From NCBI GenBank assembly GCA_947625625.1, contig CANQPC010000005.1:1-61215 (forward strand): a stretch of DNA of 61,215 bases, given 5' to 3'. Made by a program: the position numbers and the translations under genes. Below are positions 1-61,215 of this stretch, piece by piece (within the stretch, counting starts at the first letter, position 1; each line of letters begins with the position of its first letter). The notes beneath the pieces are model-generated. The model searched no databases. It saw nothing but the letters and a program-made list of their open reading frames with translations, and was not told where the DNA came from. The stretch is from an uncultured Bacilli bacterium (GTDB taxonomy: Bacteria > Bacillota_I > Bacilli_A > RF39 > UBA660).

Positions 1-140
1 TTAATTTTTAGTATTTTTTAATCAAAAAATTCTATTTCTGTTGATAGTTTATTTATTCATGAGTCTGAATAGTTACTTATTTTAAATATTTTAGCGCTTA
101 TTATTGCCATTATAAAGTTAAAAAGTCCTAAAATAGGACT

Positions 141-2306
141 TTACTTTAATTCAAAAAAGCTATTAACGACGCGAGAAGAAATTCTCTTTGTAACAGCGGA
201 CTGAGAAGAATTTGGAACACTTACATCCGGCGAAACGACGACGATACTCATCTGCGGATTGACACTTGGCGAATAGCCGACAAAAGAAGAAGTAATCGTC
301 TCCGTATCGACAATGCCATCAGCATCAGTATCGATAAAACTTTGACTTGTTCCTGTTTTACCGGAAGAATTAGTATATACACCCATATAGCCATATCCTA
401 ATCCGCGAGTTACGACGGCACTGAAGCCTTCGTGAACACGATCGATATATTTTTGTTCGACAGATAGTTTTCCTAATTCAGTCTTACTAGCTTTATAAAT
501 TAAAGAACCAAATTGTTCTTCGTTATCACTAGGAGTATACACTTCCTTTAATAGATAAGGTTTTAGTCTCGTACCTCCATTAGCAATGGTATTTATGTAC
601 TGTGATAGCTGAATGGGCGTATACGTATCATACTGGCCTATCGAAAAGTCAAGAAGATGTCCGGGAAGCTTCGATGTTCCCATATAACCTAAGCTTTCGA
701 CGGGAAGGTCGATTCCGGTCTTGATACCGAGTCCAAATTCAGCATACATATCACGATACTTTTGAAAGGCTTCAGGATCTAATGATAAAGCTTCATTATA
801 TACGTAGTTTCCTTTTCCGACACGAATAGCTATTTTATACTGATAGACGTTTGAAGAATTTTGAAGAGCATAAATATCATCAATATTCCCCATTGTCTGC
901 CACGAACATTTTTCCGGAGTATCTTTAATTTTGATACATTCATCATATATGATACTTCCAATATCGATAGCGCCATATTTATAGCCAACCATCATCGAAG
1001 CACCCTTAACTATCGAACCGGGAGTAACGGGAAGAGTTACAACGCCCGGAGTATAATCGACAATGTACCTTTCACCATTATCACGTTCTTTAACCTGCTT
1101 GCCACTCATAGCTAATACTTCACCCGTATTGGGATCAGAAATAACGACAAAAGAGCGATTATAATAATTAGTTCCTGCTTCATATTTAGCATTCATTACT
1201 TCTTCCGACAAAATTTCTTCGAGTGTTTTTTGAAGATTAATATCGATTGTTAAGACAAGATCGTTACCACGTTTTCCTTCCGTGACTAATTCGTAACTAT
1301 TGTCCGATAATAACCTGTAACTAGCCTTAGTACCACGAAGGTAATCTTCATATTGGTACTCTAAATAAGAAATACCTACTCGGTCATCTAAAGAGTAACC
1401 TTTCTCTAAATATTCTTTCGATAATTCCGAAGGTATCCCCTGAGTATTTGACGATACTGAACCTAAAATGGTTTTAAATACATCTCCATAAGGATATGTC
1501 CTTTCCCAATCTAATTTGGTATTAAATCCTTTTAAATTATCAATATTTTCACTAATGTAAGCATATTCTTCTTCGGTTACATTAGCATTCTTAATTATTT
1601 TTTCAGCATAAGAGTACCCTTTATTCATAAGATAATATATATATGCAGCCTCTTTGTCAATTTCAGTATATTCTTTAATTTCTTCTTCGATTCTTTCAAA
1701 AATTAAAGCTTCAATATCACTGTCAGATAGTTTTCTTTTTGAATATAATTCCCATTCTTCATCCGTTATTTTTTTTCGCGAAGCATCATAATTTTGATGA
1801 TAATAAAAGTTCTTAAGTTGCTTTTCAGTTACTTTAGAATAGTCAACTTCAATATTATTAGCAATCGTGTAAGCAAGTTCAATCTCTTCCGAAGCTTTAA
1901 TACCATTTTGTTTTTTATAATAAATAGTTTTAATAGCCTCATTATCTACTAAAATATTGTAGTTGCGATCATATATTCTTCCGCGCGGTGCACTAGTACT
2001 TTCAATTTTCTTTTCCGTCGAATAGGCAAGTTTTTCAGTATATACTTCTTCTTGCATAATTTGAAGATAGAATAATCTAATTCCTACTACCGAAAAGAGC
2101 GCAATAGTAACGACAATAATAATATTAAATCTTCTTTCCATAACTTCTTTTAAGTATTTACTACTACTTTTAACTTTACGATTAATAGGTTTAGTTTTTT
2201 TCTTTACTTCGAGATGCTTTTTATTATTATTTACTTTTTTAGTCTTATTAATTGGCTTTTTACTTTTTTTTATTTCGAGAGTTATTTTTTTCTTTTTCTT
2301 TAACAT
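141..2306 (-). CDS. Class B penicillin-binding protein (PBP2-like transpeptidase)
   Basis: N-terminal TM helix, PRGRIYDRN dimerisation motif, SxxK (GSIVK), SxN (SSN), KTG (GKTGT). Confidence 0.92.
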   Translation of the reverse strand: MLKKKKKITLEIKKSKKPINKTKKVNNNKKHLEVKKKTKPINRKVKSSSKYLKEVMERRFNIIIVVTIALFSVVGIRLFYLQIMQEEVYTEKLAYSTEKKIESTSAPRGRIYDRNYNILVDNEAIKTIYYKKQNGIKASEEIELAYTIANNIEVDYSKVTEKQLKNFYYHQNYDASRKKITDEEWELYSKRKLSDSDIEALIFERIEEEIKEYTEIDKEAAYIYYLMNKGYSYAEKIIKNANVTEEEYAYISENIDNLKGFNTKLDWERTYPYGDVFKTILGSVSSNTQGIPSELSKEYLEKGYSLDDRVGISYLEYQYEDYLRGTKASYRLLSDNSYELVTEGKRGNDLVLTIDINLQKTLEEILSEEVMNAKYEAGTNYYNRSFVVISDPNTGEVLAMSGKQVKERDNGERYIVDYTPGVVTLPVTPGSIVKGASMMVGYKYGAIDIGSIIYDECIKIKDTPEKCSWQTMGNIDDIYALQNSSNVYQYKIAIRVGKGNYVYNEALSLDPEAFQKYRDMYAEFGLGIKTGIDLPVESLGYMGTSKLPGHLLDFSIGQYDTYTPIQLSQYINTIANGGTRLKPYLLKEVYTPSDNEEQFGSLIYKASKTELGKLSVEQKYIDRVHEGFSAVVTRGLGYGYMGVYTNSSGKTGTSQSFIDTDADGIVDTETITSSFVGYSPSVNPQMSIVVVSPDVSVPNSSQSAVTKRISSRVVNSFFELK

Positions 2307-2373
2307 AGATTACCCTCCATTAATATTATAACATAAATATTATATTTATACATATAGTTAATTAGGTGAAATA

Positions 2374-2655
2374 ATGAACATTTATTTAATTGAAGAATAT
2401 GTAAATAGACTTAAAAAAAGTGATATTGTCTTTTTTGCTCTCAAGCAAGGAATAATTTTAGATAGCACGGAGACGGACTTAATATACAGTTATATAAAAA
2501 AAGATTACAAGACTATTATATATGGTAATCCTAAAGATATACTACAGGAAATCAAAGAGAAAGTAAAACCTTTGACTTATAATAAAATAGAGAATTTATA
2601 TTTAAAATTTAAAGATAAAATTGATAACTTTACAAAAAAGATAAGAGAAAACTAA
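2374..2655 (+). CDS. DUF2624/YqfT-like small protein
   Basis: 93 aa, convergent with nfo, next to which yqfT lies in Bacillus; CATAnnnTA-type promoter just upstream. Confidence 0.5.
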   Translation: MNIYLIEEYVNRLKKSDIVFFALKQGIILDSTETDLIYSYIKKDYKTIIYGNPKDILQEIKEKVKPLTYNKIENLYLKFKDKIDNFTKKIREN

Positions 2656-3548
2656 CCTCTTATCTTTTTTATTAAATCAGAATCGAACTTTTTGTCTTTT
2701 ATCATTTGGATTTCGTATTTGTATGGTGAAAATTCTCTCTCTTTAGAAGTATCATCTCTAGTTACATAAGGTGTTTCCAATATCTTTGGAATATTTTCCA
2801 ATCTCTCATTATAGATTACATTAATTAAATTATCGAAACCAATGGTTCCAAAACCGATATTTTCATGACGGTCTTTATGACTTTCTCTCATATTTTTACT
2901 ATCGTTGACATGGATGCAGCCTACTTTATTCAAACCTATTTCACGGTCAAAATCATCTAATAATTTATCGAAATTAGCGATATCATAACCAGCATCATTT
3001 AAATGACAAGTATCTAGACATACTCCTATTTTATTTTGATATTTAATATTTTTAATAATAGACTTTATTTCCTCAAAGGTCTTACCTATTTCATTTCCTT
3101 TCCCGGCCATTGTCTCTAAAAGAATAGTAACATCAAAGTTATTATCTAAAATTAAATTCAAGCCATCAGAAATATTTTTAATTGCTTCCTCTCTCGGACA
3201 GTTAACTGCAGAACCGGGATGCAAGACTAGATATTTTATTCCTAGAGTATTACACCTTTCTACTTCATTCTTAAGAAAAGAGACAGAAAAATCAAAATTA
3301 TTTAGATTAGCAAGATTGACAATATAAGGAGCATGGACGATAACTTTATTTATATCGATATTATTTTCTTTCATTAATTTAAAAGCTTCGACAGTTAAAT
3401 TTTTATCTATTTCTCCCCTAGTGGTATTTTGTGGTGCACCTGTATAAAACATAAATGTATTAGCCCCATACGATAAGGCTTCTTTAACAGATCCTACAAG
3501 ACCAGTACTATTTTTATATGAGACATGACTTCCAATTATTAAATTCAT
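2652..3548 (-). CDS. nfo: Endonuclease IV
   Basis: IGSHVS, HAPYIVNLA, HPGS, LETMAGKG, CLDTCH, HVNDSK, DRHENIG, LETP motifs. Confidence 0.97.
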   Translation of the reverse strand: MNLIIGSHVSYKNSTGLVGSVKEALSYGANTFMFYTGAPQNTTRGEIDKNLTVEAFKLMKENNIDINKVIVHAPYIVNLANLNNFDFSVSFLKNEVERCNTLGIKYLVLHPGSAVNCPREEAIKNISDGLNLILDNNFDVTILLETMAGKGNEIGKTFEEIKSIIKNIKYQNKIGVCLDTCHLNDAGYDIANFDKLLDDFDREIGLNKVGCIHVNDSKNMRESHKDRHENIGFGTIGFDNLINVIYNERLENIPKILETPYVTRDDTSKEREFSPYKYEIQMIKDKKFDSDLIKKIRG

Positions 3549-3642
3549 TGTATACTTCCTTTCCTAACATAATTATACTATTTATTGCCATAAAAGTCAC
3601 GATAAATTAGCAAAAGAAAAAGACGTAAGTAAACGCCTTTAA

Positions 3643-4140
3643 TTATTGTTTATGACCAGTCTCTTGAGAGCTTACTGCCCATACTTTTTTACCAGAAATT
3701 GAAAACTTTCCTTCAGTACTTGTTGCTATTAATAATACTTCCGCTCCTCCATTAGATTTTAATCTAATAGCGGAACAAGTAGCATCTGTCGTATTACCTT
3801 CTATATTACCAGTAGGTGCCGTGCCTGTCAAAACAACATCTTTTGAAGAAAGATCCAATTTTTCTGCTAACCCACCACTATTAATATCTCCGATACATTG
3901 CCAATCGGCTTTTGCATAGTTACCTTCACCCAATGCTGAAGTAGAAGCTAGTAAATCCTGTGCTACCATTGTATCATAGCTATTGGCAATTGAACCAGCC
4001 AAATTCCAAATACTATTTACTCTAGCATCTTCAATAGTGGTAATAATTGTAGGTACCGTAACGACAACGATAATAGCTAATATAACAATAACCGCTAGTA
4101 ATTCGATTAATGTAAAACCTTTTTTATTTAATTTTTTCAT
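3643..4140 (-). CDS. Type IV pilin-like protein (prepilin cleavage/methylation motif)
   Basis: MKKLNKKG|FTLIELLAVIVILAII class III signal peptide with E5; AGAGGAGG RBS before ATG at 4140. Confidence 0.9.
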   Translation of the reverse strand: MKKLNKKGFTLIELLAVIVILAIIVVVTVPTIITTIEDARVNSIWNLAGSIANSYDTMVAQDLLASTSALGEGNYAKADWQCIGDINSGGLAEKLDLSSKDVVLTGTAPTGNIEGNTTDATCSAIRLKSNGGAEVLLIATSTEGKFSISGKKVWAVSSQETGHKQ

Positions 4141-4307
4141 ACTTATTATTTCCTCCTCTATTCTACAATTCAATATTACCATAAATTTTTTTTTTAGTCA
4201 ATTACTTTTGATAATCAAACATAAATTATTACAAATTTGTAATTAAAAAAAATGTACAACTATTGTGCAGTAAGTTTTATAATCATGTATAATATCTCCT
4301 AAGCAAT

Positions 4308-5360
4308 TTATTTGCTTTCTATTTGTTTTGTTTCATTCATTAATCTATCAAAATCTGATACATAGTTTCTATCTTGTATAACTTTATATTTTTCATATTC
4401 ATTTTCTGCTTTTTTTAATGCTTGATGATGAGAAATTGTACCTTTTCCTTCTAATATATTATAATGAAAAACTTTTAAAGCATTTTCAACTTCGTTTTTC
4501 CAATCATTCATATACATTGCAATATTTCTTTCAGCATTATTTTCAGCTATATCTAAAAATAAGTTCACTAAATTATTTAAATTTTTGAGTTCTTTTTCAT
4601 CTAAATAATTTTTGGCAATAGTAATGTCTGATTTTAGTATTTTACCATCAGGTGATTTTTCCCAATTGGTAAGTCCCATATTTTCTTTTGTAGAATCAGC
4701 TCTGTTATAAACTATTTCAGCAGCGGTTTGCCCTGTTATGGCGTAATGAAATTTATTTTGAATCGTCTTATAAAATTCCATTGCTATTTCACTATTTTTA
4801 TCATAATCAATTGAACATTCTGAAAAAATATCGGTAATTTTTTGATAAAACATTCTTTCACTTGTACGAATTAATTTAATTCTTTCAAGTAATCTTTGAA
4901 AATATTCTTGGTCTTTCTTATTAGCTTTCATAAATCTTTCATCATTTAATACAAAGCCTTGAATCATATAATCTTTAATTATTTTATTGGCCCAAGTTCT
5001 AAATTTAATTGCTTTTTTAGAATTAACCCTAAATCCTATAGAAATAATCATATCAAGATTATAATATTTTGTATTATAAGTTTGTTTTCCTTTGTTACCC
5101 ATATGTTCTATTTTGGAACATGTGATATTTTCTTCAAGTTCACCATCATTATATATATTGTTAATATGTTTAGTAATCGCTGGTCTTTTAACATTAAAAA
5201 GTGTTGCTAAGGCTTCAGTATTTAACCAAACATCTTCATTTTGAAGTAATACTTCAACTTTAGTATTTCCTTCTTCATCATTATAAAATAAAATATTTTT
5301 TTCATTTCCGATTAATTTATCTTTCACATTTACACTTCCTCTAAAAAAGTATACCAACAT
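4308..5360 (-). CDS. RhuM-family DNA-binding ('virulence RhuM') protein
   Basis: YYNLDMIISIGFRVNS, FRTWA, IRTSERMFYQKITDIF, QNKFHYAITGQTAAE; true start may be the GTG near 5327. Confidence 0.9.
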   Translation of the reverse strand: MLVYFFRGSVNVKDKLIGNEKNILFYNDEEGNTKVEVLLQNEDVWLNTEALATLFNVKRPAITKHINNIYNDGELEENITCSKIEHMGNKGKQTYNTKYYNLDMIISIGFRVNSKKAIKFRTWANKIIKDYMIQGFVLNDERFMKANKKDQEYFQRLLERIKLIRTSERMFYQKITDIFSECSIDYDKNSEIAMEFYKTIQNKFHYAITGQTAAEIVYNRADSTKENMGLTNWEKSPDGKILKSDITIAKNYLDEKELKNLNNLVNLFLDIAENNAERNIAMYMNDWKNEVENALKVFHYNILEGKGTISHHQALKKAENEYEKYKVIQDRNYVSDFDRLMNETKQIESK

Positions 5361-6179
5361 TTACAAATTTTTGACTTTAACTTTGTGATGATTATCTTCT
5401 TCAAAGCATTCATATGATGACGATAAGTCAAGATTACTTAAAATTATTCCTAGATTACTATCGAGAGGAATTTCAGGATGCTCTTTTAAATATGATGAAA
5501 ATACTTCACCAAAAAAATAACGTAAATGATAATCGACGACATTAGGAACATTTCTTTTCATAAGTCTACTAACGATTTGGGAATCAAATTTTTTCTCATT
5601 TAGTTTTCCTTTTAAGTAAAGCTTTTCGTAGTAATATTCATAAAGAGCGGATTCTAAATGTCTTCGAGCAAAATATAGTCTATTATTTTGCGTTACATCT
5701 ATTAAAGATGTATATGCTGGTGATATATTTTGTAAATAGTTAACATAAGCATTTTCAATAGCACGAGGAAATACTTCGGCAAAAATAGTATAATGATCGT
5801 CAATAATATGGGGAGTTAAATTTCTATCAATGTAATGACTTAATTCATGAGCGAAAAGAAAATAATCGTAACTACTTTGATGAGGAGAAATATAGGCTTT
5901 GTTGGAATTAATATTAACGTAAGAGTCTTTTAAATCATTACTGATGACAATTCTTCCTCTACTTAATCCATCCATGATTATTTTGTAGTAATCGATATTA
6001 TATTCACGGTAAAAGTTTAATAATGTTTCAAGACTAAATGGAATATCGGCATTATAAGATATATACTTCCTCTTAGGAAACTGTTTGTAATATTTTTTTA
6101 TTTCTTTTGGAGAAAGATATTTTTCCATTTTGACTTGCTCTTCAATTTTTTGTAAAAAGTTTATATATTCTTCATTCAT
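5361..6179 (-). CDS. Hypothetical protein with HExxH zinc-peptidase-like motif
   Basis: FAHELSH followed by FAEVF (possible third ligand). Confidence 0.5.
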   Translation of the reverse strand: MNEEYINFLQKIEEQVKMEKYLSPKEIKKYYKQFPKRKYISYNADIPFSLETLLNFYREYNIDYYKIIMDGLSRGRIVISNDLKDSYVNINSNKAYISPHQSSYDYFLFAHELSHYIDRNLTPHIIDDHYTIFAEVFPRAIENAYVNYLQNISPAYTSLIDVTQNNRLYFARRHLESALYEYYYEKLYLKGKLNEKKFDSQIVSRLMKRNVPNVVDYHLRYFFGEVFSSYLKEHPEIPLDSNLGIILSNLDLSSSYECFEEDNHHKVKVKNL

Positions 6180-6732
6180 TGTTTTCCTCTTTTCGATAAA
6201 TACTTACGTATTTATTACCATATTTTTTATATTTATAAAGATTTAATTGGGGATAGCTTTCTTTTAGCTTATCAAAACTATATTCTAAGACTAAAATACC
6301 TTTGTTTGCTAAAAGGTCATAATCTAAAACTAAATTTATTATTTTTTCGATAACTTGCATTTTGTAAGGAGCATCTACTAAAATAAGATTAAATTTAAGA
6401 TTATTATTTTTTAAATATTTTAGAGCTTCTAGATAGTCTTTATCTAAGATAATACTTTTATTTTTAAGCTTTAAATTATTAATATTTTGATTTAAGTAAA
6501 GTAAAATATCTTTATTATTGTCGACAAAGTAGCATTCTTTAGCACCACGAGATAGGGCTTCGATACCGAGACTGCCCGTTCCACAAAATAAGTCTAAGAC
6601 AGTAGAAGAGATAATATTATCTTGAAGACTATCAAAGATAGATTCTTTTACTCGATCCATCGTCGGTCTTGTCGTCTTAATTTCATAACCTTCGATTTTT
6701 CGGCCTTTTAAAGTACCACTTATTACTCTCAT
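6172..6732 (-). CDS. rsmD: 16S rRNA m2G966 methyltransferase
   Basis: MRVISG..KGR, TRPT.DRVKES, LDLFCGTGSLGIEALSRGA, DAPY. Confidence 0.95.
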   Translation of the reverse strand: MRVISGTLKGRKIEGYEIKTTRPTMDRVKESIFDSLQDNIISSTVLDLFCGTGSLGIEALSRGAKECYFVDNNKDILLYLNQNINNLKLKNKSIILDKDYLEALKYLKNNNLKFNLILVDAPYKMQVIEKIINLVLDYDLLANKGILVLEYSFDKLKESYPQLNLYKYKKYGNKYVSIYRKEENNE

Positions 6733-7025
6733 GACTTACAACTCCTTATGTCGGTATAATCATTAAACTTTTTATTTATCTTCAAAACATAGTAAAATAA
6801 TTCATTATAATATTTCATATAATTACGATAATCTTCATTTTCATATATTTCTTTTTTTAACGATATTTTTTCATACTGGACTTCCGATTTATTATACTTG
6901 GTAATTAAATCCATTAGTTTGCTATTCATAAGTACTTTACTTTTATAATGTTCGAGCTTTTCGATTAGAGAACTTTTTTCGAAAGTGTCAATTAGGGCTT
7001 TAGTTTTTTGGATGACATCATTCAT
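6729..7025 (-). CDS. YlbF/YmcA-family regulator-like protein
   Basis: 98-aa helical protein ending in SC, directly upstream of rsmD as ylbF is in Bacilli. Confidence 0.5.
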   Translation of the reverse strand: MNDVIQKTKALIDTFEKSSLIEKLEHYKSKVLMNSKLMDLITKYNKSEVQYEKISLKKEIYENEDYRNYMKYYNELFYYVLKINKKFNDYTDIRSCKS

Positions 7026-7462
7026 TAGTGATACTTGATACTCTTTTCCATTTCTTTTTTGATATCGCGCTCTTTAAGGGCTTCTTTTTTATTATAGTTT
7101 TTCTTACCCTTAGCTACACCGATCTCGACTTTAGCTTTTCCTCGAACAAAATATATTTTTAAAGGTATTAAAGTATAACCTTCTATTTCTAATTTATTTT
7201 TTAATTTGAGTATTTCTCTTTTATGAAGAAGAAGTTTTCTCGTTCTTTTTTCTTCGTGATTAAATCTATTACCTTCGTTATATAAAGAAATATGCGCATT
7301 TAATAGGTATATTTCATCTTTTTTTATGATGGCATAACTATCTTTAATATTTGCTTTACCTTGACGAATAGATTTAATTTCAGTACCTGTTAAAACGATA
7401 CCGGCTTCATAAGTATCTTCAATTTCATAATTGTATCTTGCACTTCGATTTAATATTTCCAT
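7025..7462 (-). CDS. smpB: SsrA-binding protein
   Basis: NRSARYNY, EAGIVLTGTEIKSIR, RKLLLHKREI. Confidence 0.97.
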   Translation of the reverse strand: MEILNRSARYNYEIEDTYEAGIVLTGTEIKSIRQGKANIKDSYAIIKKDEIYLLNAHISLYNEGNRFNHEEKRTRKLLLHKREILKLKNKLEIEGYTLIPLKIYFVRGKAKVEIGVAKGKKNYNKKEALKERDIKKEMEKSIKYH

Positions 7463-7545
7463 AATGATAGTCCTTTCTTCTTAATTATAGCAGAAACATT
7501 AATTAAAATAAAGAAATTTATTTGTGTATTTAAAAAAAGTGAGTA

Positions 7546-8787
7546 TTACTCACTTAAAGCCGCTACTGGTACGGTATCGTCCATACTTTTGATAACTGCA
7601 CTATATTTATTATATAATCTTTGATAATCACTATTGTAATTAGCTATATCTGGATTAGAAAAAGGAATAACTTTATAGTTTCGCCAATTAGGATGTGACG
7701 TATATAATAGTTCGTTATTTAAATCACTTAAGGAGATGGTCGTAGCATCACCTTTGACATTTTTAGTAATCTTTATACTAGTTAAAAGGCCTACCATTTT
7801 GGCATAATCTAAATCAGTTTCTTGAGCGGAAATTAAATTACCTAGTGAATAGATAACTAAAGTGTCATCAATCCAAGTAACGGGCATAACGACATGTGGA
7901 TGTGAACCGATTACGATATCGACACCAAGTTCAGCGAGGAAATTAGCCATATCTATTTGGTAGGCAGTTGGAGTATGCGTATATTCGACTCCCCAGTGCA
8001 TAGCGACCATAAGGACGTCGACTTTATCACGAACACGTTCGATATCAGCTTTGACGGTTTCCTTATATTCTTGATAGGCACTATCGGAAGATGGATCATA
8101 ACCATTAGTCGGCCAAACATTGACAAGATATTCTTTACCACTTGGGACAGGAATGCCATTAGTTCCATAAGTATACGATAAAAGAGTATAAGAAATATTG
8201 TTCTTTTCTTTTATTCTTATTTCATTTCTCTCTTCTTCAGAACAGTAGCTACCCGCTGATAAGACGTCCTCTTTACTATTCCAATAATTACAAGAATTCA
8301 TAATTGCCTGCTCGCCACGATCCATCGTATGATTAGTAGCAAGACTAACTAAATTAAAGCCAATATTAATCATTTCATCTCCTACTTCGTAGGGAGAATT
8401 AAAACAGGGATAAGATGATAAGCCAATTTCATCTCCTCCTAATATGGTCTCCTGATTATAATAGGCTAAATCATAAGGCTCAATTATTTCTTTTAAATAT
8501 TCGTACATAGGGCTAAAATCGTAGCCATTATAGCTAGCATTTCTATTAGCTTCAGCATATATTCCATCGTGAATTAGATTATCTCCAACCATGGCTAAAG
8601 AAAGTTCATAGGTCTCTTCTTTAGGAGCACTCGAAGTATTATTGGGCTTTGTTTCTGTTTTATTAGTGAATCCTTCAAGGGCATATTTTATACCAAAACC
8701 TATTCCCGATATTACTATTATTAAAATAATAAGGCAAAGGAAAATACGGCCTTTACGTAATTTTCTTTTTACTCTTCTCTTTTTCAT
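7546..8787 (-). CDS. CapA-family metallophosphoesterase, membrane anchored
   Basis: VGDNLIH, NQET, ATNHTMD, MHWGVEY, GSHPHV, YSLGN. Confidence 0.9.
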   Translation of the reverse strand: MKKRRVKRKLRKGRIFLCLIILIIVISGIGFGIKYALEGFTNKTETKPNNTSSAPKEETYELSLAMVGDNLIHDGIYAEANRNASYNGYDFSPMYEYLKEIIEPYDLAYYNQETILGGDEIGLSSYPCFNSPYEVGDEMINIGFNLVSLATNHTMDRGEQAIMNSCNYWNSKEDVLSAGSYCSEEERNEIRIKEKNNISYTLLSYTYGTNGIPVPSGKEYLVNVWPTNGYDPSSDSAYQEYKETVKADIERVRDKVDVLMVAMHWGVEYTHTPTAYQIDMANFLAELGVDIVIGSHPHVVMPVTWIDDTLVIYSLGNLISAQETDLDYAKMVGLLTSIKITKNVKGDATTISLSDLNNELLYTSHPNWRNYKVIPFSNPDIANYNSDYQRLYNKYSAVIKSMDDTVPVAALSE

Positions 8788-8812
8788 TATTTACTCCTTA
8801 ATATATAAATTA

Positions 8813-10936
8813 TTATTTATTTTTGTCTTTTTTATTTTCTTTTTTAGGATCATATATTTCAAAGTCGACAGTCATACGATTTTTATCCGCTGATAAAACT
8901 TTGACAGTAATATCATCTCCAAAGGTATATCTTTTTCCGGTACGTTTACCTACTAAAGATAGCATATCGTTATTTAGTGTATAGTAGTCTCCTTTGATGT
9001 CTTCTACTTTTATTAAGCCTTCGACGGTATTTTCTAGTTCGACAAAAATACCAAATTCTTGGACTCCCGAAATTATTCCATGATAAACTTCTCCGAGATG
9101 ATCCATCATATATTCTGCCTTCTTCATCTTATCGACATCTCGCTCACAATTTTGAGCGTCCTGTTCTCGCTTCGAACAATGTTCTGATAAAGTAGGTAGT
9201 TTCTCTCTTAACTCGCTTATGATATTATCACTATAGTTATAGTTATAATCGCGAATGAGACGATGAAGGATTAAATCGGGATATCTTCGAATTGGCGAAG
9301 TAAAATGACTGTAGCATTTACTGCCAAGACCAAAATGACCGATATTGATGTCCGAATAAATGGCTTTAGCTTGACTTCTAATAGCCATATCATGTAATAT
9401 TTTGACTTCTTTGACATCTTTAAGCTGCTCTAAAATATTTTGAAGGTCTTTCGAACTAGTAATTTTATTCTTGCCATTGACAACATAGCCATGAAGAGCT
9501 AAAAATTTCATAAATTCTGTAAGTCTTTTTTCGTCTGGTTTATCGTGAACACGATAAATACCCGGTAAATTCTTATAATAAATCGAACTGGCGACAGTTT
9601 CATTAGCGGCAATCATAAAGTTTTCGATAAGTTCTTCACCACTTCTTTGCTCTCTTGCTTCAATCGAAATGGGATGACAATTTTCGTCAACTTTAATTTT
9701 AGCTTCATCACTTTCGAATTCGATATAGCCTCTTTGAATCATTTTTTTACGAAGAATTTTAGATAGTTCATTCATAAGAAGAAGTGTATCTTTAAATGGT
9801 TCATAGCCAACTACTGACTTTCCTTCTTCTAAGATAACATTTACTTCTTCGTATGTCATCTTTTTACGACTGCGAATAATCGAGGGAAAAATATCATATT
9901 TTAAGACATTTCCTTTATCGTCGATAGACATCTCACAGCTCATAGCAAAACGGTCTTCATTTTCATTTAGAGAACAAATACCATTAGATAGCTTATGAGG
10001 TAGCATCGGAATAACACGGTCGACTAAATAGACAGACGTTCCGCGGAAATAAGCTTCATCATCTAGCTTTGTACCTTCTCTAACATAATATGATACGTCG
10101 GCAATATGGACTCCTAAATGGTAGTAACCGCCATCATCCTTTGATAGGGAAATAGCATCATCAATATCTTTAGTATCGGCACCATCGATAGTAAAAATTA
10201 CTTTCTCACGTAAATCAATACGGCCTTTCGATAGTTCTTTATCTATTTCTTCTTCGGTTAAAAACTGCGGAATTTCTTTAATCTCTTCTTTTACTTCGTT
10301 AGGAAATTCAGGATGAAAATCATACTTGTAGACAAAAGATAAGATATCGACACCGACATCATTTTTATGGCCGATAATAGTCGTAATCTCCCCGACTCTC
10401 TTTCCTTCTTTGAGAGGATTTACTACTACTTTATGTCCTTCGACAGCACCCGATAATTTATCTTTAGGAATATAAATATCTTGACCCTTTCTATCAGGTC
10501 TAACGTAATATGATCCATCTATTAGAATTACTTCGCCAATAATTGGATCATAATTTCTCTTAATTATTTTAATTATTTTTCCTTCGGGATGCTGGCTGTC
10601 TTTATTTAAATATTCGAATAGAACAAAATCTCCATCTAAAGCTCCATTTATATTTTTTTCATTGACATAAACGTCCTTAACTTCATCATTAATTTCAATA
10701 AAACCAAAACCTTTCTCATTTAAAATGAGTCTTCCCTTAATTAAGTGACTATTTTCTAAAAGAAGATATTTCTTCTTGCGGTCACTGTAGTATAGTACTC
10801 CATCTTCGACGAGGGAATCTAAATCATTTTCTAATCTTTGATATTCTTCGATAGTACTTAAATGTAATTTATCGTTGATTTCCATTATCGTAAGAGAAGT
10901 ATTTTCTGTCAATATATTTATTATTTTATCTTTCAT
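8813..10936 (-). CDS. rnr: Ribonuclease R
   Basis: CSD domains, TIDGADTKDIDDA RNB motif, HFTSPIRRYPDL, C-terminal S1; secG-rnr-smpB order. Confidence 0.97.
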   Translation of the reverse strand: MKDKIINILTENTSLTIMEINDKLHLSTIEEYQRLENDLDSLVEDGVLYYSDRKKKYLLLENSHLIKGRLILNEKGFGFIEINDEVKDVYVNEKNINGALDGDFVLFEYLNKDSQHPEGKIIKIIKRNYDPIIGEVILIDGSYYVRPDRKGQDIYIPKDKLSGAVEGHKVVVNPLKEGKRVGEITTIIGHKNDVGVDILSFVYKYDFHPEFPNEVKEEIKEIPQFLTEEEIDKELSKGRIDLREKVIFTIDGADTKDIDDAISLSKDDGGYYHLGVHIADVSYYVREGTKLDDEAYFRGTSVYLVDRVIPMLPHKLSNGICSLNENEDRFAMSCEMSIDDKGNVLKYDIFPSIIRSRKKMTYEEVNVILEEGKSVVGYEPFKDTLLLMNELSKILRKKMIQRGYIEFESDEAKIKVDENCHPISIEAREQRSGEELIENFMIAANETVASSIYYKNLPGIYRVHDKPDEKRLTEFMKFLALHGYVVNGKNKITSSKDLQNILEQLKDVKEVKILHDMAIRSQAKAIYSDINIGHFGLGSKCYSHFTSPIRRYPDLILHRLIRDYNYNYSDNIISELREKLPTLSEHCSKREQDAQNCERDVDKMKKAEYMMDHLGEVYHGIISGVQEFGIFVELENTVEGLIKVEDIKGDYYTLNNDMLSLVGKRTGKRYTFGDDITVKVLSADKNRMTVDFEIYDPKKENKKDKNK

Positions 10937-10975
10937 AAGGGCCTCCAATTGAGAAAAAGACTTAAATTTTAAGTC

Positions 10976-11188
10976 TTACAATGATATCATTAAGCACAAG
11001 ATAAAGAAAGAAAAACCTAAAACATAAGTTACTCTAGTTATGAATAACTCGAATCCTCTCTCTTTACGATTGGCAAATAAATCAGAATTTCCCCCCTGAA
11101 TTATCTGTGAAGCTGATTCAGCTTTACCACTTTGTAATAAAACGATTGCTATTAATAATACGGCAATTATTACGGCGATTATTTCCAT
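10976..11188 (-). CDS. secG: Preprotein translocase subunit SecG
   Basis: VLLQSGK..., LF..RKERG, two TM helices, upstream of rnr. Confidence 0.93.
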   Translation of the reverse strand: MEIIAVIIAVLLIAIVLLQSGKAESASQIIQGGNSDLFANRKERGFELFITRVTYVLGFSFFILCLMISL

Positions 11189-11262
11189 GCTATCATTCCT
11201 TTCATTTATATTATATTATAGCAAATATCTATATATTTGTAAATTAGGTAATATTAATAAAA

Positions 11263-12696
11263 TTAATATTGTATACCCCAAATAACTAATTCTTTAGCGG
11301 GCTTACCGCAGACAATACATTTATCGTCTACTTTTTCTTCTTCAAAAGGAATACATCGTGACTTGCATCCTCTTATTTCTTTAATTTTTTCTTCACATTT
11401 AGAGTCGCCACACCACATAGCTTTGACGAAGCCTGGATGAGTATTTATAATATCTTTAAACTGCTCTAAATCTGTCACTGTATAAGTCATTTCTTCTCTT
11501 CTTCGAAGAGCACGGTCGTACATATCTCTTTGAATATCTTCAAGTAAAATGCTGACATCTTTTACGATATCGGTATTAATAAATACTTCACTCTTCTCGC
11601 GCGTATCTCTTCTTGCCAAAGTTATAATACCTTTCTCTAAATCTCTCTTTCCAATTTCGATTCGAACGGGAATACCATTAACTTCGGCTTCGGCAAATTT
11701 AAAGCCCGGTGACTTATCGCTATTATCGATATATGATTCAATTCCCGAAGCATTTAATTTTTCTAGGTAATCATGAGCTAAACTTAATACCTCTAAATCT
11801 TCACCAATAGGAATAATAACTACTTTTTTAGGAGCTATTTTAGGAGGTAAAACTAACCCATAGTCATCAGAATGAACCATGATTAGAGCTCCGATCATCC
11901 TCGTCGTAACTCCCCATGAAGTTTGATATGGGTAATCGTATTTATTTTCTCGATTTAAATATTTAATATCGTAAGCTTTAGAAAACTTTTGTCCGAAATA
12001 ATGACTAGTTCCCGATTGCAAAGCAACTCCATTATACATGAGTGCTTCGACAGTATAAGTATATTCGGCACCGGCAAACTTTTCCTTTTCGGTTTTTTTG
12101 CCAACGATACTAGGTATAGCTAAATATTCGTGAAAAAAATCATTATAGATATTTAACATTCGAAGAGTCTCTGCTTCGGCTTCAGCCTTGCTTTCATGAA
12201 TTGTATGTCCTTCCTGCCATAAGAATTCACGACTTCGAAGGAATGGTCTCGTCTCTTTTTCCCAGCGGAGGACATTACACCACTGATTATATAATTTAGG
12301 AAGATCACGATAAGACGATATGGTACTTGCATAGTAATCACTAAATAGTGTCTCGGAAGTTGGTCTAATACATAATCTTTCTTCGAGTTTTTTAGTTCCA
12401 CCTTCGGTAACCCATGCTACTTCGGGAGCAAAACCTTCGACTAATTCTCCTTCTTTTCTGAGAAGATTTTCGGGAATTAACAAAGGCATATAGACATTAA
12501 CGTGTCCGGTCTCTTTGAATTTTTGATCGAGAATACTTTGCATTTTTTCCCATATTGCATAACCATTTGGTTCGAAGACCGTACATCCTTTAGTATTAGA
12601 ATAACTAGCTAAGTGAGCTACCCTTACAATATCGGTATACCATTTAGCAAAATCTTTATCTCTACTAGTTATTTCCTTATTCTGTTTGTCATTCAT
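11263..12696 (-). CDS. proS: Prolyl-tRNA synthetase, archaeal/eukaryote-like type
   Basis: GFAPEVAWVT, IRPTSET, RPFLRSREFLWQEGHT, QTSWGVTTR, C-terminal Cys/Zn domain. Confidence 0.96.
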   Translation of the reverse strand: MNDKQNKEITSRDKDFAKWYTDIVRVAHLASYSNTKGCTVFEPNGYAIWEKMQSILDQKFKETGHVNVYMPLLIPENLLRKEGELVEGFAPEVAWVTEGGTKKLEERLCIRPTSETLFSDYYASTISSYRDLPKLYNQWCNVLRWEKETRPFLRSREFLWQEGHTIHESKAEAEAETLRMLNIYNDFFHEYLAIPSIVGKKTEKEKFAGAEYTYTVEALMYNGVALQSGTSHYFGQKFSKAYDIKYLNRENKYDYPYQTSWGVTTRMIGALIMVHSDDYGLVLPPKIAPKKVVIIPIGEDLEVLSLAHDYLEKLNASGIESYIDNSDKSPGFKFAEAEVNGIPVRIEIGKRDLEKGIITLARRDTREKSEVFINTDIVKDVSILLEDIQRDMYDRALRRREEMTYTVTDLEQFKDIINTHPGFVKAMWCGDSKCEEKIKEIRGCKSRCIPFEEEKVDDKCIVCGKPAKELVIWGIQY

Positions 12697-13373
12697 TATT
12701 CTGTCTCCCTTCCAGCACTTTTATTATTACCATTCTTTTTGCGGTACATAAAGAAGGTAATAGCTGACAAGATAAGTAATATTATAAAGCAAACTATTTG
12801 AAAAGTTGTAATAGTAAGCTTAGCCTTAGGTTTCTCACTTTTAATATTCTTAGAAAGAACAAGATATAAATCGACATTATCTTCATCTTCGATCGTCCAA
12901 ATATATTTATCGCCATCAATTTTTTCAGCATTACTTTCGATAATGCCATAATCACTAGTTACATTTATTTTGATACCATCAGATGCCCGACAATAAAAAG
13001 TACCATATGCTCTTATATAATAAAAGTCATCTATCTCTTCGATATTATGCTTTTCAAAGCAACTGTTAATAAGACGGGAGTCAGCATAATTATCATGATA
13101 TTTATAACTTAAATTATATTTATAGCCTTCGTCAGTTTTGTCGAGACTTTTTTGATATAAATCTTCACTATTTAAGAGAGCTTTCTGCTCGTTATACATA
13201 AGCTCTGTTATAGGAGTCATACCATTTTTTTGGCGATCATTTTCTAACTCTTCATCAGTAAAAGTACCGCTTAGGTTTTCAACTATTTCATTATTTTTAA
13301 TATCGATATTATAATTTACAGTACATCCAGTCAAGAAAAGCATTAATGTTAGTATTAGTATTTTCTTTCTCAT
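12696..13373 (-). CDS. Lipoprotein with C-terminal TM anchor, unknown function
   Basis: Lipobox LTGC; hydrophobic C-terminal helix followed by basic residues. Confidence 0.7.
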   Translation of the reverse strand: MRKKILILTLMLFLTGCTVNYNIDIKNNEIVENLSGTFTDEELENDRQKNGMTPITELMYNEQKALLNSEDLYQKSLDKTDEGYKYNLSYKYHDNYADSRLINSCFEKHNIEEIDDFYYIRAYGTFYCRASDGIKINVTSDYGIIESNAEKIDGDKYIWTIEDEDNVDLYLVLSKNIKSEKPKAKLTITTFQIVCFIILLILSAITFFMYRKKNGNNKSAGRETE

Positions 13374-13393
13374 TATTTCCTCCTACTGATAAA

Positions 13394-14404
13394 TTAATTA
13401 GAAGTATACCATGAACCATAGCCCATTATGTTAGAATCATTTAGTTGGTATGTTTTGGCTCCGACGACACCTTCTCCTCCACCGGTATTACCTTCAATAG
13501 TATGAATAGTGCCATCATAATAATTGACAAGACCAACGTGGTCACAGTGAAGAACACTTCCCATACTTTTATCCCAATATTTTCCTTGATTTCGATTAGG
13601 AAACCAAAAGTATATTATGTCACCCTTTTTAGGAGTATAACTGCCTCCATATTGCTTCGAGTAATAAAATTTAAGATTACTATGATTATTAAAACTAGAT
13701 ATCGAACCTCCAGCCATACTTTCAGAATCGAGAGGCCCTTCTTTGGTTACAATACTATAGACGGTTCCAACCCCTTGTACAGTAGTATTTTTTAAATTCC
13801 AAACTGTAAAATAGGCACACCAAGCAAGGGATTCTGTGAGACCACTGTATTTATTTCCTCCTTCATGACCTATTTCCTTACGAGCATTTTCGAGCATTCT
13901 AGTAGCGGCTTCTTCGTAGACTCTATCTTCAGTTGGACTATTGTTAGAAGATCCTCCTTGAGAATTATTACCTGTTTCTTCATCAGGTTCTTCATCAGGC
14001 TCTTCACCGGGATCGTCATTTTGTTTTATTTCTTCATATTTACCGGTTGCATCTTGTAAGCCCTGATAGTACTCGATAGTTTCAATATCACCTGAATTAC
14101 TTATGCACGCAGTATATTCTACACCAAGACCAGCGGTATCTAAAATATTCATGACAACTCTAACTATCCATGGAACTAAAAAGACGATAACAGCATATAT
14201 AATCCTTTTTCCAACTAATTTGGTAGATTTTAATTGTTCACTCTCCTGAGAAATTGTTGCCTTAGCAAAATCGACCATAAGCATGACGATAAGGCCAATG
14301 GGGAGAACTATTGTCAAAATGTTTAAAAACTGCCTTACAAAAAAAAGAACACGTAAAATATCAGGATTCTGACATGCTTCAAACAAAAAATACATACATA
14401 TCAC
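13394..14404 (-). CDS. CHAP-domain peptidoglycan hydrolase with N-terminal two-TM pilin-like domain
   Basis: AWCAYF catalytic Cys, PKKGDII, DHVGLV, TIEGNT; two TM helices at N-terminus; acidic linker. Confidence 0.82.
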   Translation of the reverse strand: MICMYFLFEACQNPDILRVLFFVRQFLNILTIVLPIGLIVMLMVDFAKATISQESEQLKSTKLVGKRIIYAVIVFLVPWIVRVVMNILDTAGLGVEYTACISNSGDIETIEYYQGLQDATGKYEEIKQNDDPGEEPDEEPDEETGNNSQGGSSNNSPTEDRVYEEAATRMLENARKEIGHEGGNKYSGLTESLAWCAYFTVWNLKNTTVQGVGTVYSIVTKEGPLDSESMAGGSISSFNNHSNLKFYYSKQYGGSYTPKKGDIIYFWFPNRNQGKYWDKSMGSVLHCDHVGLVNYYDGTIHTIEGNTGGGEGVVGAKTYQLNDSNIMGYGSWYTSN

Positions 14405-14457
14405 CTAGTATTAGTATATATTAGTTTTATCTTTTTTTCAAGAGAAAAAGAGAAACT

Positions 14458-14658
14458 TTATCGTTTCTCTACATGAATAAGTCCATCATATACTTCTTCG
14501 AGGGCTCTACCTATCTCTTTACTGCACTTGTATTCTTTAAGTGATTTTTGATAATAGCCTGTCCTTGACATCTGTTTACTTCTTTCCGATACAATATAGA
14601 CAAGAGCATATTTAGAGTCAACAATGTTTAAAATTTTATCGATAGATGGATATATCAT
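14458..14658 (-). CDS. rpoZ: RNA polymerase omega subunit
   Basis: MIYPSIDKIL...SKYALV...R, ALEEV. Confidence 0.92.
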   Translation of the reverse strand: MIYPSIDKILNIVDSKYALVYIVSERSKQMSRTGYYQKSLKEYKCSKEIGRALEEVYDGLIHVEKR

Positions 14659-14760
14659 TTGTATCACACTCCCTTATATTATAAGAATATTACATAACAT
14701 AAAATATTACAAGTAAGTTGACAATAATTTGACAAAAGAAAATCGTAAAAAAAAGAGAAC

Positions 14761-17700
14761 TTATTTGTTCTCCTCTATCTTTTCGAGCTTTATTCCAACT
14801 TCATAATCATTTATTTTAATTTTATCTGATAGATTTTCTTTTTCATAAATATTAATAGTTAGAGTCTCTCCTTTAATCATATCTAAATAATTATTAATAT
14901 GTTTCATATATTCACTATCGGCATCTAAATACATATTAATACGATCCATAATATCAAAATTTAAATTTTTACGAAGCTGTTGTACTTTCGATATTGTCTC
15001 TCTAGCTAGTCCTTCCTCTAGTAAATCGGAAGTGATAGTCGTATTTAGAATAACAAACTTATTATTATCCATTCCGACACTAAAGCCTTCCTTCGAAGAT
15101 ATTCTAATATCGACCATATCTTTCGTAACATCATATTTAGTATTATCGATAGTCATTTCAATTGTCATATTATTTTCTAGTTTGGTAATTTCTTCAGTAG
15201 TAAGAGTTAATAATTTTTCTTGAAATTCTTTAATATTTTTACCAAAGATTTTACCTACTTCTTTAAAATTAGGTTTTACTAAGAAATTCATGTATTCATT
15301 TAATTCAGATAAGAATATTACTTCTTTGACATTTAATTCTTCTTTAATTAGTGAAGTTAAATTTCCAATTATTTTTTCTTCCCTTACATCTAAAAGAATT
15401 TCACTAAGAGGCTGTCTTACCTTTATTTTAGCTTCTTCACGGACATTTCTTCCGAGACTTATCAAATCTCTTACTAAATCCATCTTTTCTTCTAATTGTA
15501 AGTTAATTAACTTTTCATCATAAGAAGGAAAATCACTTAGATGAACGGATACTTCGCCAGTTAAATTTTGATAGATCTCTTCACTGATATAAGGCGTAAT
15601 TGGTGCTATTACCTGAGATAGGCCTACTAAAACATCATAAGTGGTCTTATAGACACTTTTCTTTGATAAGGTAAGCTCTCCACCCCAGAATCTATCTCTA
15701 TTTCTTCTAATGTACCAATTAGATAAATCTTCCGAAACAAAGTATGTGAGTGTTCGGACAACTTTATTAAGATCAAATTCTTCATAAAAAGTTGTAACAT
15801 CCTTAAGTAATTTATTGTATTTCGATAGAAGCCACTTATCAATTTCTTCCAAGTCTTCATATTTGACATCTAGCATTTTGGTATCTATTTTATCAATATT
15901 AGCATAAGTTACGAAGAATGAATAAGTGTTACGAAGGGGATTAAAGAACTTAGAATATACTTCTTTTAAGCCATCAATATCGAATTTTAAAGGCGTCCAA
16001 GTCGGAGATACATAAGGAAGATAAAACCTTACCGTATCCGCTCCATGTTCTCGCATTGCCGTAAATGGTTCGACAATATTGCCTCTAGATTTACTCATCT
16101 TCTTGCCTTCGGCATCGAGAAGTAAGTCGTTTACTAAAACGTTTTTATATGGCGAGCAGCCTTTTACAAAGGTCGATATGACAAGTAATGTATAAAACCA
16201 TCCTCGCGTCTGGTCGATACCTTCGGCAATGAAATCCGCTGGAAACTGACTTTCCCATAATTCTTGATTTTCAAATGGATAATGATACTGGGCAAATGGC
16301 ATTGATCCTGAATCGAACCAGCAGTCTAAAACATCAGGTATTCTAGTCATTTCTTTACCACATTTCGGACATTTTAAATGAATATTATCGATATATGGCT
16401 TATGTAAGTCTAACGATTTATCATCAATTTTACAAGTTGCCTTCTCTTTTAATTCTTCTATTGAGCCAATCATTTCCGCATGACCGCATTCACACTTAAA
16501 ATATGGAATTGGAGCTCCCCAATATCTCGTTCGCGATACAGCCCAGTCTTTGGCATTCATAAGCCAGTTATTGAATCTCTTAACGCCAACATACTCAGGA
16601 TACCAATTAACTTTACTATTAGCCTCTACTAATTTATCGCGGAATTTTGATACGGCTATGTAGTAACTTGGCATTGTATAGTATAAAAGAGGACTATCAC
16701 ATCGCCAGCAGTGAGGATACTCGTGACTTAATTTTTGCTTTTTAAATAATTTATCATTTTCTTTTAAGTATTTAATTACTTCGAGGTCAGCATCAAAGAC
16801 GAGCATTCCTTGCCATGGTCCTTCTTTATATGTTCCGTCTAATCCAACGGGATTTACATAAGGAAGATTATATTCTTTGCCGATACGTGAGTCATCTTCA
16901 CCAAAAGCAGGAGCAATATGAACGATACCGGTACCATCTTCCATCGTTACATAATTATCACAAGTGACAAAGAAAGCTTTTTCTTTAACATCAATAAAAG
17001 GAAGTAATTGTTCGTATTCGGTAAATTCTAACTCTTTACCTTTAAATGTTTCGAGGACTTTAACTTCATCACCAAGTACGCGTGAAACTAGAGCTTTTGC
17101 TAGTATAAACTTATATCCCTGTGATTCTACTTTAACGTAATCTTCATCTGGATTAACACATAATGCAACGTTTGAAAGAAGAGTCCAAGGAGTTGTCGTC
17201 CAAACCAAAAAGTATTCGTCTTTATCTTTCACTTTAAAAGGTACTATTACAGTATTTACATCAACCGTTTTATAGCCCTGTGCTACTTCGTGCGAAGCAA
17301 GACCAGTACCACATCTAGGACAATATGGTGTTACTTTTGTTCCTTCGTAGAAAAGGCCTTCTTCAAAGAATTTTTTTAGTATCCACCACTCTGTTTCAAT
17401 GTATTCATTTTTATAAGTAAGATAAGGATTGTCTGTATCGATAAACTGGCCCATCTTATGTGTAAGGTCAGTAAATGCTTTTTCATTTTCACGAACACTC
17501 TTTCGGCATTCTTCGTTAAATTTTTCAACTCCATATTCTTCGATATCTTTTTTTGACTTAAATCCTAATTTTTTTTCGACATGGTTTTCAATTGGAAGGC
17601 CATGGGTATCCCAACCAATTTTTCTAATTATCTTGTAGCCTTTCATAGTCTTATATTTACAGATAATATCTTTAAGATTTTTTCCAACCATGTGATGTAG

Positions 17701-17862
17701 TCCTGGAAAACCATTAGCAAAAGCGGGTCCATCATAGAAAACCCAAGGCTCTTTTCCTTTTTCAATCGACTTATTTAGAACGTCAATTTTTTCCCAATAA
17801 TCGATATATTTTTTCTCATTAACTTCATAGCTATCTTTACTTAACTCTTTAAAATTTTTCAT
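14761..17862 (-). CDS. ileS: Isoleucyl-tRNA synthetase, type 2 (eukaryote-like)
   Basis: FYDGPAFANG, GWDTHGLP, WTTTPWTL, KMSKS, SNWYIRRNR; 1033 aa. Confidence 0.96.
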   Translation of the reverse strand: MKNFKELSKDSYEVNEKKYIDYWEKIDVLNKSIEKGKEPWVFYDGPAFANGFPGLHHMVGKNLKDIICKYKTMKGYKIIRKIGWDTHGLPIENHVEKKLGFKSKKDIEEYGVEKFNEECRKSVRENEKAFTDLTHKMGQFIDTDNPYLTYKNEYIETEWWILKKFFEEGLFYEGTKVTPYCPRCGTGLASHEVAQGYKTVDVNTVIVPFKVKDKDEYFLVWTTTPWTLLSNVALCVNPDEDYVKVESQGYKFILAKALVSRVLGDEVKVLETFKGKELEFTEYEQLLPFIDVKEKAFFVTCDNYVTMEDGTGIVHIAPAFGEDDSRIGKEYNLPYVNPVGLDGTYKEGPWQGMLVFDADLEVIKYLKENDKLFKKQKLSHEYPHCWRCDSPLLYYTMPSYYIAVSKFRDKLVEANSKVNWYPEYVGVKRFNNWLMNAKDWAVSRTRYWGAPIPYFKCECGHAEMIGSIEELKEKATCKIDDKSLDLHKPYIDNIHLKCPKCGKEMTRIPDVLDCWFDSGSMPFAQYHYPFENQELWESQFPADFIAEGIDQTRGWFYTLLVISTFVKGCSPYKNVLVNDLLLDAEGKKMSKSRGNIVEPFTAMREHGADTVRFYLPYVSPTWTPLKFDIDGLKEVYSKFFNPLRNTYSFFVTYANIDKIDTKMLDVKYEDLEEIDKWLLSKYNKLLKDVTTFYEEFDLNKVVRTLTYFVSEDLSNWYIRRNRDRFWGGELTLSKKSVYKTTYDVLVGLSQVIAPITPYISEEIYQNLTGEVSVHLSDFPSYDEKLINLQLEEKMDLVRDLISLGRNVREEAKIKVRQPLSEILLDVREEKIIGNLTSLIKEELNVKEVIFLSELNEYMNFLVKPNFKEVGKIFGKNIKEFQEKLLTLTTEEITKLENNMTIEMTIDNTKYDVTKDMVDIRISSKEGFSVGMDNNKFVILNTTITSDLLEEGLARETISKVQQLRKNLNFDIMDRINMYLDADSEYMKHINNYLDMIKGETLTINIYEKENLSDKIKINDYEVGIKLEKIEENK

Positions 17863-17869
17863 TCTTTCC

Positions 17870-18105
17870 TCCTTCTAAAATAAAATGCACTTATGTAATA
17901 AGGACGGATAATTATTCGCGGTACCACCTTATTTCACATAAGTGCTCTTATTTTTGATAACGGGATATCCCCGATTTTTCTTAATTAATTATTTTCAGAA
18001 AAACGCATCTAGAGTGATCCATATAGTAAGTTCATATCAGTTTTCACCACATCACTGACTCTCTATTAATCGCTTATTATATCGTCTCTTTCAACTGCTT
18101 TAAAT
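17870..18105 (-). promoter_or_regulatory. T-box riboswitch leader of ileS (Ile specifier)
   Basis: Minus strand: AGAGAG...GGTGAAA stem I motifs, ATC specifier (18016-18018), CCGTTA stem IIA/B, AAGGTGGTACCGCG...CGTCCTT antiterminator (17900-17930). Confidence 0.9.
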
Positions 18106-18151
18106 ACAAACTTATTATATGATAATTTCTCTCTAATGTCAATTAAAATAT

Positions 18152-18676
18152 TTATTTTATCTTATTTTTGACTTTTTGATATTCTTTTAAAGCTTCAATC
18201 ATCTCTTCGGTAATTACTTTATTGACAGGATTATCTGGTATACTATCAATTAATACTTTAGTAACATCAGAAAGAGGAACCCTTTTAACTGTAAAGCTAC
18301 CTTCTCTTTCCCAATCAGTTAAGTTATTTTTATCTAGCCTGGGATTCCTATCGGTATTTATTAAGACATAGTAGATATCATTTTGCCGATTAAGACCTGT
18401 ATCGTGATAATTTTTATTATAATGAGATAATTTGAAAAAAGGAGTTACTGGTATATCTTCAATATCCATTCCTAATTCTTCCTTTAGTTCTCTAACTAGG
18501 CATTCTTTGATTGTCTCCCCTTTTTCTAAATGTCCTCCCGGAAATTGATATGTCTTATGTGAATAGCCAAGTAATATCTCATCACTACTATTTATTATTA
18601 TTGCCTTTACTCTCGTAACTACTTCATCTATTTCTTCTTTCTTTAGATTGTCATAATTATATATTTTTTCTTGCAT
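18152..18676 (-). CDS. NUDIX hydrolase
   Basis: PGGHLEKGETIKECLVRELKEELG Nudix box. Confidence 0.92.
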   Translation of the reverse strand: MQEKIYNYDNLKKEEIDEVVTRVKAIIINSSDEILLGYSHKTYQFPGGHLEKGETIKECLVRELKEELGMDIEDIPVTPFFKLSHYNKNYHDTGLNRQNDIYYVLINTDRNPRLDKNNLTDWEREGSFTVKRVPLSDVTKVLIDSIPDNPVNKVITEEMIEALKEYQKVKNKIK

Positions 18677-18741
18677 ATTTATCGCCTTCTTCTACAATAT
18701 ATATTGGCACAAAAAGTTATTTTTTTACATCATAAATAAAT

Positions 18742-20016
18742 TCATATTTTTTTTAAATAATCTAAAATGTCTTGTTTATTTATTAGATCTTTATTATTAG
18801 TTTTCAAATCCTCTATTTCATAATTTTCAGAATCATATTTATTACCTAACACAATTAGTTTTGGAGTCCCTAATACATATGCATCATTTATTCTATTTCC
18901 AATAGTTAAATTATCGCGATCATCAATAATAGCAGATACATTATTATCATTTAAATAATGATACAGTTCTTCTGCTTCTTCTTTATTTTTCTCATTATAG
19001 ATTATTTGAACTTTATATGGTGCTATATTATAAGGTAATACAAAACCTTTTACTGTGTTACCATCTTTTATTACACTATTTTCAATTATACAAGCGATTA
19101 TTCTTCCTAGTCCAATTCCATAGCAGCCCATATAGTATGGTTTCTTATTACCATCTTCATCCTTATAGAACAACTTCATACTTTCAGAATATTTTGTTCC
19201 CAGCTGAAAATTATTTCCCAGTTCTATCGTATTAAATTCTTGAAAATCATTTAAATTTTGAACTCCCAATTGCTTTAAATATTCTTCTTTATTAACTTGC
19301 TCTAATACTTCTTTGTTAATACCAATATCATTTTTTTCATTATATAATGTTTTATCTTCACCTAAATTTGTAATGGCTTGGAATTCTTCGGCAACTTTAC
19401 CACCGATAACTCCACTATCACTAACAGTAGGAATTATTTTAATTCCTAGTCTTTTAAAAATATTTAAATATACTTGGTGCATCAACTTATAGGTCTTTTT
19501 CATTTCTTCTTCATTCTTATCAAATGAGTAAGCATCCATCATTACAAAAGTTCTAGGTCTAAATAAATAACCTCTCGTTCTTATTTCCTTCCTAAATTTT
19601 TCTCCTATTTGATAATATATAGCGGGCAAATTTTTATAAGAACCTAGTCTATTAGCCCCAAATAAGCCCGCACATTCTTCCGCTGTTGGAGCAAGTCCAT
19701 ATTCCCCTAAGTTATTTTCTAATGTAAACATTATATCTCCATCTTTGGTATAAGTATCCCAACGATTAGATTGTATCCATATTTTTTTTGGTTGCAATTT
19801 AGGAAACTCTACTTGAATACATCCGACTTTATCTAATTCTTCAATTATAATATTTTCAACAATTCTTTCCAGTTTAGTCCATAAATTACCATAGCCATAA
19901 ATGCCACTTTCATATTGATATAATTCGCCTAATTTAAATAAAATGTCTTGTCCCGAATAACTTTTATCTACGTCATCGAGATTTATTTTTTTAATATTTA
20001 AATTACTTAATCTCAT
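18742..20016 (-). CDS. Second prolyl-tRNA synthetase-like protein, bacterial type lacking INS editing domain
   Basis: LAPTAEE, YQIGEKFRKEIR, MDAYSF, IELGNNFQLGTKYS, MGCYGIGLGR; 424 aa. Confidence 0.85.
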   Translation of the reverse strand: MRLSNLNIKKINLDDVDKSYSGQDILFKLGELYQYESGIYGYGNLWTKLERIVENIIIEELDKVGCIQVEFPKLQPKKIWIQSNRWDTYTKDGDIMFTLENNLGEYGLAPTAEECAGLFGANRLGSYKNLPAIYYQIGEKFRKEIRTRGYLFRPRTFVMMDAYSFDKNEEEMKKTYKLMHQVYLNIFKRLGIKIIPTVSDSGVIGGKVAEEFQAITNLGEDKTLYNEKNDIGINKEVLEQVNKEEYLKQLGVQNLNDFQEFNTIELGNNFQLGTKYSESMKLFYKDEDGNKKPYYMGCYGIGLGRIIACIIENSVIKDGNTVKGFVLPYNIAPYKVQIIYNEKNKEEAEELYHYLNDNNVSAIIDDRDNLTIGNRINDAYVLGTPKLIVLGNKYDSENYEIEDLKTNNKDLINKQDILDYLKKI

Positions 20017-20048
20017 TTTTTACATCCTTTCATCAATATTCTAAATCT

Positions 20049-20921
20049 TTAAACTTTTTTACTATCATCTAATTCTCTTTCTTCTTCAATATATTTATAG
20101 TTTAATGTATTAGCACTTGTTATTACTGACTCTCCTAATTTGCTTTCGAGGTCTTTCCTAGCAATTTTGGCCGTATTACCACCCATTTTTGCTATTTTTT
20201 TATTTTGTTCTAGACCATAGGGTCTATGTTTTTTGACAAGTTCTCTTGTTGCAATTTCTCCTAAATCAGTAAGAGCAATTTCTATATCAGACATATTGTC
20301 TCTTAAAGATTCTTTTCTGATACCTTTATATGCTTTATATTCACTTGCCTTCATGCCAGACCATTCTTTATATATTTCATTAGTTAGTATTCCATATTCA
20401 TAATTTTCGGTAATACCTCCTTCTTTCCATATATCAGCTAGTTTATTTCGATTTAGTATTCCTTTTAGACTAGCTTCAATCCATTTATCAGAATAGCCTC
20501 TTTTACGATAATAATTAATTGCTCTTCCAATAGCAATTTCTGGATCGAATATCTCATCAATTCTCTCGCTACCTAAATTGGCAAGCCATAGTTTAAATGG
20601 TTCTGCCTTAGGACTTGGAATAGACTCTATAAGTCTAAATATTCCTTTCGTATCTAATGTGTCAGTCTCTCTTAATTTACCATCTTGAGCTTTCATTTTC
20701 AACTGGTTAGTATTACTAACCAGTTCACTTCCTTCATCACTTAGCTTACTTTTTAACCATTTCCAATAATTCCTAGCTTTGGCATAATCATTATCAGTTA
20801 ATACACCAATAACGTCAACCACACTAAAATAATAATCTTCTTTTTCACTATTCCAAATACTTCTTATTTCTTTCCCTTCAAATAGATTTGAAATTGTTTC
20901 TAATTTATCTTGATTCATCAC
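20049..20921 (-). CDS. Bro-N domain / phage antirepressor-like protein
   Basis: FEGKEIRS.W, FSVVDVI, RNYWKWLK, FRLIESIPSPKAEPFKLWLA. Confidence 0.88.
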   Translation of the reverse strand: MMNQDKLETISNLFEGKEIRSIWNSEKEDYYFSVVDVIGVLTDNDYAKARNYWKWLKSKLSDEGSELVSNTNQLKMKAQDGKLRETDTLDTKGIFRLIESIPSPKAEPFKLWLANLGSERIDEIFDPEIAIGRAINYYRKRGYSDKWIEASLKGILNRNKLADIWKEGGITENYEYGILTNEIYKEWSGMKASEYKAYKGIRKESLRDNMSDIEIALTDLGEIATRELVKKHRPYGLEQNKKIAKMGGNTAKIARKDLESKLGESVITSANTLNYKYIEEERELDDSKKV

Positions 20922-21150
20922 TTAACCCCCTTAATAAAAACTAATATTATGGTAATTCTAACTTTTCTTTTCCTTACCTAATTCTTTAAAAATATTTTGT
21001 CATCCATTATCATTCTAGCATAAGTACATTTGTTCGTCAATATATTTTTTTATCTTCTATTTTTGATATTGAAAATGAGTTAACTAAGATGTAGAAAATA
21101 ATTTCTAATTATAAAATCTCTTTAATATTATTTTTTAAGCATATTAGTTT

Positions 21151-21927
21151 TTATAAACTTTTATATAAATTTTCTGCTACTTTAAGAGCCAAAAATAATA
21201 TTTTCACTTTTACATCCATGCTATGGCTTCCATCGAAAAGCCCTCTCGGATCCCATTTATCACCATCTAAATTATCTGCTGCATAAAAAAATTGTACTAA
21301 TCCTTTCTTTCTAAATTGAGCTACTGCTAAGCAAGAAGCACACTCCATTTCTACAACTATGCACCCTTCATTTTTTCTTTTTTGAATTTTATTTTTTGTT
21401 TCACGATAAACAGCATCAGTAGTCCACGTCTTGCCAATGACATAATCAGTATTTGTTTCTTCTAACGTTTTTAGTAAAACATTCAAATCTTCTTCTTTGA
21501 CAGATATTTCTCTAGTATCAGGTAAATAATGATAGCTTGTCCCCTCATCTCTAATAGCGGCATTAGGAACTATAATTCCAAATTCTTCAATACTTTTATC
21601 GAGGACACCAGCCGAACCAAAAATAACAATTTTCTCAGCACCCATCGCATATATTTCTTCGATTGCAATAGCACAAGCAGGGCCTCCTACTCTAGCTTTA
21701 AATACGGCTATACTAATGCCATTATTAGTAATTTTATAAATAGGGCTTCTTTCATTAGCATTCTTCAAAACACCTATTTCTTCGGGATGTAAAGCATCAA
21801 CTAAAGATTCTAAAATTCTTCTGGAAAAACATCCGACAGCAACTTTTGGGAAATTATCTTTATTTGTATTAAAATCATCTTCGGGATTTAAAATAGCAGG
21901 ACTATCATCATATTCTGTTAATATCAT
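21151..21927 (-). CDS. Nucleoside phosphorylase (PNP/UDP family)
   Basis: FGSAGVL, RDEGTSYHY, TWTTDAVYRET, VEMEC. Confidence 0.9.
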   Translation of the reverse strand: MILTEYDDSPAILNPEDDFNTNKDNFPKVAVGCFSRRILESLVDALHPEEIGVLKNANERSPIYKITNNGISIAVFKARVGGPACAIAIEEIYAMGAEKIVIFGSAGVLDKSIEEFGIIVPNAAIRDEGTSYHYLPDTREISVKEEDLNVLLKTLEETNTDYVIGKTWTTDAVYRETKNKIQKRKNEGCIVVEMECASCLAVAQFRKKGLVQFFYAADNLDGDKWDPRGLFDGSHSMDVKVKILFLALKVAENLYKSL

Positions 21928-21979
21928 TTAATTATTCTCCTTTCTTAATATTAATTATTATATCACATTATCAATTTAA

Positions 21980-22162
21980 ATAATAGAATTTATATCAAAA
22001 TTTAAAGAATTTAATAATATAGAAGATGCCATTAATAAATTAGTAGAATACTATACAAATTATGAAATGGCATCTAATCCTAAAAAAGTAAAAACCATTT
22101 TTGAAGAAGTTTTAAATTTACCAAAACATAAAAAATTTGTTTTAGAAAAAGAGCATAAATGA
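21980..22162 (+). pseudogene. 3' remnant of a gene with no start or RBS, followed by a terminator
   Basis: Open frame IIEFISKFKEFNNIEDAINKLVEYY...PKHKKFVLEKEHK* then hairpin AAAAAGAGCAT..ATGCATCTTTTTT. Confidence 0.45.
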
Positions 22163-22269
22163 TGCATCTTTTTTATTTAAACTTGATTTAAATAATAAAT
22201 TTGTAATTTTCATTTTTCTTATTACAATTATCATCTCCATCAATTATGATTATAACATCTTTTATATAC

Positions 22270-22371
22270 TTTGATAATTTTGTACGATGGAGCGTATTTT
22301 TTTGCCATTTTTGATAATTTTGTACGATGGAGCGTACTTTTTTGCCATTTTTGATAATTTTGTACGATACA
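22270..22371 (-). repeat. 40-bp-period tandem repeat (three 19-bp cores) ending in TGT; putative solo transposon end
   Basis: TTTGATAATTTTGTACGAT at 22270, 22310, 22350, then ACA at 22369-22371. Confidence 0.75.
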
Positions 22372-22380
22372 CGATAAAAT

Positions 22381-23577
22381 CTAGAAAGAAGCACTATCAT
22401 TATCTTCAGTATCATTTATAACTTCACGATATTCAGTAATGTCTTCATCACATATAATAAAAAGTGATAAGAAAATATGTGATGTTTGATCTTTTTCTTT
22501 AAGTATTTTAACATCATTTATTTTACTTATATTAGAGTATTTTTCGGTAAGTCTCTCTTTAGCTTTAATAATAGCCTTATCCTTTGCTTCATTATAAGTA
22601 TATATATTGTCAATAACATTTGTTTCATATTGATATTCATAAGTTAATGACATTGGAATATATAGATTTTCAAAGATAACCTTTGTATCTTTTTCAAAAT
22701 TTTTATACTTATGAAAATCAAAGAATGATATTCTCTTATTAGCAAAATTAAAGACTAATACTTTTTTCTTTTTACCAGTATAAGATATTTCATGATAATT
22801 ATAAGGATATTCAATATCTACTTTGTACCATACTTCGCCAATTACTTTGCCATGTGCTCCTACTGCTACTTTTTCATTATTGGGAAGAGTTACATCGGAA
22901 GAAATAATTACCTCTCCTTTTTTTACATAAGTATTAGGTGACTTTATCTTTTCACCTGAAGATGCTTCAATAGCCTTGATGACGGCACTTTTAGAGGCAA
23001 CAATATCATATAGTTTGTTATCTTCGACATTATTATTTAAAATACGTTCTTCTACCCTAACAGTATATTTAGTTCCCTCTCTTATTATTTCAATCCATTC
23101 TAAAGTATCTTTATTATCGTCTAATATTTCTTTCTTAATTTTCTCTATTTCATAATAATTTTTAGCAAATGAATATTTTTTTATACCATGATTATTGAGT
23201 TCTTTTTCAATTAAATGGACGATATTTTGATTAGAATGGACGATATTTATATCAAATATTATATTTGATAAAGTATAAATAATAAGAAGACTGACAAAGA
23301 AAGAAAAAAGAAGATAAATATTTTTATTTATAAATTTTAATATTCGTAATTTCCCATAATATTTAATTATTTCGATATCGTAAATTGTCTTATATTTTTC
23401 AATCTTGGCAAGATCATTATATTCAATTATTAAATGAACTTCTTTATATGATATGGGTATTAATTTTACAATATTTATATTATTTTTAATTATTCTTTTG
23501 ATAAAATTATTAACATTTCTTCCTGTCACTGATATTTTAACATTACTAGAAAAAAAATTTAATATTTTACTTTTCAT
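22381..23577 (-). CDS. yqfD: Sporulation protein YqfD (stage IV)
   Basis: IWDI-like 'IFDINI', WIEI...GT...V.VEER, IVASKSAVI, VKKGEVIIS, AHGKVIGEVWY. Confidence 0.85.
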   Translation of the reverse strand: MKSKILNFFSSNVKISVTGRNVNNFIKRIIKNNINIVKLIPISYKEVHLIIEYNDLAKIEKYKTIYDIEIIKYYGKLRILKFINKNIYLLFSFFVSLLIIYTLSNIIFDINIVHSNQNIVHLIEKELNNHGIKKYSFAKNYYEIEKIKKEILDDNKDTLEWIEIIREGTKYTVRVEERILNNNVEDNKLYDIVASKSAVIKAIEASSGEKIKSPNTYVKKGEVIISSDVTLPNNEKVAVGAHGKVIGEVWYKVDIEYPYNYHEISYTGKKKKVLVFNFANKRISFFDFHKYKNFEKDTKVIFENLYIPMSLTYEYQYETNVIDNIYTYNEAKDKAIIKAKERLTEKYSNISKINDVKILKEKDQTSHIFLSLFIICDEDITEYREVINDTEDNDSASF

Positions 23578-23594
23578 GCTATATCACCTATATT

Positions 23595-23834
23595 TTAAGA
23601 AAATGTGATGTTTTGAATATCTCCTATTACTAATAATTCATCATCAAACATTTTTGATATGACGAGATTACTTCCAGTAATACTATATGTACGATCTTGA
23701 TAACGGACTGATATTTTACTACTAGAAAAGTCTAATATTTCACTGTAATTCACTATATTTAGTTTATTATTTCGATAAGTTATTACAAATTCTCGCTCAC
23801 TTACATAGTTATCTATTAATTTAGTTAATTTCAT
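23595..23834 (-). CDS. YabP/YqfC-family sporulation protein
   Basis: NIVNYSEILDFS...ITGSNLVI...LLVIGDI; directly upstream of yqfD. Confidence 0.8.
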   Translation of the reverse strand: MKLTKLIDNYVSEREFVITYRNNKLNIVNYSEILDFSSSKISVRYQDRTYSITGSNLVISKMFDDELLVIGDIQNITFS

Positions 23835-23969
23835 ATTAAAATATATGATTTATTTTTTAAAAGTATACTATTCCAAGTTAATAATCGAGATAAAATTATT
23901 ACTTTTTTAGGTATTAGTTGTGTATTTTTTACTTACTCTAACATAAGTTATATTGAATATAAAAAAGGG

Positions 23970-24398
23970 GTGGATTATATGTGTAACAATGATAATAATT
24001 CTTGTGAGAATTGTATTGCGGACATACTAAAAGTCATTCTACTATTACAACAGAGCGTATGTCAAAATGATTGCTGCCTTGAAACATGTGACAGAGGTTT
24101 CTTAGGACAAAGTAGTAGTCTCTACTATAATACTAGACCAATAGTATTGTATACGACAGGAACTGGCAGTACACCGCTAGCAATGCCTATAAGTAAAGAT
24201 CCAGCAATAACTACGACTTCGACAGTCTTTAGACTTGAAAAATTAGATGGTTGCTGTGCTACATGTCGTGTTCTAGCACCAAATAGCGATACTACTAGTA
24301 CATTCCCATACGAAGCAACCAATTCTTTCTTTACAATTAACTTAAATTGCTGCTGCGTTTTAAGATGCTTAGATGACACTTATGTCGAAGGTATATAA
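23970..24398 (+). CDS. CotY/CotZ-family spore coat protein
   Basis: Cys-rich; CIADILKVI, NTRPIVLY, VFRLEKLDGCCATCRVL, TINLNCCCVLRC. Confidence 0.82.
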   Translation: MDYMCNNDNNSCENCIADILKVILLLQQSVCQNDCCLETCDRGFLGQSSSLYYNTRPIVLYTTGTGSTPLAMPISKDPAITTTSTVFRLEKLDGCCATCRVLAPNSDTTSTFPYEATNSFFTINLNCCCVLRCLDDTYVEGI

Positions 24399-24426
24399 AA
24401 AATAGGTATACGTACCTATTTTTTTA
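24397..24426. terminator. Bidirectional intrinsic terminator
   Basis: AAAAAATAGGTA-TACG-TACCTATTTTTT between convergent genes. Confidence 0.8.
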
Positions 24427-24765
24427 TTATCTTTGAACGTAAATATCACGAATAGTATTTATAGGAATATACTCTCCATCCATCGTAATAAGATTGGTCT
24501 TAGTCTTACCGACAATTCGCTTATTAATACTTCCTTTATCAGTTACAATCGTTACATCAATTTTATATATATAATTAGGAGAATTGAAAATATTATATAT
24601 TTTTTGTTCGACAGTGTAGTTGCGGTCATCACTGTTATTAATAAAAAGAAAGTCATTACTTGCTTTCTTTGAAGAAGAAGTATCATACATGGTCGAATAG
24701 ACTCGGCTATTATTTTCAATATCTTTATCAATTTTACGATGATACATTTTTGGCAGTTCTTTCAC
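24427..24765 (-). CDS. Hypothetical protein
   Basis: 112-aa ORF with RBS GAGGTG and CATATAAT upstream. Confidence 0.6.
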   Translation of the reverse strand: MKELPKMYHRKIDKDIENNSRVYSTMYDTSSSKKASNDFLFINNSDDRNYTVEQKIYNIFNSPNYIYKIDVTIVTDKGSINKRIVGKTKTNLITMDGEYIPINTIRDIYVQR

Positions 24766-24859
24766 TTTTTCACCTCTAGTAGATTATATGAAAATATACC
24801 TTTAGATATTTATTATTTTTTTATTTTGTGGTATCATAAAATAATGAAAGAGTGATGCA

Positions 24860-25990
24860 ATGACAAAAGAATCAAAGTTTAAAGTTGAAAAAATTATTTT
24901 GATACCGATAATATTATTTGCAATAATTAGTGTTATAACTATTTTTGCTACTAGAGGGATGCTGGCCGATGAATATCAAAGTCTCTATTTAAAACAAATT
25001 ATTTGGTATGTACTAGGTTTTGCTATTGCCTATATAATGATGACTGTTGGAAATAAATTTCTCTATAATAATGCCTATATTTTTTATCTAGTCGGTGTTA
25101 TTTTATTACTACTTGTCCTCTTTTTTGGAAAAGAGATTAACAATGCTAGATGCTGGTTTGTCATTCCTTACATAGGAAGCTTTCAGCCGTCGGAATTTAT
25201 GAAAATATTTCTCATGATTACTCTGGCTCGAATGATTGGCGATTTTAACGAAAGAAGTGAGAATCATGAAATTGGCGACGAATTTAAATTTCTTTTAAAA
25301 ATTTTAGTAATCGTCGGTATACCATCGATACTTACTTTTATCGAACCCGACACTGGTGCGGTATTAATATATTTTGTCATTACGATTGTCATGTTATTCG
25401 TCGGTGGCTTCAGATCGAGATGGTTTATTATCACTTTATCTTCCATAGCTCTTCTAGGTGGCGGTTTTATTCTCTTATATTTCTTCAAGCAAGACTTATT
25501 TATCGACATTTTTGGAACAAGTTTCTTCTACCGAATGGATAGAATATTAAATTGGTCTAATTCGAGTGGAATGCAATACACTAATGGTATTACAGCAATT
25601 GCATCGGGAGGAATCCTAGGCCATGGTTTTAATAAGACGCCAATTTATTTTCCAGAAATGCAAACGGACTTTATCTTTGCAGTATTTGCTTCTAACTTTG
25701 GTTTTATCGGATCCTTTCTTTTACTTGGGCTTATCGTCTTTTTCGATACTACCATTATTGGCCTTGCCGAAAAATCGACGAATTTAAGCGATAAACTTAT
25801 TGTCGGCGGAGTTATTTCAGTATTATTATTCCAACAAGTGTATAATATCAGTATGACAATTGGCCTTCTTCCGATAATGGGAATTACTCTTCCATTTATA
25901 TCTTATGGAGGTTCTTCCTTAATTTCCTATATGATTCTAATTGGTATGCTCTTTAATATTTCAAATGAAAATATCAGATTTAAAAATTAA
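24860..25990 (+). CDS. SEDS protein (RodA/FtsW/SpoVE family)
   Basis: About 10 TM helices; FQPSEFMK, EPDTG, PEMQTDFIF, GITLPFISYGGSS. Confidence 0.93.
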   Translation: MTKESKFKVEKIILIPIILFAIISVITIFATRGMLADEYQSLYLKQIIWYVLGFAIAYIMMTVGNKFLYNNAYIFYLVGVILLLLVLFFGKEINNARCWFVIPYIGSFQPSEFMKIFLMITLARMIGDFNERSENHEIGDEFKFLLKILVIVGIPSILTFIEPDTGAVLIYFVITIVMLFVGGFRSRWFIITLSSIALLGGGFILLYFFKQDLFIDIFGTSFFYRMDRILNWSNSSGMQYTNGITAIASGGILGHGFNKTPIYFPEMQTDFIFAVFASNFGFIGSFLLLGLIVFFDTTIIGLAEKSTNLSDKLIVGGVISVLLFQQVYNISMTIGLLPIMGITLPFISYGGSSLISYMILIGMLFNISNENIRFKN

Positions 25991-26014
25991 TACTATTTTC
26001 TTAATAGTATTTTT

Positions 26015-26236
26015 TTATTTTAAAACATCGAGAAAAGCCTCTATCATACTTAGATTATCTAACATTTTAGTTATTCTATCACTTGTTTTTAATTTATATT
26101 TATCTTTCATAGCTAAATTAAATTCATGGAAAAGATTAGGATTGCGATTTAATCTCTTATACCAAATAGGATTTTCCCGCAGAAAAGTTCTTAATCGGAT
26201 ATCAGAGTTTATCTTCATCTGAAGGTCAATACTCAT
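26015..26236 (-). CDS. YlbE-like protein
   Basis: FLRENPIWYKRLNRNP motif; follows ylbD-like gene. Confidence 0.8.
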   Translation of the reverse strand: MSIDLQMKINSDIRLRTFLRENPIWYKRLNRNPNLFHEFNLAMKDKYKLKTSDRITKMLDNLSMIEAFLDVLK

Positions 26237-26625
26237 TAATCATCAAACCTTCGATATACCGGTCTCGGCTCATAAGTATTAGTATTAGGAGTAGTATCAT
26301 TTTTAGTAACCATATCGCCAAAAAGACCGATAGCTTTTTGAATAGAAGTAATACCTTCTTGAAGTTTATTGGCATCCATTTTTTTCGCCATCTCAATAAT
26401 ATTAGCAATAGATAGTGAACTCTTGGAAGGAGAATTACTCGCAGTAGTCTTCTCTTCAGGTTCTTTTTTTAAATAGTCATCCCATACTTTATTTTCTTCT
26501 CCATATAAATCATATAACTCATAAAATTTTTGCCATGACATTGTACCATTTCGAACAAACGTTACGAGAGTGGGATTTTTTCTTACAAATGATTTAAAAT
26601 TGTCGACATTAGACACATATATCAC
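26236..26625 (-). CDS. YlbD-like spore coat protein
   Basis: FKSFVRKNP.L...V..G..SWQKFYELYDLYGE. Confidence 0.8.
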   Translation of the reverse strand: MIYVSNVDNFKSFVRKNPTLVTFVRNGTMSWQKFYELYDLYGEENKVWDDYLKKEPEEKTTASNSPSKSSLSIANIIEMAKKMDANKLQEGITSIQKAIGLFGDMVTKNDTTPNTNTYEPRPVYRRFDD

Positions 26626-26649
26626 CTACTCTAATATATGCTAATACCT

Positions 26650-26685
26650 AAAAAGTGATATCATTTTAATTTTGATATCACTTTT
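26650..26685 (-). terminator. Intrinsic terminator
   Basis: AAAAGTGATATCA...TGATATCACTTTT hairpin after 26684..27166. Confidence 0.7.
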
Positions 26686-27166
26686 ATCTTCCATGTCCTC
26701 TTTTTACATCATCATCTAAAGCAAATCTTTCGAACATTTCCAGCATCATTCTTTCTCTATTTCTTTTATTAATAAGATACAGTTTAGAACGATAGCCATT
26801 TATTATAATTTCTAATTTTTCGAGTGTTAAATTAGCATATTCTTTACCTAAATATTTAATATAATTATTTATAATATTTAGTTTAAGTCTTTCGGCTTCG
26901 ACTAACTTATCACGTACTCTAATACCACCGTCGTCATCATCACCATCTATGGTATTTAAATCATTTAATAACTTACTTATTTTAAGCTCAACTTTCTTTT
27001 TAATTAGCTTTTCTGTCAAAGTCGGAGAGACAAAGACAATTTTATTTACTTCGATAGCATCTTTTTTCTTAACTTTAGGATTTACTTGGTAGCCTTTATT
27101 CTTATCGAACTCTAAATAGAGAATTTCTCCACTTTTATTATCTTTACTGACGAAATAATTACTCAT
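26684..27166 (-). CDS. Hypothetical protein
   Basis: 160-aa ORF overlapping the trmD end, GGAGGAG RBS. Confidence 0.65.
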   Translation of the reverse strand: MSNYFVSKDNKSGEILYLEFDKNKGYQVNPKVKKKDAIEVNKIVFVSPTLTEKLIKKKVELKISKLLNDLNTIDGDDDDGGIRVRDKLVEAERLKLNIINNYIKYLGKEYANLTLEKLEIIINGYRSKLYLINKRNRERMMLEMFERFALDDDVKRGHGR

Positions 27167-27833
27167 GCTCTCCTCCTAACAAATCAGGTCTATTTTCTTT
27201 AGTTATTCTAATTCTTTCTTCCATACGATATTTTTCAATATTTGCATGATGTCCGCTCAAAAGAACTTCCGGTACTTTCATACCTCGATATTCGAATGGT
27301 TTCGTATAATTAGGATAATCTAATAGTCCATCATTAAAGCTTTCTGTTTCCAGTGAACCGCTAGTAATAACGCCATCTAATAGTCTGATAACTGAATCGA
27401 GAACAACCATCGAAGGTAACTCTCCTCCTGTCAGAATGTAATCGCCAATTGATATTTCGAGGTCGACAATACTTTTTATTCGCTCGTCAAATCCTTCGTA
27501 GTGGCCGCATAAAATTATTAAATGTTTTTTTGATGATAGATCGAAGGCTGTTTTTTGTTTGTAAACTTTTCCAGAAGGAGTCATCATAATGATATATGAA
27601 TCGGGAGTCTTTAAATCATCAACGGCTCGAAAAATAGGATCGCACATCAGAACCATACCATTTCCACCGCCATAAGGATAATCGTCGACTTGGTTGTTGT
27701 TATAGACAGTATAATCTCTAATATTATGAATATTAACAGTAACTTTTTTACTTTCAATAGCCCTTTTGATAATTGACTCACTTAAAAAATTATCATACAT
27801 ATTAGGAAATAATGTAAGGACATCAATCTTCAT
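27159..27833 (-). CDS. trmD: tRNA (guanine37-N1)-methyltransferase
   Basis: VDDYPYGGGNGMV, CGHYEGFDERI, SIGDYILTGGELP, VPEVLLSGHH. Confidence 0.97.
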   Translation of the reverse strand: MKIDVLTLFPNMYDNFLSESIIKRAIESKKVTVNIHNIRDYTVYNNNQVDDYPYGGGNGMVLMCDPIFRAVDDLKTPDSYIIMMTPSGKVYKQKTAFDLSSKKHLIILCGHYEGFDERIKSIVDLEISIGDYILTGGELPSMVVLDSVIRLLDGVITSGSLETESFNDGLLDYPNYTKPFEYRGMKVPEVLLSGHHANIEKYRMEERIRITKENRPDLLGGEHE

Positions 27834-27987
27834 AACATTACCTTCTTTCAATTAACTACTATTATAATATAAGATGAAATAATTGTAAAGTATTGATAGT
27901 AGAGATTACTCGAAAATAAACTAATAAAAAAATCAAAATTTATTTGATGTTTCCTATAGGAATTTACAACAAAGCTTTTGATTTTCA

Positions 27988-28560
27988 TTATCTATATCGT
28001 ATTTTCTTTTTTGTATTTATTTTAAAATCTTTTTGCATTTTTTTGGGTTTTATAACATGAGAAATGAGATTTAATTTGACATTTCCTTCTTCATCTTCTG
28101 GCAAAAAGGAAAATTTTCTCTCTTCTTTTTTGGTATCGATAGTAAGATAAGAAATTTCGTCTTTATAATTACGGTTTTCTAGTATTATTCGGGCATCAAT
28201 ATTAGCACATACAAAATAACAATCAAACGATTTATTATATTCATCATACCTACTAAGTAGGCATGTTTCATTGTTATCAATACCAGCAAGTGATAGTATT
28301 TCACTAAATTTTCTATTTATCATTTCTTTCTTACCATTGGAAATATGCTTCATTCGAAGAATTTCTTGGACGCTAAGGTCGGTATTAGTTAACATTCCGT
28401 ATTTTCTTTGCTTTCTTTTGGCGGGCAGTACTTCGAGCCACTGTCCGAGGCCGACGATAAGTCTTAAGTTATCACATATAACAGTAGGATGTTTCTTTTC
28501 TCCACTATCTTTAGCTTCAACCTGTCTTTCCCACCCTGTTTTTTTATTTTCTTCTTTCAT
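27988..28560 (-). CDS. Hypothetical accessory protein inserted between rimM and trmD
   Basis: ORF with GGGGG RBS before ATG at 28560; splits the usual rimM-trmD pair. Confidence 0.55.
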   Translation of the reverse strand: MKEENKKTGWERQVEAKDSGEKKHPTVICDNLRLIVGLGQWLEVLPAKRKQRKYGMLTNTDLSVQEILRMKHISNGKKEMINRKFSEILSLAGIDNNETCLLSRYDEYNKSFDCYFVCANIDARIILENRNYKDEISYLTIDTKKEERKFSFLPEDEEGNVKLNLISHVIKPKKMQKDFKINTKKKIRYR

Positions 28561-28651
28561 TTTATGTCCCCCTGTAACTTCATTATAAAGTATTAATTCC
28601 AAGCTTGTCAAGGTAGACATTAGAAATTTTATATTAAAAATAATTAGCTAA

Positions 28652-29146
28652 TTAATCAGAAAATAAGCCTTCAATGTCTTTGATGTATATTTTTTTATCT
28701 TCGATATCGATTTTATCAATTAAGTTAGAGTTATAGGGAATTAAATAAGTCTTACCATTATTTTGAATATTAATAAGAGTATTTTTGGCATATCTTTCAA
28801 TATTTTTAACAGTACCTCTATCTTTATTCTCGTATATAGCGGTTAATCCTATTATATCTTCATCTAAGTAAACGCCAGCATCTAGTTTAATATCATCCTT
28901 ACAAACGTAGACTTTTTGTCCTTTGTATTTTAATACTTCATTGATATTATTGTAATCTTTCATAGTTATCATATCAAAATTTTTATGCTGACGGTATGTA
29001 TTTATTATTTCTCTATTTACTTTATTGATATAGATAGGCATATCTTTTTTAAAAACTTTATCTTTATATGGAAACTTAGAAATAATTCTAAGTTCTCCTT
29101 TAATACCATGGGTATTGACTATTTTACCTATTTTGATTAGATTCAT
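28652..29146 (-). CDS. rimM: Ribosome maturation factor RimM
   Basis: IGKIVNTHGIKGELRI, LIPY, position near trmD. Confidence 0.93.
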   Translation of the reverse strand: MNLIKIGKIVNTHGIKGELRIISKFPYKDKVFKKDMPIYINKVNREIINTYRQHKNFDMITMKDYNNINEVLKYKGQKVYVCKDDIKLDAGVYLDEDIIGLTAIYENKDRGTVKNIERYAKNTLINIQNNGKTYLIPYNSNLIDKIDIEDKKIYIKDIEGLFSD

Positions 29147-29870
29147 TATTATACACCTCATATAAAATAATAGAAGAAGCTACGGCAACATTTAAGCTTT
29201 CGACTTGATTACTTATTTTAATATAAATATTTTCATCGCATAGCTTACTTAATTTTTCTGACATTCCCTGTCCTTCATTTCCCATGATAATTGCATACTT
29301 CGAAGGAATAGTAACTTTTCTTATATCACGACCTCCATCAACTTTCGTACCAAATATCTGATATTTCTCTTTTTTTAATGATTCGATAAATGGTTCTAAG
29401 TCACGGACAATAATATTCAAATGGAAAATCATTCCTTTCGTAGCACGAATAACTTTGGGATTGTATAAATCTACTGTTTTAGGACTTAGAACTAAAGTAT
29501 CAACTCCAAAAGCAAGCGAAGACCTAATTATCGTTCCGAGATTACCGGGATCTTGAATATCTTCGAGAATGAGAACTTTATTACCAGTCTCTCTCTCTTC
29601 TTTTTTATACACTACTGCCATAATTTTTGGTGGGCTTTCCATACTTGATAATTTTTTCATAACATTAGAAGTTACATAAGTAATATTTCCATCATAGTTA
29701 AAATCAAGTTTATCGACCGCTATTAATTCTTTTACTAAGCCTTCTAAAAGAGCTTCTTTAATAAGGTGTTCTCCTTCGATAAGAAAAGTATTAGTAATAT
29801 CGCGGTACTTTTTCTCTTTTAATTTATTTATTTCTTTAATATGTTCGTTATTTAAAGATGTTATAATCAT
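29124..29870 (-). CDS. TrmH/SpoU-family RNA methyltransferase
   Basis: IQDPGNLGTIIRS, MGNEGQG, ESLNVAVA. Confidence 0.93.
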   Translation of the reverse strand: MIITSLNNEHIKEINKLKEKKYRDITNTFLIEGEHLIKEALLEGLVKELIAVDKLDFNYDGNITYVTSNVMKKLSSMESPPKIMAVVYKKEERETGNKVLILEDIQDPGNLGTIIRSSLAFGVDTLVLSPKTVDLYNPKVIRATKGMIFHLNIIVRDLEPFIESLKKEKYQIFGTKVDGGRDIRKVTIPSKYAIIMGNEGQGMSEKLSKLCDENIYIKISNQVESLNVAVASSIILYEVYNNESNQNR

Positions 29871-29963
29871 AAATTTATTCCTTTCTTTAAATATATTATA
29901 TAATAAATATTTGTAATTTACAAATTAAAAAAAGAAAGATCAAATACTTATCTTTCTAAAATA

Positions 29964-30173
29964 TTACATAAATTTATTCATTTGTTTCATCATCTGATTA
30001 ACTTGTTTTTGAGAAGGTGTTCTTCCCATACTACTCATCATTGTTCTAATCATCTGTTCGTTAATAGGTGGATTTTTCTTAAGCTCCTTCTTCATTAATT
30101 TGCGGGCAATAAGAAATCCTATTACTAGACCTATTATTAATCCAAATACTACATATAATATGTCCCAAAGCAT
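29964..30173 (-). CDS. yneF: YneF family (UPF0154) protein
   Basis: TM helix then [20 protein letters not shown]. Confidence 0.9.
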
Positions 30174-30197
30174 AATATTCTTCCTCTCCTTCAATTT

Positions 30198-30641
30198 CTA
30201 TTGTACTATTAATTCTTTACTTTGTAAAGAACTTAACTTTAGTTTACTGAGCCAGAAATAATCGTAGTTTTCGAAATCGCATACAAATAAGTTGTCATTA
30301 TAAGTATTTAAAATATCAAAAAAGCGAGAATAATTATTGCTAGTCTTAAGTTTAATATTATAATTATTTATAGTCATAATACTATTTTCGATATTATTTA
30401 GATAATGTATATTATCTTCTCTTTTATACCCATATTTAAACTTGTATTCATAACTAATATATTCATTTATCATTATTTTATTAAAAGGATTTATAATTTG
30501 CTCGATTATTCCATAATTTTTAATTAGTGAGTTATCTTTAGTACGATATATTTCTTCAAATATTTTATACATTTTATATGGCTTATTTTTATACATATAT
30601 TTGTAGTATTTATTGACATTAAAAATATAGTATGTTCGCAT
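30198..30641 (-). CDS. sirA: Sporulation inhibitor of replication SirA
   Basis: MRTYYIF N-terminus, FVCDFENYDYFWL C-terminus, tkt-sirA-yneF order. Confidence 0.75.
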   Translation of the reverse strand: MRTYYIFNVNKYYKYMYKNKPYKMYKIFEEIYRTKDNSLIKNYGIIEQIINPFNKIMINEYISYEYKFKYGYKREDNIHYLNNIENSIMTINNYNIKLKTSNNYSRFFDILNTYNDNLFVCDFENYDYFWLSKLKLSSLQSKELIVQ

Positions 30642-30693
30642 ATCTAATCACCAGTATTAGTCTAACATACTATATTTATTTTTTTATGTCGAA

Positions 30694-32664
30694 TTATAAG
30701 CTGTTTTTAATTTTTATAACTAAATCTTGAATATCATATTCAAAATAGTTTAATACGTCTTCTTCACTACCACTCTTTCCAAACTTCGTTACACCGATAA
30801 AATCTTCCTCCGAAGATATAAGTTTAAACCAGTTTGCATCATTGGAAAGTTCGATTACCATACGACGATATCCTGTCGGAAGAACTTGTTCTTGATAGTC
30901 TTTACTTTGTTTTAAAAAGATATTTAAATTTGGCATCGAAACAACTCTAGCTTCAATATAATTCTTTAGTAGTTCCTCTTTAATTTTGATAGCTAGCGAT
31001 ACTTCACTACCAGTAGCTATTATTATTAAATCGAGTCTCGTTTTAACTTCGCTAATTATATAACCGCCACGAATAACTTTCTTAGCACTAGTGTATTTCA
31101 TCGTCTCTGTTCGGCCACGAGGAAGTACCAAAGCACAAGGTCCTCCTTCTTTTAAAATGTTAGTCCAAGAGCCAATTAACTCCTTATAGTCGCATGGGCG
31201 ATATACTGTAAATTCGGGAATACTGCGGAGCATTCCTAACTGTTCGATAGGCTGATGGGTAGGACCATCTTCACCTACTCTAATACTGTCATGAGTAAAT
31301 ATATAAGTTACGGGAAGATGCATCATGGCCGATAATCTAATCGATGGTTTCATATAATCTGAAAAAGCTAGAAAAGTACTTACGTAAGGTCTTAGATTAG
31401 ATAAAGCAAGTCCATTGGCTATGGCTGCCATTGCATTTTCTCTTACTCCAAAATAAATATTTCTACCAGCATAATTATCTTCTGTCAATTCTTTTTTTCC
31501 TTTGAGATATGTCTTCGTACTACATAACAAGTCGGCACTTCCACCGAGAAAACTTTGAATAAAGGTTCCTATAACATTCATAATTTGATAATTAATATCG
31601 CGCATTGGTTTATCTTCAAAAATTTTACTAGCATCGATGACAGATTCGATATCGAGAGAAATATCTTCATTATCAATAATAAGATTTAGAGAATCTTTTT
31701 CACTATCTGTCGAATTAGCAATATACATTTCATATTCTGAATACCATTCGCGGTAATAATCTTCCGTTCCCTCTTTGATAAATCTTAAAAGATCATTTCG
31801 GCATGTCTCATCATATGTAAAAGGTTTATCTCCCTTTAATGATAGGCGAATATTTTCTAAGTCTTCTTTTTCTAAAGCTCCCGAATGGACTTTATTTGTT
31901 CCCTCGTATTTGGAATATTTACCGATAGTGGTATTTATTTCGATAAGAACGGGACATTTACTCTTTTTAGCTTTATCGATAGCACTGGAAATATCCGCTA
32001 CTGAATCGCCATTTTTAACATAAATTACTTCCCAGCCCATGCTGTCAAAACGTGAGGCAACATCTTCAGTAAAGGATTTATCTCTCGCTCCATCAGCTGT
32101 CACATTATTAGAATCATATAATACAATTAAATTATCTAAGCCGAGTGTTCCCGCTAGAGAGGCCGCTTCGTACGATATTCCTTCCATTAAATCACCATCG
32201 GAGCAAAGGCAATAAATATAGTAATCAAAAAGAGTATTTTTCTTGCGATTGAAAGTAGCTTCGAGATTTTTTTCGGCTATAGCCATTCCTACCGAAGTAG
32301 CAAATCCTTCTCCTAATGGACCTGTCGTCATTTCAATACGATTATTTAAGTTATATTCAGGATGACCGCTTAATGGTGAACCAATCTTTCGAAAATTTTT
32401 TAATTCTTCAATATTATATTCATCTAGGCAATAAAATAAAGTAGCATATAATAAAGCTGAACCATGCCCTGCCGATATAACAAGTCGGTCCCTATTACAC
32501 CATTCTTTTCGTTCTAAATCAAACTTTAAATGATATGTAAATAATGTAAATAATGTTGGAGCGGCTCCAAGGGCAATGCCAGGATGACCGCTGGCAGCAG
32601 AATCAATCATATCGAGAGCTAAAAGTCTAATATCATTAACCATTCTTTTTTCATTTAATTTCAT
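30694..32664 (-). CDS. tkt: Transketolase
   Basis: SGHPG, NRDR..SAGHGS, TTGPLGEG, SDGDLMEG, THDSI.VGEDGPTHQP. Confidence 0.95.
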   Translation of the reverse strand: MKLNEKRMVNDIRLLALDMIDSAASGHPGIALGAAPTLFTLFTYHLKFDLERKEWCNRDRLVISAGHGSALLYATLFYCLDEYNIEELKNFRKIGSPLSGHPEYNLNNRIEMTTGPLGEGFATSVGMAIAEKNLEATFNRKKNTLFDYYIYCLCSDGDLMEGISYEAASLAGTLGLDNLIVLYDSNNVTADGARDKSFTEDVASRFDSMGWEVIYVKNGDSVADISSAIDKAKKSKCPVLIEINTTIGKYSKYEGTNKVHSGALEKEDLENIRLSLKGDKPFTYDETCRNDLLRFIKEGTEDYYREWYSEYEMYIANSTDSEKDSLNLIIDNEDISLDIESVIDASKIFEDKPMRDINYQIMNVIGTFIQSFLGGSADLLCSTKTYLKGKKELTEDNYAGRNIYFGVRENAMAAIANGLALSNLRPYVSTFLAFSDYMKPSIRLSAMMHLPVTYIFTHDSIRVGEDGPTHQPIEQLGMLRSIPEFTVYRPCDYKELIGSWTNILKEGGPCALVLPRGRTETMKYTSAKKVIRGGYIISEVKTRLDLIIIATGSEVSLAIKIKEELLKNYIEARVVSMPNLNIFLKQSKDYQEQVLPTGYRRMVIELSNDANWFKLISSEEDFIGVTKFGKSGSEEDVLNYFEYDIQDLVIKIKNSL

Positions 32665-32794
32665 ATTCCCTACCTACCTTATAATTTAATTATAGCAGAA
32701 AAGATAAGAAATAGAAAGAAAAATTTGCTTGCTGACACTTTTTCCCGAATATTTACTTAACTTTTTTGGATTAATATGCTATAATTATCTAAAC

Positions 32795-32882
32795 GGAGAG
32801 ATGTCCGAGCGGTTTAAGGTGTAGCTCTCGAAAAGCTATGAACTATTTGGTTCCGAGGGTTCGAATCCCTCTCTCTCCGCCA
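32795..32882 (+). tRNA. tRNA-Ser(CGA)
   Basis: GGAGAGA acceptor stem, CT-CGA-AA anticodon loop, long variable arm, GTTCGAATC T-loop, G73-CCA. Confidence 0.95.
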
Positions 32883-32892
32883 ATAAAAAATT

Positions 32893-32927
32893 AATAGACA
32901 AGTATTTACAAGTACTTGTCTATTTTT
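32893..32927. terminator. Bidirectional terminator between tRNA-Ser and the kinase gene
   Basis: AATAGACAAGTA...TACTTGTCTATTTTT. Confidence 0.75.
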
Positions 32928-34714
32928 TCAAATATTTTATCTTTATCAATAGGTTTAAGTATAAAATCATCAAATCCATATTTTAAATATTTATCGTCGT
33001 ATTCATAACTATTATTCTTGGTAAGTAATAATACTGGTGTATTAAAGCTTCTTATCTCCTTTAATTTACTGATGACATCGATACCACTTAATGGTTTCAT
33101 TTCTTCATCTAATAAAATTAAATCATACTTTTCTTTGTTTCTTATTTTATCTAAGCATTCTTTACCAGTCATAACTATATCAAGATTAATATTTGATTCA
33201 TCAAAAATCTTTTTAAATATCTTACAGCTTGCTTCGCTATCGTCGACGATTAGAATATCTTTTTTATCGTAAACTTTTTCATATTTTTTCAAATTTCCTT
33301 CTTCTTCAGAAATTTTTTGGTCGAGGACTATTTTTATCGTCGTTCCTTTTCCAAAAATACTAGTTGGTATAATCGTACCACCAATCAAAGTAATTAGTTT
33401 ACGGGCATTATATAAGTTATCACTTAAATTTGTTCCTTCTCTTTCTTCATCATTCTTACTTACGAAAATACGATTTAGTTCTTCAGATTTAATTCCAGTT
33501 CCAGAATCTTCGACAGCAATAATTAATCTGCATATATCTCTTTTCTTGATAACGTTTACACGAAGTTCAATATAACCTTTTTCAGTATATTTATAAGCAT
33601 TATCAATAATAGTAGTTAAGGCCTTCTTTAGGTTAATACTATCTCCATATAAATATTCAGGAATATCACTGGCAATATTTAGTCTAAAAGCAAGACCTTT
33701 ATTCTCACATTTATTCTTATACATCGAGTATACTTCACGAATAATATTCTTTACACTATATTTTTCATTATATATTTTAATATTACTACTGTCTACTTGT
33801 GAAATATCGAGTATCTCATTAGTCATAGTTGTAAATTTAGCTGTGCTAGCTTTTATCTCTCGAGCAGAATTACTAATATTTTCAATATTTACTTTATTGT
33901 CATCTGTTTCATTTAAAATAAAATCAGCTTCTAAATCTATATCTCTAATAATGCCTCTTATTTCATTAGTCATATTATACAAGAACATCATTTTATCTTC
34001 ATTAGAGCTATCTGATATTTCTTTAGCTTTATGAAGTTCTTCTAATACTTTGGTATCGGGATTTTCAATCGTATGATACATAATAAGTGCGATAAATATT
34101 AAAACTGGATTAATTAAATAATTCAAAGAAGGAACTAGCATTTGGGTAATTAATGTAATAGTTCCTAATAAAATTAATAAATAAACAGGAACATATTTTT
34201 TATTTTTAAGGCTTTTATAATTTAAAATCAAAGAAACTATTTCAACAATAAAGCCAACAGCAAACATCGTATAATTGAACATGACACTAGGTCCTGTTGC
34301 AATAGCTTCACCATTTGGAGTTACACTGACATTAGTTGGTAATATAACAATTACTAATATGCTAATTGTTATAATAATTGTAAATATTTTTTTAAGTTTT
34401 TTTAACTTTTCTTTGTGTTTTAAAGATATATACATAATATAGAATGTAAATATAGCTATCCAAAGAAATAAACTTACAAGATAAAATTTATTAAATAATA
34501 TAACAACAGTTTTGTCAAAAGGAATAATTGGTGTAACGACAAGTCCCAAGATTAAACCACTAAGTGACATAAATAAATTGACGAAAAGAAAGATACTATA
34601 TGTTCTATCTTCTACCTGTCCTAATCTTTTTTTACTCCAAAAAACAATAGATGTCGAAAATAAAACTAAGAATGAGTATATATTGACAATTAAAAAACCT
34701 TGCATATTTTCCAA
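32906..34714 (-). CDS. Membrane hybrid histidine-kinase/receiver protein with degenerate kinase core
   Basis: About 7 TM helices; HisKA-like FLYNMTNEIR, HATPase N/G1 boxes, receiver DD...D...T...KP. Confidence 0.85.
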   Translation of the reverse strand: MENMQGFLIVNIYSFLVLFSTSIVFWSKKRLGQVEDRTYSIFLFVNLFMSLSGLILGLVVTPIIPFDKTVVILFNKFYLVSLFLWIAIFTFYIMYISLKHKEKLKKLKKIFTIIITISILVIVILPTNVSVTPNGEAIATGPSVMFNYTMFAVGFIVEIVSLILNYKSLKNKKYVPVYLLILLGTITLITQMLVPSLNYLINPVLIFIALIMYHTIENPDTKVLEELHKAKEISDSSNEDKMMFLYNMTNEIRGIIRDIDLEADFILNETDDNKVNIENISNSAREIKASTAKFTTMTNEILDISQVDSSNIKIYNEKYSVKNIIREVYSMYKNKCENKGLAFRLNIASDIPEYLYGDSINLKKALTTIIDNAYKYTEKGYIELRVNVIKKRDICRLIIAVEDSGTGIKSEELNRIFVSKNDEEREGTNLSDNLYNARKLITLIGGTIIPTSIFGKGTTIKIVLDQKISEEEGNLKKYEKVYDKKDILIVDDSEASCKIFKKIFDESNINLDIVMTGKECLDKIRNKEKYDLILLDEEMKPLSGIDVISKLKEIRSFNTPVLLLTKNNSYEYDDKYLKYGFDDFILKPIDKDKIFEKIDKYL

Positions 34715-34738
34715 AATATATCACACTCCAACTGAATA

Positions 34739-36772
34739 TTATTTTTTCTTTATTTTAACTTTATTTTTATTAGGATATATTTCTATACCTTTAATTGATA
34801 AATTCGTCTCATCGACATCGACATTTATTTCAGTACCATCAAGTCCTTCATCACGAATAGTATTAAAATCAATTTTACTATTTTTCGTAAGTGGTAGTGA
34901 AGATCTAAAACGAAACTTCGATGGTATTTGTCTTGTCTGCATGTTAGGATTAGCAATAATATTATTATAGACAATATCTTTAACTAACTCCAAAGCTGCT
35001 TCTTCATTTTCTAATATTTTCTCATCCATCGGTACTATATGGCAAATTGGCATATATCCGCGGTAACGTTCATCAAAATAATCGACAACAATGACTTGAT
35101 GAACATTAGGATTTTGAATTATTTCTTTTTCAATTTCATAAGGTTTAACCTTATATCCTTCAATTCTGGCAAATGAACGATCTTTACGTGATTCATGGAA
35201 AAAGACACCATCACGATTCATAGTTACAATGTCACGAGTTCGAATATAAGATTCGTTATCCATATCATAATGTGGAATAATCGTTTCGCCATGTAAAACT
35301 CCGTCAGTAACAGCTTCCGATGATACAACTAATTCACCTGATAATAAGTCCTTACCATCTTCAAATTTAAGAGGTACTAGCTTATCTTCAATGTTTGGAT
35401 CAACAATTGCATATATTGTCTTAGGAAGTGGTATTCCTATCGAACCAGGCACATTATATTCCTTTTGAGCATAGGAACCGCAACCTAAAAATTCACTCAT
35501 ACCGTGACCAGTTGTCAATTCAACTGTACAACCATGAGAACGAAGCCATTTATTTACTCTTTCGATATCTTTTATCGTCATTGCTTCAGCACCATATATT
35601 ATTCTTGTAATACATGACAAATCTTCATTTTGAAGATATTCACAATCAGGAAGCGCCGCTATCCAAGTAGCTGTTCCAATTATAACATTAGGATGATATT
35701 TCTTTAAAAGATAGCCAAATTCACTAATTTTAAATTCTGGTACTGACAAATTATTAGAACCACTCGATAAATTAAATATATAATTATCATAAGCACCAAA
35801 TGGAGCAAATAATGGTAACACACGTAAGCACTTATCTTTAGGATTCCAATTAACCCTACCACCAAATAATTGTTCAATTGTAGATATTCCATTTTTATTC
35901 GTTACTGGAATTGGTTTTGGTTTTGAACCACTGGTTCCTGAAGTATGTCCAATATAGTTTGTCGTATTAATGTCGGTATCTTGAAGATATTTTCTCGTAC
36001 ATAAGCAGTCTCTTTCTAAGTCACTATACTTATATACTTGTAAAATGGAATTACTCATAGCTTCTTGAAGTGCTCTATTTAGTTTTTGCATATTTTGAAT
36101 TTGTTCTAAAGCAGCCTGATACCATTTTAATCTCTTAACATCATCTTTGATATTTTTTTCTATTTGGCTTTGTGCTTGCATATCACGCATATTTTTAATT
36201 GAATTATAATTAATAACATCTTTCAAATAATCAATTTTTCCCTGTAAATTCATAGCATCACTAGCAGAAACAACGATTATTTTATCAATTCCAAGTTCTT
36301 TAAGTTCTTTTTCAATTGGTTTTAACATCCCCAAATAACACTGATCCAAAGCGACAATATATTTAGCCTTTTCACTTTTGATAAGCTCTAATACCTTGTC
36401 AGCATTAGCTCGTGCACTAATATTATCAGGACGTGGATCAACAAAATCAGATATGGCACCTATTTGTGTAGCTCCAAGCCATAAGTAACCTGCTTCGGGA
36501 ATATTTGGCATGAGGCTCATAATTATTTCGCCTTTTTTAATGCCAAGTTCTGAAAGAATAGTAGCTGCTACATCAGCTTTATCAAAAAGTTCATCATAAG
36601 TCGTCTTCTTACCATAGTAAGTTTCTGCGACTAAATTCATTCTCTCTTCATTACGCATTTTTAGATATTCTGTTAAATTTGTCTGTGGTAAACTAGTATA
36701 GACAGCATCTTTGTCATAATATTTCATCCAAGGCTTATCTATATGTGGATACCCTGTTAGTTTATTTTCCAT
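34739..36772 (-). CDS. ANL-superfamily adenylate-forming enzyme (acyl-CoA ligase-like)
   Basis: HTSGTSGSKPK P-loop, GHGMSE, GSIGIP, RTRD, PLTKNSKID. Confidence 0.85.
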   Translation of the reverse strand: MENKLTGYPHIDKPWMKYYDKDAVYTSLPQTNLTEYLKMRNEERMNLVAETYYGKKTTYDELFDKADVAATILSELGIKKGEIIMSLMPNIPEAGYLWLGATQIGAISDFVDPRPDNISARANADKVLELIKSEKAKYIVALDQCYLGMLKPIEKELKELGIDKIIVVSASDAMNLQGKIDYLKDVINYNSIKNMRDMQAQSQIEKNIKDDVKRLKWYQAALEQIQNMQKLNRALQEAMSNSILQVYKYSDLERDCLCTRKYLQDTDINTTNYIGHTSGTSGSKPKPIPVTNKNGISTIEQLFGGRVNWNPKDKCLRVLPLFAPFGAYDNYIFNLSSGSNNLSVPEFKISEFGYLLKKYHPNVIIGTATWIAALPDCEYLQNEDLSCITRIIYGAEAMTIKDIERVNKWLRSHGCTVELTTGHGMSEFLGCGSYAQKEYNVPGSIGIPLPKTIYAIVDPNIEDKLVPLKFEDGKDLLSGELVVSSEAVTDGVLHGETIIPHYDMDNESYIRTRDIVTMNRDGVFFHESRKDRSFARIEGYKVKPYEIEKEIIQNPNVHQVIVVDYFDERYRGYMPICHIVPMDEKILENEEAALELVKDIVYNNIIANPNMQTRQIPSKFRFRSSLPLTKNSKIDFNTIRDEGLDGTEINVDVDETNLSIKGIEIYPNKNKVKIKKK

Positions 36773-36947
36773 AAAACCCTCCTCTTTTAGAAAGTATATA
36801 ACTTTCATTATTTTATAAATTTGATATTGTAATTATATCACTATTTAAGTATACCACTTTTAATTCTTTTTTTAAACATTATTTTACAAAATTCGCCAAA
36901 AAATAAAGCAAAAAAAGCAATACAAAAATATAGTACTGCTTTAAATA

Positions 36948-37196
36948 TTATTCTTCACTTTTTTTTGAAGATTTTGCTTTTTTAGGAGCTTTCTTTTCCT
37001 CAGCTACTTTTACTTCTGTTTTAGTTTCTTTAGAAGTATCTACTCCCTTATAAAAACCACACTTTGGACATGCTCTATGAGGTCTTATTTTAGCACCGCA
37101 ATTAGAACATTCTACTAATCCATTAGCAGTAATTTTATAATGAGTTCTACGCATATCTCTTCTTGTTTTGCTTACTTTTCTAAATGGAACGGCCAT
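36948..37196 (-). CDS. rpmF: 50S ribosomal protein L32 (Zn-ribbon type, Lys/Glu-rich tail)
   Basis: MAVPFRKVSKTRRDMRRTH, CSNC...PHRACPKCG. Confidence 0.96.
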   Translation of the reverse strand: MAVPFRKVSKTRRDMRRTHYKITANGLVECSNCGAKIRPHRACPKCGFYKGVDTSKETKTEVKVAEEKKAPKKAKSSKKSEE

Positions 37197-37201
37197 CTCT
37201 T

Positions 37202-37666
37202 TCACTCCTTCCTTAATAAATCTTCAAGACTACTTAGAGGCTTATTAGAAGTCGTAACTTCATCCTCACTTATTAATCTCCATCCTTCTCCTTCTAATCT
37301 AATATTCTTATTTTTATCATTTATAGCTTGGAGAGGAACTTCCACAAGAATATTTTGCCATAAATCTTCAGTAATATCAAGTGTTTTTTGCAAATTTATC
37401 CTTGTTTCGTCTATTTTTTCTTCAATTTCGCTAGTAAAATTATATTCATAATCTTCCAAAGTTATATCATCGGGAATAATCATCGTTCCTGTAATTTTTC
37501 CTAATAATGTAAAACTTCCATCGACTAACTTTTCCAATGATCCATCAAAACTTATTTTATTTAATCTTCTAATAGAACTATTTTCAAGCATTTGAGAGGG
37601 AATTACTACTTCACCTTCAATATCTATCTTGTTCTTGGTTATAAAATCAAATAAATTAATTATCAT
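37202..37666 (-). CDS. DUF177/YceD (YlbN) protein
   Basis: LDITEDLWQNILVEVP, G.GW; directly upstream of rpmF. Confidence 0.88.
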   Translation of the reverse strand: MIINLFDFITKNKIDIEGEVVIPSQMLENSSIRRLNKISFDGSLEKLVDGSFTLLGKITGTMIIPDDITLEDYEYNFTSEIEEKIDETRINLQKTLDITEDLWQNILVEVPLQAINDKNKNIRLEGEGWRLISEDEVTTSNKPLSSLEDLLRKE

Positions 37667-37779
37667 AATTTCACCTGCCTATTAATTATATAATAATTTT
37701 TAGAAAATAGCAACTACTTTTTATAAGTATAAATTAACTATATGTTTATAATTTAAAAAATTCATATTATATAATTTTA

Positions 37780-38355
37780 TTATTTTATATCATTTCCAAA
37801 TTCTTTTTCAAATTCTTCTTTTAAATCACTTAAAGTATATATACGTCTCATTTGTTCTGGTTTTAAATCACATTTATAACCTGCACCCGTAGCATTTTCA
37901 TTAAGTTCATCTTTGCCTCGATTATGAAGCCTAACACATACTCCATTATGATTAATTATTTGATTCTCAAAATCAATATTTTCTATTTTTATACAATACA
38001 TATATATGTCATTGGGAGCAATTCCTAGAAATAAAACTCCATTATAATCTCCATTCTTCTTTAAGCCTTCATTTTGAAACTTGCCATTTTTATCAAGAGA
38101 AGAAGTCTTAATTTCAAATTTCATCTTGCCAATTTTTAAATCCCAATCTCCTTGATCACCATCCCGGTACTCAATTCTCCGAGGATATAATCTCGATAAA
38201 TTTAGCATATAGAATCTTTCCCCAATACTACCTCTTTTATCTATTTGAATTTTTCTTTGATTTATAAATTTAGCATTTTTCCATTGTTCAGGCATATCTT
38301 CAATTACCATTTCATCTAGTAAACTAACTAAAAAATCATCCAAATTATCTGTCAT
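37780..38355 (-). CDS. Putative type II restriction endonuclease (PD-(D/E)xK)
   Basis: G..GE...WDL...FEIKTS; overlaps the end of a DNA methyltransferase gene. Confidence 0.65.
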   Translation of the reverse strand: MTDNLDDFLVSLLDEMVIEDMPEQWKNAKFINQRKIQIDKRGSIGERFYMLNLSRLYPRRIEYRDGDQGDWDLKIGKMKFEIKTSSLDKNGKFQNEGLKKNGDYNGVLFLGIAPNDIYMYCIKIENIDFENQIINHNGVCVRLHNRGKDELNENATGAGYKCDLKPEQMRRIYTLSDLKEEFEKEFGNDIK

Positions 38356-39403
38356 AATAACCTCCCTCAATAATTTGATTCATAATCAAATCAGTCCGCA
38401 AATTAAGTGCACCATTAGTCGAAATAAAAGCAACCTTTTCCCAATTAACTTTATTATAAAACAAATCTTTCAATTTATCTTGTTCTTTTTTAAATACAAT
38501 GCCATAACCTCTTCTATTAGGTAATTTTTCAAAACTATTATAAGCACGCATTCCTTTAAAGCAGGTTGAAGGTAAATATACGTCACACTTATCGAGCATT
38601 TTTTTATTTCGTGTACTAGATGGTGTTCCACCATCTGACAAACTATACACCTTAGCATAAGTCTCACAAGTTTTTATCTCTTTTATTTTTATATTTTCAG
38701 TATTTACTTTAACCCATACTTGAAATATCGTAGCAACATCAACTAAAGTACCATCAGGATATTGATACGAATTTCTCGGAAGATTTTCCGTATAAGCTAA
38801 TTTATATCCTTTCACCCTCTTCATTGGTACTCCCTTTCCTGTCGAATTAAATAAAGGTGGCAAGATAAAAGCTACTACATCAGCAAAATCATATGAATGA
38901 TTTATAAATCGTAATGCCAAATTGCCTCTTAATCCAAATGGAGGATTACCTATAACTATATATTTCTTATTACAATCTGGAAAAAAGTTTAAATAATCAG
39001 ATTTTTTTAATTCATTTTTTAATTTTCCTTTAGGATCAATGTCGACACCTATTCTTCTTTCTTTGGGAAGCAGTGTATAAAAATTACAACAACCAGCACT
39101 AGGCTCAATATAGATATAATCTTTTTCGTCAATTTTAAGTTCTTTTAATATACTTAACATCTTTTTATAACAATATTTAGCAGTTTCCTTGGTAGTATAA
39201 AATTGATCGTTGTCTCTATATTCCTTTTTATTTTCATATTTATCGCCTAACAAAGCATTTAAATCATTAAAATAGTTTTTCGGAACAGCATTTAATGTTT
39301 TCCATCTTCTGACCGTACCAATATGTAGATTAAGCTTGTCGGCAATGTCACCAATCGTTTTATTTTCTAGTAATTCATTAAACAAATCGATAGTTTCCAT
39401 CAT
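38345..39403 (-). CDS. Amino-DNA methyltransferase with N-terminal HTH
   Basis: DQFYT, EPSAG (motif I), IGNPPFG (motif IV), AFILP; IADKLNLHIGTVRRW HTH. Confidence 0.85.
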   Translation of the reverse strand: MMETIDLFNELLENKTIGDIADKLNLHIGTVRRWKTLNAVPKNYFNDLNALLGDKYENKKEYRDNDQFYTTKETAKYCYKKMLSILKELKIDEKDYIYIEPSAGCCNFYTLLPKERRIGVDIDPKGKLKNELKKSDYLNFFPDCNKKYIVIGNPPFGLRGNLALRFINHSYDFADVVAFILPPLFNSTGKGVPMKRVKGYKLAYTENLPRNSYQYPDGTLVDVATIFQVWVKVNTENIKIKEIKTCETYAKVYSLSDGGTPSSTRNKKMLDKCDVYLPSTCFKGMRAYNSFEKLPNRRGYGIVFKKEQDKLKDLFYNKVNWEKVAFISTNGALNLRTDLIMNQIIEGGYYDR

Positions 39404-39457
39404 ATCACCACAATTTTCATTATATTTTCCTTTAATATCATATACAAATAGTGACGA

Positions 39458-41653
39458 CTATTCATCATCACTATTTTGCTCTCCTTTAACTAATACTTCA
39501 CGTGGTTTAGAACCATTTTGAGGTCCAATAATACCTCTTTCTTCTAGTAAATCGATAATACGAGCTGCCCTATTATAGCCAATACGATATTTTCTTTGAA
39601 TTAAAGATGCAGATATTTTTCCAAATTCCATTGCAAAACTTACAATTTCATTATAAAGTGGATCGTCGTATTCTTCTTTTGACTCGTAGCCATCATCATA
39701 TTTTCCAGCATCTTCTGAGCCGCCACCTCTTTCTTCAGTAAGCGAATTATCATAATTAGCCTTTTGCTGGGATATCGTATAATCGACTATTTTTTGAAGT
39801 TCTTCATCACTTACATATGCACCTTGAATTCTAACTGGAGAATTTTCCCCCATCGGTTTAAAGAGCATATCACCTTTACCAAGTAACTTTTCCGCTCCAG
39901 TTTGGTCGAGAATCGTTCGGGAATCGATCGACGAAGAGACAGCAAAAGATATACGAGAAGGAATATTGGCTTTTACGACACCGGTGATGACGTCAGTAGA
40001 TGGTCTTTGAGTAGCTACAATTAAATGAATTCCTGCTGCTCTTGCCATCTGAGTAATACGCATAATGGAATCTTCGACATCTTTAGCGGCTACTAGCATT
40101 AAGTCAGCTAACTCATCGATGATAAAGACAATATATGGTAGTTTTTGATAATCAGTATTTGTTTCACAAAATTTATTATACGAACCAATGTTTTTACATT
40201 TAGTATCTTCAAAAACTTGATATCTTCTCTCCATTTCGGCGACAATATTCTTAAGAGCTATCGAAGCTTTCTTGGGATCAGTTACAACGGGTGCTAACAA
40301 ATGAGGAACGCCATTATACATCGATAATTCAACCTTTTTAGGATCGACCATGACAAGTTTTACTTCGTCAGGTTTAGTACGCATCAGTATCGAAGAAATA
40401 ATACAATTAATGCAAACTGATTTACCACTACCAGTAGCTCCAGCTACGAGAAGATGGGGAGTAGCATTAATTTCCGCCCATTTGACAGTGCCCATAATAT
40501 CTTTTCCGAGTCCAACGGCGAGAAGTGACTTTTCGCTAGGTTCGGGAAGTTTAGATAATACTTCACGAAATGATACGGGAGAAGTTACTTTATTAGGAAG
40601 TTCGATTCCAATAGTACTCTTTCCAGGAATTGGTGCTTGAATACGAACATCTTTAGCCGCCAAATTAAGAGCAATCTCTTTTTGAATAGATAATAGCTTA
40701 TTAACTTTCGTACCGGCTTTCAATTCTAATTCATACTGTGTAACAGATGGTCCAATATGACATTCTTTAATCTTTCCAGGTATATCAAAATCCGCTAAAA
40801 CTTTTTCGAGGGTAATAATGTTTTGCTTTACTGCCTCGACATTTTCTTTATCGTTACTTCCTTTAGTCTGCTTTAAAAGTGAAAGAGGTGGAAGTTTATA
40901 ATTAACATTAATAACTGGCTTTTCTTCGGCGGCTTCTTCGACAGTAGGACTATCAATCGTTTTAATAGGAATATCTGATTCCGATGGTAAAGCCTCTTTT
41001 TCGCCTACCTTATCGGTATCTTTGGATGACGATAGAATAATTCGCTTGTCATCTTCCTCCTCATCATCCTCTTCATCTTTTTCTTTCTTCTGATGTTTTG
41101 GAAGTTTAATTTTTCGAAGTAAATCCATAATACTTGTATTAAATAGTAAAATAGCTCCAATAATCATAAGCGTTATTATGACAATCGTCGTTCCATTTCT
41201 AAAAAGACTATAAAAAACATAAGTAAATAAAGCTCCAATAATACCACCTCCACTATTGGAAATAGCACTAGGGCTTTTAAAACAAACTAGTAAATTATTA
41301 AATGTTTCGGTTATTATTTTAGTTCCTTCCTGAGAATTTAAAGTTATATATTTCATGTGAAGTAGAACTAAAAAGCCTATCAAAATAACAGCAAAGCCAA
41401 TCCATCTAGGATTTAAAAAGTCGGGTGTCTTTCTCTTTAAAATTAGATATCCACCAAGAATAAGAATAGCTAAGAGTAAAAATATATAAATATTACCCAT
41501 TAAAAAAACAGCAAACGAACGAATAAAATTACCGGCAGGACCATAACCTCCTATTCCAATAATTGCCGCTAAAATGAGAATCATTCCGACAACTTCATTA
41601 CTATATTCAAACTTTTTCTTTTCAGCATCTTTTTTTTGTTTTTTCTTTGCCAT
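39458..41653 (-). CDS. ftsK: DNA translocase FtsK/SpoIIIE
   Basis: N-terminal TMs, PHLLVAGATGSGKS, IDELADLM, ATQRPS, gamma domain QRKYRIGYNRAAR. Confidence 0.96.
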   Translation of the reverse strand: MAKKKQKKDAEKKKFEYSNEVVGMILILAAIIGIGGYGPAGNFIRSFAVFLMGNIYIFLLLAILILGGYLILKRKTPDFLNPRWIGFAVILIGFLVLLHMKYITLNSQEGTKIITETFNNLLVCFKSPSAISNSGGGIIGALFTYVFYSLFRNGTTIVIITLMIIGAILLFNTSIMDLLRKIKLPKHQKKEKDEEDDEEEDDKRIILSSSKDTDKVGEKEALPSESDIPIKTIDSPTVEEAAEEKPVINVNYKLPPLSLLKQTKGSNDKENVEAVKQNIITLEKVLADFDIPGKIKECHIGPSVTQYELELKAGTKVNKLLSIQKEIALNLAAKDVRIQAPIPGKSTIGIELPNKVTSPVSFREVLSKLPEPSEKSLLAVGLGKDIMGTVKWAEINATPHLLVAGATGSGKSVCINCIISSILMRTKPDEVKLVMVDPKKVELSMYNGVPHLLAPVVTDPKKASIALKNIVAEMERRYQVFEDTKCKNIGSYNKFCETNTDYQKLPYIVFIIDELADLMLVAAKDVEDSIMRITQMARAAGIHLIVATQRPSTDVITGVVKANIPSRISFAVSSSIDSRTILDQTGAEKLLGKGDMLFKPMGENSPVRIQGAYVSDEELQKIVDYTISQQKANYDNSLTEERGGGSEDAGKYDDGYESKEEYDDPLYNEIVSFAMEFGKISASLIQRKYRIGYNRAARIIDLLEERGIIGPQNGSKPREVLVKGEQNSDDE

Positions 41654-41792
41654 AACATCAACCTTCTATCAGTATTAATTATATCATTGCTAACTTTAAT
41701 TGTAAAGTTCTATCGAGCTATTTGAATAATTTTTGACAGTGAACTATCAAGATATTTTAAGAAGTTTTAAATGACTTTTTTGATAAAATATT

Positions 41793-42146
41793 TCATTCTA
41801 ATTGACGATTAATCCACCTCATAATGACCTCTACTATATAGGTGATTTCTTCTTCAGTTAAATTTTTATTTTTAGCAATATGATGCCATTTATACAAGCA
41901 TTTGCGGCAACAACTAGCGGTCGCATGCTCCGCTACAAAAACCGGGTGTCCGTGCATTGGAGTTTGCTTGCCATCATTTAATGGACTAGCGGGTGCTAAG
42001 CGCAATCTGATAAATTCAAAAGCGTGCTCTCTTATTTTTTCGAGACCATTTTTTCTTATATACTCCACTTCTTTAGTATTTAGATGAAAACTACTTCGAA
42101 ATTTAGAATTATTTAATTTGGCAAGAATAATATCGATATTATCCAC
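41793..42146 (-). CDS. DUF4186-family protein
   Basis: SKFRSSFHL, RLAPA.P.NDGKQTPMHGHPVF.A.HATA.CCRKCL.KWH. Confidence 0.88.
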   Translation of the reverse strand: MDNIDIILAKLNNSKFRSSFHLNTKEVEYIRKNGLEKIREHAFEFIRLRLAPASPLNDGKQTPMHGHPVFVAEHATASCCRKCLYKWHHIAKNKNLTEEEITYIVEVIMRWINRQLE

Positions 42147-43021
42147 TACTTTTCACACTTTCCACAATTAGAGCAGCCATTACAAATAAGTTTTCCTCCA
42201 CAAGTATTGCATCTTGCCTTAAAGGTAGGTGTATAAAGCCACTCTTTCACTAAAACATTTCCAAATAAATCAAATAATTTATATTCAATTTCTCGTCCTT
42301 GATAATTCATCTTCGATAGATAAGCCATTCGACTTTGAACTTCTTTACTAGGAATAGTATATAATTTGCCATCTTTTAAAAATTTTGTTCCCGTTTCAAT
42401 AAAGCAAAAAGTCACATTGTATTTAACGCATTCTTCTCGTAACTTCTTAACCCAATCGTAATTACAAATACGAGATCCTCCATAATTTTCACCGCCAACA
42501 ATCACTTGTTCTATTTTGCCTGTTTTTAAATATTTCTCAATACTGACTTCCGAAATAAATGGAGCACACATAATTCCTTTATGCTTAAAGGGAAGCTTTA
42601 ATAAATATGGTATTCGCTCATCAGCTCGCTTCTGATTTTCACAAGTGACATTGAAAAAAACATTTTCATAGCCATCATTCCAATCTTTCGGTAGACAGTT
42701 AGTAACTCTTTCTGGTCTTTTCGTCAAAAGAAAAAATTTAACATCACTTCTCTTCTTAATGATTTCCCAAGCACTATCTCGCCACAAATCAGCCTCCGGA
42801 AGAAAAAAGTCCGAATTCATGCATACGCGTATCTGTTCTCCAGGCTTTATCTTATACATCCCCCTGCGGTCTTTACTTAAAGGATAATTAAAATTTTTAG
42901 TTTTGTAAATATTACTTCCATCTTTACCCGCTCTTACTTTATCTAAATAATACATATAGCAGTTTTGACATCCTTCACTTATCTTCTTACACCCATGCCA
43001 TGGATTCCATATATCGTGCAT
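42146..43021 (-). CDS. DUF5131 (phage Gp37/Gp68-like) radical-SAM-like protein
   Basis: WNPWHGCKKISEGCQNCY, SDFF, LTKRPER, VGGE; Cys-rich C-terminus. Confidence 0.88.
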   Translation of the reverse strand: MHDIWNPWHGCKKISEGCQNCYMYYLDKVRAGKDGSNIYKTKNFNYPLSKDRRGMYKIKPGEQIRVCMNSDFFLPEADLWRDSAWEIIKKRSDVKFFLLTKRPERVTNCLPKDWNDGYENVFFNVTCENQKRADERIPYLLKLPFKHKGIMCAPFISEVSIEKYLKTGKIEQVIVGGENYGGSRICNYDWVKKLREECVKYNVTFCFIETGTKFLKDGKLYTIPSKEVQSRMAYLSKMNYQGREIEYKLFDLFGNVLVKEWLYTPTFKARCNTCGGKLICNGCSNCGKCEK

Positions 43022-43110
43022 CTTCTCACTTCCATATCTATAATAAGTATATAGCTATAATAAAATAAAGTCAACAATTTATCGAACAAATGTATATATT
43101 TATATGTAAT

Positions 43111-43135
43111 TAAAAAGGCACTATTTTGTGCCTTA
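43111..43135 (-). terminator. Intrinsic terminator after the repeat-protein gene
   Basis: AAAAAGGCAC-TATTTT-GTGCCTT. Confidence 0.7.
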
Positions 43136-43182
43136 AATCTATAATAATTTTATATGAATTAAAGATAAGAATATATATAAGT

Positions 43183-43983
43183 TTACTTATCATTATTACT
43201 TTTTAAATCATCATTTAAACGTACTAATTTTTTTCCTTTCGAAGCAGTATTTTCTACAAATAAATTCTCATATGTTTGTTTATTATCTATAATGGCCTCA
43301 TATTTTTCTTTTCGCAATAATTTTGCTAACTTTTTTAAGCTATCTTTTTTTGCTCTCTCATTATTTCGTGCTTGAATAACCACTTCTTCTAATTTAGTGA
43401 TATTTGCTCCTCTTACATCTCTTGCAAAGTAATAAATATATTTAGAATTTTGAGCTTGAATAACCGCTTCTTCTAATTTTGTAATATTTGCTCCTGGTAT
43501 ATTTATAGCAAATTTATAGATATATTCAGCATTTTGGGTTTGAATAACCGCTTCTTCTAATTTAGTGATATTTGCTCCTCTTACATCTCTTGCAAATTCA
43601 TAAATATATTTAGAATTTTGGGTTTGAATAACCACTTCTTCTAATTTAGTGATATTTGCTCCTCTTACATCTCTTGCAAAATAACAAATGTATTCAGCAT
43701 TTTGGGTTTGAATAACTGCATCTTCTAATTTTAAAATATTTGTTCCTGATACATTTAAAGCAAATTCATAAATATATTCAGCATTCTGAATTTGAATAAC
43801 TGCATCTTCTAATTTAGTAATATTTGCTTCTTTTATATCTCTTGCAAAATAATAAATATATTCAGCATTTCTACTTTCAATAGCGGCATCACAGCCTATT
43901 TCTTTGTCAATAATTCCTAGTTCTACTAATTTTATAAATCCTTTAAAATTATTATTCATTAAGAATTTAATATTATCATTCAC
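43183..43983 (-). CDS. Tandem 28-aa helical repeat protein
   Basis: Six copies of NAEYIYxFARDVRGANITKLEEAVIQTQ-like unit. Confidence 0.8.
   Translation of the reverse strand: MNDNIKFLMNNNFKGFIKLVELGIIDKEIGCDAAIESRNAEYIYYFARDIKEANITKLEDAVIQIQNAEYIYEFALNVSGTNILKLEDAVIQTQNAEYICYFARDVRGANITKLEEVVIQTQNSKYIYEFARDVRGANITKLEEAVIQTQNAEYIYKFAINIPGANITKLEEAVIQAQNSKYIYYFARDVRGANITKLEEVVIQARNNERAKKDSLKKLAKLLRKEKYEAIIDNKQTYENLFVENTASKGKKLVRLNDDLKSNNDK
43366..43869 (-). repeat. 84-bp coding tandem repeat, six copies
   Basis: Recurrent TTCTAATTTAGTGATATTTGCTCCTCTTACATCTCTTGCAAA blocks on + strand. Confidence 0.85.
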
Positions 43984-44045
43984 AGTAACATATTCCTTTC
44001 TTTAATTTTAAATATATATAGTTATAAAATAATTACTTTTATAAT

Positions 44046-45431
44046 TTACAATATTAATTTCTTATCGTGAAGAATATTCCTTCCAAAAATAACTTCCGAA
44101 TAGAAAGAAAATTTTTCATGATTTTTATAGTTAGAGATAATTTCCATGATATTTTTATCGCCAGTAAGCTCATAATAAGTACTTAAAAGAATAAGCTTTT
44201 TAATAGTATTAATATTTTCTTCAATTGTAAAAACTTCATTGGCAAAAAAGAGCATTTCTTTTTCTAAATATTTTAAATCATTTTCCGTAATTTCCATATC
44301 TTGCATTTCAGTTTTTGCCTTTGCTAGTCCTTCTTTACTATATAGAGCATATTCTGGCATATCTAAAGCATATAAGAGGCGATTTCTTGTTTTAATTAAT
44401 TCTGAATTACTACCATAATTATTAATATAATCATCTAATTTATTTAAATAATTTAAGTAAAAGTATTTATCAGCCTCAGTAGAATTAGAATATTCTTCTT
44501 CACTTTCTTCAATTACTTCTTCATTTTCTTCATCTTCAGGTACTATATCTTCATCAAAATAACTATTATCATCATATTGATAATCTTCTTCATCCAAAAA
44601 TTCACTATCAGAATCAATATCGAAATAGACATTATCAATCATTTCGACAAGTTTATGAGGAGCAAGACAACCACTTCCAAAGATAGCATAGTGATAAATA
44701 TCTTCGAGAATATCGAGAGGACTAAATTCTAATTGTTCCGATGCGCTTTCATCAACATTTTTTTCATTCCATAAATCGGAATCAAATAATTCTATTTCAT
44801 AATCAAAAGCATAATCTTCTTCTAGTGAAATTGCTACATCTCTAAATGCTTCTTCTTGATAGTCGGGAAGATTAGCAATATTTAAAAGTGTTATACTTCT
44901 TTTTAAGAGTAACTTTTTAAAATTTAAAATATCAATATTAAAGAGAGGACTATCTAATTCTAAATATTTTTTTTCGAGGGTCATTTCTTCTTTGAGCACT
45001 TTTTGTAGAAATTTTCGAATAGTAGAAATACCTAAAACTTTTAATTCTTCACTACCATCACTTATAAAGTCAATAAAATTATATTCCTCTTTATGGTAAT
45101 TATTTCTTTCATTCATGAGTTGATAGTAATCTACATCATCTCGTACATAAATACAACCATCTTTATAATAGCAAAGATGAGAATATTTTTTAAAAAAGGT
45201 CATTAAGTTTTCAATTCCTAATATTATTTTTACCTCCTCGCTTTGGGATTGACTAGAAAGATTTTGATTTTCACCTTTACAAAAATTAACTATTTTATTT
45301 ACAACCTTTTGGTGATATTTTTGAAGAGTGCTTATTTTTACATATCTTTGTTCTTCATACTTCATAAGATAACTTAGGGCTAATAAACTAACATAATTAT
45401 AAGGATAAACTATTTGCATCTTATGTCTCAC
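44046..45431 (-). CDS. Hypothetical protein with long acidic tract
   Basis: 461-aa ORF, D/E-rich segment DIDSDSEFLDEEDYQY...EESEEEY. Confidence 0.7.
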   Translation of the reverse strand: MRHKMQIVYPYNYVSLLALSYLMKYEEQRYVKISTLQKYHQKVVNKIVNFCKGENQNLSSQSQSEEVKIILGIENLMTFFKKYSHLCYYKDGCIYVRDDVDYYQLMNERNNYHKEEYNFIDFISDGSEELKVLGISTIRKFLQKVLKEEMTLEKKYLELDSPLFNIDILNFKKLLLKRSITLLNIANLPDYQEEAFRDVAISLEEDYAFDYEIELFDSDLWNEKNVDESASEQLEFSPLDILEDIYHYAIFGSGCLAPHKLVEMIDNVYFDIDSDSEFLDEEDYQYDDNSYFDEDIVPEDEENEEVIEESEEEYSNSTEADKYFYLNYLNKLDDYINNYGSNSELIKTRNRLLYALDMPEYALYSKEGLAKAKTEMQDMEITENDLKYLEKEMLFFANEVFTIEENINTIKKLILLSTYYELTGDKNIMEIISNYKNHEKFSFYSEVIFGRNILHDKKLIL

Positions 45432-45573
45432 CTCTTCTTGTCTTAATATAATAGCAGATACTTTCTTTTTTGTAAATATTTTTTTAGTATAAATATTTAT
45501 ATTTCCTATGCTTTTTCGATTACAATATATCCTATATTTTCATATCTTATAATAGAAAGAAAGGAAGATAAAG

Positions 45574-46980
45574 ATGGTTAACTGTCATAAAAAATGTACT
45601 AATAAGATAGATACAAATTGCTGCTTTCCCTCACCTATTTCACAAATATTTGTTCCTCCTGGAAAAGTAGGACCTACAGGTCCAATGGGTCCTACGGGGC
45701 CAGAAGGAAGAGGAATTAATATTTTAGGTTCTTATAGTAATTTAGAAGAACTTACTGAAAATCATCCGACTGGTAATATAGGAGATGCTTATATAGTTGG
45801 TGATGATTTATATATATGGTCTTCGAATAATAGTTGGAGTAATGTCGGCACTATTAGAGGACCTAAAGGCGATCCTGGTGTGCGAGGAGAACAAGGTATT
45901 CAAGGAGAAATAGGACCCCAAGGAGAAAGAGGTCCTCAAGGCGAGCAAGGCATTCAGGGTATTCAAGGACTACAAGGGGAAAGAGGTCCACAGGGAGAAC
46001 AAGGTCCGATGGGAGAGCAAGGACCAATGGGAACTCCCGGCACTAGCGTAACTATTTTAGGTTCTTATGATACTCTAGAGGCTCTTAAAAATGATAATCC
46101 TATCGGCAAAGTTGGAGATAGCTACTTAGTTGGCGGTAATCTATATGTATGGTCGGAATCAAAACAAGAGTGGATCGACGTGGGACTTATAAAAGGTCCC
46201 AAAGGAGACCAAGGGATTCAAGGAATGGCCGGACTGCAAGGAGAAAGAGGACCGCAAGGAGAACAAGGGCCTCAGGGAATTCAGGGCATTCAAGGACCGA
46301 AAGGCGACCAAGGAATTCAAGGAATACCTGGACCTCAAGGACCTATAGGACCACAGGGAGAACAAGGACCACAGGGCCCTAAAGGAGAGATGGGAGAAAT
46401 GGGATTTCCTGGGATTCAAGGGCCAAGAGGAGAACAAGGACCGAAAGGAGAACCTGGTATCGAAGGACCCCAAGGAATGCCCGGACCATTAGAAATACCG
46501 ACCGCTTACTTCGTAACATTTAACGAAGGATTTCCCAATGGTGGATTTGCTGTTCCTTCCAATACAAGAATACCTATCGATTTAAAAGCATACGATACAA
46601 CTGGCGATTTTGTTCTCAATAGCGATACCAATACAATTACCTTTCTCCATAGCGGCATTTATCTTATCAATTTTACCGTCGAAGCGCGCGTTATTAATTC
46701 TACTCTCTTTAATGAAGATTTAGATATCGTATGTGTCGGTTTTAAAAAAGTTGATGAAGAAACCGTATATGCAGGAGCTAGTGTTTGGTGTGATTTACAG
46801 CCGGGAGTCGCGGTAGTAGCAAGGGGAATTGTTCCGACAGTTTTAGATAATGAAGAATTTGAAATTCTTAATTTAGGTCTCAATACAATTTACCTTAATA
46901 GTCCTGGTAAAAATCGTATCTATTCAGAGTCTTCGTTTGTCAATACTGTTCTATCGATGACAATTCAAAAGTTAAAATAA
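45574..46980 (+). CDS. Collagen-like (GXY) surface/exosporium protein
   Basis: Two long GXY tracts, duplicated ILGSY...GD.Y.VG..LY.WS...W..VG.I.GPKG module, Cys-rich N-terminus, globular C-terminus. Confidence 0.88.
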
Positions 46981-47136
46981 AAATATCTACTTATTTTTTA
47001 AGTAAATATTCAATAAAAGCTAGTACATGATAGAATACACTTCCGAAAGGATGTGTTTTTCTTATACTAGCTTCTTTATCATCTAATATCTTTTCCTTAC
47101 AAGATATTTTCATAACTTTTAATCGTTATCATCCTA

Positions 47137-48753
<1,617 letters not shown>

Positions 48754-48827
48754 CTAAACTTCATTTGAGAGAATTTTATAGGCTCTCTTAAATTATACCA
48801 TCTTTTTGGTCTTTACAGAAGTATTTT

Positions 48828-49991
<1,164 letters not shown>

Positions 49992-50143
49992 TTAATATGG
50001 ATAAAAGTTAATTAGGACTATAAGACTTCTTCTTAAAGCTTATGCTTTTCCTAAGTCTTTGCTCGAAAACTTGACAGTTTTATTGCATAACATATAATTC
50101 TACTTTAATTATTAACTTTTTCTAATTTATTTTGATATTATTT

Positions 50144-50440
50144 CTATAAATTTTCTAATAACATGATAACTTCACTCTTGGGTAAATTTTTTTCATATTC
50201 GAGAATTTTATTTACAAATTCATCATGAGGTATTGCTAATTCTTCTAGCATACTCGTAATTACTTTTTCAATATTACTGACACCATATTTAATTAAAAAC
50301 TTGATATTTAAATTTATATCGACATAGTTATCATTAATCAGTTCTAAAACATAATTATTTTTTTCTCGTAAGATTTTATTATATGTCTCCATCGAAACAT
50401 ACCTAAGTAAATAGTCGGCATTCTTATTCAATTTTATCAC
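50144..50440 (-). CDS. Hypothetical protein
   Basis: 98-aa ORF; GAGGTG RBS suggests a TTG start at 50431. Confidence 0.6.
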   Translation of the reverse strand: MIKLNKNADYLLRYVSMETYNKILREKNNYVLELINDNYVDINLNIKFLIKYGVSNIEKVITSMLEELAIPHDEFVNKILEYEKNLPKSEVIMLLENL

Positions 50441-50550
50441 CTCTAGTAATATAAAAAGATGATACCTAAAAGGACGAAACTATATCGTGGTATCACCTTT
50501 CTCATGTAATATTAGTATTTTATTAGACTTAACGTCGTTAATATTACTGC
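50435..50550 (-). promoter_or_regulatory. Degenerate T-box antiterminator-like element lacking stem I
   Basis: AAAGG-TGATACC-ACG-N9-CGT-CCTTT architecture on minus strand. Confidence 0.45.
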
Positions 50551-50568
50551 TTCTTTATTATCATCTTA

Positions 50569-51297
50569 TTATCTTTTTCTTTCATCGATACACTTTAATA
50601 GTCTTTTAACATTTGTATCAGGATTAGTTAAAATATCGTGACGATAGTATTCTTCCCCAGCATCCATTCTTATTTTGTAGCGGTTAGCATAATTATTTAT
50701 TCCATTCCACAAGCTTTCTCTCTTATCATTAAAATATTCACTCGAAAGAGAAACAGCATAAGATGGCTCAATTTTGACAAGGCTATCGATAATTTTTTGT
50801 CTTGTCTTTATAAGGCCGCCATCGAAATCTTTATTTTGAATTTCACCATTAAAAATGCGATCAAAGAGAAAATTACTTCTATAGTTAAAGCGATAATATG
50901 GATTAGTAGAAAGTTCTCTTTCGAGACCGATAATTCCCTCTTCGAAGACAAGTGAATTTTTTATAACACTCGGATCAAAGTAACTGATATAGTCCAAAGA
51001 ACTTTTCTTCTCTTTCATATCCATTTGCATTAGTGTTAAACATAAACTGGGATCTTCTCTGGCAATTTCCGAATATTTAATTTCTTCTGGGTACATAGCA
51101 CATATTGCATAAGCAATATCAGGGTTTTCACTCAAGTACTTATATGCTCCTTTTAACATTCCCTTATTTGGAAGATTAACTCCCTCCATGATAATTGATT
51201 CAATAGCCTTAGTTAAAATATATTTATAGATATTGGCATTTAAATCTTGCATTTTATATAAATCATCCATACTAGGCATATATATTTTCTTTTCCAT
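50569..51297 (-). CDS. Hypothetical accessory protein
   Basis: 242-aa ORF with GGGGG RBS; no recognised motif. Confidence 0.65.
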   Translation of the reverse strand: MEKKIYMPSMDDLYKMQDLNANIYKYILTKAIESIIMEGVNLPNKGMLKGAYKYLSENPDIAYAICAMYPEEIKYSEIAREDPSLCLTLMQMDMKEKKSSLDYISYFDPSVIKNSLVFEEGIIGLERELSTNPYYRFNYRSNFLFDRIFNGEIQNKDFDGGLIKTRQKIIDSLVKIEPSYAVSLSSEYFNDKRESLWNGINNYANRYKIRMDAGEEYYRHDILTNPDTNVKRLLKCIDERKR

Positions 51298-51323
51298 AAC
51301 CTTTATCCCCCTTTTTAGAAAAT

Positions 51324-51866
51324 TTATAATGTCATCAAATCTTTTTCTTTATCTTTTAATTTTTCTTCGATAATTTTGTTATATTCGTTAATTAGATCTT
51401 GAACTTTCGTTTCTCCTCTTTTTTCTTCATCTTCGGGAAGTTTAAGGGCTTCCAAGCTTCGATTAGCATCTTGTCTAATATTACGAAGAGAAATTTTAGC
51501 TTCTTCCGCTAGTTCTTTTACTTGTTTAACGAGCTCTTTTCGGCGGTCTTCAGTAAGAGGTGGTATAACAATAAAGACAGCTTCGCCATTATTATTTGGT
51601 GTGACGCCAAGATTAGCTTCAAATATTGCTTTTTCGATAGCTCCTAGAGCACTTCTATCAAATGGCTTAACAGATAGTTGTCTAGCTTCTGGTACAGATA
51701 TTGTTGCTAAGCTTTTGATAGGAGTTGGAGTACCATAATACTCTACCATTACTCCATCTAACATCGAAGGACTAGCTCTTCCTGCTCGAACATTAGTAAA
51801 TTTATTTTCCAATGCTTCGATACTAGTTTTCATTTTTTCTTCCGTTTTACTTAAAATTTCATCCAT
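51324..51866 (-). CDS. frr: Ribosome recycling factor
   Basis: VRAGRASPSMLD, YYGTPTP, IPPLTEDRRKELVK, RNIRQD. Confidence 0.97.
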   Translation of the reverse strand: MDEILSKTEEKMKTSIEALENKFTNVRAGRASPSMLDGVMVEYYGTPTPIKSLATISVPEARQLSVKPFDRSALGAIEKAIFEANLGVTPNNNGEAVFIVIPPLTEDRRKELVKQVKELAEEAKISLRNIRQDANRSLEALKLPEDEEKRGETKVQDLINEYNKIIEEKLKDKEKDLMTL

Positions 51867-51962
51867 ATAATTTCTCCTTTTTTCTTTAATATATTGTATC
51901 ATAAACTGTCTTTAAAGTAAATATTTCAGCTTTATTTTAATAATGGTCCTATCTTTTACATT

Positions 51963-52575
51963 AAATAACTAATGGTAAATATTTATATAATAATTAAAGA
52001 CAACTAGAATTATCAGAATTATAAGTTACTCCAAGAGAATTTACATATACTTCAATCTTAGCTTCACTTACTTTAATCCAATTTTTATCTTTCCAGTACC
52101 AGTTAAAGTCATCTTTATTACTCAAATAAGAATTTTCAAAAATAATCGATTTAACGTTAAATAGTTTATATGGAATTCTATTAACAGCATAATTATCTTT
52201 AAAAGTATAGACACTTCCATCTAATTTTGAATATATTCTTTCAGTATCATAATCTCTTGCATAAAAGCGAACATGGCTTTCTTTTAAAGGATAAATATTA
52301 TTGAATTTGCTTACGATATTAAGTTCATTAGTTAGTTCATCTAAAGTAAGATAGCCGGGCAATAAAATTTCATAACCCATATAATTCGAATTACCACCGG
52401 CATTATGATGATTACTATATACTATTTTACTTACTACGCCATAATAGCCCATTTCATATGCTCTTCTTTGAAGGCGAAGAAGACTCTCATCTCCCAAGCC
52501 ATTACCATAAGTATCGGAGGTCCTTGTCATGTATACTTTAAGGCCATGACTTTCGTAGCGACATTTTTCATACAT
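51963..52575. repeat. 613-bp direct repeat, copy 1 (3' part of amidase gene plus trailer)
   Basis: Matches 54488-55100 except for three substitutions that I could find by eye. Confidence 0.93.
51994..52575 (-). pseudogene. Truncated duplicate of the amidase C-terminus
   Basis: Same as the last 193 aa of 54519..56207 except one residue; lacks the GHGG/E zinc ligands and an RBS. Confidence 0.8.
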
Positions 52576-52626
52576 AAAATATATTTATTACTCTCGAAAT
52601 AAATTAGTTCAAGTTTTCTATCATAT

Positions 52627-52700
52627 TGGAGGGCCTGATTGGATTTGAACCAACGATCAGGGAGTTGCAGTCCCATGCCTTACCACTTGGCTACAGGCCC
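52627..52700 (-). tRNA. tRNA-Cys(GCA), cassette copy
   Basis: GGGCCTG/CAGGCCC acceptor stem, CT-GCA-AC loop, GTTCAAATC, U73-CCA. Confidence 0.95.
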
Positions 52701-52762
52701 AAATTATAAATATATTATACAATATATTTATATTTTAAATTAATAATAACAAATAAAATTTT

Positions 52763-54211
52763 TTATCGAATCCTTACTTTTGGGGGAATATCAATATCCC
52801 ACTCAGTTGATTTATTGCCATCTTTAAGAATTATTCCTCTCTCAAGCAACTTATTTCTTATTTTGTCTGCCTCTAGCCAATTTTTTTCGTCTTTATAATG
52901 CTTTCTATTCAATATCATTTCATTTATTTCAGTTTCAGCAATATCATATAAAGCTAAATATTTATCCTTTATTTCTTTAATAACTTTGCTAGGGTTTTGC
53001 TGAAGTAATCCTAAAGTTGAATATACTTTTATTAAAGCATTTTTCATATCAACGACCTCTTGAATTTCATTTTTATTGATCATTTTATTCATCAAGTTCA
53101 CATATTCAAAGATATTTCCAATTGCTACAGAAGTATTAAAATCATTATCCATAGCTATTCTAAATTTTTTATCAATATTATTTAAATATTCAGAATTATC
53201 ATTTGGTTTATAGCCATTGCCTAAAAGATCAATTAAATAAAATAATTTATATATCATATATATTTTTGCTTCTTGCTGTTCAAACATCCCATCTACCACA
53301 TTCATATCAGAACGATAATTATTTTCTAATAAAGACATTCTTATTATTTCAAAATTATACTTTTTTAATAAATCTTCTAACAAAATTCCATTATTTAAAG
53401 ATTTACTCATTTTTTGGCCATTAACTTTAATCAATCCATTATGTAACCAATATCTGGAAAATTGTTTACCTGTTAAAGATTCACTTTGTGCTATTTCATT
53501 TTCATGATGAGGAAAAATTAAATCTTTTCCTCCACCATGTATATCTATTGTTTCCCCTAAATATTTCATGCTCATCGTCGAACATTCAATATGCCACCCA
53601 GGTCTTCCTAAACCCCAAGGTGAATCCCAAAAAATTTCATCATTTTTTGCGTTTTTCCATAAGGCAAAGTCTTTATCATCCAATTTACCAGGCTCAACGT
53701 TTTTCCTAACCCCAGATAAGCTATCATCAATTATTCTATTTGATAATTTACCATATTCTGAAAAAGAAGAAACTTTAAAAAATACATCTCCATTTTCAGT
53801 ACTATAAGCATGGCCTGTTTCAATTAATTTCTTTATAAAATCAATCATATCTGGAATACATTCAGTTGCTTTTGATTGAATTGTAGGTTTTTCCACTAAT
53901 AATTGTGACAGTTCGTGATCTATTTTTTTCATCATTTTATTTGCATATTCAGTAGGATTTACACCCAACTCACGGGCTTTAAGAATTATTTTATCATCAA
54001 CATCTGTATAATTTCTAACATATGTCACATCATAACCTATATATTCTAAATATCTTTTTATTACATCAAATATAATTGCTTGGTATGCGTGACCAATGTG
54101 TGCATCACCAGAAGCTGTTATACCACATGCATACATTTTAACTTTCCCATTTTCCAAAGGAATAAAATCTTCTTTTTTTCTATGTAAAACATTATAAACT
54201 TTTAAGCTCAT
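52763..54211 (-). CDS. cysS: Cysteinyl-tRNA synthetase
   Basis: YACG, HIGH, NYTDVDDKI, DFALWK, GRPGWHIECS, DLIFPHHENE, KMSKS. Confidence 0.95.
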   Translation of the reverse strand: MSLKVYNVLHRKKEDFIPLENGKVKMYACGITASGDAHIGHAYQAIIFDVIKRYLEYIGYDVTYVRNYTDVDDKIILKARELGVNPTEYANKMMKKIDHELSQLLVEKPTIQSKATECIPDMIDFIKKLIETGHAYSTENGDVFFKVSSFSEYGKLSNRIIDDSLSGVRKNVEPGKLDDKDFALWKNAKNDEIFWDSPWGLGRPGWHIECSTMSMKYLGETIDIHGGGKDLIFPHHENEIAQSESLTGKQFSRYWLHNGLIKVNGQKMSKSLNNGILLEDLLKKYNFEIIRMSLLENNYRSDMNVVDGMFEQQEAKIYMIYKLFYLIDLLGNGYKPNDNSEYLNNIDKKFRIAMDNDFNTSVAIGNIFEYVNLMNKMINKNEIQEVVDMKNALIKVYSTLGLLQQNPSKVIKEIKDKYLALYDIAETEINEMILNRKHYKDEKNWLEADKIRNKLLERGIILKDGNKSTEWDIDIPPKVRIR

Positions 54212-54355
54212 TTTTACCTCCCTAAATTTGAATTATTTAATTATATATAAATGAATAATAATTTTTGTCATTTTATATATTTTGCACATATTATACTATT
54301 ATTTTCTTTTAAAATCAACAATAGATTTTACCTTATTTATTTTTATATGACTAAG

Positions 54356-54458
54356 GACATTTTTACTAATTATTGACCAAATATTCATCTTATTAGTAGG
54401 GACATTTTCACTAATTATTCGTCGCCAAAAATAGAGACATTTTTTCTAATTATTCACA
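54356..54458 (-). mobile_element. Putative solo DDE-transposon/IS end (TGT plus three 19-bp subterminal repeats)
   Basis: GACATTTTnnCTAATTATT at 54356, 54401, 54436, then CACA at 54455-54458. Confidence 0.55.
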
Positions 54459-54487
54459 TATTTTTTACAATTTTTCTAATTTTTTGC

Positions 54488-55100
54488 AAATAACTAATGG
54501 TAAATATTTATATAATAATTAAAGACAACTAGAATTATCAGAATTATAAGTTACTCCAAGAAAATTTACATATACTTCAATCTTGGCTTCACTTACTTTA
54601 ATCCAATTTTTATCTTTCCAATACCAGTTAAAGTCATCTTTATTACTCAAATAAGAATTTTCAAAAATAATCGATTTAACGTTAAATAGTTTATATGGAA
54701 TTCTATTAACAGCATAATTATCTTTAAAAGTATAGACACTTCCATCTAATTTTGAATATATTCTTTCAGTATCATAATCTCTTGCATAAAAGCGAACATG
54801 GCTTTCTTTTAAAGGATAAATATTATTGAATTTGCTTACGATATTAAGTTCATTAGTTAGTTCATCTAAAGTAAGATAGCCGGGCAATAAAATTTCATAA
54901 CCCATATAATTCGAATTACCACCGGCATTATGATGATTACTATATACTATTTTACTTACTACGCCATAATAGCCCATTTCATATGCTCTTCTTTGAAGGC
55001 GAAGAAGACTCTCATCTCCCAAGCCATTACCATAAGTATCGGAGGTCCTTGTCATGTATACTTTAAGGCCATGACTTTCGTAGCGACATTTTTCATACAT
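54488..55100. repeat. 613-bp direct repeat, copy 2
   Basis: Matches 51963-52575. Confidence 0.93.
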
Positions 55101-56207
55101 TGAAACGGTAAGATTCATTTCTTTTTCATAAATATATTCGTTACTAGCTCCGGGATCACTTCCGCCGTGGCCGGGGTCAATTAGAATATCATACTGGTAA
55201 GAAAAGTCAGAAATATCTATTTTTATTTCATCAGTGTCATAGTTAAAAGTCACTAACCTATTACCTACTTTAGCTCTTTTAATTTTATCGATATAAGCAA
55301 GTTTACTTATTAATTTTTCTTTGCCATTAGAGTCAATATAGACAGTATAACTTCCATTTTCAACTTCTGATAAATCAATATTTCCGTTATACTTATTATT
55401 TCCTATATTTGTTAGTTCAAAAAGATAATTAGTATTTCCCTCTAAAGTTAACTGGTAATTACCATTATTATTCTTCTTATACCCTTCGATATAAAAACCT
55501 TTCGAGGTAAAATTATTACTGGTAACAGTATTATCGTAGTCAGTTACGACAAGTTCTTTCTTAACTTCTTTATTTTCATTATTATCGACACGTAACACTT
55601 CTTTAGGCTTATTTACAGTAACTTTTCTCTCGGTACTAGAAGTATTATTGCTACTATCGCTAACTTTATATATTAGCTTATACTCTCCCTCTTTGGAAGT
55701 ATCAACTTTACCTTCGATTATTATTTTATCAGTTAAATCACCATCATAATTGTCAGTAGCGGTTGCTCCTTCCTCTTCATATTCTTCGGTAGTAAGGCAT
55801 GTAATACTACTGCTACCATTTAAGGTAATCGTAGGTTTCGTACTATCGACAACAGTGACAGACCTCGAAGAAGTATACTTTACATTATCGAGAAGAAGAT
55901 AATATTCTATTTGATATTTACCTAAAACATTTAAATTTAATTTACTCGAATCAACTTTTACTTTATCGGTCATATCGATATTGTCGACTAAAACTTTATA
56001 TTTTGGTTCTTGATATTCACTACCAAATTCTATTTTATAATTTTTTTCTTCGTTAAAGACAAATATTACACTATGTTCGTTTCTTTTTTCTTTATATATA
56101 CGAAATGATATTATAGATAATATCGATAGCACTATAATAACGATAATTAAAACAAAAATAATTATTTTCTCTTTTTTGTGACTGCTAAATATTTTCTTAA
56201 TAGACAT
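54519..56207 (-). CDS. N-acetylmuramoyl-L-alanine amidase (Amidase_3) with TM anchor and Ig-like (DUF5011-type) domains
   Basis: IDPGHGGSDPGA, EKEMNL, MTRTSD, SNHHNA, IFENSYL; DSTKPTITLNG...ATDNYDGDLT. Confidence 0.88.
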   Translation of the reverse strand: MSIKKIFSSHKKEKIIIFVLIIVIIVLSILSIISFRIYKEKRNEHSVIFVFNEEKNYKIEFGSEYQEPKYKVLVDNIDMTDKVKVDSSKLNLNVLGKYQIEYYLLLDNVKYTSSRSVTVVDSTKPTITLNGSSSITCLTTEEYEEEGATATDNYDGDLTDKIIIEGKVDTSKEGEYKLIYKVSDSSNNTSSTERKVTVNKPKEVLRVDNNENKEVKKELVVTDYDNTVTSNNFTSKGFYIEGYKKNNNGNYQLTLEGNTNYLFELTNIGNNKYNGNIDLSEVENGSYTVYIDSNGKEKLISKLAYIDKIKRAKVGNRLVTFNYDTDEIKIDISDFSYQYDILIDPGHGGSDPGASNEYIYEKEMNLTVSMYEKCRYESHGLKVYMTRTSDTYGNGLGDESLLRLQRRAYEMGYYGVVSKIVYSNHHNAGGNSNYMGYEILLPGYLTLDELTNELNIVSKFNNIYPLKESHVRFYARDYDTERIYSKLDGSVYTFKDNYAVNRIPYKLFNVKSIIFENSYLSNKDDFNWYWKDKNWIKVSEAKIEVYVNFLGVTYNSDNSSCL

Positions 56208-56274
56208 TCTTCATACTCTCCATTAGTATTATATAATAAATATACTTTTAGGTAAAGAAAAAAAGAAGAATATT

Positions 56275-56679
56275 TTATTTTTTCTTGCTATTCTTCTTTA
56301 ATTCATCTCTTATTTCTTCGAGAAGTAATACTTCTTCTCTCTTCTTTGGCGGCTCTACTTTTTCTTCTTCTTTTGGTCCTTTCTTTCTAGTAAGTTTATT
56401 TATTACTTTTACTAGTAAAAAGACACAAATGGCAATAATAAGGAAATTAATAATACTATTTAGAAAAGATCCGTAACGAATAGAAGCATCCCCGATTCTG
56501 AGAGTGAGACCGCTAAAATCAATTCCTCCCAAAATAACACCCATCATAGGCATCATCATATCACTGACAATGGAATTTACAATACCGCTAAAAGCAGTAC
56601 CAATTACGACACCGACAGCTAAGTCGACGACGTTTCCTCTTTCGATAAACTCTTTAAACTCTTTAAAAATATCCTTCAT
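56275..56679 (-). CDS. mscL: Large-conductance mechanosensitive channel
   Basis: EFKEFIERGNVVDLAVGVVIGTAF, YGSFLNSIINFLII, LLEEIRDEL. Confidence 0.97.
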   Translation of the reverse strand: MKDIFKEFKEFIERGNVVDLAVGVVIGTAFSGIVNSIVSDMMMPMMGVILGGIDFSGLTLRIGDASIRYGSFLNSIINFLIIAICVFLLVKVINKLTRKKGPKEEEKVEPPKKREEVLLLEEIRDELKKNSKKK

Positions 56680-56788
56680 TTTTTAATACTTCCTTTCTGT
56701 CATAATTATACAATAATTTCGATATTTTGTATATATTTTTTTCTTAATTTGAGAAAAGATTTTTCCCTATTAACTACTTTGAAAAAAA

Positions 56789-56829
56789 TTAGCAATTAGA
56801 CTTGACAATTGCTAATTTGCTGCTATAAT
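56789..56829 (+). promoter_or_regulatory. Sigma-A promoter of clpB overlapped by a CIRCE-like operator
   Basis: TTGACA (56802) and TGnTATAAT (56821-56829); TTAGCAATT-N9-AATTGCTAA at 56789-56815. Confidence 0.75.
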
Positions 56830-56856
56830 TATAGTTGTATAAAAGGAGGGAAATAT

Positions 56857-58968
56857 ATGAATATGAATAATCCTTATGAAGAGAATTTACAAAATCCATT
56901 AGAGAAATACGGACGAGATATTACTAAATTTGCTAAAGATGGTAAAATTGATCCTGTTATTGGACGTGATGATGAGATTCGTTCGATTACGCGAATATTA
57001 TCTCGTAAAACTAAAAATAATCCTGTATTAATTGGTGAACCCGGCGTTGGAAAGACCGCGATTGTGGAAGGATTAGCGCAAAGAATTGTCAAAGGGGACG
57101 TTCCTAATAGCTTGAAAGATAAAAAAGTATGGGAACTTGATATGGGCTCTTTAATAGCGGGTGCCAAGTATCGTGGAGAATTTGAAGAAAGACTAAAAGC
57201 AGTTCTAAAGGAAGTTAAAGATTCAGAAGGCGAAATTATTATGTTTATCGATGAGATTCACATGATTGTCGGATCAGGGAATGCAGAAGGAGCAGTCGAT
57301 GCTGGAAATATGCTAAAACCGATGCTAGCTCGCGGAGAAATTCACTGTATTGGTGCTACTACTTTGAATGAATATCGTAAGTATATCGAAAAAGATGCAG
57401 CCTTAGAGCGAAGATTTCAAAAGGTCCTCGTAAAGGAGCCAACCGTTCTAGATACAATAACAATTCTTCGTGGTTTAAAATCAAAATTTGAAGTTTTTCA
57501 TGGTGTAACTATCAAAGATAAAGCTCTAATTAGTGCAGCTACCCTATCTGACCGCTACATAACTGATAGATTTTTACCTGATAAGGCAATCGATTTAATC
57601 GACGAAGCAGCCGCTACAATCAAAGTACAGATGGAATCGGTACCGACAGAATTAGATAATTTGGAAAGAACAATTATGCGACTCGAAGTTGAAAAAGAAG
57701 CTTTGCGTAAAGAAAAAGATGAACTATCAAAGAATCGCATTTTAGAAATTGAAAAAGAATTAGATAATCTTAAAGCTAGAGAAAAAGATCTCAAAGAAAG
57801 ATGGGAAGAAGAAAAAAATATTAATACTCTTATTAGTAAAAAGAAAGAAGAAATAGATAGTGCCACTTTTAAATTAGAAACAGCCGAAAATAACTATGAC
57901 TTAGAGGAAGCCGCTAAGTTAAGACATGGTACTATTCCAAGGCTTGAAAAAGAACTAGCGGAACTTGAAGAAAAAAATAAATCGGAAATTTTATCTGATA
58001 CGGTCGATGAAGAGAGTGTCGCCGCTATCATTTCTAAATGGACGAATATTCCTATAAGTAAACTAATTGGGGGCGAAAGGGAAAAACTTCTTCATCTCGA
58101 AGAAAATATGAAGAAAAGAGTTAAAGGTCAAGATAATGCCCTACATCTAGTTGCCGAAGCTATAATTCGTGCTCGAGCGGGTATTAAAGATCCAAAGCGT
58201 CCAATCGGTTCATTTATTTTTCTGGGTCCTACTGGTGTCGGTAAAACGGAAGTGGCTCGAACTTTAGCGGAGAATCTTTTTGATGATGAAAGACATATGA
58301 TTAGAATTGATATGTCCGAGTATATGGAAAGTCATTCTGTTGCAAGATTAATCGGGGCTCCTCCCGGATATGTGGGTTACGACGAAGGAGGACAGCTAAC
58401 CGAAGCAGTCAGAAGAAATCCATATTCAATTATTCTTTTTGATGAAATTGAAAAAGCTCATCGTGATATTTTTAATGTTCTCTTACAAATATTAGATGAT
58501 GGAAGAATTACCGATGGTCAAGGAAGGACAGTCGATTTTAAAAACACGATTATTATTATGACTTCTAATTTAGGTAGCGAATATATTTTAGATAACAATA
58601 TCAATCGTGATGAACTTATTTCTAACGAACTAAAAAATACTTTTAAACCAGAATTTATTAATCGTATCGATGAAATAATCATCTTTAATTCACTATCAAA
58701 AGAAGTTATCAATGATATATTAACCAATATTATTAGCGAGATTGAATATCGTCTAAGAGATAAAAATATTCATCTTGTTATTACTGACAAGGCTAGAGAT
58801 TATATTATCAGTTCTTCATATGATGAAAAATATGGAGCAAGGCCAATTAAGAGATTCGTACAAAGAAATATTGAAACTTTAATTGCCAGTGCAATCATTA
58901 AAGATGAAATAAAATTTGGAAGCTCGATTACCATCGATTATGAAAACAATTTGCTTAAATTAAAATAA
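56857..58968 (+). CDS. clpB: ClpB chaperone lacking the N-terminal domain
   Basis: Two AAA+ modules ([16 protein letters not shown]), coiled-coil M domain with AAKLRHG; GGAGGG RBS before 56857. Confidence 0.93.
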
Positions 58969-58988
58969 GGAAGAGATTTTTCTCTTTC

Positions 58989-59708
58989 TTATTTTTTGCA
59001 AAGACTATATAATATTTTTACTTCTTTTATTGATAAAGGACGATACTCTCCTACTAAGAGAGATTTTAAATCTAAATTGCCATATTTTTCACGTCTTAAT
59101 TTTATGACTTCATAGCCTAAACTCGAGAACATTTTTTTTATTTGATGATTCTTTCCTTCATGAATAGTAATTTCGACAATCGACGTATTTTTCTTTTTAT
59201 CGAAAGATTTTAATTTTACTTTAGCTCTTTTAGTTGTAATGTCCCCTATTACTACTCCCTTTCTTAATTTTTGAAGATCGGGAATAGTAACTAATCCTTT
59301 AACCTTGACAATATATGTTTTATCAACTAATGAATCAGGTCGCATAAGTAAATTAGCGAGCTTCCCATCATTAGTTAAAATAAGGGCACCGGTGGTATCA
59401 TAATCGAGTCTTCCGACAGGGTATATTCTCGTTTTAGTATCGATAATATCGACAACTGTCTTTCTTCCCTTTTCATCATTTGTCGTCGTCACAACTCCCT
59501 TTGGTTTATTAAGTAAATAGTATTCATAACTTTTGGTATTATCGAGAATATTTCCCTCAACGGTAATAATGTCGCCAGGATTTACGGTAGTGCCAAGCTT
59601 AGTTACTACCTCGCCATTTACTAGTACTTCACCATTTATAATAAGTTCTTCAGCTTTTCTTCTAGAACAGTATCCTAAATTAGCAATTTTTTTTTGCAAT
59701 CTTTCCAT
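58989..59708 (-). CDS. rluB: RsuA/RluB-family pseudouridine synthase
   Basis: S4 domain RLQK.IA..G.CSRRKAEELI, PVGRLDYDTTG, EGKNHQIK. Confidence 0.88.
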   Translation of the reverse strand: MERLQKKIANLGYCSRRKAEELIINGEVLVNGEVVTKLGTTVNPGDIITVEGNILDNTKSYEYYLLNKPKGVVTTTNDEKGRKTVVDIIDTKTRIYPVGRLDYDTTGALILTNDGKLANLLMRPDSLVDKTYIVKVKGLVTIPDLQKLRKGVVIGDITTKRAKVKLKSFDKKKNTSIVEITIHEGKNHQIKKMFSSLGYEVIKLRREKYGNLDLKSLLVGEYRPLSIKEVKILYSLCKK

Positions 59709-59774
59709 CTTTATACTCCTCTTTCACTTCTAATAATTATACAATAATATTAAAGTAAAGTAAAGATTGTTAGA

Positions 59775-60221
59775 TTAAATCCTATCGCACAAGAAATCCA
59801 TCGAAACACCATATTTAAGACATATTTGATATGCAAAAGTAGTAAGTATCAATGTTTTACCATTTTCATAAGCACTTATGGTCGAATGTGAGGTATTAAG
59901 GATTTGGGCTAACTGTGACTGAGTAACTTGATTTTTCTTTCTGATTTCTAATAACTTTTTCCCAATTACTTTTCTATCTAGTACTGGTTTATCTTCTACT
60001 ATCTTAGCTTTTTTAATATTTGAAAAACCGACAATATAGTCCATGCTAACTTTAAAGTAGTTAGCATAAATGTTTAATTTTTCTAAAGGAATTATTTCTT
60101 TTGTATTCTCCCACTGTGAAATAGCCGCACGACTAACACCGATTATTTTTCCCATTTCTCTTTGTGTCAAATCGTTTTCTTCTCTTAAAAAATATAGTCT
60201 TTCTAAGTTCATATTATTCAC
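59775..60221 (-). CDS. Tandem XRE-family HTH transcriptional regulator
   Basis: Two Cro/CI HTHs: LTQREMG..IGVSRAAISQWE and VTQSQLA..LNTSHSTISAYENG. Confidence 0.88.
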   Translation of the reverse strand: MNNMNLERLYFLREENDLTQREMGKIIGVSRAAISQWENTKEIIPLEKLNIYANYFKVSMDYIVGFSNIKKAKIVEDKPVLDRKVIGKKLLEIRKKNQVTQSQLAQILNTSHSTISAYENGKTLILTTFAYQICLKYGVSMDFLCDRI

Positions 60222-60329
60222 CTAGAAATAATCTTCTCATTATTTTTATAAATATTATTTTTTTGTAAGAAAATACGACAATATGTGATATAATTATAAT
60301 AGCTATATCAGGTAGTTGGAGGAAATAGC

Positions 60330-60584
60330 ATGAGCAGTGATTTAATAATTAATATAATATTATGTGTATTAATTTTACTATTAACTTTTGCATATTTAAT
60401 ATATATAATTAATATTGACAATAAAAAGAAAATAAAATATTACCAAAAGGTAATTAATTATGATACAGACTGGGACAAATATGATACAATGGTAAAAAAG
60501 CAGAAAAAGATAATTATCGGTAAGAAAATTAAATTATTATTATTAATAGTTATCGTCAAAATTAAGAGGTTTTTATGGAAATAG
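60330..60584 (+). CDS. Small membrane protein, hypothetical
   Basis: GGAGG RBS, N-terminal TM helix. Confidence 0.5.
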   Translation: MSSDLIINIILCVLILLLTFAYLIYIINIDNKKKIKYYQKVINYDTDWDKYDTMVKKQKKIIIGKKIKLLLLIVIVKIKRFLWK

Positions 60585-60814
60585 AAAATTATATTGAAGT
60601 TATTATGATAATTGTCTTACTAATAGGAACTATTCCTGTTATTATCTTTTTCTTTCGTCTTAAGAATAATAATGATGATAGCTACTATTATAAACTTATC
60701 GATAATCTAAATAAACAAAAAGAAGAAAATTTAGAAAAAATAAAAATTGGAACCAATATAATCGACGATTTAGAAAAGAAAATATCTTATTATAAAAAAG
60801 AATTAAAGCGATAA
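60575..60814 (+). CDS. Small membrane protein, hypothetical
   Basis: GAGG RBS, TM helix plus coiled-coil-like tail. Confidence 0.5.
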   Translation: MEIENYIEVIMIIVLLIGTIPVIIFFFRLKNNNDDSYYYKLIDNLNKQKEENLEKIKIGTNIIDDLEKKISYYKKELKR

Positions 60815-60914
60815 TTCACTCAAATTTTAAAAATTTCTCGTATCATAAATTTACTTTTTTCATAAAATATATTGTATATTTTATTTAATTTTGTTATAAT
60901 AAATATGCAATGAC

Positions 60915-60988
60915 GGACCTATAGCCAAGTGGTAAGGCACGGGACTGCAACTCCCTGATCGTTGGTTCAAATCCGACTAGGTCCTCCA
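60915..60988 (+). tRNA. tRNA-Cys(GCA)
   Basis: GGACCTA/TAGGTCC acceptor stem, GCA anticodon, U73-CCA; TGTTATAAT upstream. Confidence 0.95.
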
Positions 60989-61033
60989 ATATGATAGGAA
61001 ACTCGAACTTTTGGGATTTCGAGAGTAATAAAT

Positions 61034-61058
61034 GCTAACAGAAATGTTAGTTTTTTTG
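61034..61058 (+). terminator. Terminator downstream of tRNA-Cys
   Basis: GCTAACA-GAAA-TGTTAGT followed by a T run. Confidence 0.7.
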
Positions 61059-61215
61059 TTAAATTTAAACTTCAAATGATAATTAACAAAAGTTAGAGAA
61101 TTAAAATTATATAAGCTATTTACTATTAAAATTAATTTTGCTATAACCCGAGTTTGACAGTTAATAAAGCAAAAAATCACCGTTTAGCCTAGTGTTTATA
61201 TGGCTTTATGATGAT

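Follow-up and report, generated by a model that had tools for sequence, protein, structure and literature searches.

A foreign cysS–tRNA-Cys cassette bracketed by duplicated amidase sequence in the genome of an uncultured Bacilli bacterium

Gene order and repeat structure of the amidase–frr locus

The window analysed here (the whole stretch of 61,215 nucleotides, contig CANQPC010000005.1) belongs to the tiny genome of an uncultured gut bacterium (Bacilli) of the UBA660 lineage, a bin of 48 contigs that is 91.8% complete with 3.9% contamination. A cysS gene (52763-54211) and a tRNA-Cys gene (52627-52700) are enclosed in it by two direct repeat copies, R1 and R2. The order given in a preliminary description of this DNA (amidase, cysS, tRNA-Cys, a second copy of the amidase 3' part and frr, on the minus strand) was recovered in full. 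The features, in transcription order and followed by the resident tRNA gene, are:

56275-56679, minus strand: mscL
54519-56207, minus strand: intact cell-wall amidase of 562 aa with Ig-like and Amidase_3 domains (Pfam matches, translation)
54488-55100, minus strand: repeat copy R1, 613 bp; upstream (amidase 5') side native, novel joint at 54488/54487
54459-54487, minus strand: filler of 29 bp between R1 and the IS tip, no match to the native amidase-frr spacer
54349-54458, minus strand: solo terminal 110 bp of an IS1202-family IS, tip 5'-TGTGAA towards R1
52619-54348, minus strand: cassette core common to CAG:822 (promoter-like site, cysS, spacer holding another such site, tRNA-Cys, 8 bp)
54290-54318, minus strand: promoter-like site TTGATT-17-TATAAT upstream of cysS, consensus match only
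52763-54211, minus strand: cysS, 482 aa, of the "cassette" clade (PF01406, E = 2e-120; DALR_2)
52627-52700, minus strand: cassette tRNA-Cys (GCA), CCA encoded (ARAGORN; Rfam RF00005, 65.3 bits)
52583-52626, minus strand: tRNA trailer, a shortened copy of a hairpin repeat, then 7 bp (52576-52582) up to R2
51963-52575, minus strand: repeat copy R2; downstream side native (spacer, frr)
51994-52575, minus strand: 193-aa ORF in R2, equal to amidase residues 369-562
51324-51902, minus strand: frr, ribosome recycling factor, the native neighbour downstream of the amidase (PF01765, E = 3e-61)
60915-60988, plus strand: resident (native) tRNA-Cys

The proposed 613-bp duplication of host sequence around the two genes is confirmed by a gapless alignment of 51963-52575 (R2) with 54488-55100 (R1), which contains three mismatches (52037/54562, 52060/54585 and 52096/54621). 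All three fall inside the last 134 bp of the repeat, in agreement with the earlier count of three differences near the gene end; two are synonymous and one exchanges F and S at repeat codon 180, and their polarity relative to seven congener amidases is mixed. The copies are 99.5% identical, with a longest exact stretch of 479 bp, and identity breaks off sharply at both repeat ends. No other long repeat of the 1.16-Mb assembly is as well conserved, those of at least 300 bp being at most 97.9% identical. R1 comprises the final 582 coding bases of the amidase plus 31 bp. On its outer side each copy is continuous with native DNA, R1 running into the 5' part of the amidase and R2 into the native spacer and frr, and no microhomology was found at either novel joint (R1/insert or insert/R2). 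A Pfam scan of the 193-aa R2 ORF alone gave no match. The DPGHGG stretch of the amidase lies upstream of residue 369, and the R2 ORF, lacking it, is probably an inactive amidase fragment.

An exact stretch of 479 bp is difficult for short-read assembly, and the tandem arrangement could be an assembly reading of a mixed population, in which the majority of chromosomes would lack the insert (amidase-frr), and insert and repeat would form a separate circle or tandem multimers or be limited to a subset of cells; the assembler would then have followed a single route where the graph loops. With every difference confined to the last 134 bp, none can be phased to the context upstream; in combination with the exact stretch, an empty chromosome plus circle, or a strain mixture, would give the same graph. 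The fragmentation of the bin into 48 contigs is compatible with this, as is the finding that four runs from one rabbit-gut sample hold 53-73% of the sampled words each (a sequencing run of another study held 18%). However, a circle of 2.5 kb that has no replication gene would not be expected to last, and this assembly resolved other repeats within contigs. The exact R2 193-aa ORF is also on record on three contigs, and the exact frr product on a 2105-bp contig from another source, a hint that the region was built in another assembly too. Moreover, both novel joints must be real DNA, so the foreign insert beside amidase sequence is real either way. We consider a mixed population unlikely, and R1 and R2 presumably lie in one molecule as assembled.

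Composition and origin of the insert

The insert has a mosaic make-up and opens with a 110-bp IS1202-family end. This end is identical at 110 of 110 positions to the end of an intact IS on another contig (C9:36403-38196) and holds three 19-nt motifs, AATAATTAGWRAAAATGTC (54436-54454, 54401-54419 and 54356-54374), the count in the window being 3 versus 0.09 expected. The intact element is 1794 bp long, with TGTGAA...TTCACA ends and a perfect 26-bp flanking repeat; its transposase (451 aa; NF033594, 260 bits; cut-off 250) has an HTH region at the N terminus. These features place it in the IS1202 family and match the traits of the IS1202 group. The repeat end had earlier been described as capped by TGT: the TGT is real, as the 5'-TGT tip of the IS1202-family remnant, but it lies outside the repeat and starts 29 bp past its end.

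The portion of the family's description available to us (PMC10132070) gives TGT/ACA ends and long target duplications of 16-28 bp, and lists members with passenger genes. The cassette might accordingly be conceived as the remnant of an IS1202-family "transporter IS" with cysS and tRNA-Cys as passengers, placed by a transposase, with the 613 bp arising as an aberrant target duplication through uncoupled attack by the two ends. The identical IS end does adjoin the cassette, its inner side facing cysS, duplications in the family are long (26 bp, perfect, at the C9 copy), and GAAAAATGTC, a word that stands in the first bases of the repeat and has only 10 copies genome-wide, is similar to the central part of the IS-end motif. 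This motif-like word is nevertheless direct rather than inverted at the repeat start, the novel joint is found 29 bp beyond the IS tip, no second, inverted end follows the tRNA, and the insert carries no transposase gene; 613 bp is also more than 20 times the known duplication length of the family. In a pattern search across the genus, clustered copies of the AATAATTAGWRAAAATGTC-type motif (at least three together) occurred only in genome G000 and never beside cysS, and the CAG:822 locus (see below) contained no match. Transposition of this kind is very unlikely. The IS sequence, being a single truncated end 29 bp short of the joint, thus records where the donor DNA had been before and not the route of insertion.

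The remainder of the insert is occupied by the synthetase and tRNA genes: its ORFs of at least 60 aa are cysS and three short opposite-strand ORFs (the latter outside the profile scan), none of them integrase-sized. The cassette tRNA-Cys forms a cloverleaf with a GCA anticodon and, as had been noted, is unlike the other tRNA-Cys of the window. The two differ at 7 of 74 positions (67/74 identical), confined to position 26 and to positions of the acceptor and T stems, and in both a T precedes the encoded CCA, which we take to be the identity-element position. The resident gene has DNA matches of 85-96% in 26 of the 29 congeners, and in G001 a resident-type tRNA-Cys lies on one contig with the amidase. 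The label "att-like" given earlier to the trailer of the cassette tRNA did not hold. The trailer shares 85% identity with the resident tRNA-Cys region (60895-61033), also matches the trailer of a tRNA-Phe gene (contig C37) and the end of contig C3, and is a tRNA-trailer hairpin repeat of the genus type, cut off here ahead of the terminator hairpin. An integrase/att reading was rejected because the repeat is found after other tRNAs of the genome. The insert borders show no att duplication, the flanking repeat being amidase sequence, and neither an integrase nor a duplicated tRNA 3' end, as in an integrase-borne island at a tRNA gene, was found.

The same promoter-cysS-promoter-tRNA unit is present in an unrelated context in "Firmicutes bacterium CAG:822". 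The borders of homology are exact (54348 to 52619; blastn 85% over 1778 columns), both promoter-like stretches are conserved, and the neighbours of the CAG:822 unit (a 455-aa upstream and a 176-aa downstream ORF) have no homologs in this genome. The CysRS proteins of the two genomes share 90% amino acid identity, compared with 80% for ClpB, and the cassette tRNA-Cys matches its CAG:822 counterpart at 73 of 74 positions, compared with 62-67 for congener tRNAs of equal 74-nt length. CAG:822 additionally keeps a resident cysS and a second, native-type tRNA-Cys. The suggestion that synthetase and tRNA moved as a pair is upheld by this two-gene unit at another location (73/74 for its tRNA versus 67/74 for the resident gene), and sequence comparison supports a pair that is foreign to the genus and travels as a unit.

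The cassette CysRS scores 486 bits against TIGR00435 (cut-off 340) and 402 bits against PF01406 (cut-off 27) and aligns end to end with the solved CysRS 3tqo, 8qhp and 1li5. Its HIGH, KMSKS, CG-x-T, WHIEC and HHENE stretches match 3tqo and 8qhp (residues 1-472); which class I signature and zinc-site residues matter is presumed from E. coli CysRS. Comparison with the CAG:822 copy gave a dN/dS of 0.075 (dS 0.64), which points to selection on the enzyme and lends indirect support to its putative charging of tRNA-Cys with cysteine. The promoter-like site upstream of cysS has 10 of 12 consensus matches in a stretch conserved in CAG:822. An Rfam search with E up to 0.1 found neither a T-box nor any other RNA leader ahead of cysS, its matches being two tRNAs and one sub-threshold chance match.

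The cassette CysRS is of foreign origin. It is 42% identical to its best match in 40 relatives, and its clade falls outside both congener clades and apart from class-level relatives. None of the 29 congeners has this type, all cysS found in them sitting in two other clades, and among 300 other genomes sampled from the order it occurs in one. Metagenomes contain further cysS genes at 87-90% identity. Two clues to origin offered earlier proved uninformative. The gene had been called CG-poor, but cassette GC (27% at 53001-54000) is without contrast to the genome (27-31% per contig), and composition was rejected as a mark of foreignness. The variant CGITAS motif claimed for the enzyme is present (CGITAS...HIGH), but represents minor variation and says nothing of origin. 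A phage or plasmid vehicle was likewise rejected, with only distant matches (best phage record 51% identical, best plasmid record 45%) and no relatives in IMG/VR.

Native and alien cysS sites across the genus

Orthologs of the amidase (58-66% amino acid identity) occur in 7 of the 29 congeners. Among the seven amidase loci fetched, amidase and frr are both present in only five, and the frr of this genome is 81-86% identical to congener frr at the amino acid level. In G022, G001 and G013 the amidase is directly followed by frr (order mscL-amidase-frr-orf242), so the comparison with relatives suggested earlier did reveal an empty site, in three congeners. Small other ORFs lie between the two genes in the remaining two of the five (G011 and G021). 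This variability of the amidase-frr gap is the one point compatible with an old cassette, vertically inherited at the site and lost in the congeners, beside which the repeat would be an unrelated local duplication. Against this, G022 and G001, the closest relatives by ClpB and amidase, have an empty site and a native-type cysS, and the cassette CysRS clade stands apart from both congener clades and class-level relatives. The 99.5% identity of R1 and R2 and the 100% identity of the IS end to its C9 copy further indicate that the events are recent. An old cassette is close to refuted.

The native cysS of the congeners encodes 437 aa and is located in front of a Zn-peptidase gene, with a pseudouridine synthase gene on its other side in G020, G018 and G022. 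In this genome the flanking genes are 10 bp apart (C4:57328-58008 and 56637-57317), and the native cysS is missing from its conserved, assembled site. A native-type copy could lie within the missing part of the bin, though the syntenic site is assembled and empty. The proviso in the preliminary description that the cassette gene might be the sole, vertically inherited cysS in a conserved position does not describe this genome, and the search that it proposed for a second cysS was successful: another alien copy lies on contig C23 between T2SSF and YebC, which are adjacent (site empty) in 26 of 27 congener loci. The C23 enzyme (TIGR00435, 490 bits; PF01406, 385 bits) keeps the HIGH, KMSKS, CG-x-T, WHIEC and HHENE stretches, and the two CysRS of this genome are 41% identical to each other. 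No flanking repeat longer than 23 nt was found around the C23 gene. Contamination as its source was rejected, since the neighbouring YebC shares 77-88% identity with its congener counterparts and synteny holds in the flanks.

Variation of this sort extends across the genus, with four unrelated CysRS clades (30 species) and two ProRS types. The second proS of the window (18742-20016) was found in only 3 of 29 congeners, lending some support to the link drawn earlier between the cassette and a "ProRS islet". What is seen at cysS is a xenologous replacement of an essential aminoacyl-tRNA synthetase (aaRS) gene caught midway, clear and real, and ordinary in kind.

Route of insertion, meaning and comparison with known systems

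We find it reasonably probable that the foreign insert was acquired at amidase-frr by recombination, with duplication of 613 bp of amidase sequence, as one step of a CysRS replacement. Under this reading, a mosaic segment of 1912 bp (54487-52576), with a self-contained promoter, cysS, promoter and tRNA-Cys as its working part, would have entered between amidase and frr in this lineage by neither transposition nor an integrase. The insertion would have duplicated the final 613 bp of the amidase region, leaving each repeat copy with native DNA at one border and the insert at the opposite border. This could have come about through single-crossover (Campbell-type) integration of a circle carrying the 613 bp, or through a template switch in which replication moves to donor DNA and then returns, with the same end structure; circle integration fits the anatomy, and a one-step duplicative insertion does so equally. 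Recombination between R1 and R2 would excise the insert and restore the empty site. The ancestral cysS would have been lost from its conserved site, and the two alien genes (cassette and C23), both putatively active, would supply CysRS function.

The exchange of essential translation genes for foreign copies is usually inferred from trees long afterwards; here stages are on view in one genome and 29 congeners, with the ancestral cysS gone from its site and two alien copies at otherwise empty ones, the cassette copy keeping its joints, its co-transferred tRNA and a scrap of IS from its previous home. The locus offers a system for asking how an essential gene is swapped without a lethal gap and whether a co-transferred tRNA eases the swap. 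More speculatively, and in our estimate with rather little probability, promoter-cysS-promoter-tRNA-Cys could be a non-autonomous "translation module" circulating among gut Bacilli with tiny genomes, moved by pickup of host DNA, circles and homologous recombination and kept as a matched enzyme and tRNA that offer the host an escape from attack on CysRS or tRNA-Cys. If true, the escape would be from an inhibitor or a tRNA-cutting toxin hitting the resident CysRS or tRNA-Cys, and spread of the module would drive serial CysRS replacement in the genus (the four clades noted above).

Campbell-type integrants, such as those of suicide plasmids, are flanked by a direct duplication of the homologous stretch and are reversible. 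The insert is likewise bracketed by direct repeats, whose outer sides run on into native DNA, and would be reversible in the same manner; unlike such integrants, the locus has no vector, origin of replication or recombinase, and its end product could also result from template switching of the FoSTeS/MMBIR type, which can yield the same duplication with insertion. Synthetase genes that travel together with a tRNA gene include pylS-pylT (pyrrolysine), class I LysRS/tRNA-Other (Bacillus cereus) and ProRS-x/tRNA-ProA (Streptomyces). The cassette resembles these in that an aaRS gene and its tRNA gene are adjacent and common to genomes as a unit. In those cases decoding is altered or extended, or the identity rules are unusual, whereas the cassette encodes a standard CysRS and a standard GCA tRNA-Cys.

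With the IS1202 family, as far as its description in PMC10132070 extends, the C9 element shares a transposase with an HTH, TGT...ACA ends, inner repeated motifs resembling binding sites and a 26-bp duplication. The cassette includes 110 bp of one such end but, unlike a member of the family, has only this one truncated end beside it, 29 bp from the joint. Essential-gene replacement by horizontal transfer is clear here though not unprecedented, and no new kind of element is revealed. In the part of their survey available to us, Chaliotis et al. 2017 (PMC5388404) place CysRS among the synthetases that often have paralogs, with horizontal gene transfer as the main source. This genome similarly holds a distant second aaRS copy gained by transfer rather than duplication. 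Compared with the paralogs in that part of the survey, the intermediate state is visible here: the native gene no longer occupies its syntenic position, and two alien copies stand where congeners have empty sites, one copy with its own tRNA and its joints kept.

Structure of the amidase-frr locus

We examined the genome under study (G000) as a bin of 1.16 Mb in 48 contigs (~29% GC, completeness 91.8%, contamination 3.9%), and compared it with 29 other species genomes of the same genus (congeners). The window, 61,215 bp, makes up the entire contig C5. The genes of the locus are, in order of transcription:

56275-56679, minus strand, mscL
54519-56207, minus strand, amidase of 562 aa with Ig-like and Amidase_3 domains
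52763-54211, minus strand, cysS
52627-52700, minus strand, tRNA-Cys (GCA)
51994-52575, minus strand, ORF of 193 aa
51324-51902, minus strand, frr

The preliminary description placed cysS and its tRNA between two copies of a 613-bp 3' part of the amidase gene, and base-by-base comparison at an offset of 2525 bears this out. The first copy (R1, 54488-55100) and the second (R2, 51963-52575) are identical at 610 of 613 positions, with a sharp drop in identity at both ends and a longest exact stretch of 479 bp, and form the most identical long repeat of the assembly. Three differences had been noticed near the gene end; all fall within the final 134 bp (two synonymous, one F/S). R2 starts at an in-frame ATG, amidase codon 369, and the DPGHGG stretch of the catalytic domain lies upstream of this codon and is thus absent from R2. 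Since the 193-aa ORF alone also had no Pfam match, it is most likely a dead fragment.

Five pieces make up the 1,912-bp mosaic insert that separates the repeats; from the R1 side they are:

54487-54459, 29 bp, outside the insertion sequence (IS) tip
54458-54349, 110 bp, IS end
1730 bp, core resembling 'Firmicutes bacterium CAG:822', its first base directly after the IS fragment
44 bp, tRNA trailer, matching a tRNA-trailer hairpin repeat
7 bp, last before R2

The supposed 'TGT cap' of the repeat proved to be the tip of the IS fragment, which is identical at 110 of 110 positions to one end of an intact IS1202-family element on another contig (C9:36403-38196, 1,794 bp). The 451-aa transposase of this element passes the ISNCY model NF033594, its ends read 5'-TGTGAA...TTCACA-3' and each contains a 19-nt motif three to four times, and its target duplication is perfect over 26 bp, traits that agree with the IS1202 group as described in PMC10132070. 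In a pattern search of the genus, clusters of three or more motif copies occurred only in G000. Within its first bases the repeat contains GAAAAATGTC, a word present 10 times in the genome and similar to the core of the IS end motif; its orientation there is that of the motifs in the IS fragment.

Likewise, what had been called an 'att-like trailer' is a tRNA trailer repeat, found also after the resident tRNA-Cys (60989-61033), after tRNA-Phe on C37 (about 5560-5633) and at the end of C3 (65611-65660); the copy in the insert ends short of the repeat's terminator hairpin. This conserved trailer of two hairpins comes after several tRNA genes, often close to the end of a contig, and parts of it have matches at many places in congeners. 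Judged on ORF size, the insert holds no integrase-sized ORF, only three short opposite-strand ORFs besides cysS, and it contains no second IS end.

A full-length amidase orthologue was present in 7 of 29 congeners (58-66% identical), and at none of these loci was the site occupied by cysS or a tRNA. In the empty-site comparison proposed earlier, three of them (G022, G001, G013) showed the order mscL-amidase-frr-orf242 with an amidase-frr spacer of <100 bp; clpB lies upstream in G022, where the fetched stretch extends that far. Between amidase and frr, G011 (88 and 103 aa, L066 803-1381) and G021 (218 aa, L068 3204-3860) have small ORFs that differ, and so the spacer may be a recurrent landing site. 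In the remaining two loci frr lay beyond the fetched stretch.

Origin and pairing of the cassette CysRS and tRNA-Cys

Among 40 relatives, no CysRS was >42% identical to the cassette enzyme, and among 300 further sampled genomes of the order, one (G076) encoded this type, at 63% identity. A large protein collection held many relatives (62-90% identity), the few named ones being labelled as Mollicutes, Bacilli or Clostridia MAGs. The closest named genome was CAG:822 (90% amino acid identity, compared with 80% for ClpB between the same two genomes). DNA homology with CAG:822 spans 54348-52619, from 137 bp ahead of cysS through the gene itself, the spacer and the tRNA to 8 bp beyond. The neighbors differ, being in CAG:822 a TetR gene, a divergent class I synthetase-like ORF and unknown ORFs; neither the upstream synthetase-like ORF nor the downstream 176-aa ORF has a homologue in G000. 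The ORF directly upstream (455 aa, L026 5122-6489) resembles class I synthetase families only weakly (MetRS-type, E 1e-13).

The cassette tRNA is identical to its CAG:822 counterpart at 73 of 74 positions, versus 67 of 74 for the resident tRNA-Cys (60915-60988), in keeping with the earlier remark that the two tRNAs differ. The tRNA-Cys gene was read in 26 of the 29 congeners. Twenty of these genes have a length of 74 nt and match the cassette tRNA at 62-67 positions; the T-stem sequence of the cassette tRNA occurred in none of the 26. Besides its cassette, CAG:822 carries another cysS and another tRNA-Cys, the latter of native type. By these comparisons, the cassette enzyme and tRNA are foreign to G000 and move as a pair. 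The G000 and CAG:822 cassettes do not stem from a recent copying of one from the other (dS 0.64), and a dN/dS of 0.075 indicates that the enzyme is under strong purifying selection. No tRNA adjoins two close metagenome cysS genes (88% and 79% identical) or the G076 cysS, and the pairing therefore characterizes this sub-lineage within the clade. Phage, plasmid and IMG/VR records contained no close relative.

Synthetase replacement across the genus

A quick-search tree of 84 CysRS sequences (LG+G4) resolved four well-separated clades. Clade A (437 aa; 13 congeners, including one partial gene assigned by BLAST) is nested among class-level Bacilli relatives, and clade B (about 465 aa; 14 congeners, two of them partial, and the second CAG:822 copy) groups with Clostridia. 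One congener, G018, has cysS of both clades, and in three (completeness 68-89%) none was found at E of 1e-40 or better. In this tree, a phylogeny as proposed earlier, the cassette enzyme falls outside clades A and B. The search for a second cysS in G000 found one on C23; the two are 41% identical and represent two further clades, each composed only of metagenome or MAG sequences. Both products pass the curated CysRS model with signature stretches kept.

The clade A cysS precedes a Zn-peptidase gene in all six congeners checked, and in G020, G018 and G022 also follows a pseudouridine synthase gene. In G000 these flanking genes (C4:56637-57317 and 57328-58008) are 10 bp apart; the ancestral cysS is therefore gone from the assembled site, in what looks like a clean loss. 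The second alien cysS (C23:12868-14289, 473 aa) lies between T2SSF and YebC genes, direct neighbors at 26 of 27 congener loci with no room for a cysS between them. The contig is native, given that its YebC is 77-88% identical to congener YebC, and relatives of this cysS (65-75% identity) were found only among metagenome proteins. The final 38 residues of the C23 T2SSF product do not align with congeners. CysRS is thus undergoing replacement in this genus.

The preliminary description had linked the cassette to a ProRS islet, and this link is partly upheld: the pattern seen for CysRS recurs in ProRS. The window holds a type I gene (11263-12696, TIGR00408), matched in 25 of 29 congeners (most 83-87% identical, 70% in G006), and a bacterial-type gene (18742-20016, 424 aa), present at 70-72% identity in only 3 of 29: G011, G021 and G041, which are three of the four congeners lacking type I proS at E of 1e-60 or better. 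ProRS thus also seems to have been swapped within the genus, with G000 holding both types.

Two other window genes deserve mention. The ileS product (14761-17862) passes the TIGR00392 ileS model and scores 912 and 886 bits against the mupirocin-resistant MupB and MupA models, far under their 1900-bit cut-offs. A plus-strand ORF with collagen triple-helix repeats (45574-46980) lies in the window's one GC-rich patch (42% for 46001-47000).

Formation of the insertion and comparison with known cases

Placement by the IS transposase was considered and judged very unlikely: the left joint lies 29 bp outside the IS tip and one IS end only is present. On its outer side each repeat copy continues into native DNA, the signature of either of two routes. 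A single crossover could have joined the chromosome to a circle bearing the 613 bp and the insert, or a one-step duplicative insertion could have occurred, for example if replication switched template to donor DNA and then returned. Either route would need two illegitimate joints, and the two novel joints show no microhomology. The IS scrap (100% identical) and the repeat (99.5%) point to a recent insertion, and the trailer together with the scrap suggests that the segment's last home was a genome of the same kind as G000.

If R1 and R2 recombined, a 2,525-bp circle would be excised and an intact amidase-frr arrangement restored. Because the three differences all lie at one repeat end, an empty chromosome with a free circle, or a mixed population, would give the same assembly graph as an integrated segment. 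Database records include 3 contigs with an identical 193-aa product, and a 2,105-bp contig of another source encodes an identical frr product, which hints at independent assembly of this region. Under either arrangement, the foreign segment joined to the amidase, the vacated native cysS site and the second alien cysS are real.

Joint movement of a synthetase and its tRNA is familiar from special decoding systems. Synthetases that are paralogous or were acquired horizontally are common, and PMC5388404 names CysRS among the frequent cases. Members of the IS1202 family are known to make long target duplications and to carry passenger genes (PMC10132070). The value of the G000 cassette lies in showing an essential-gene swap at several of its stages simultaneously.
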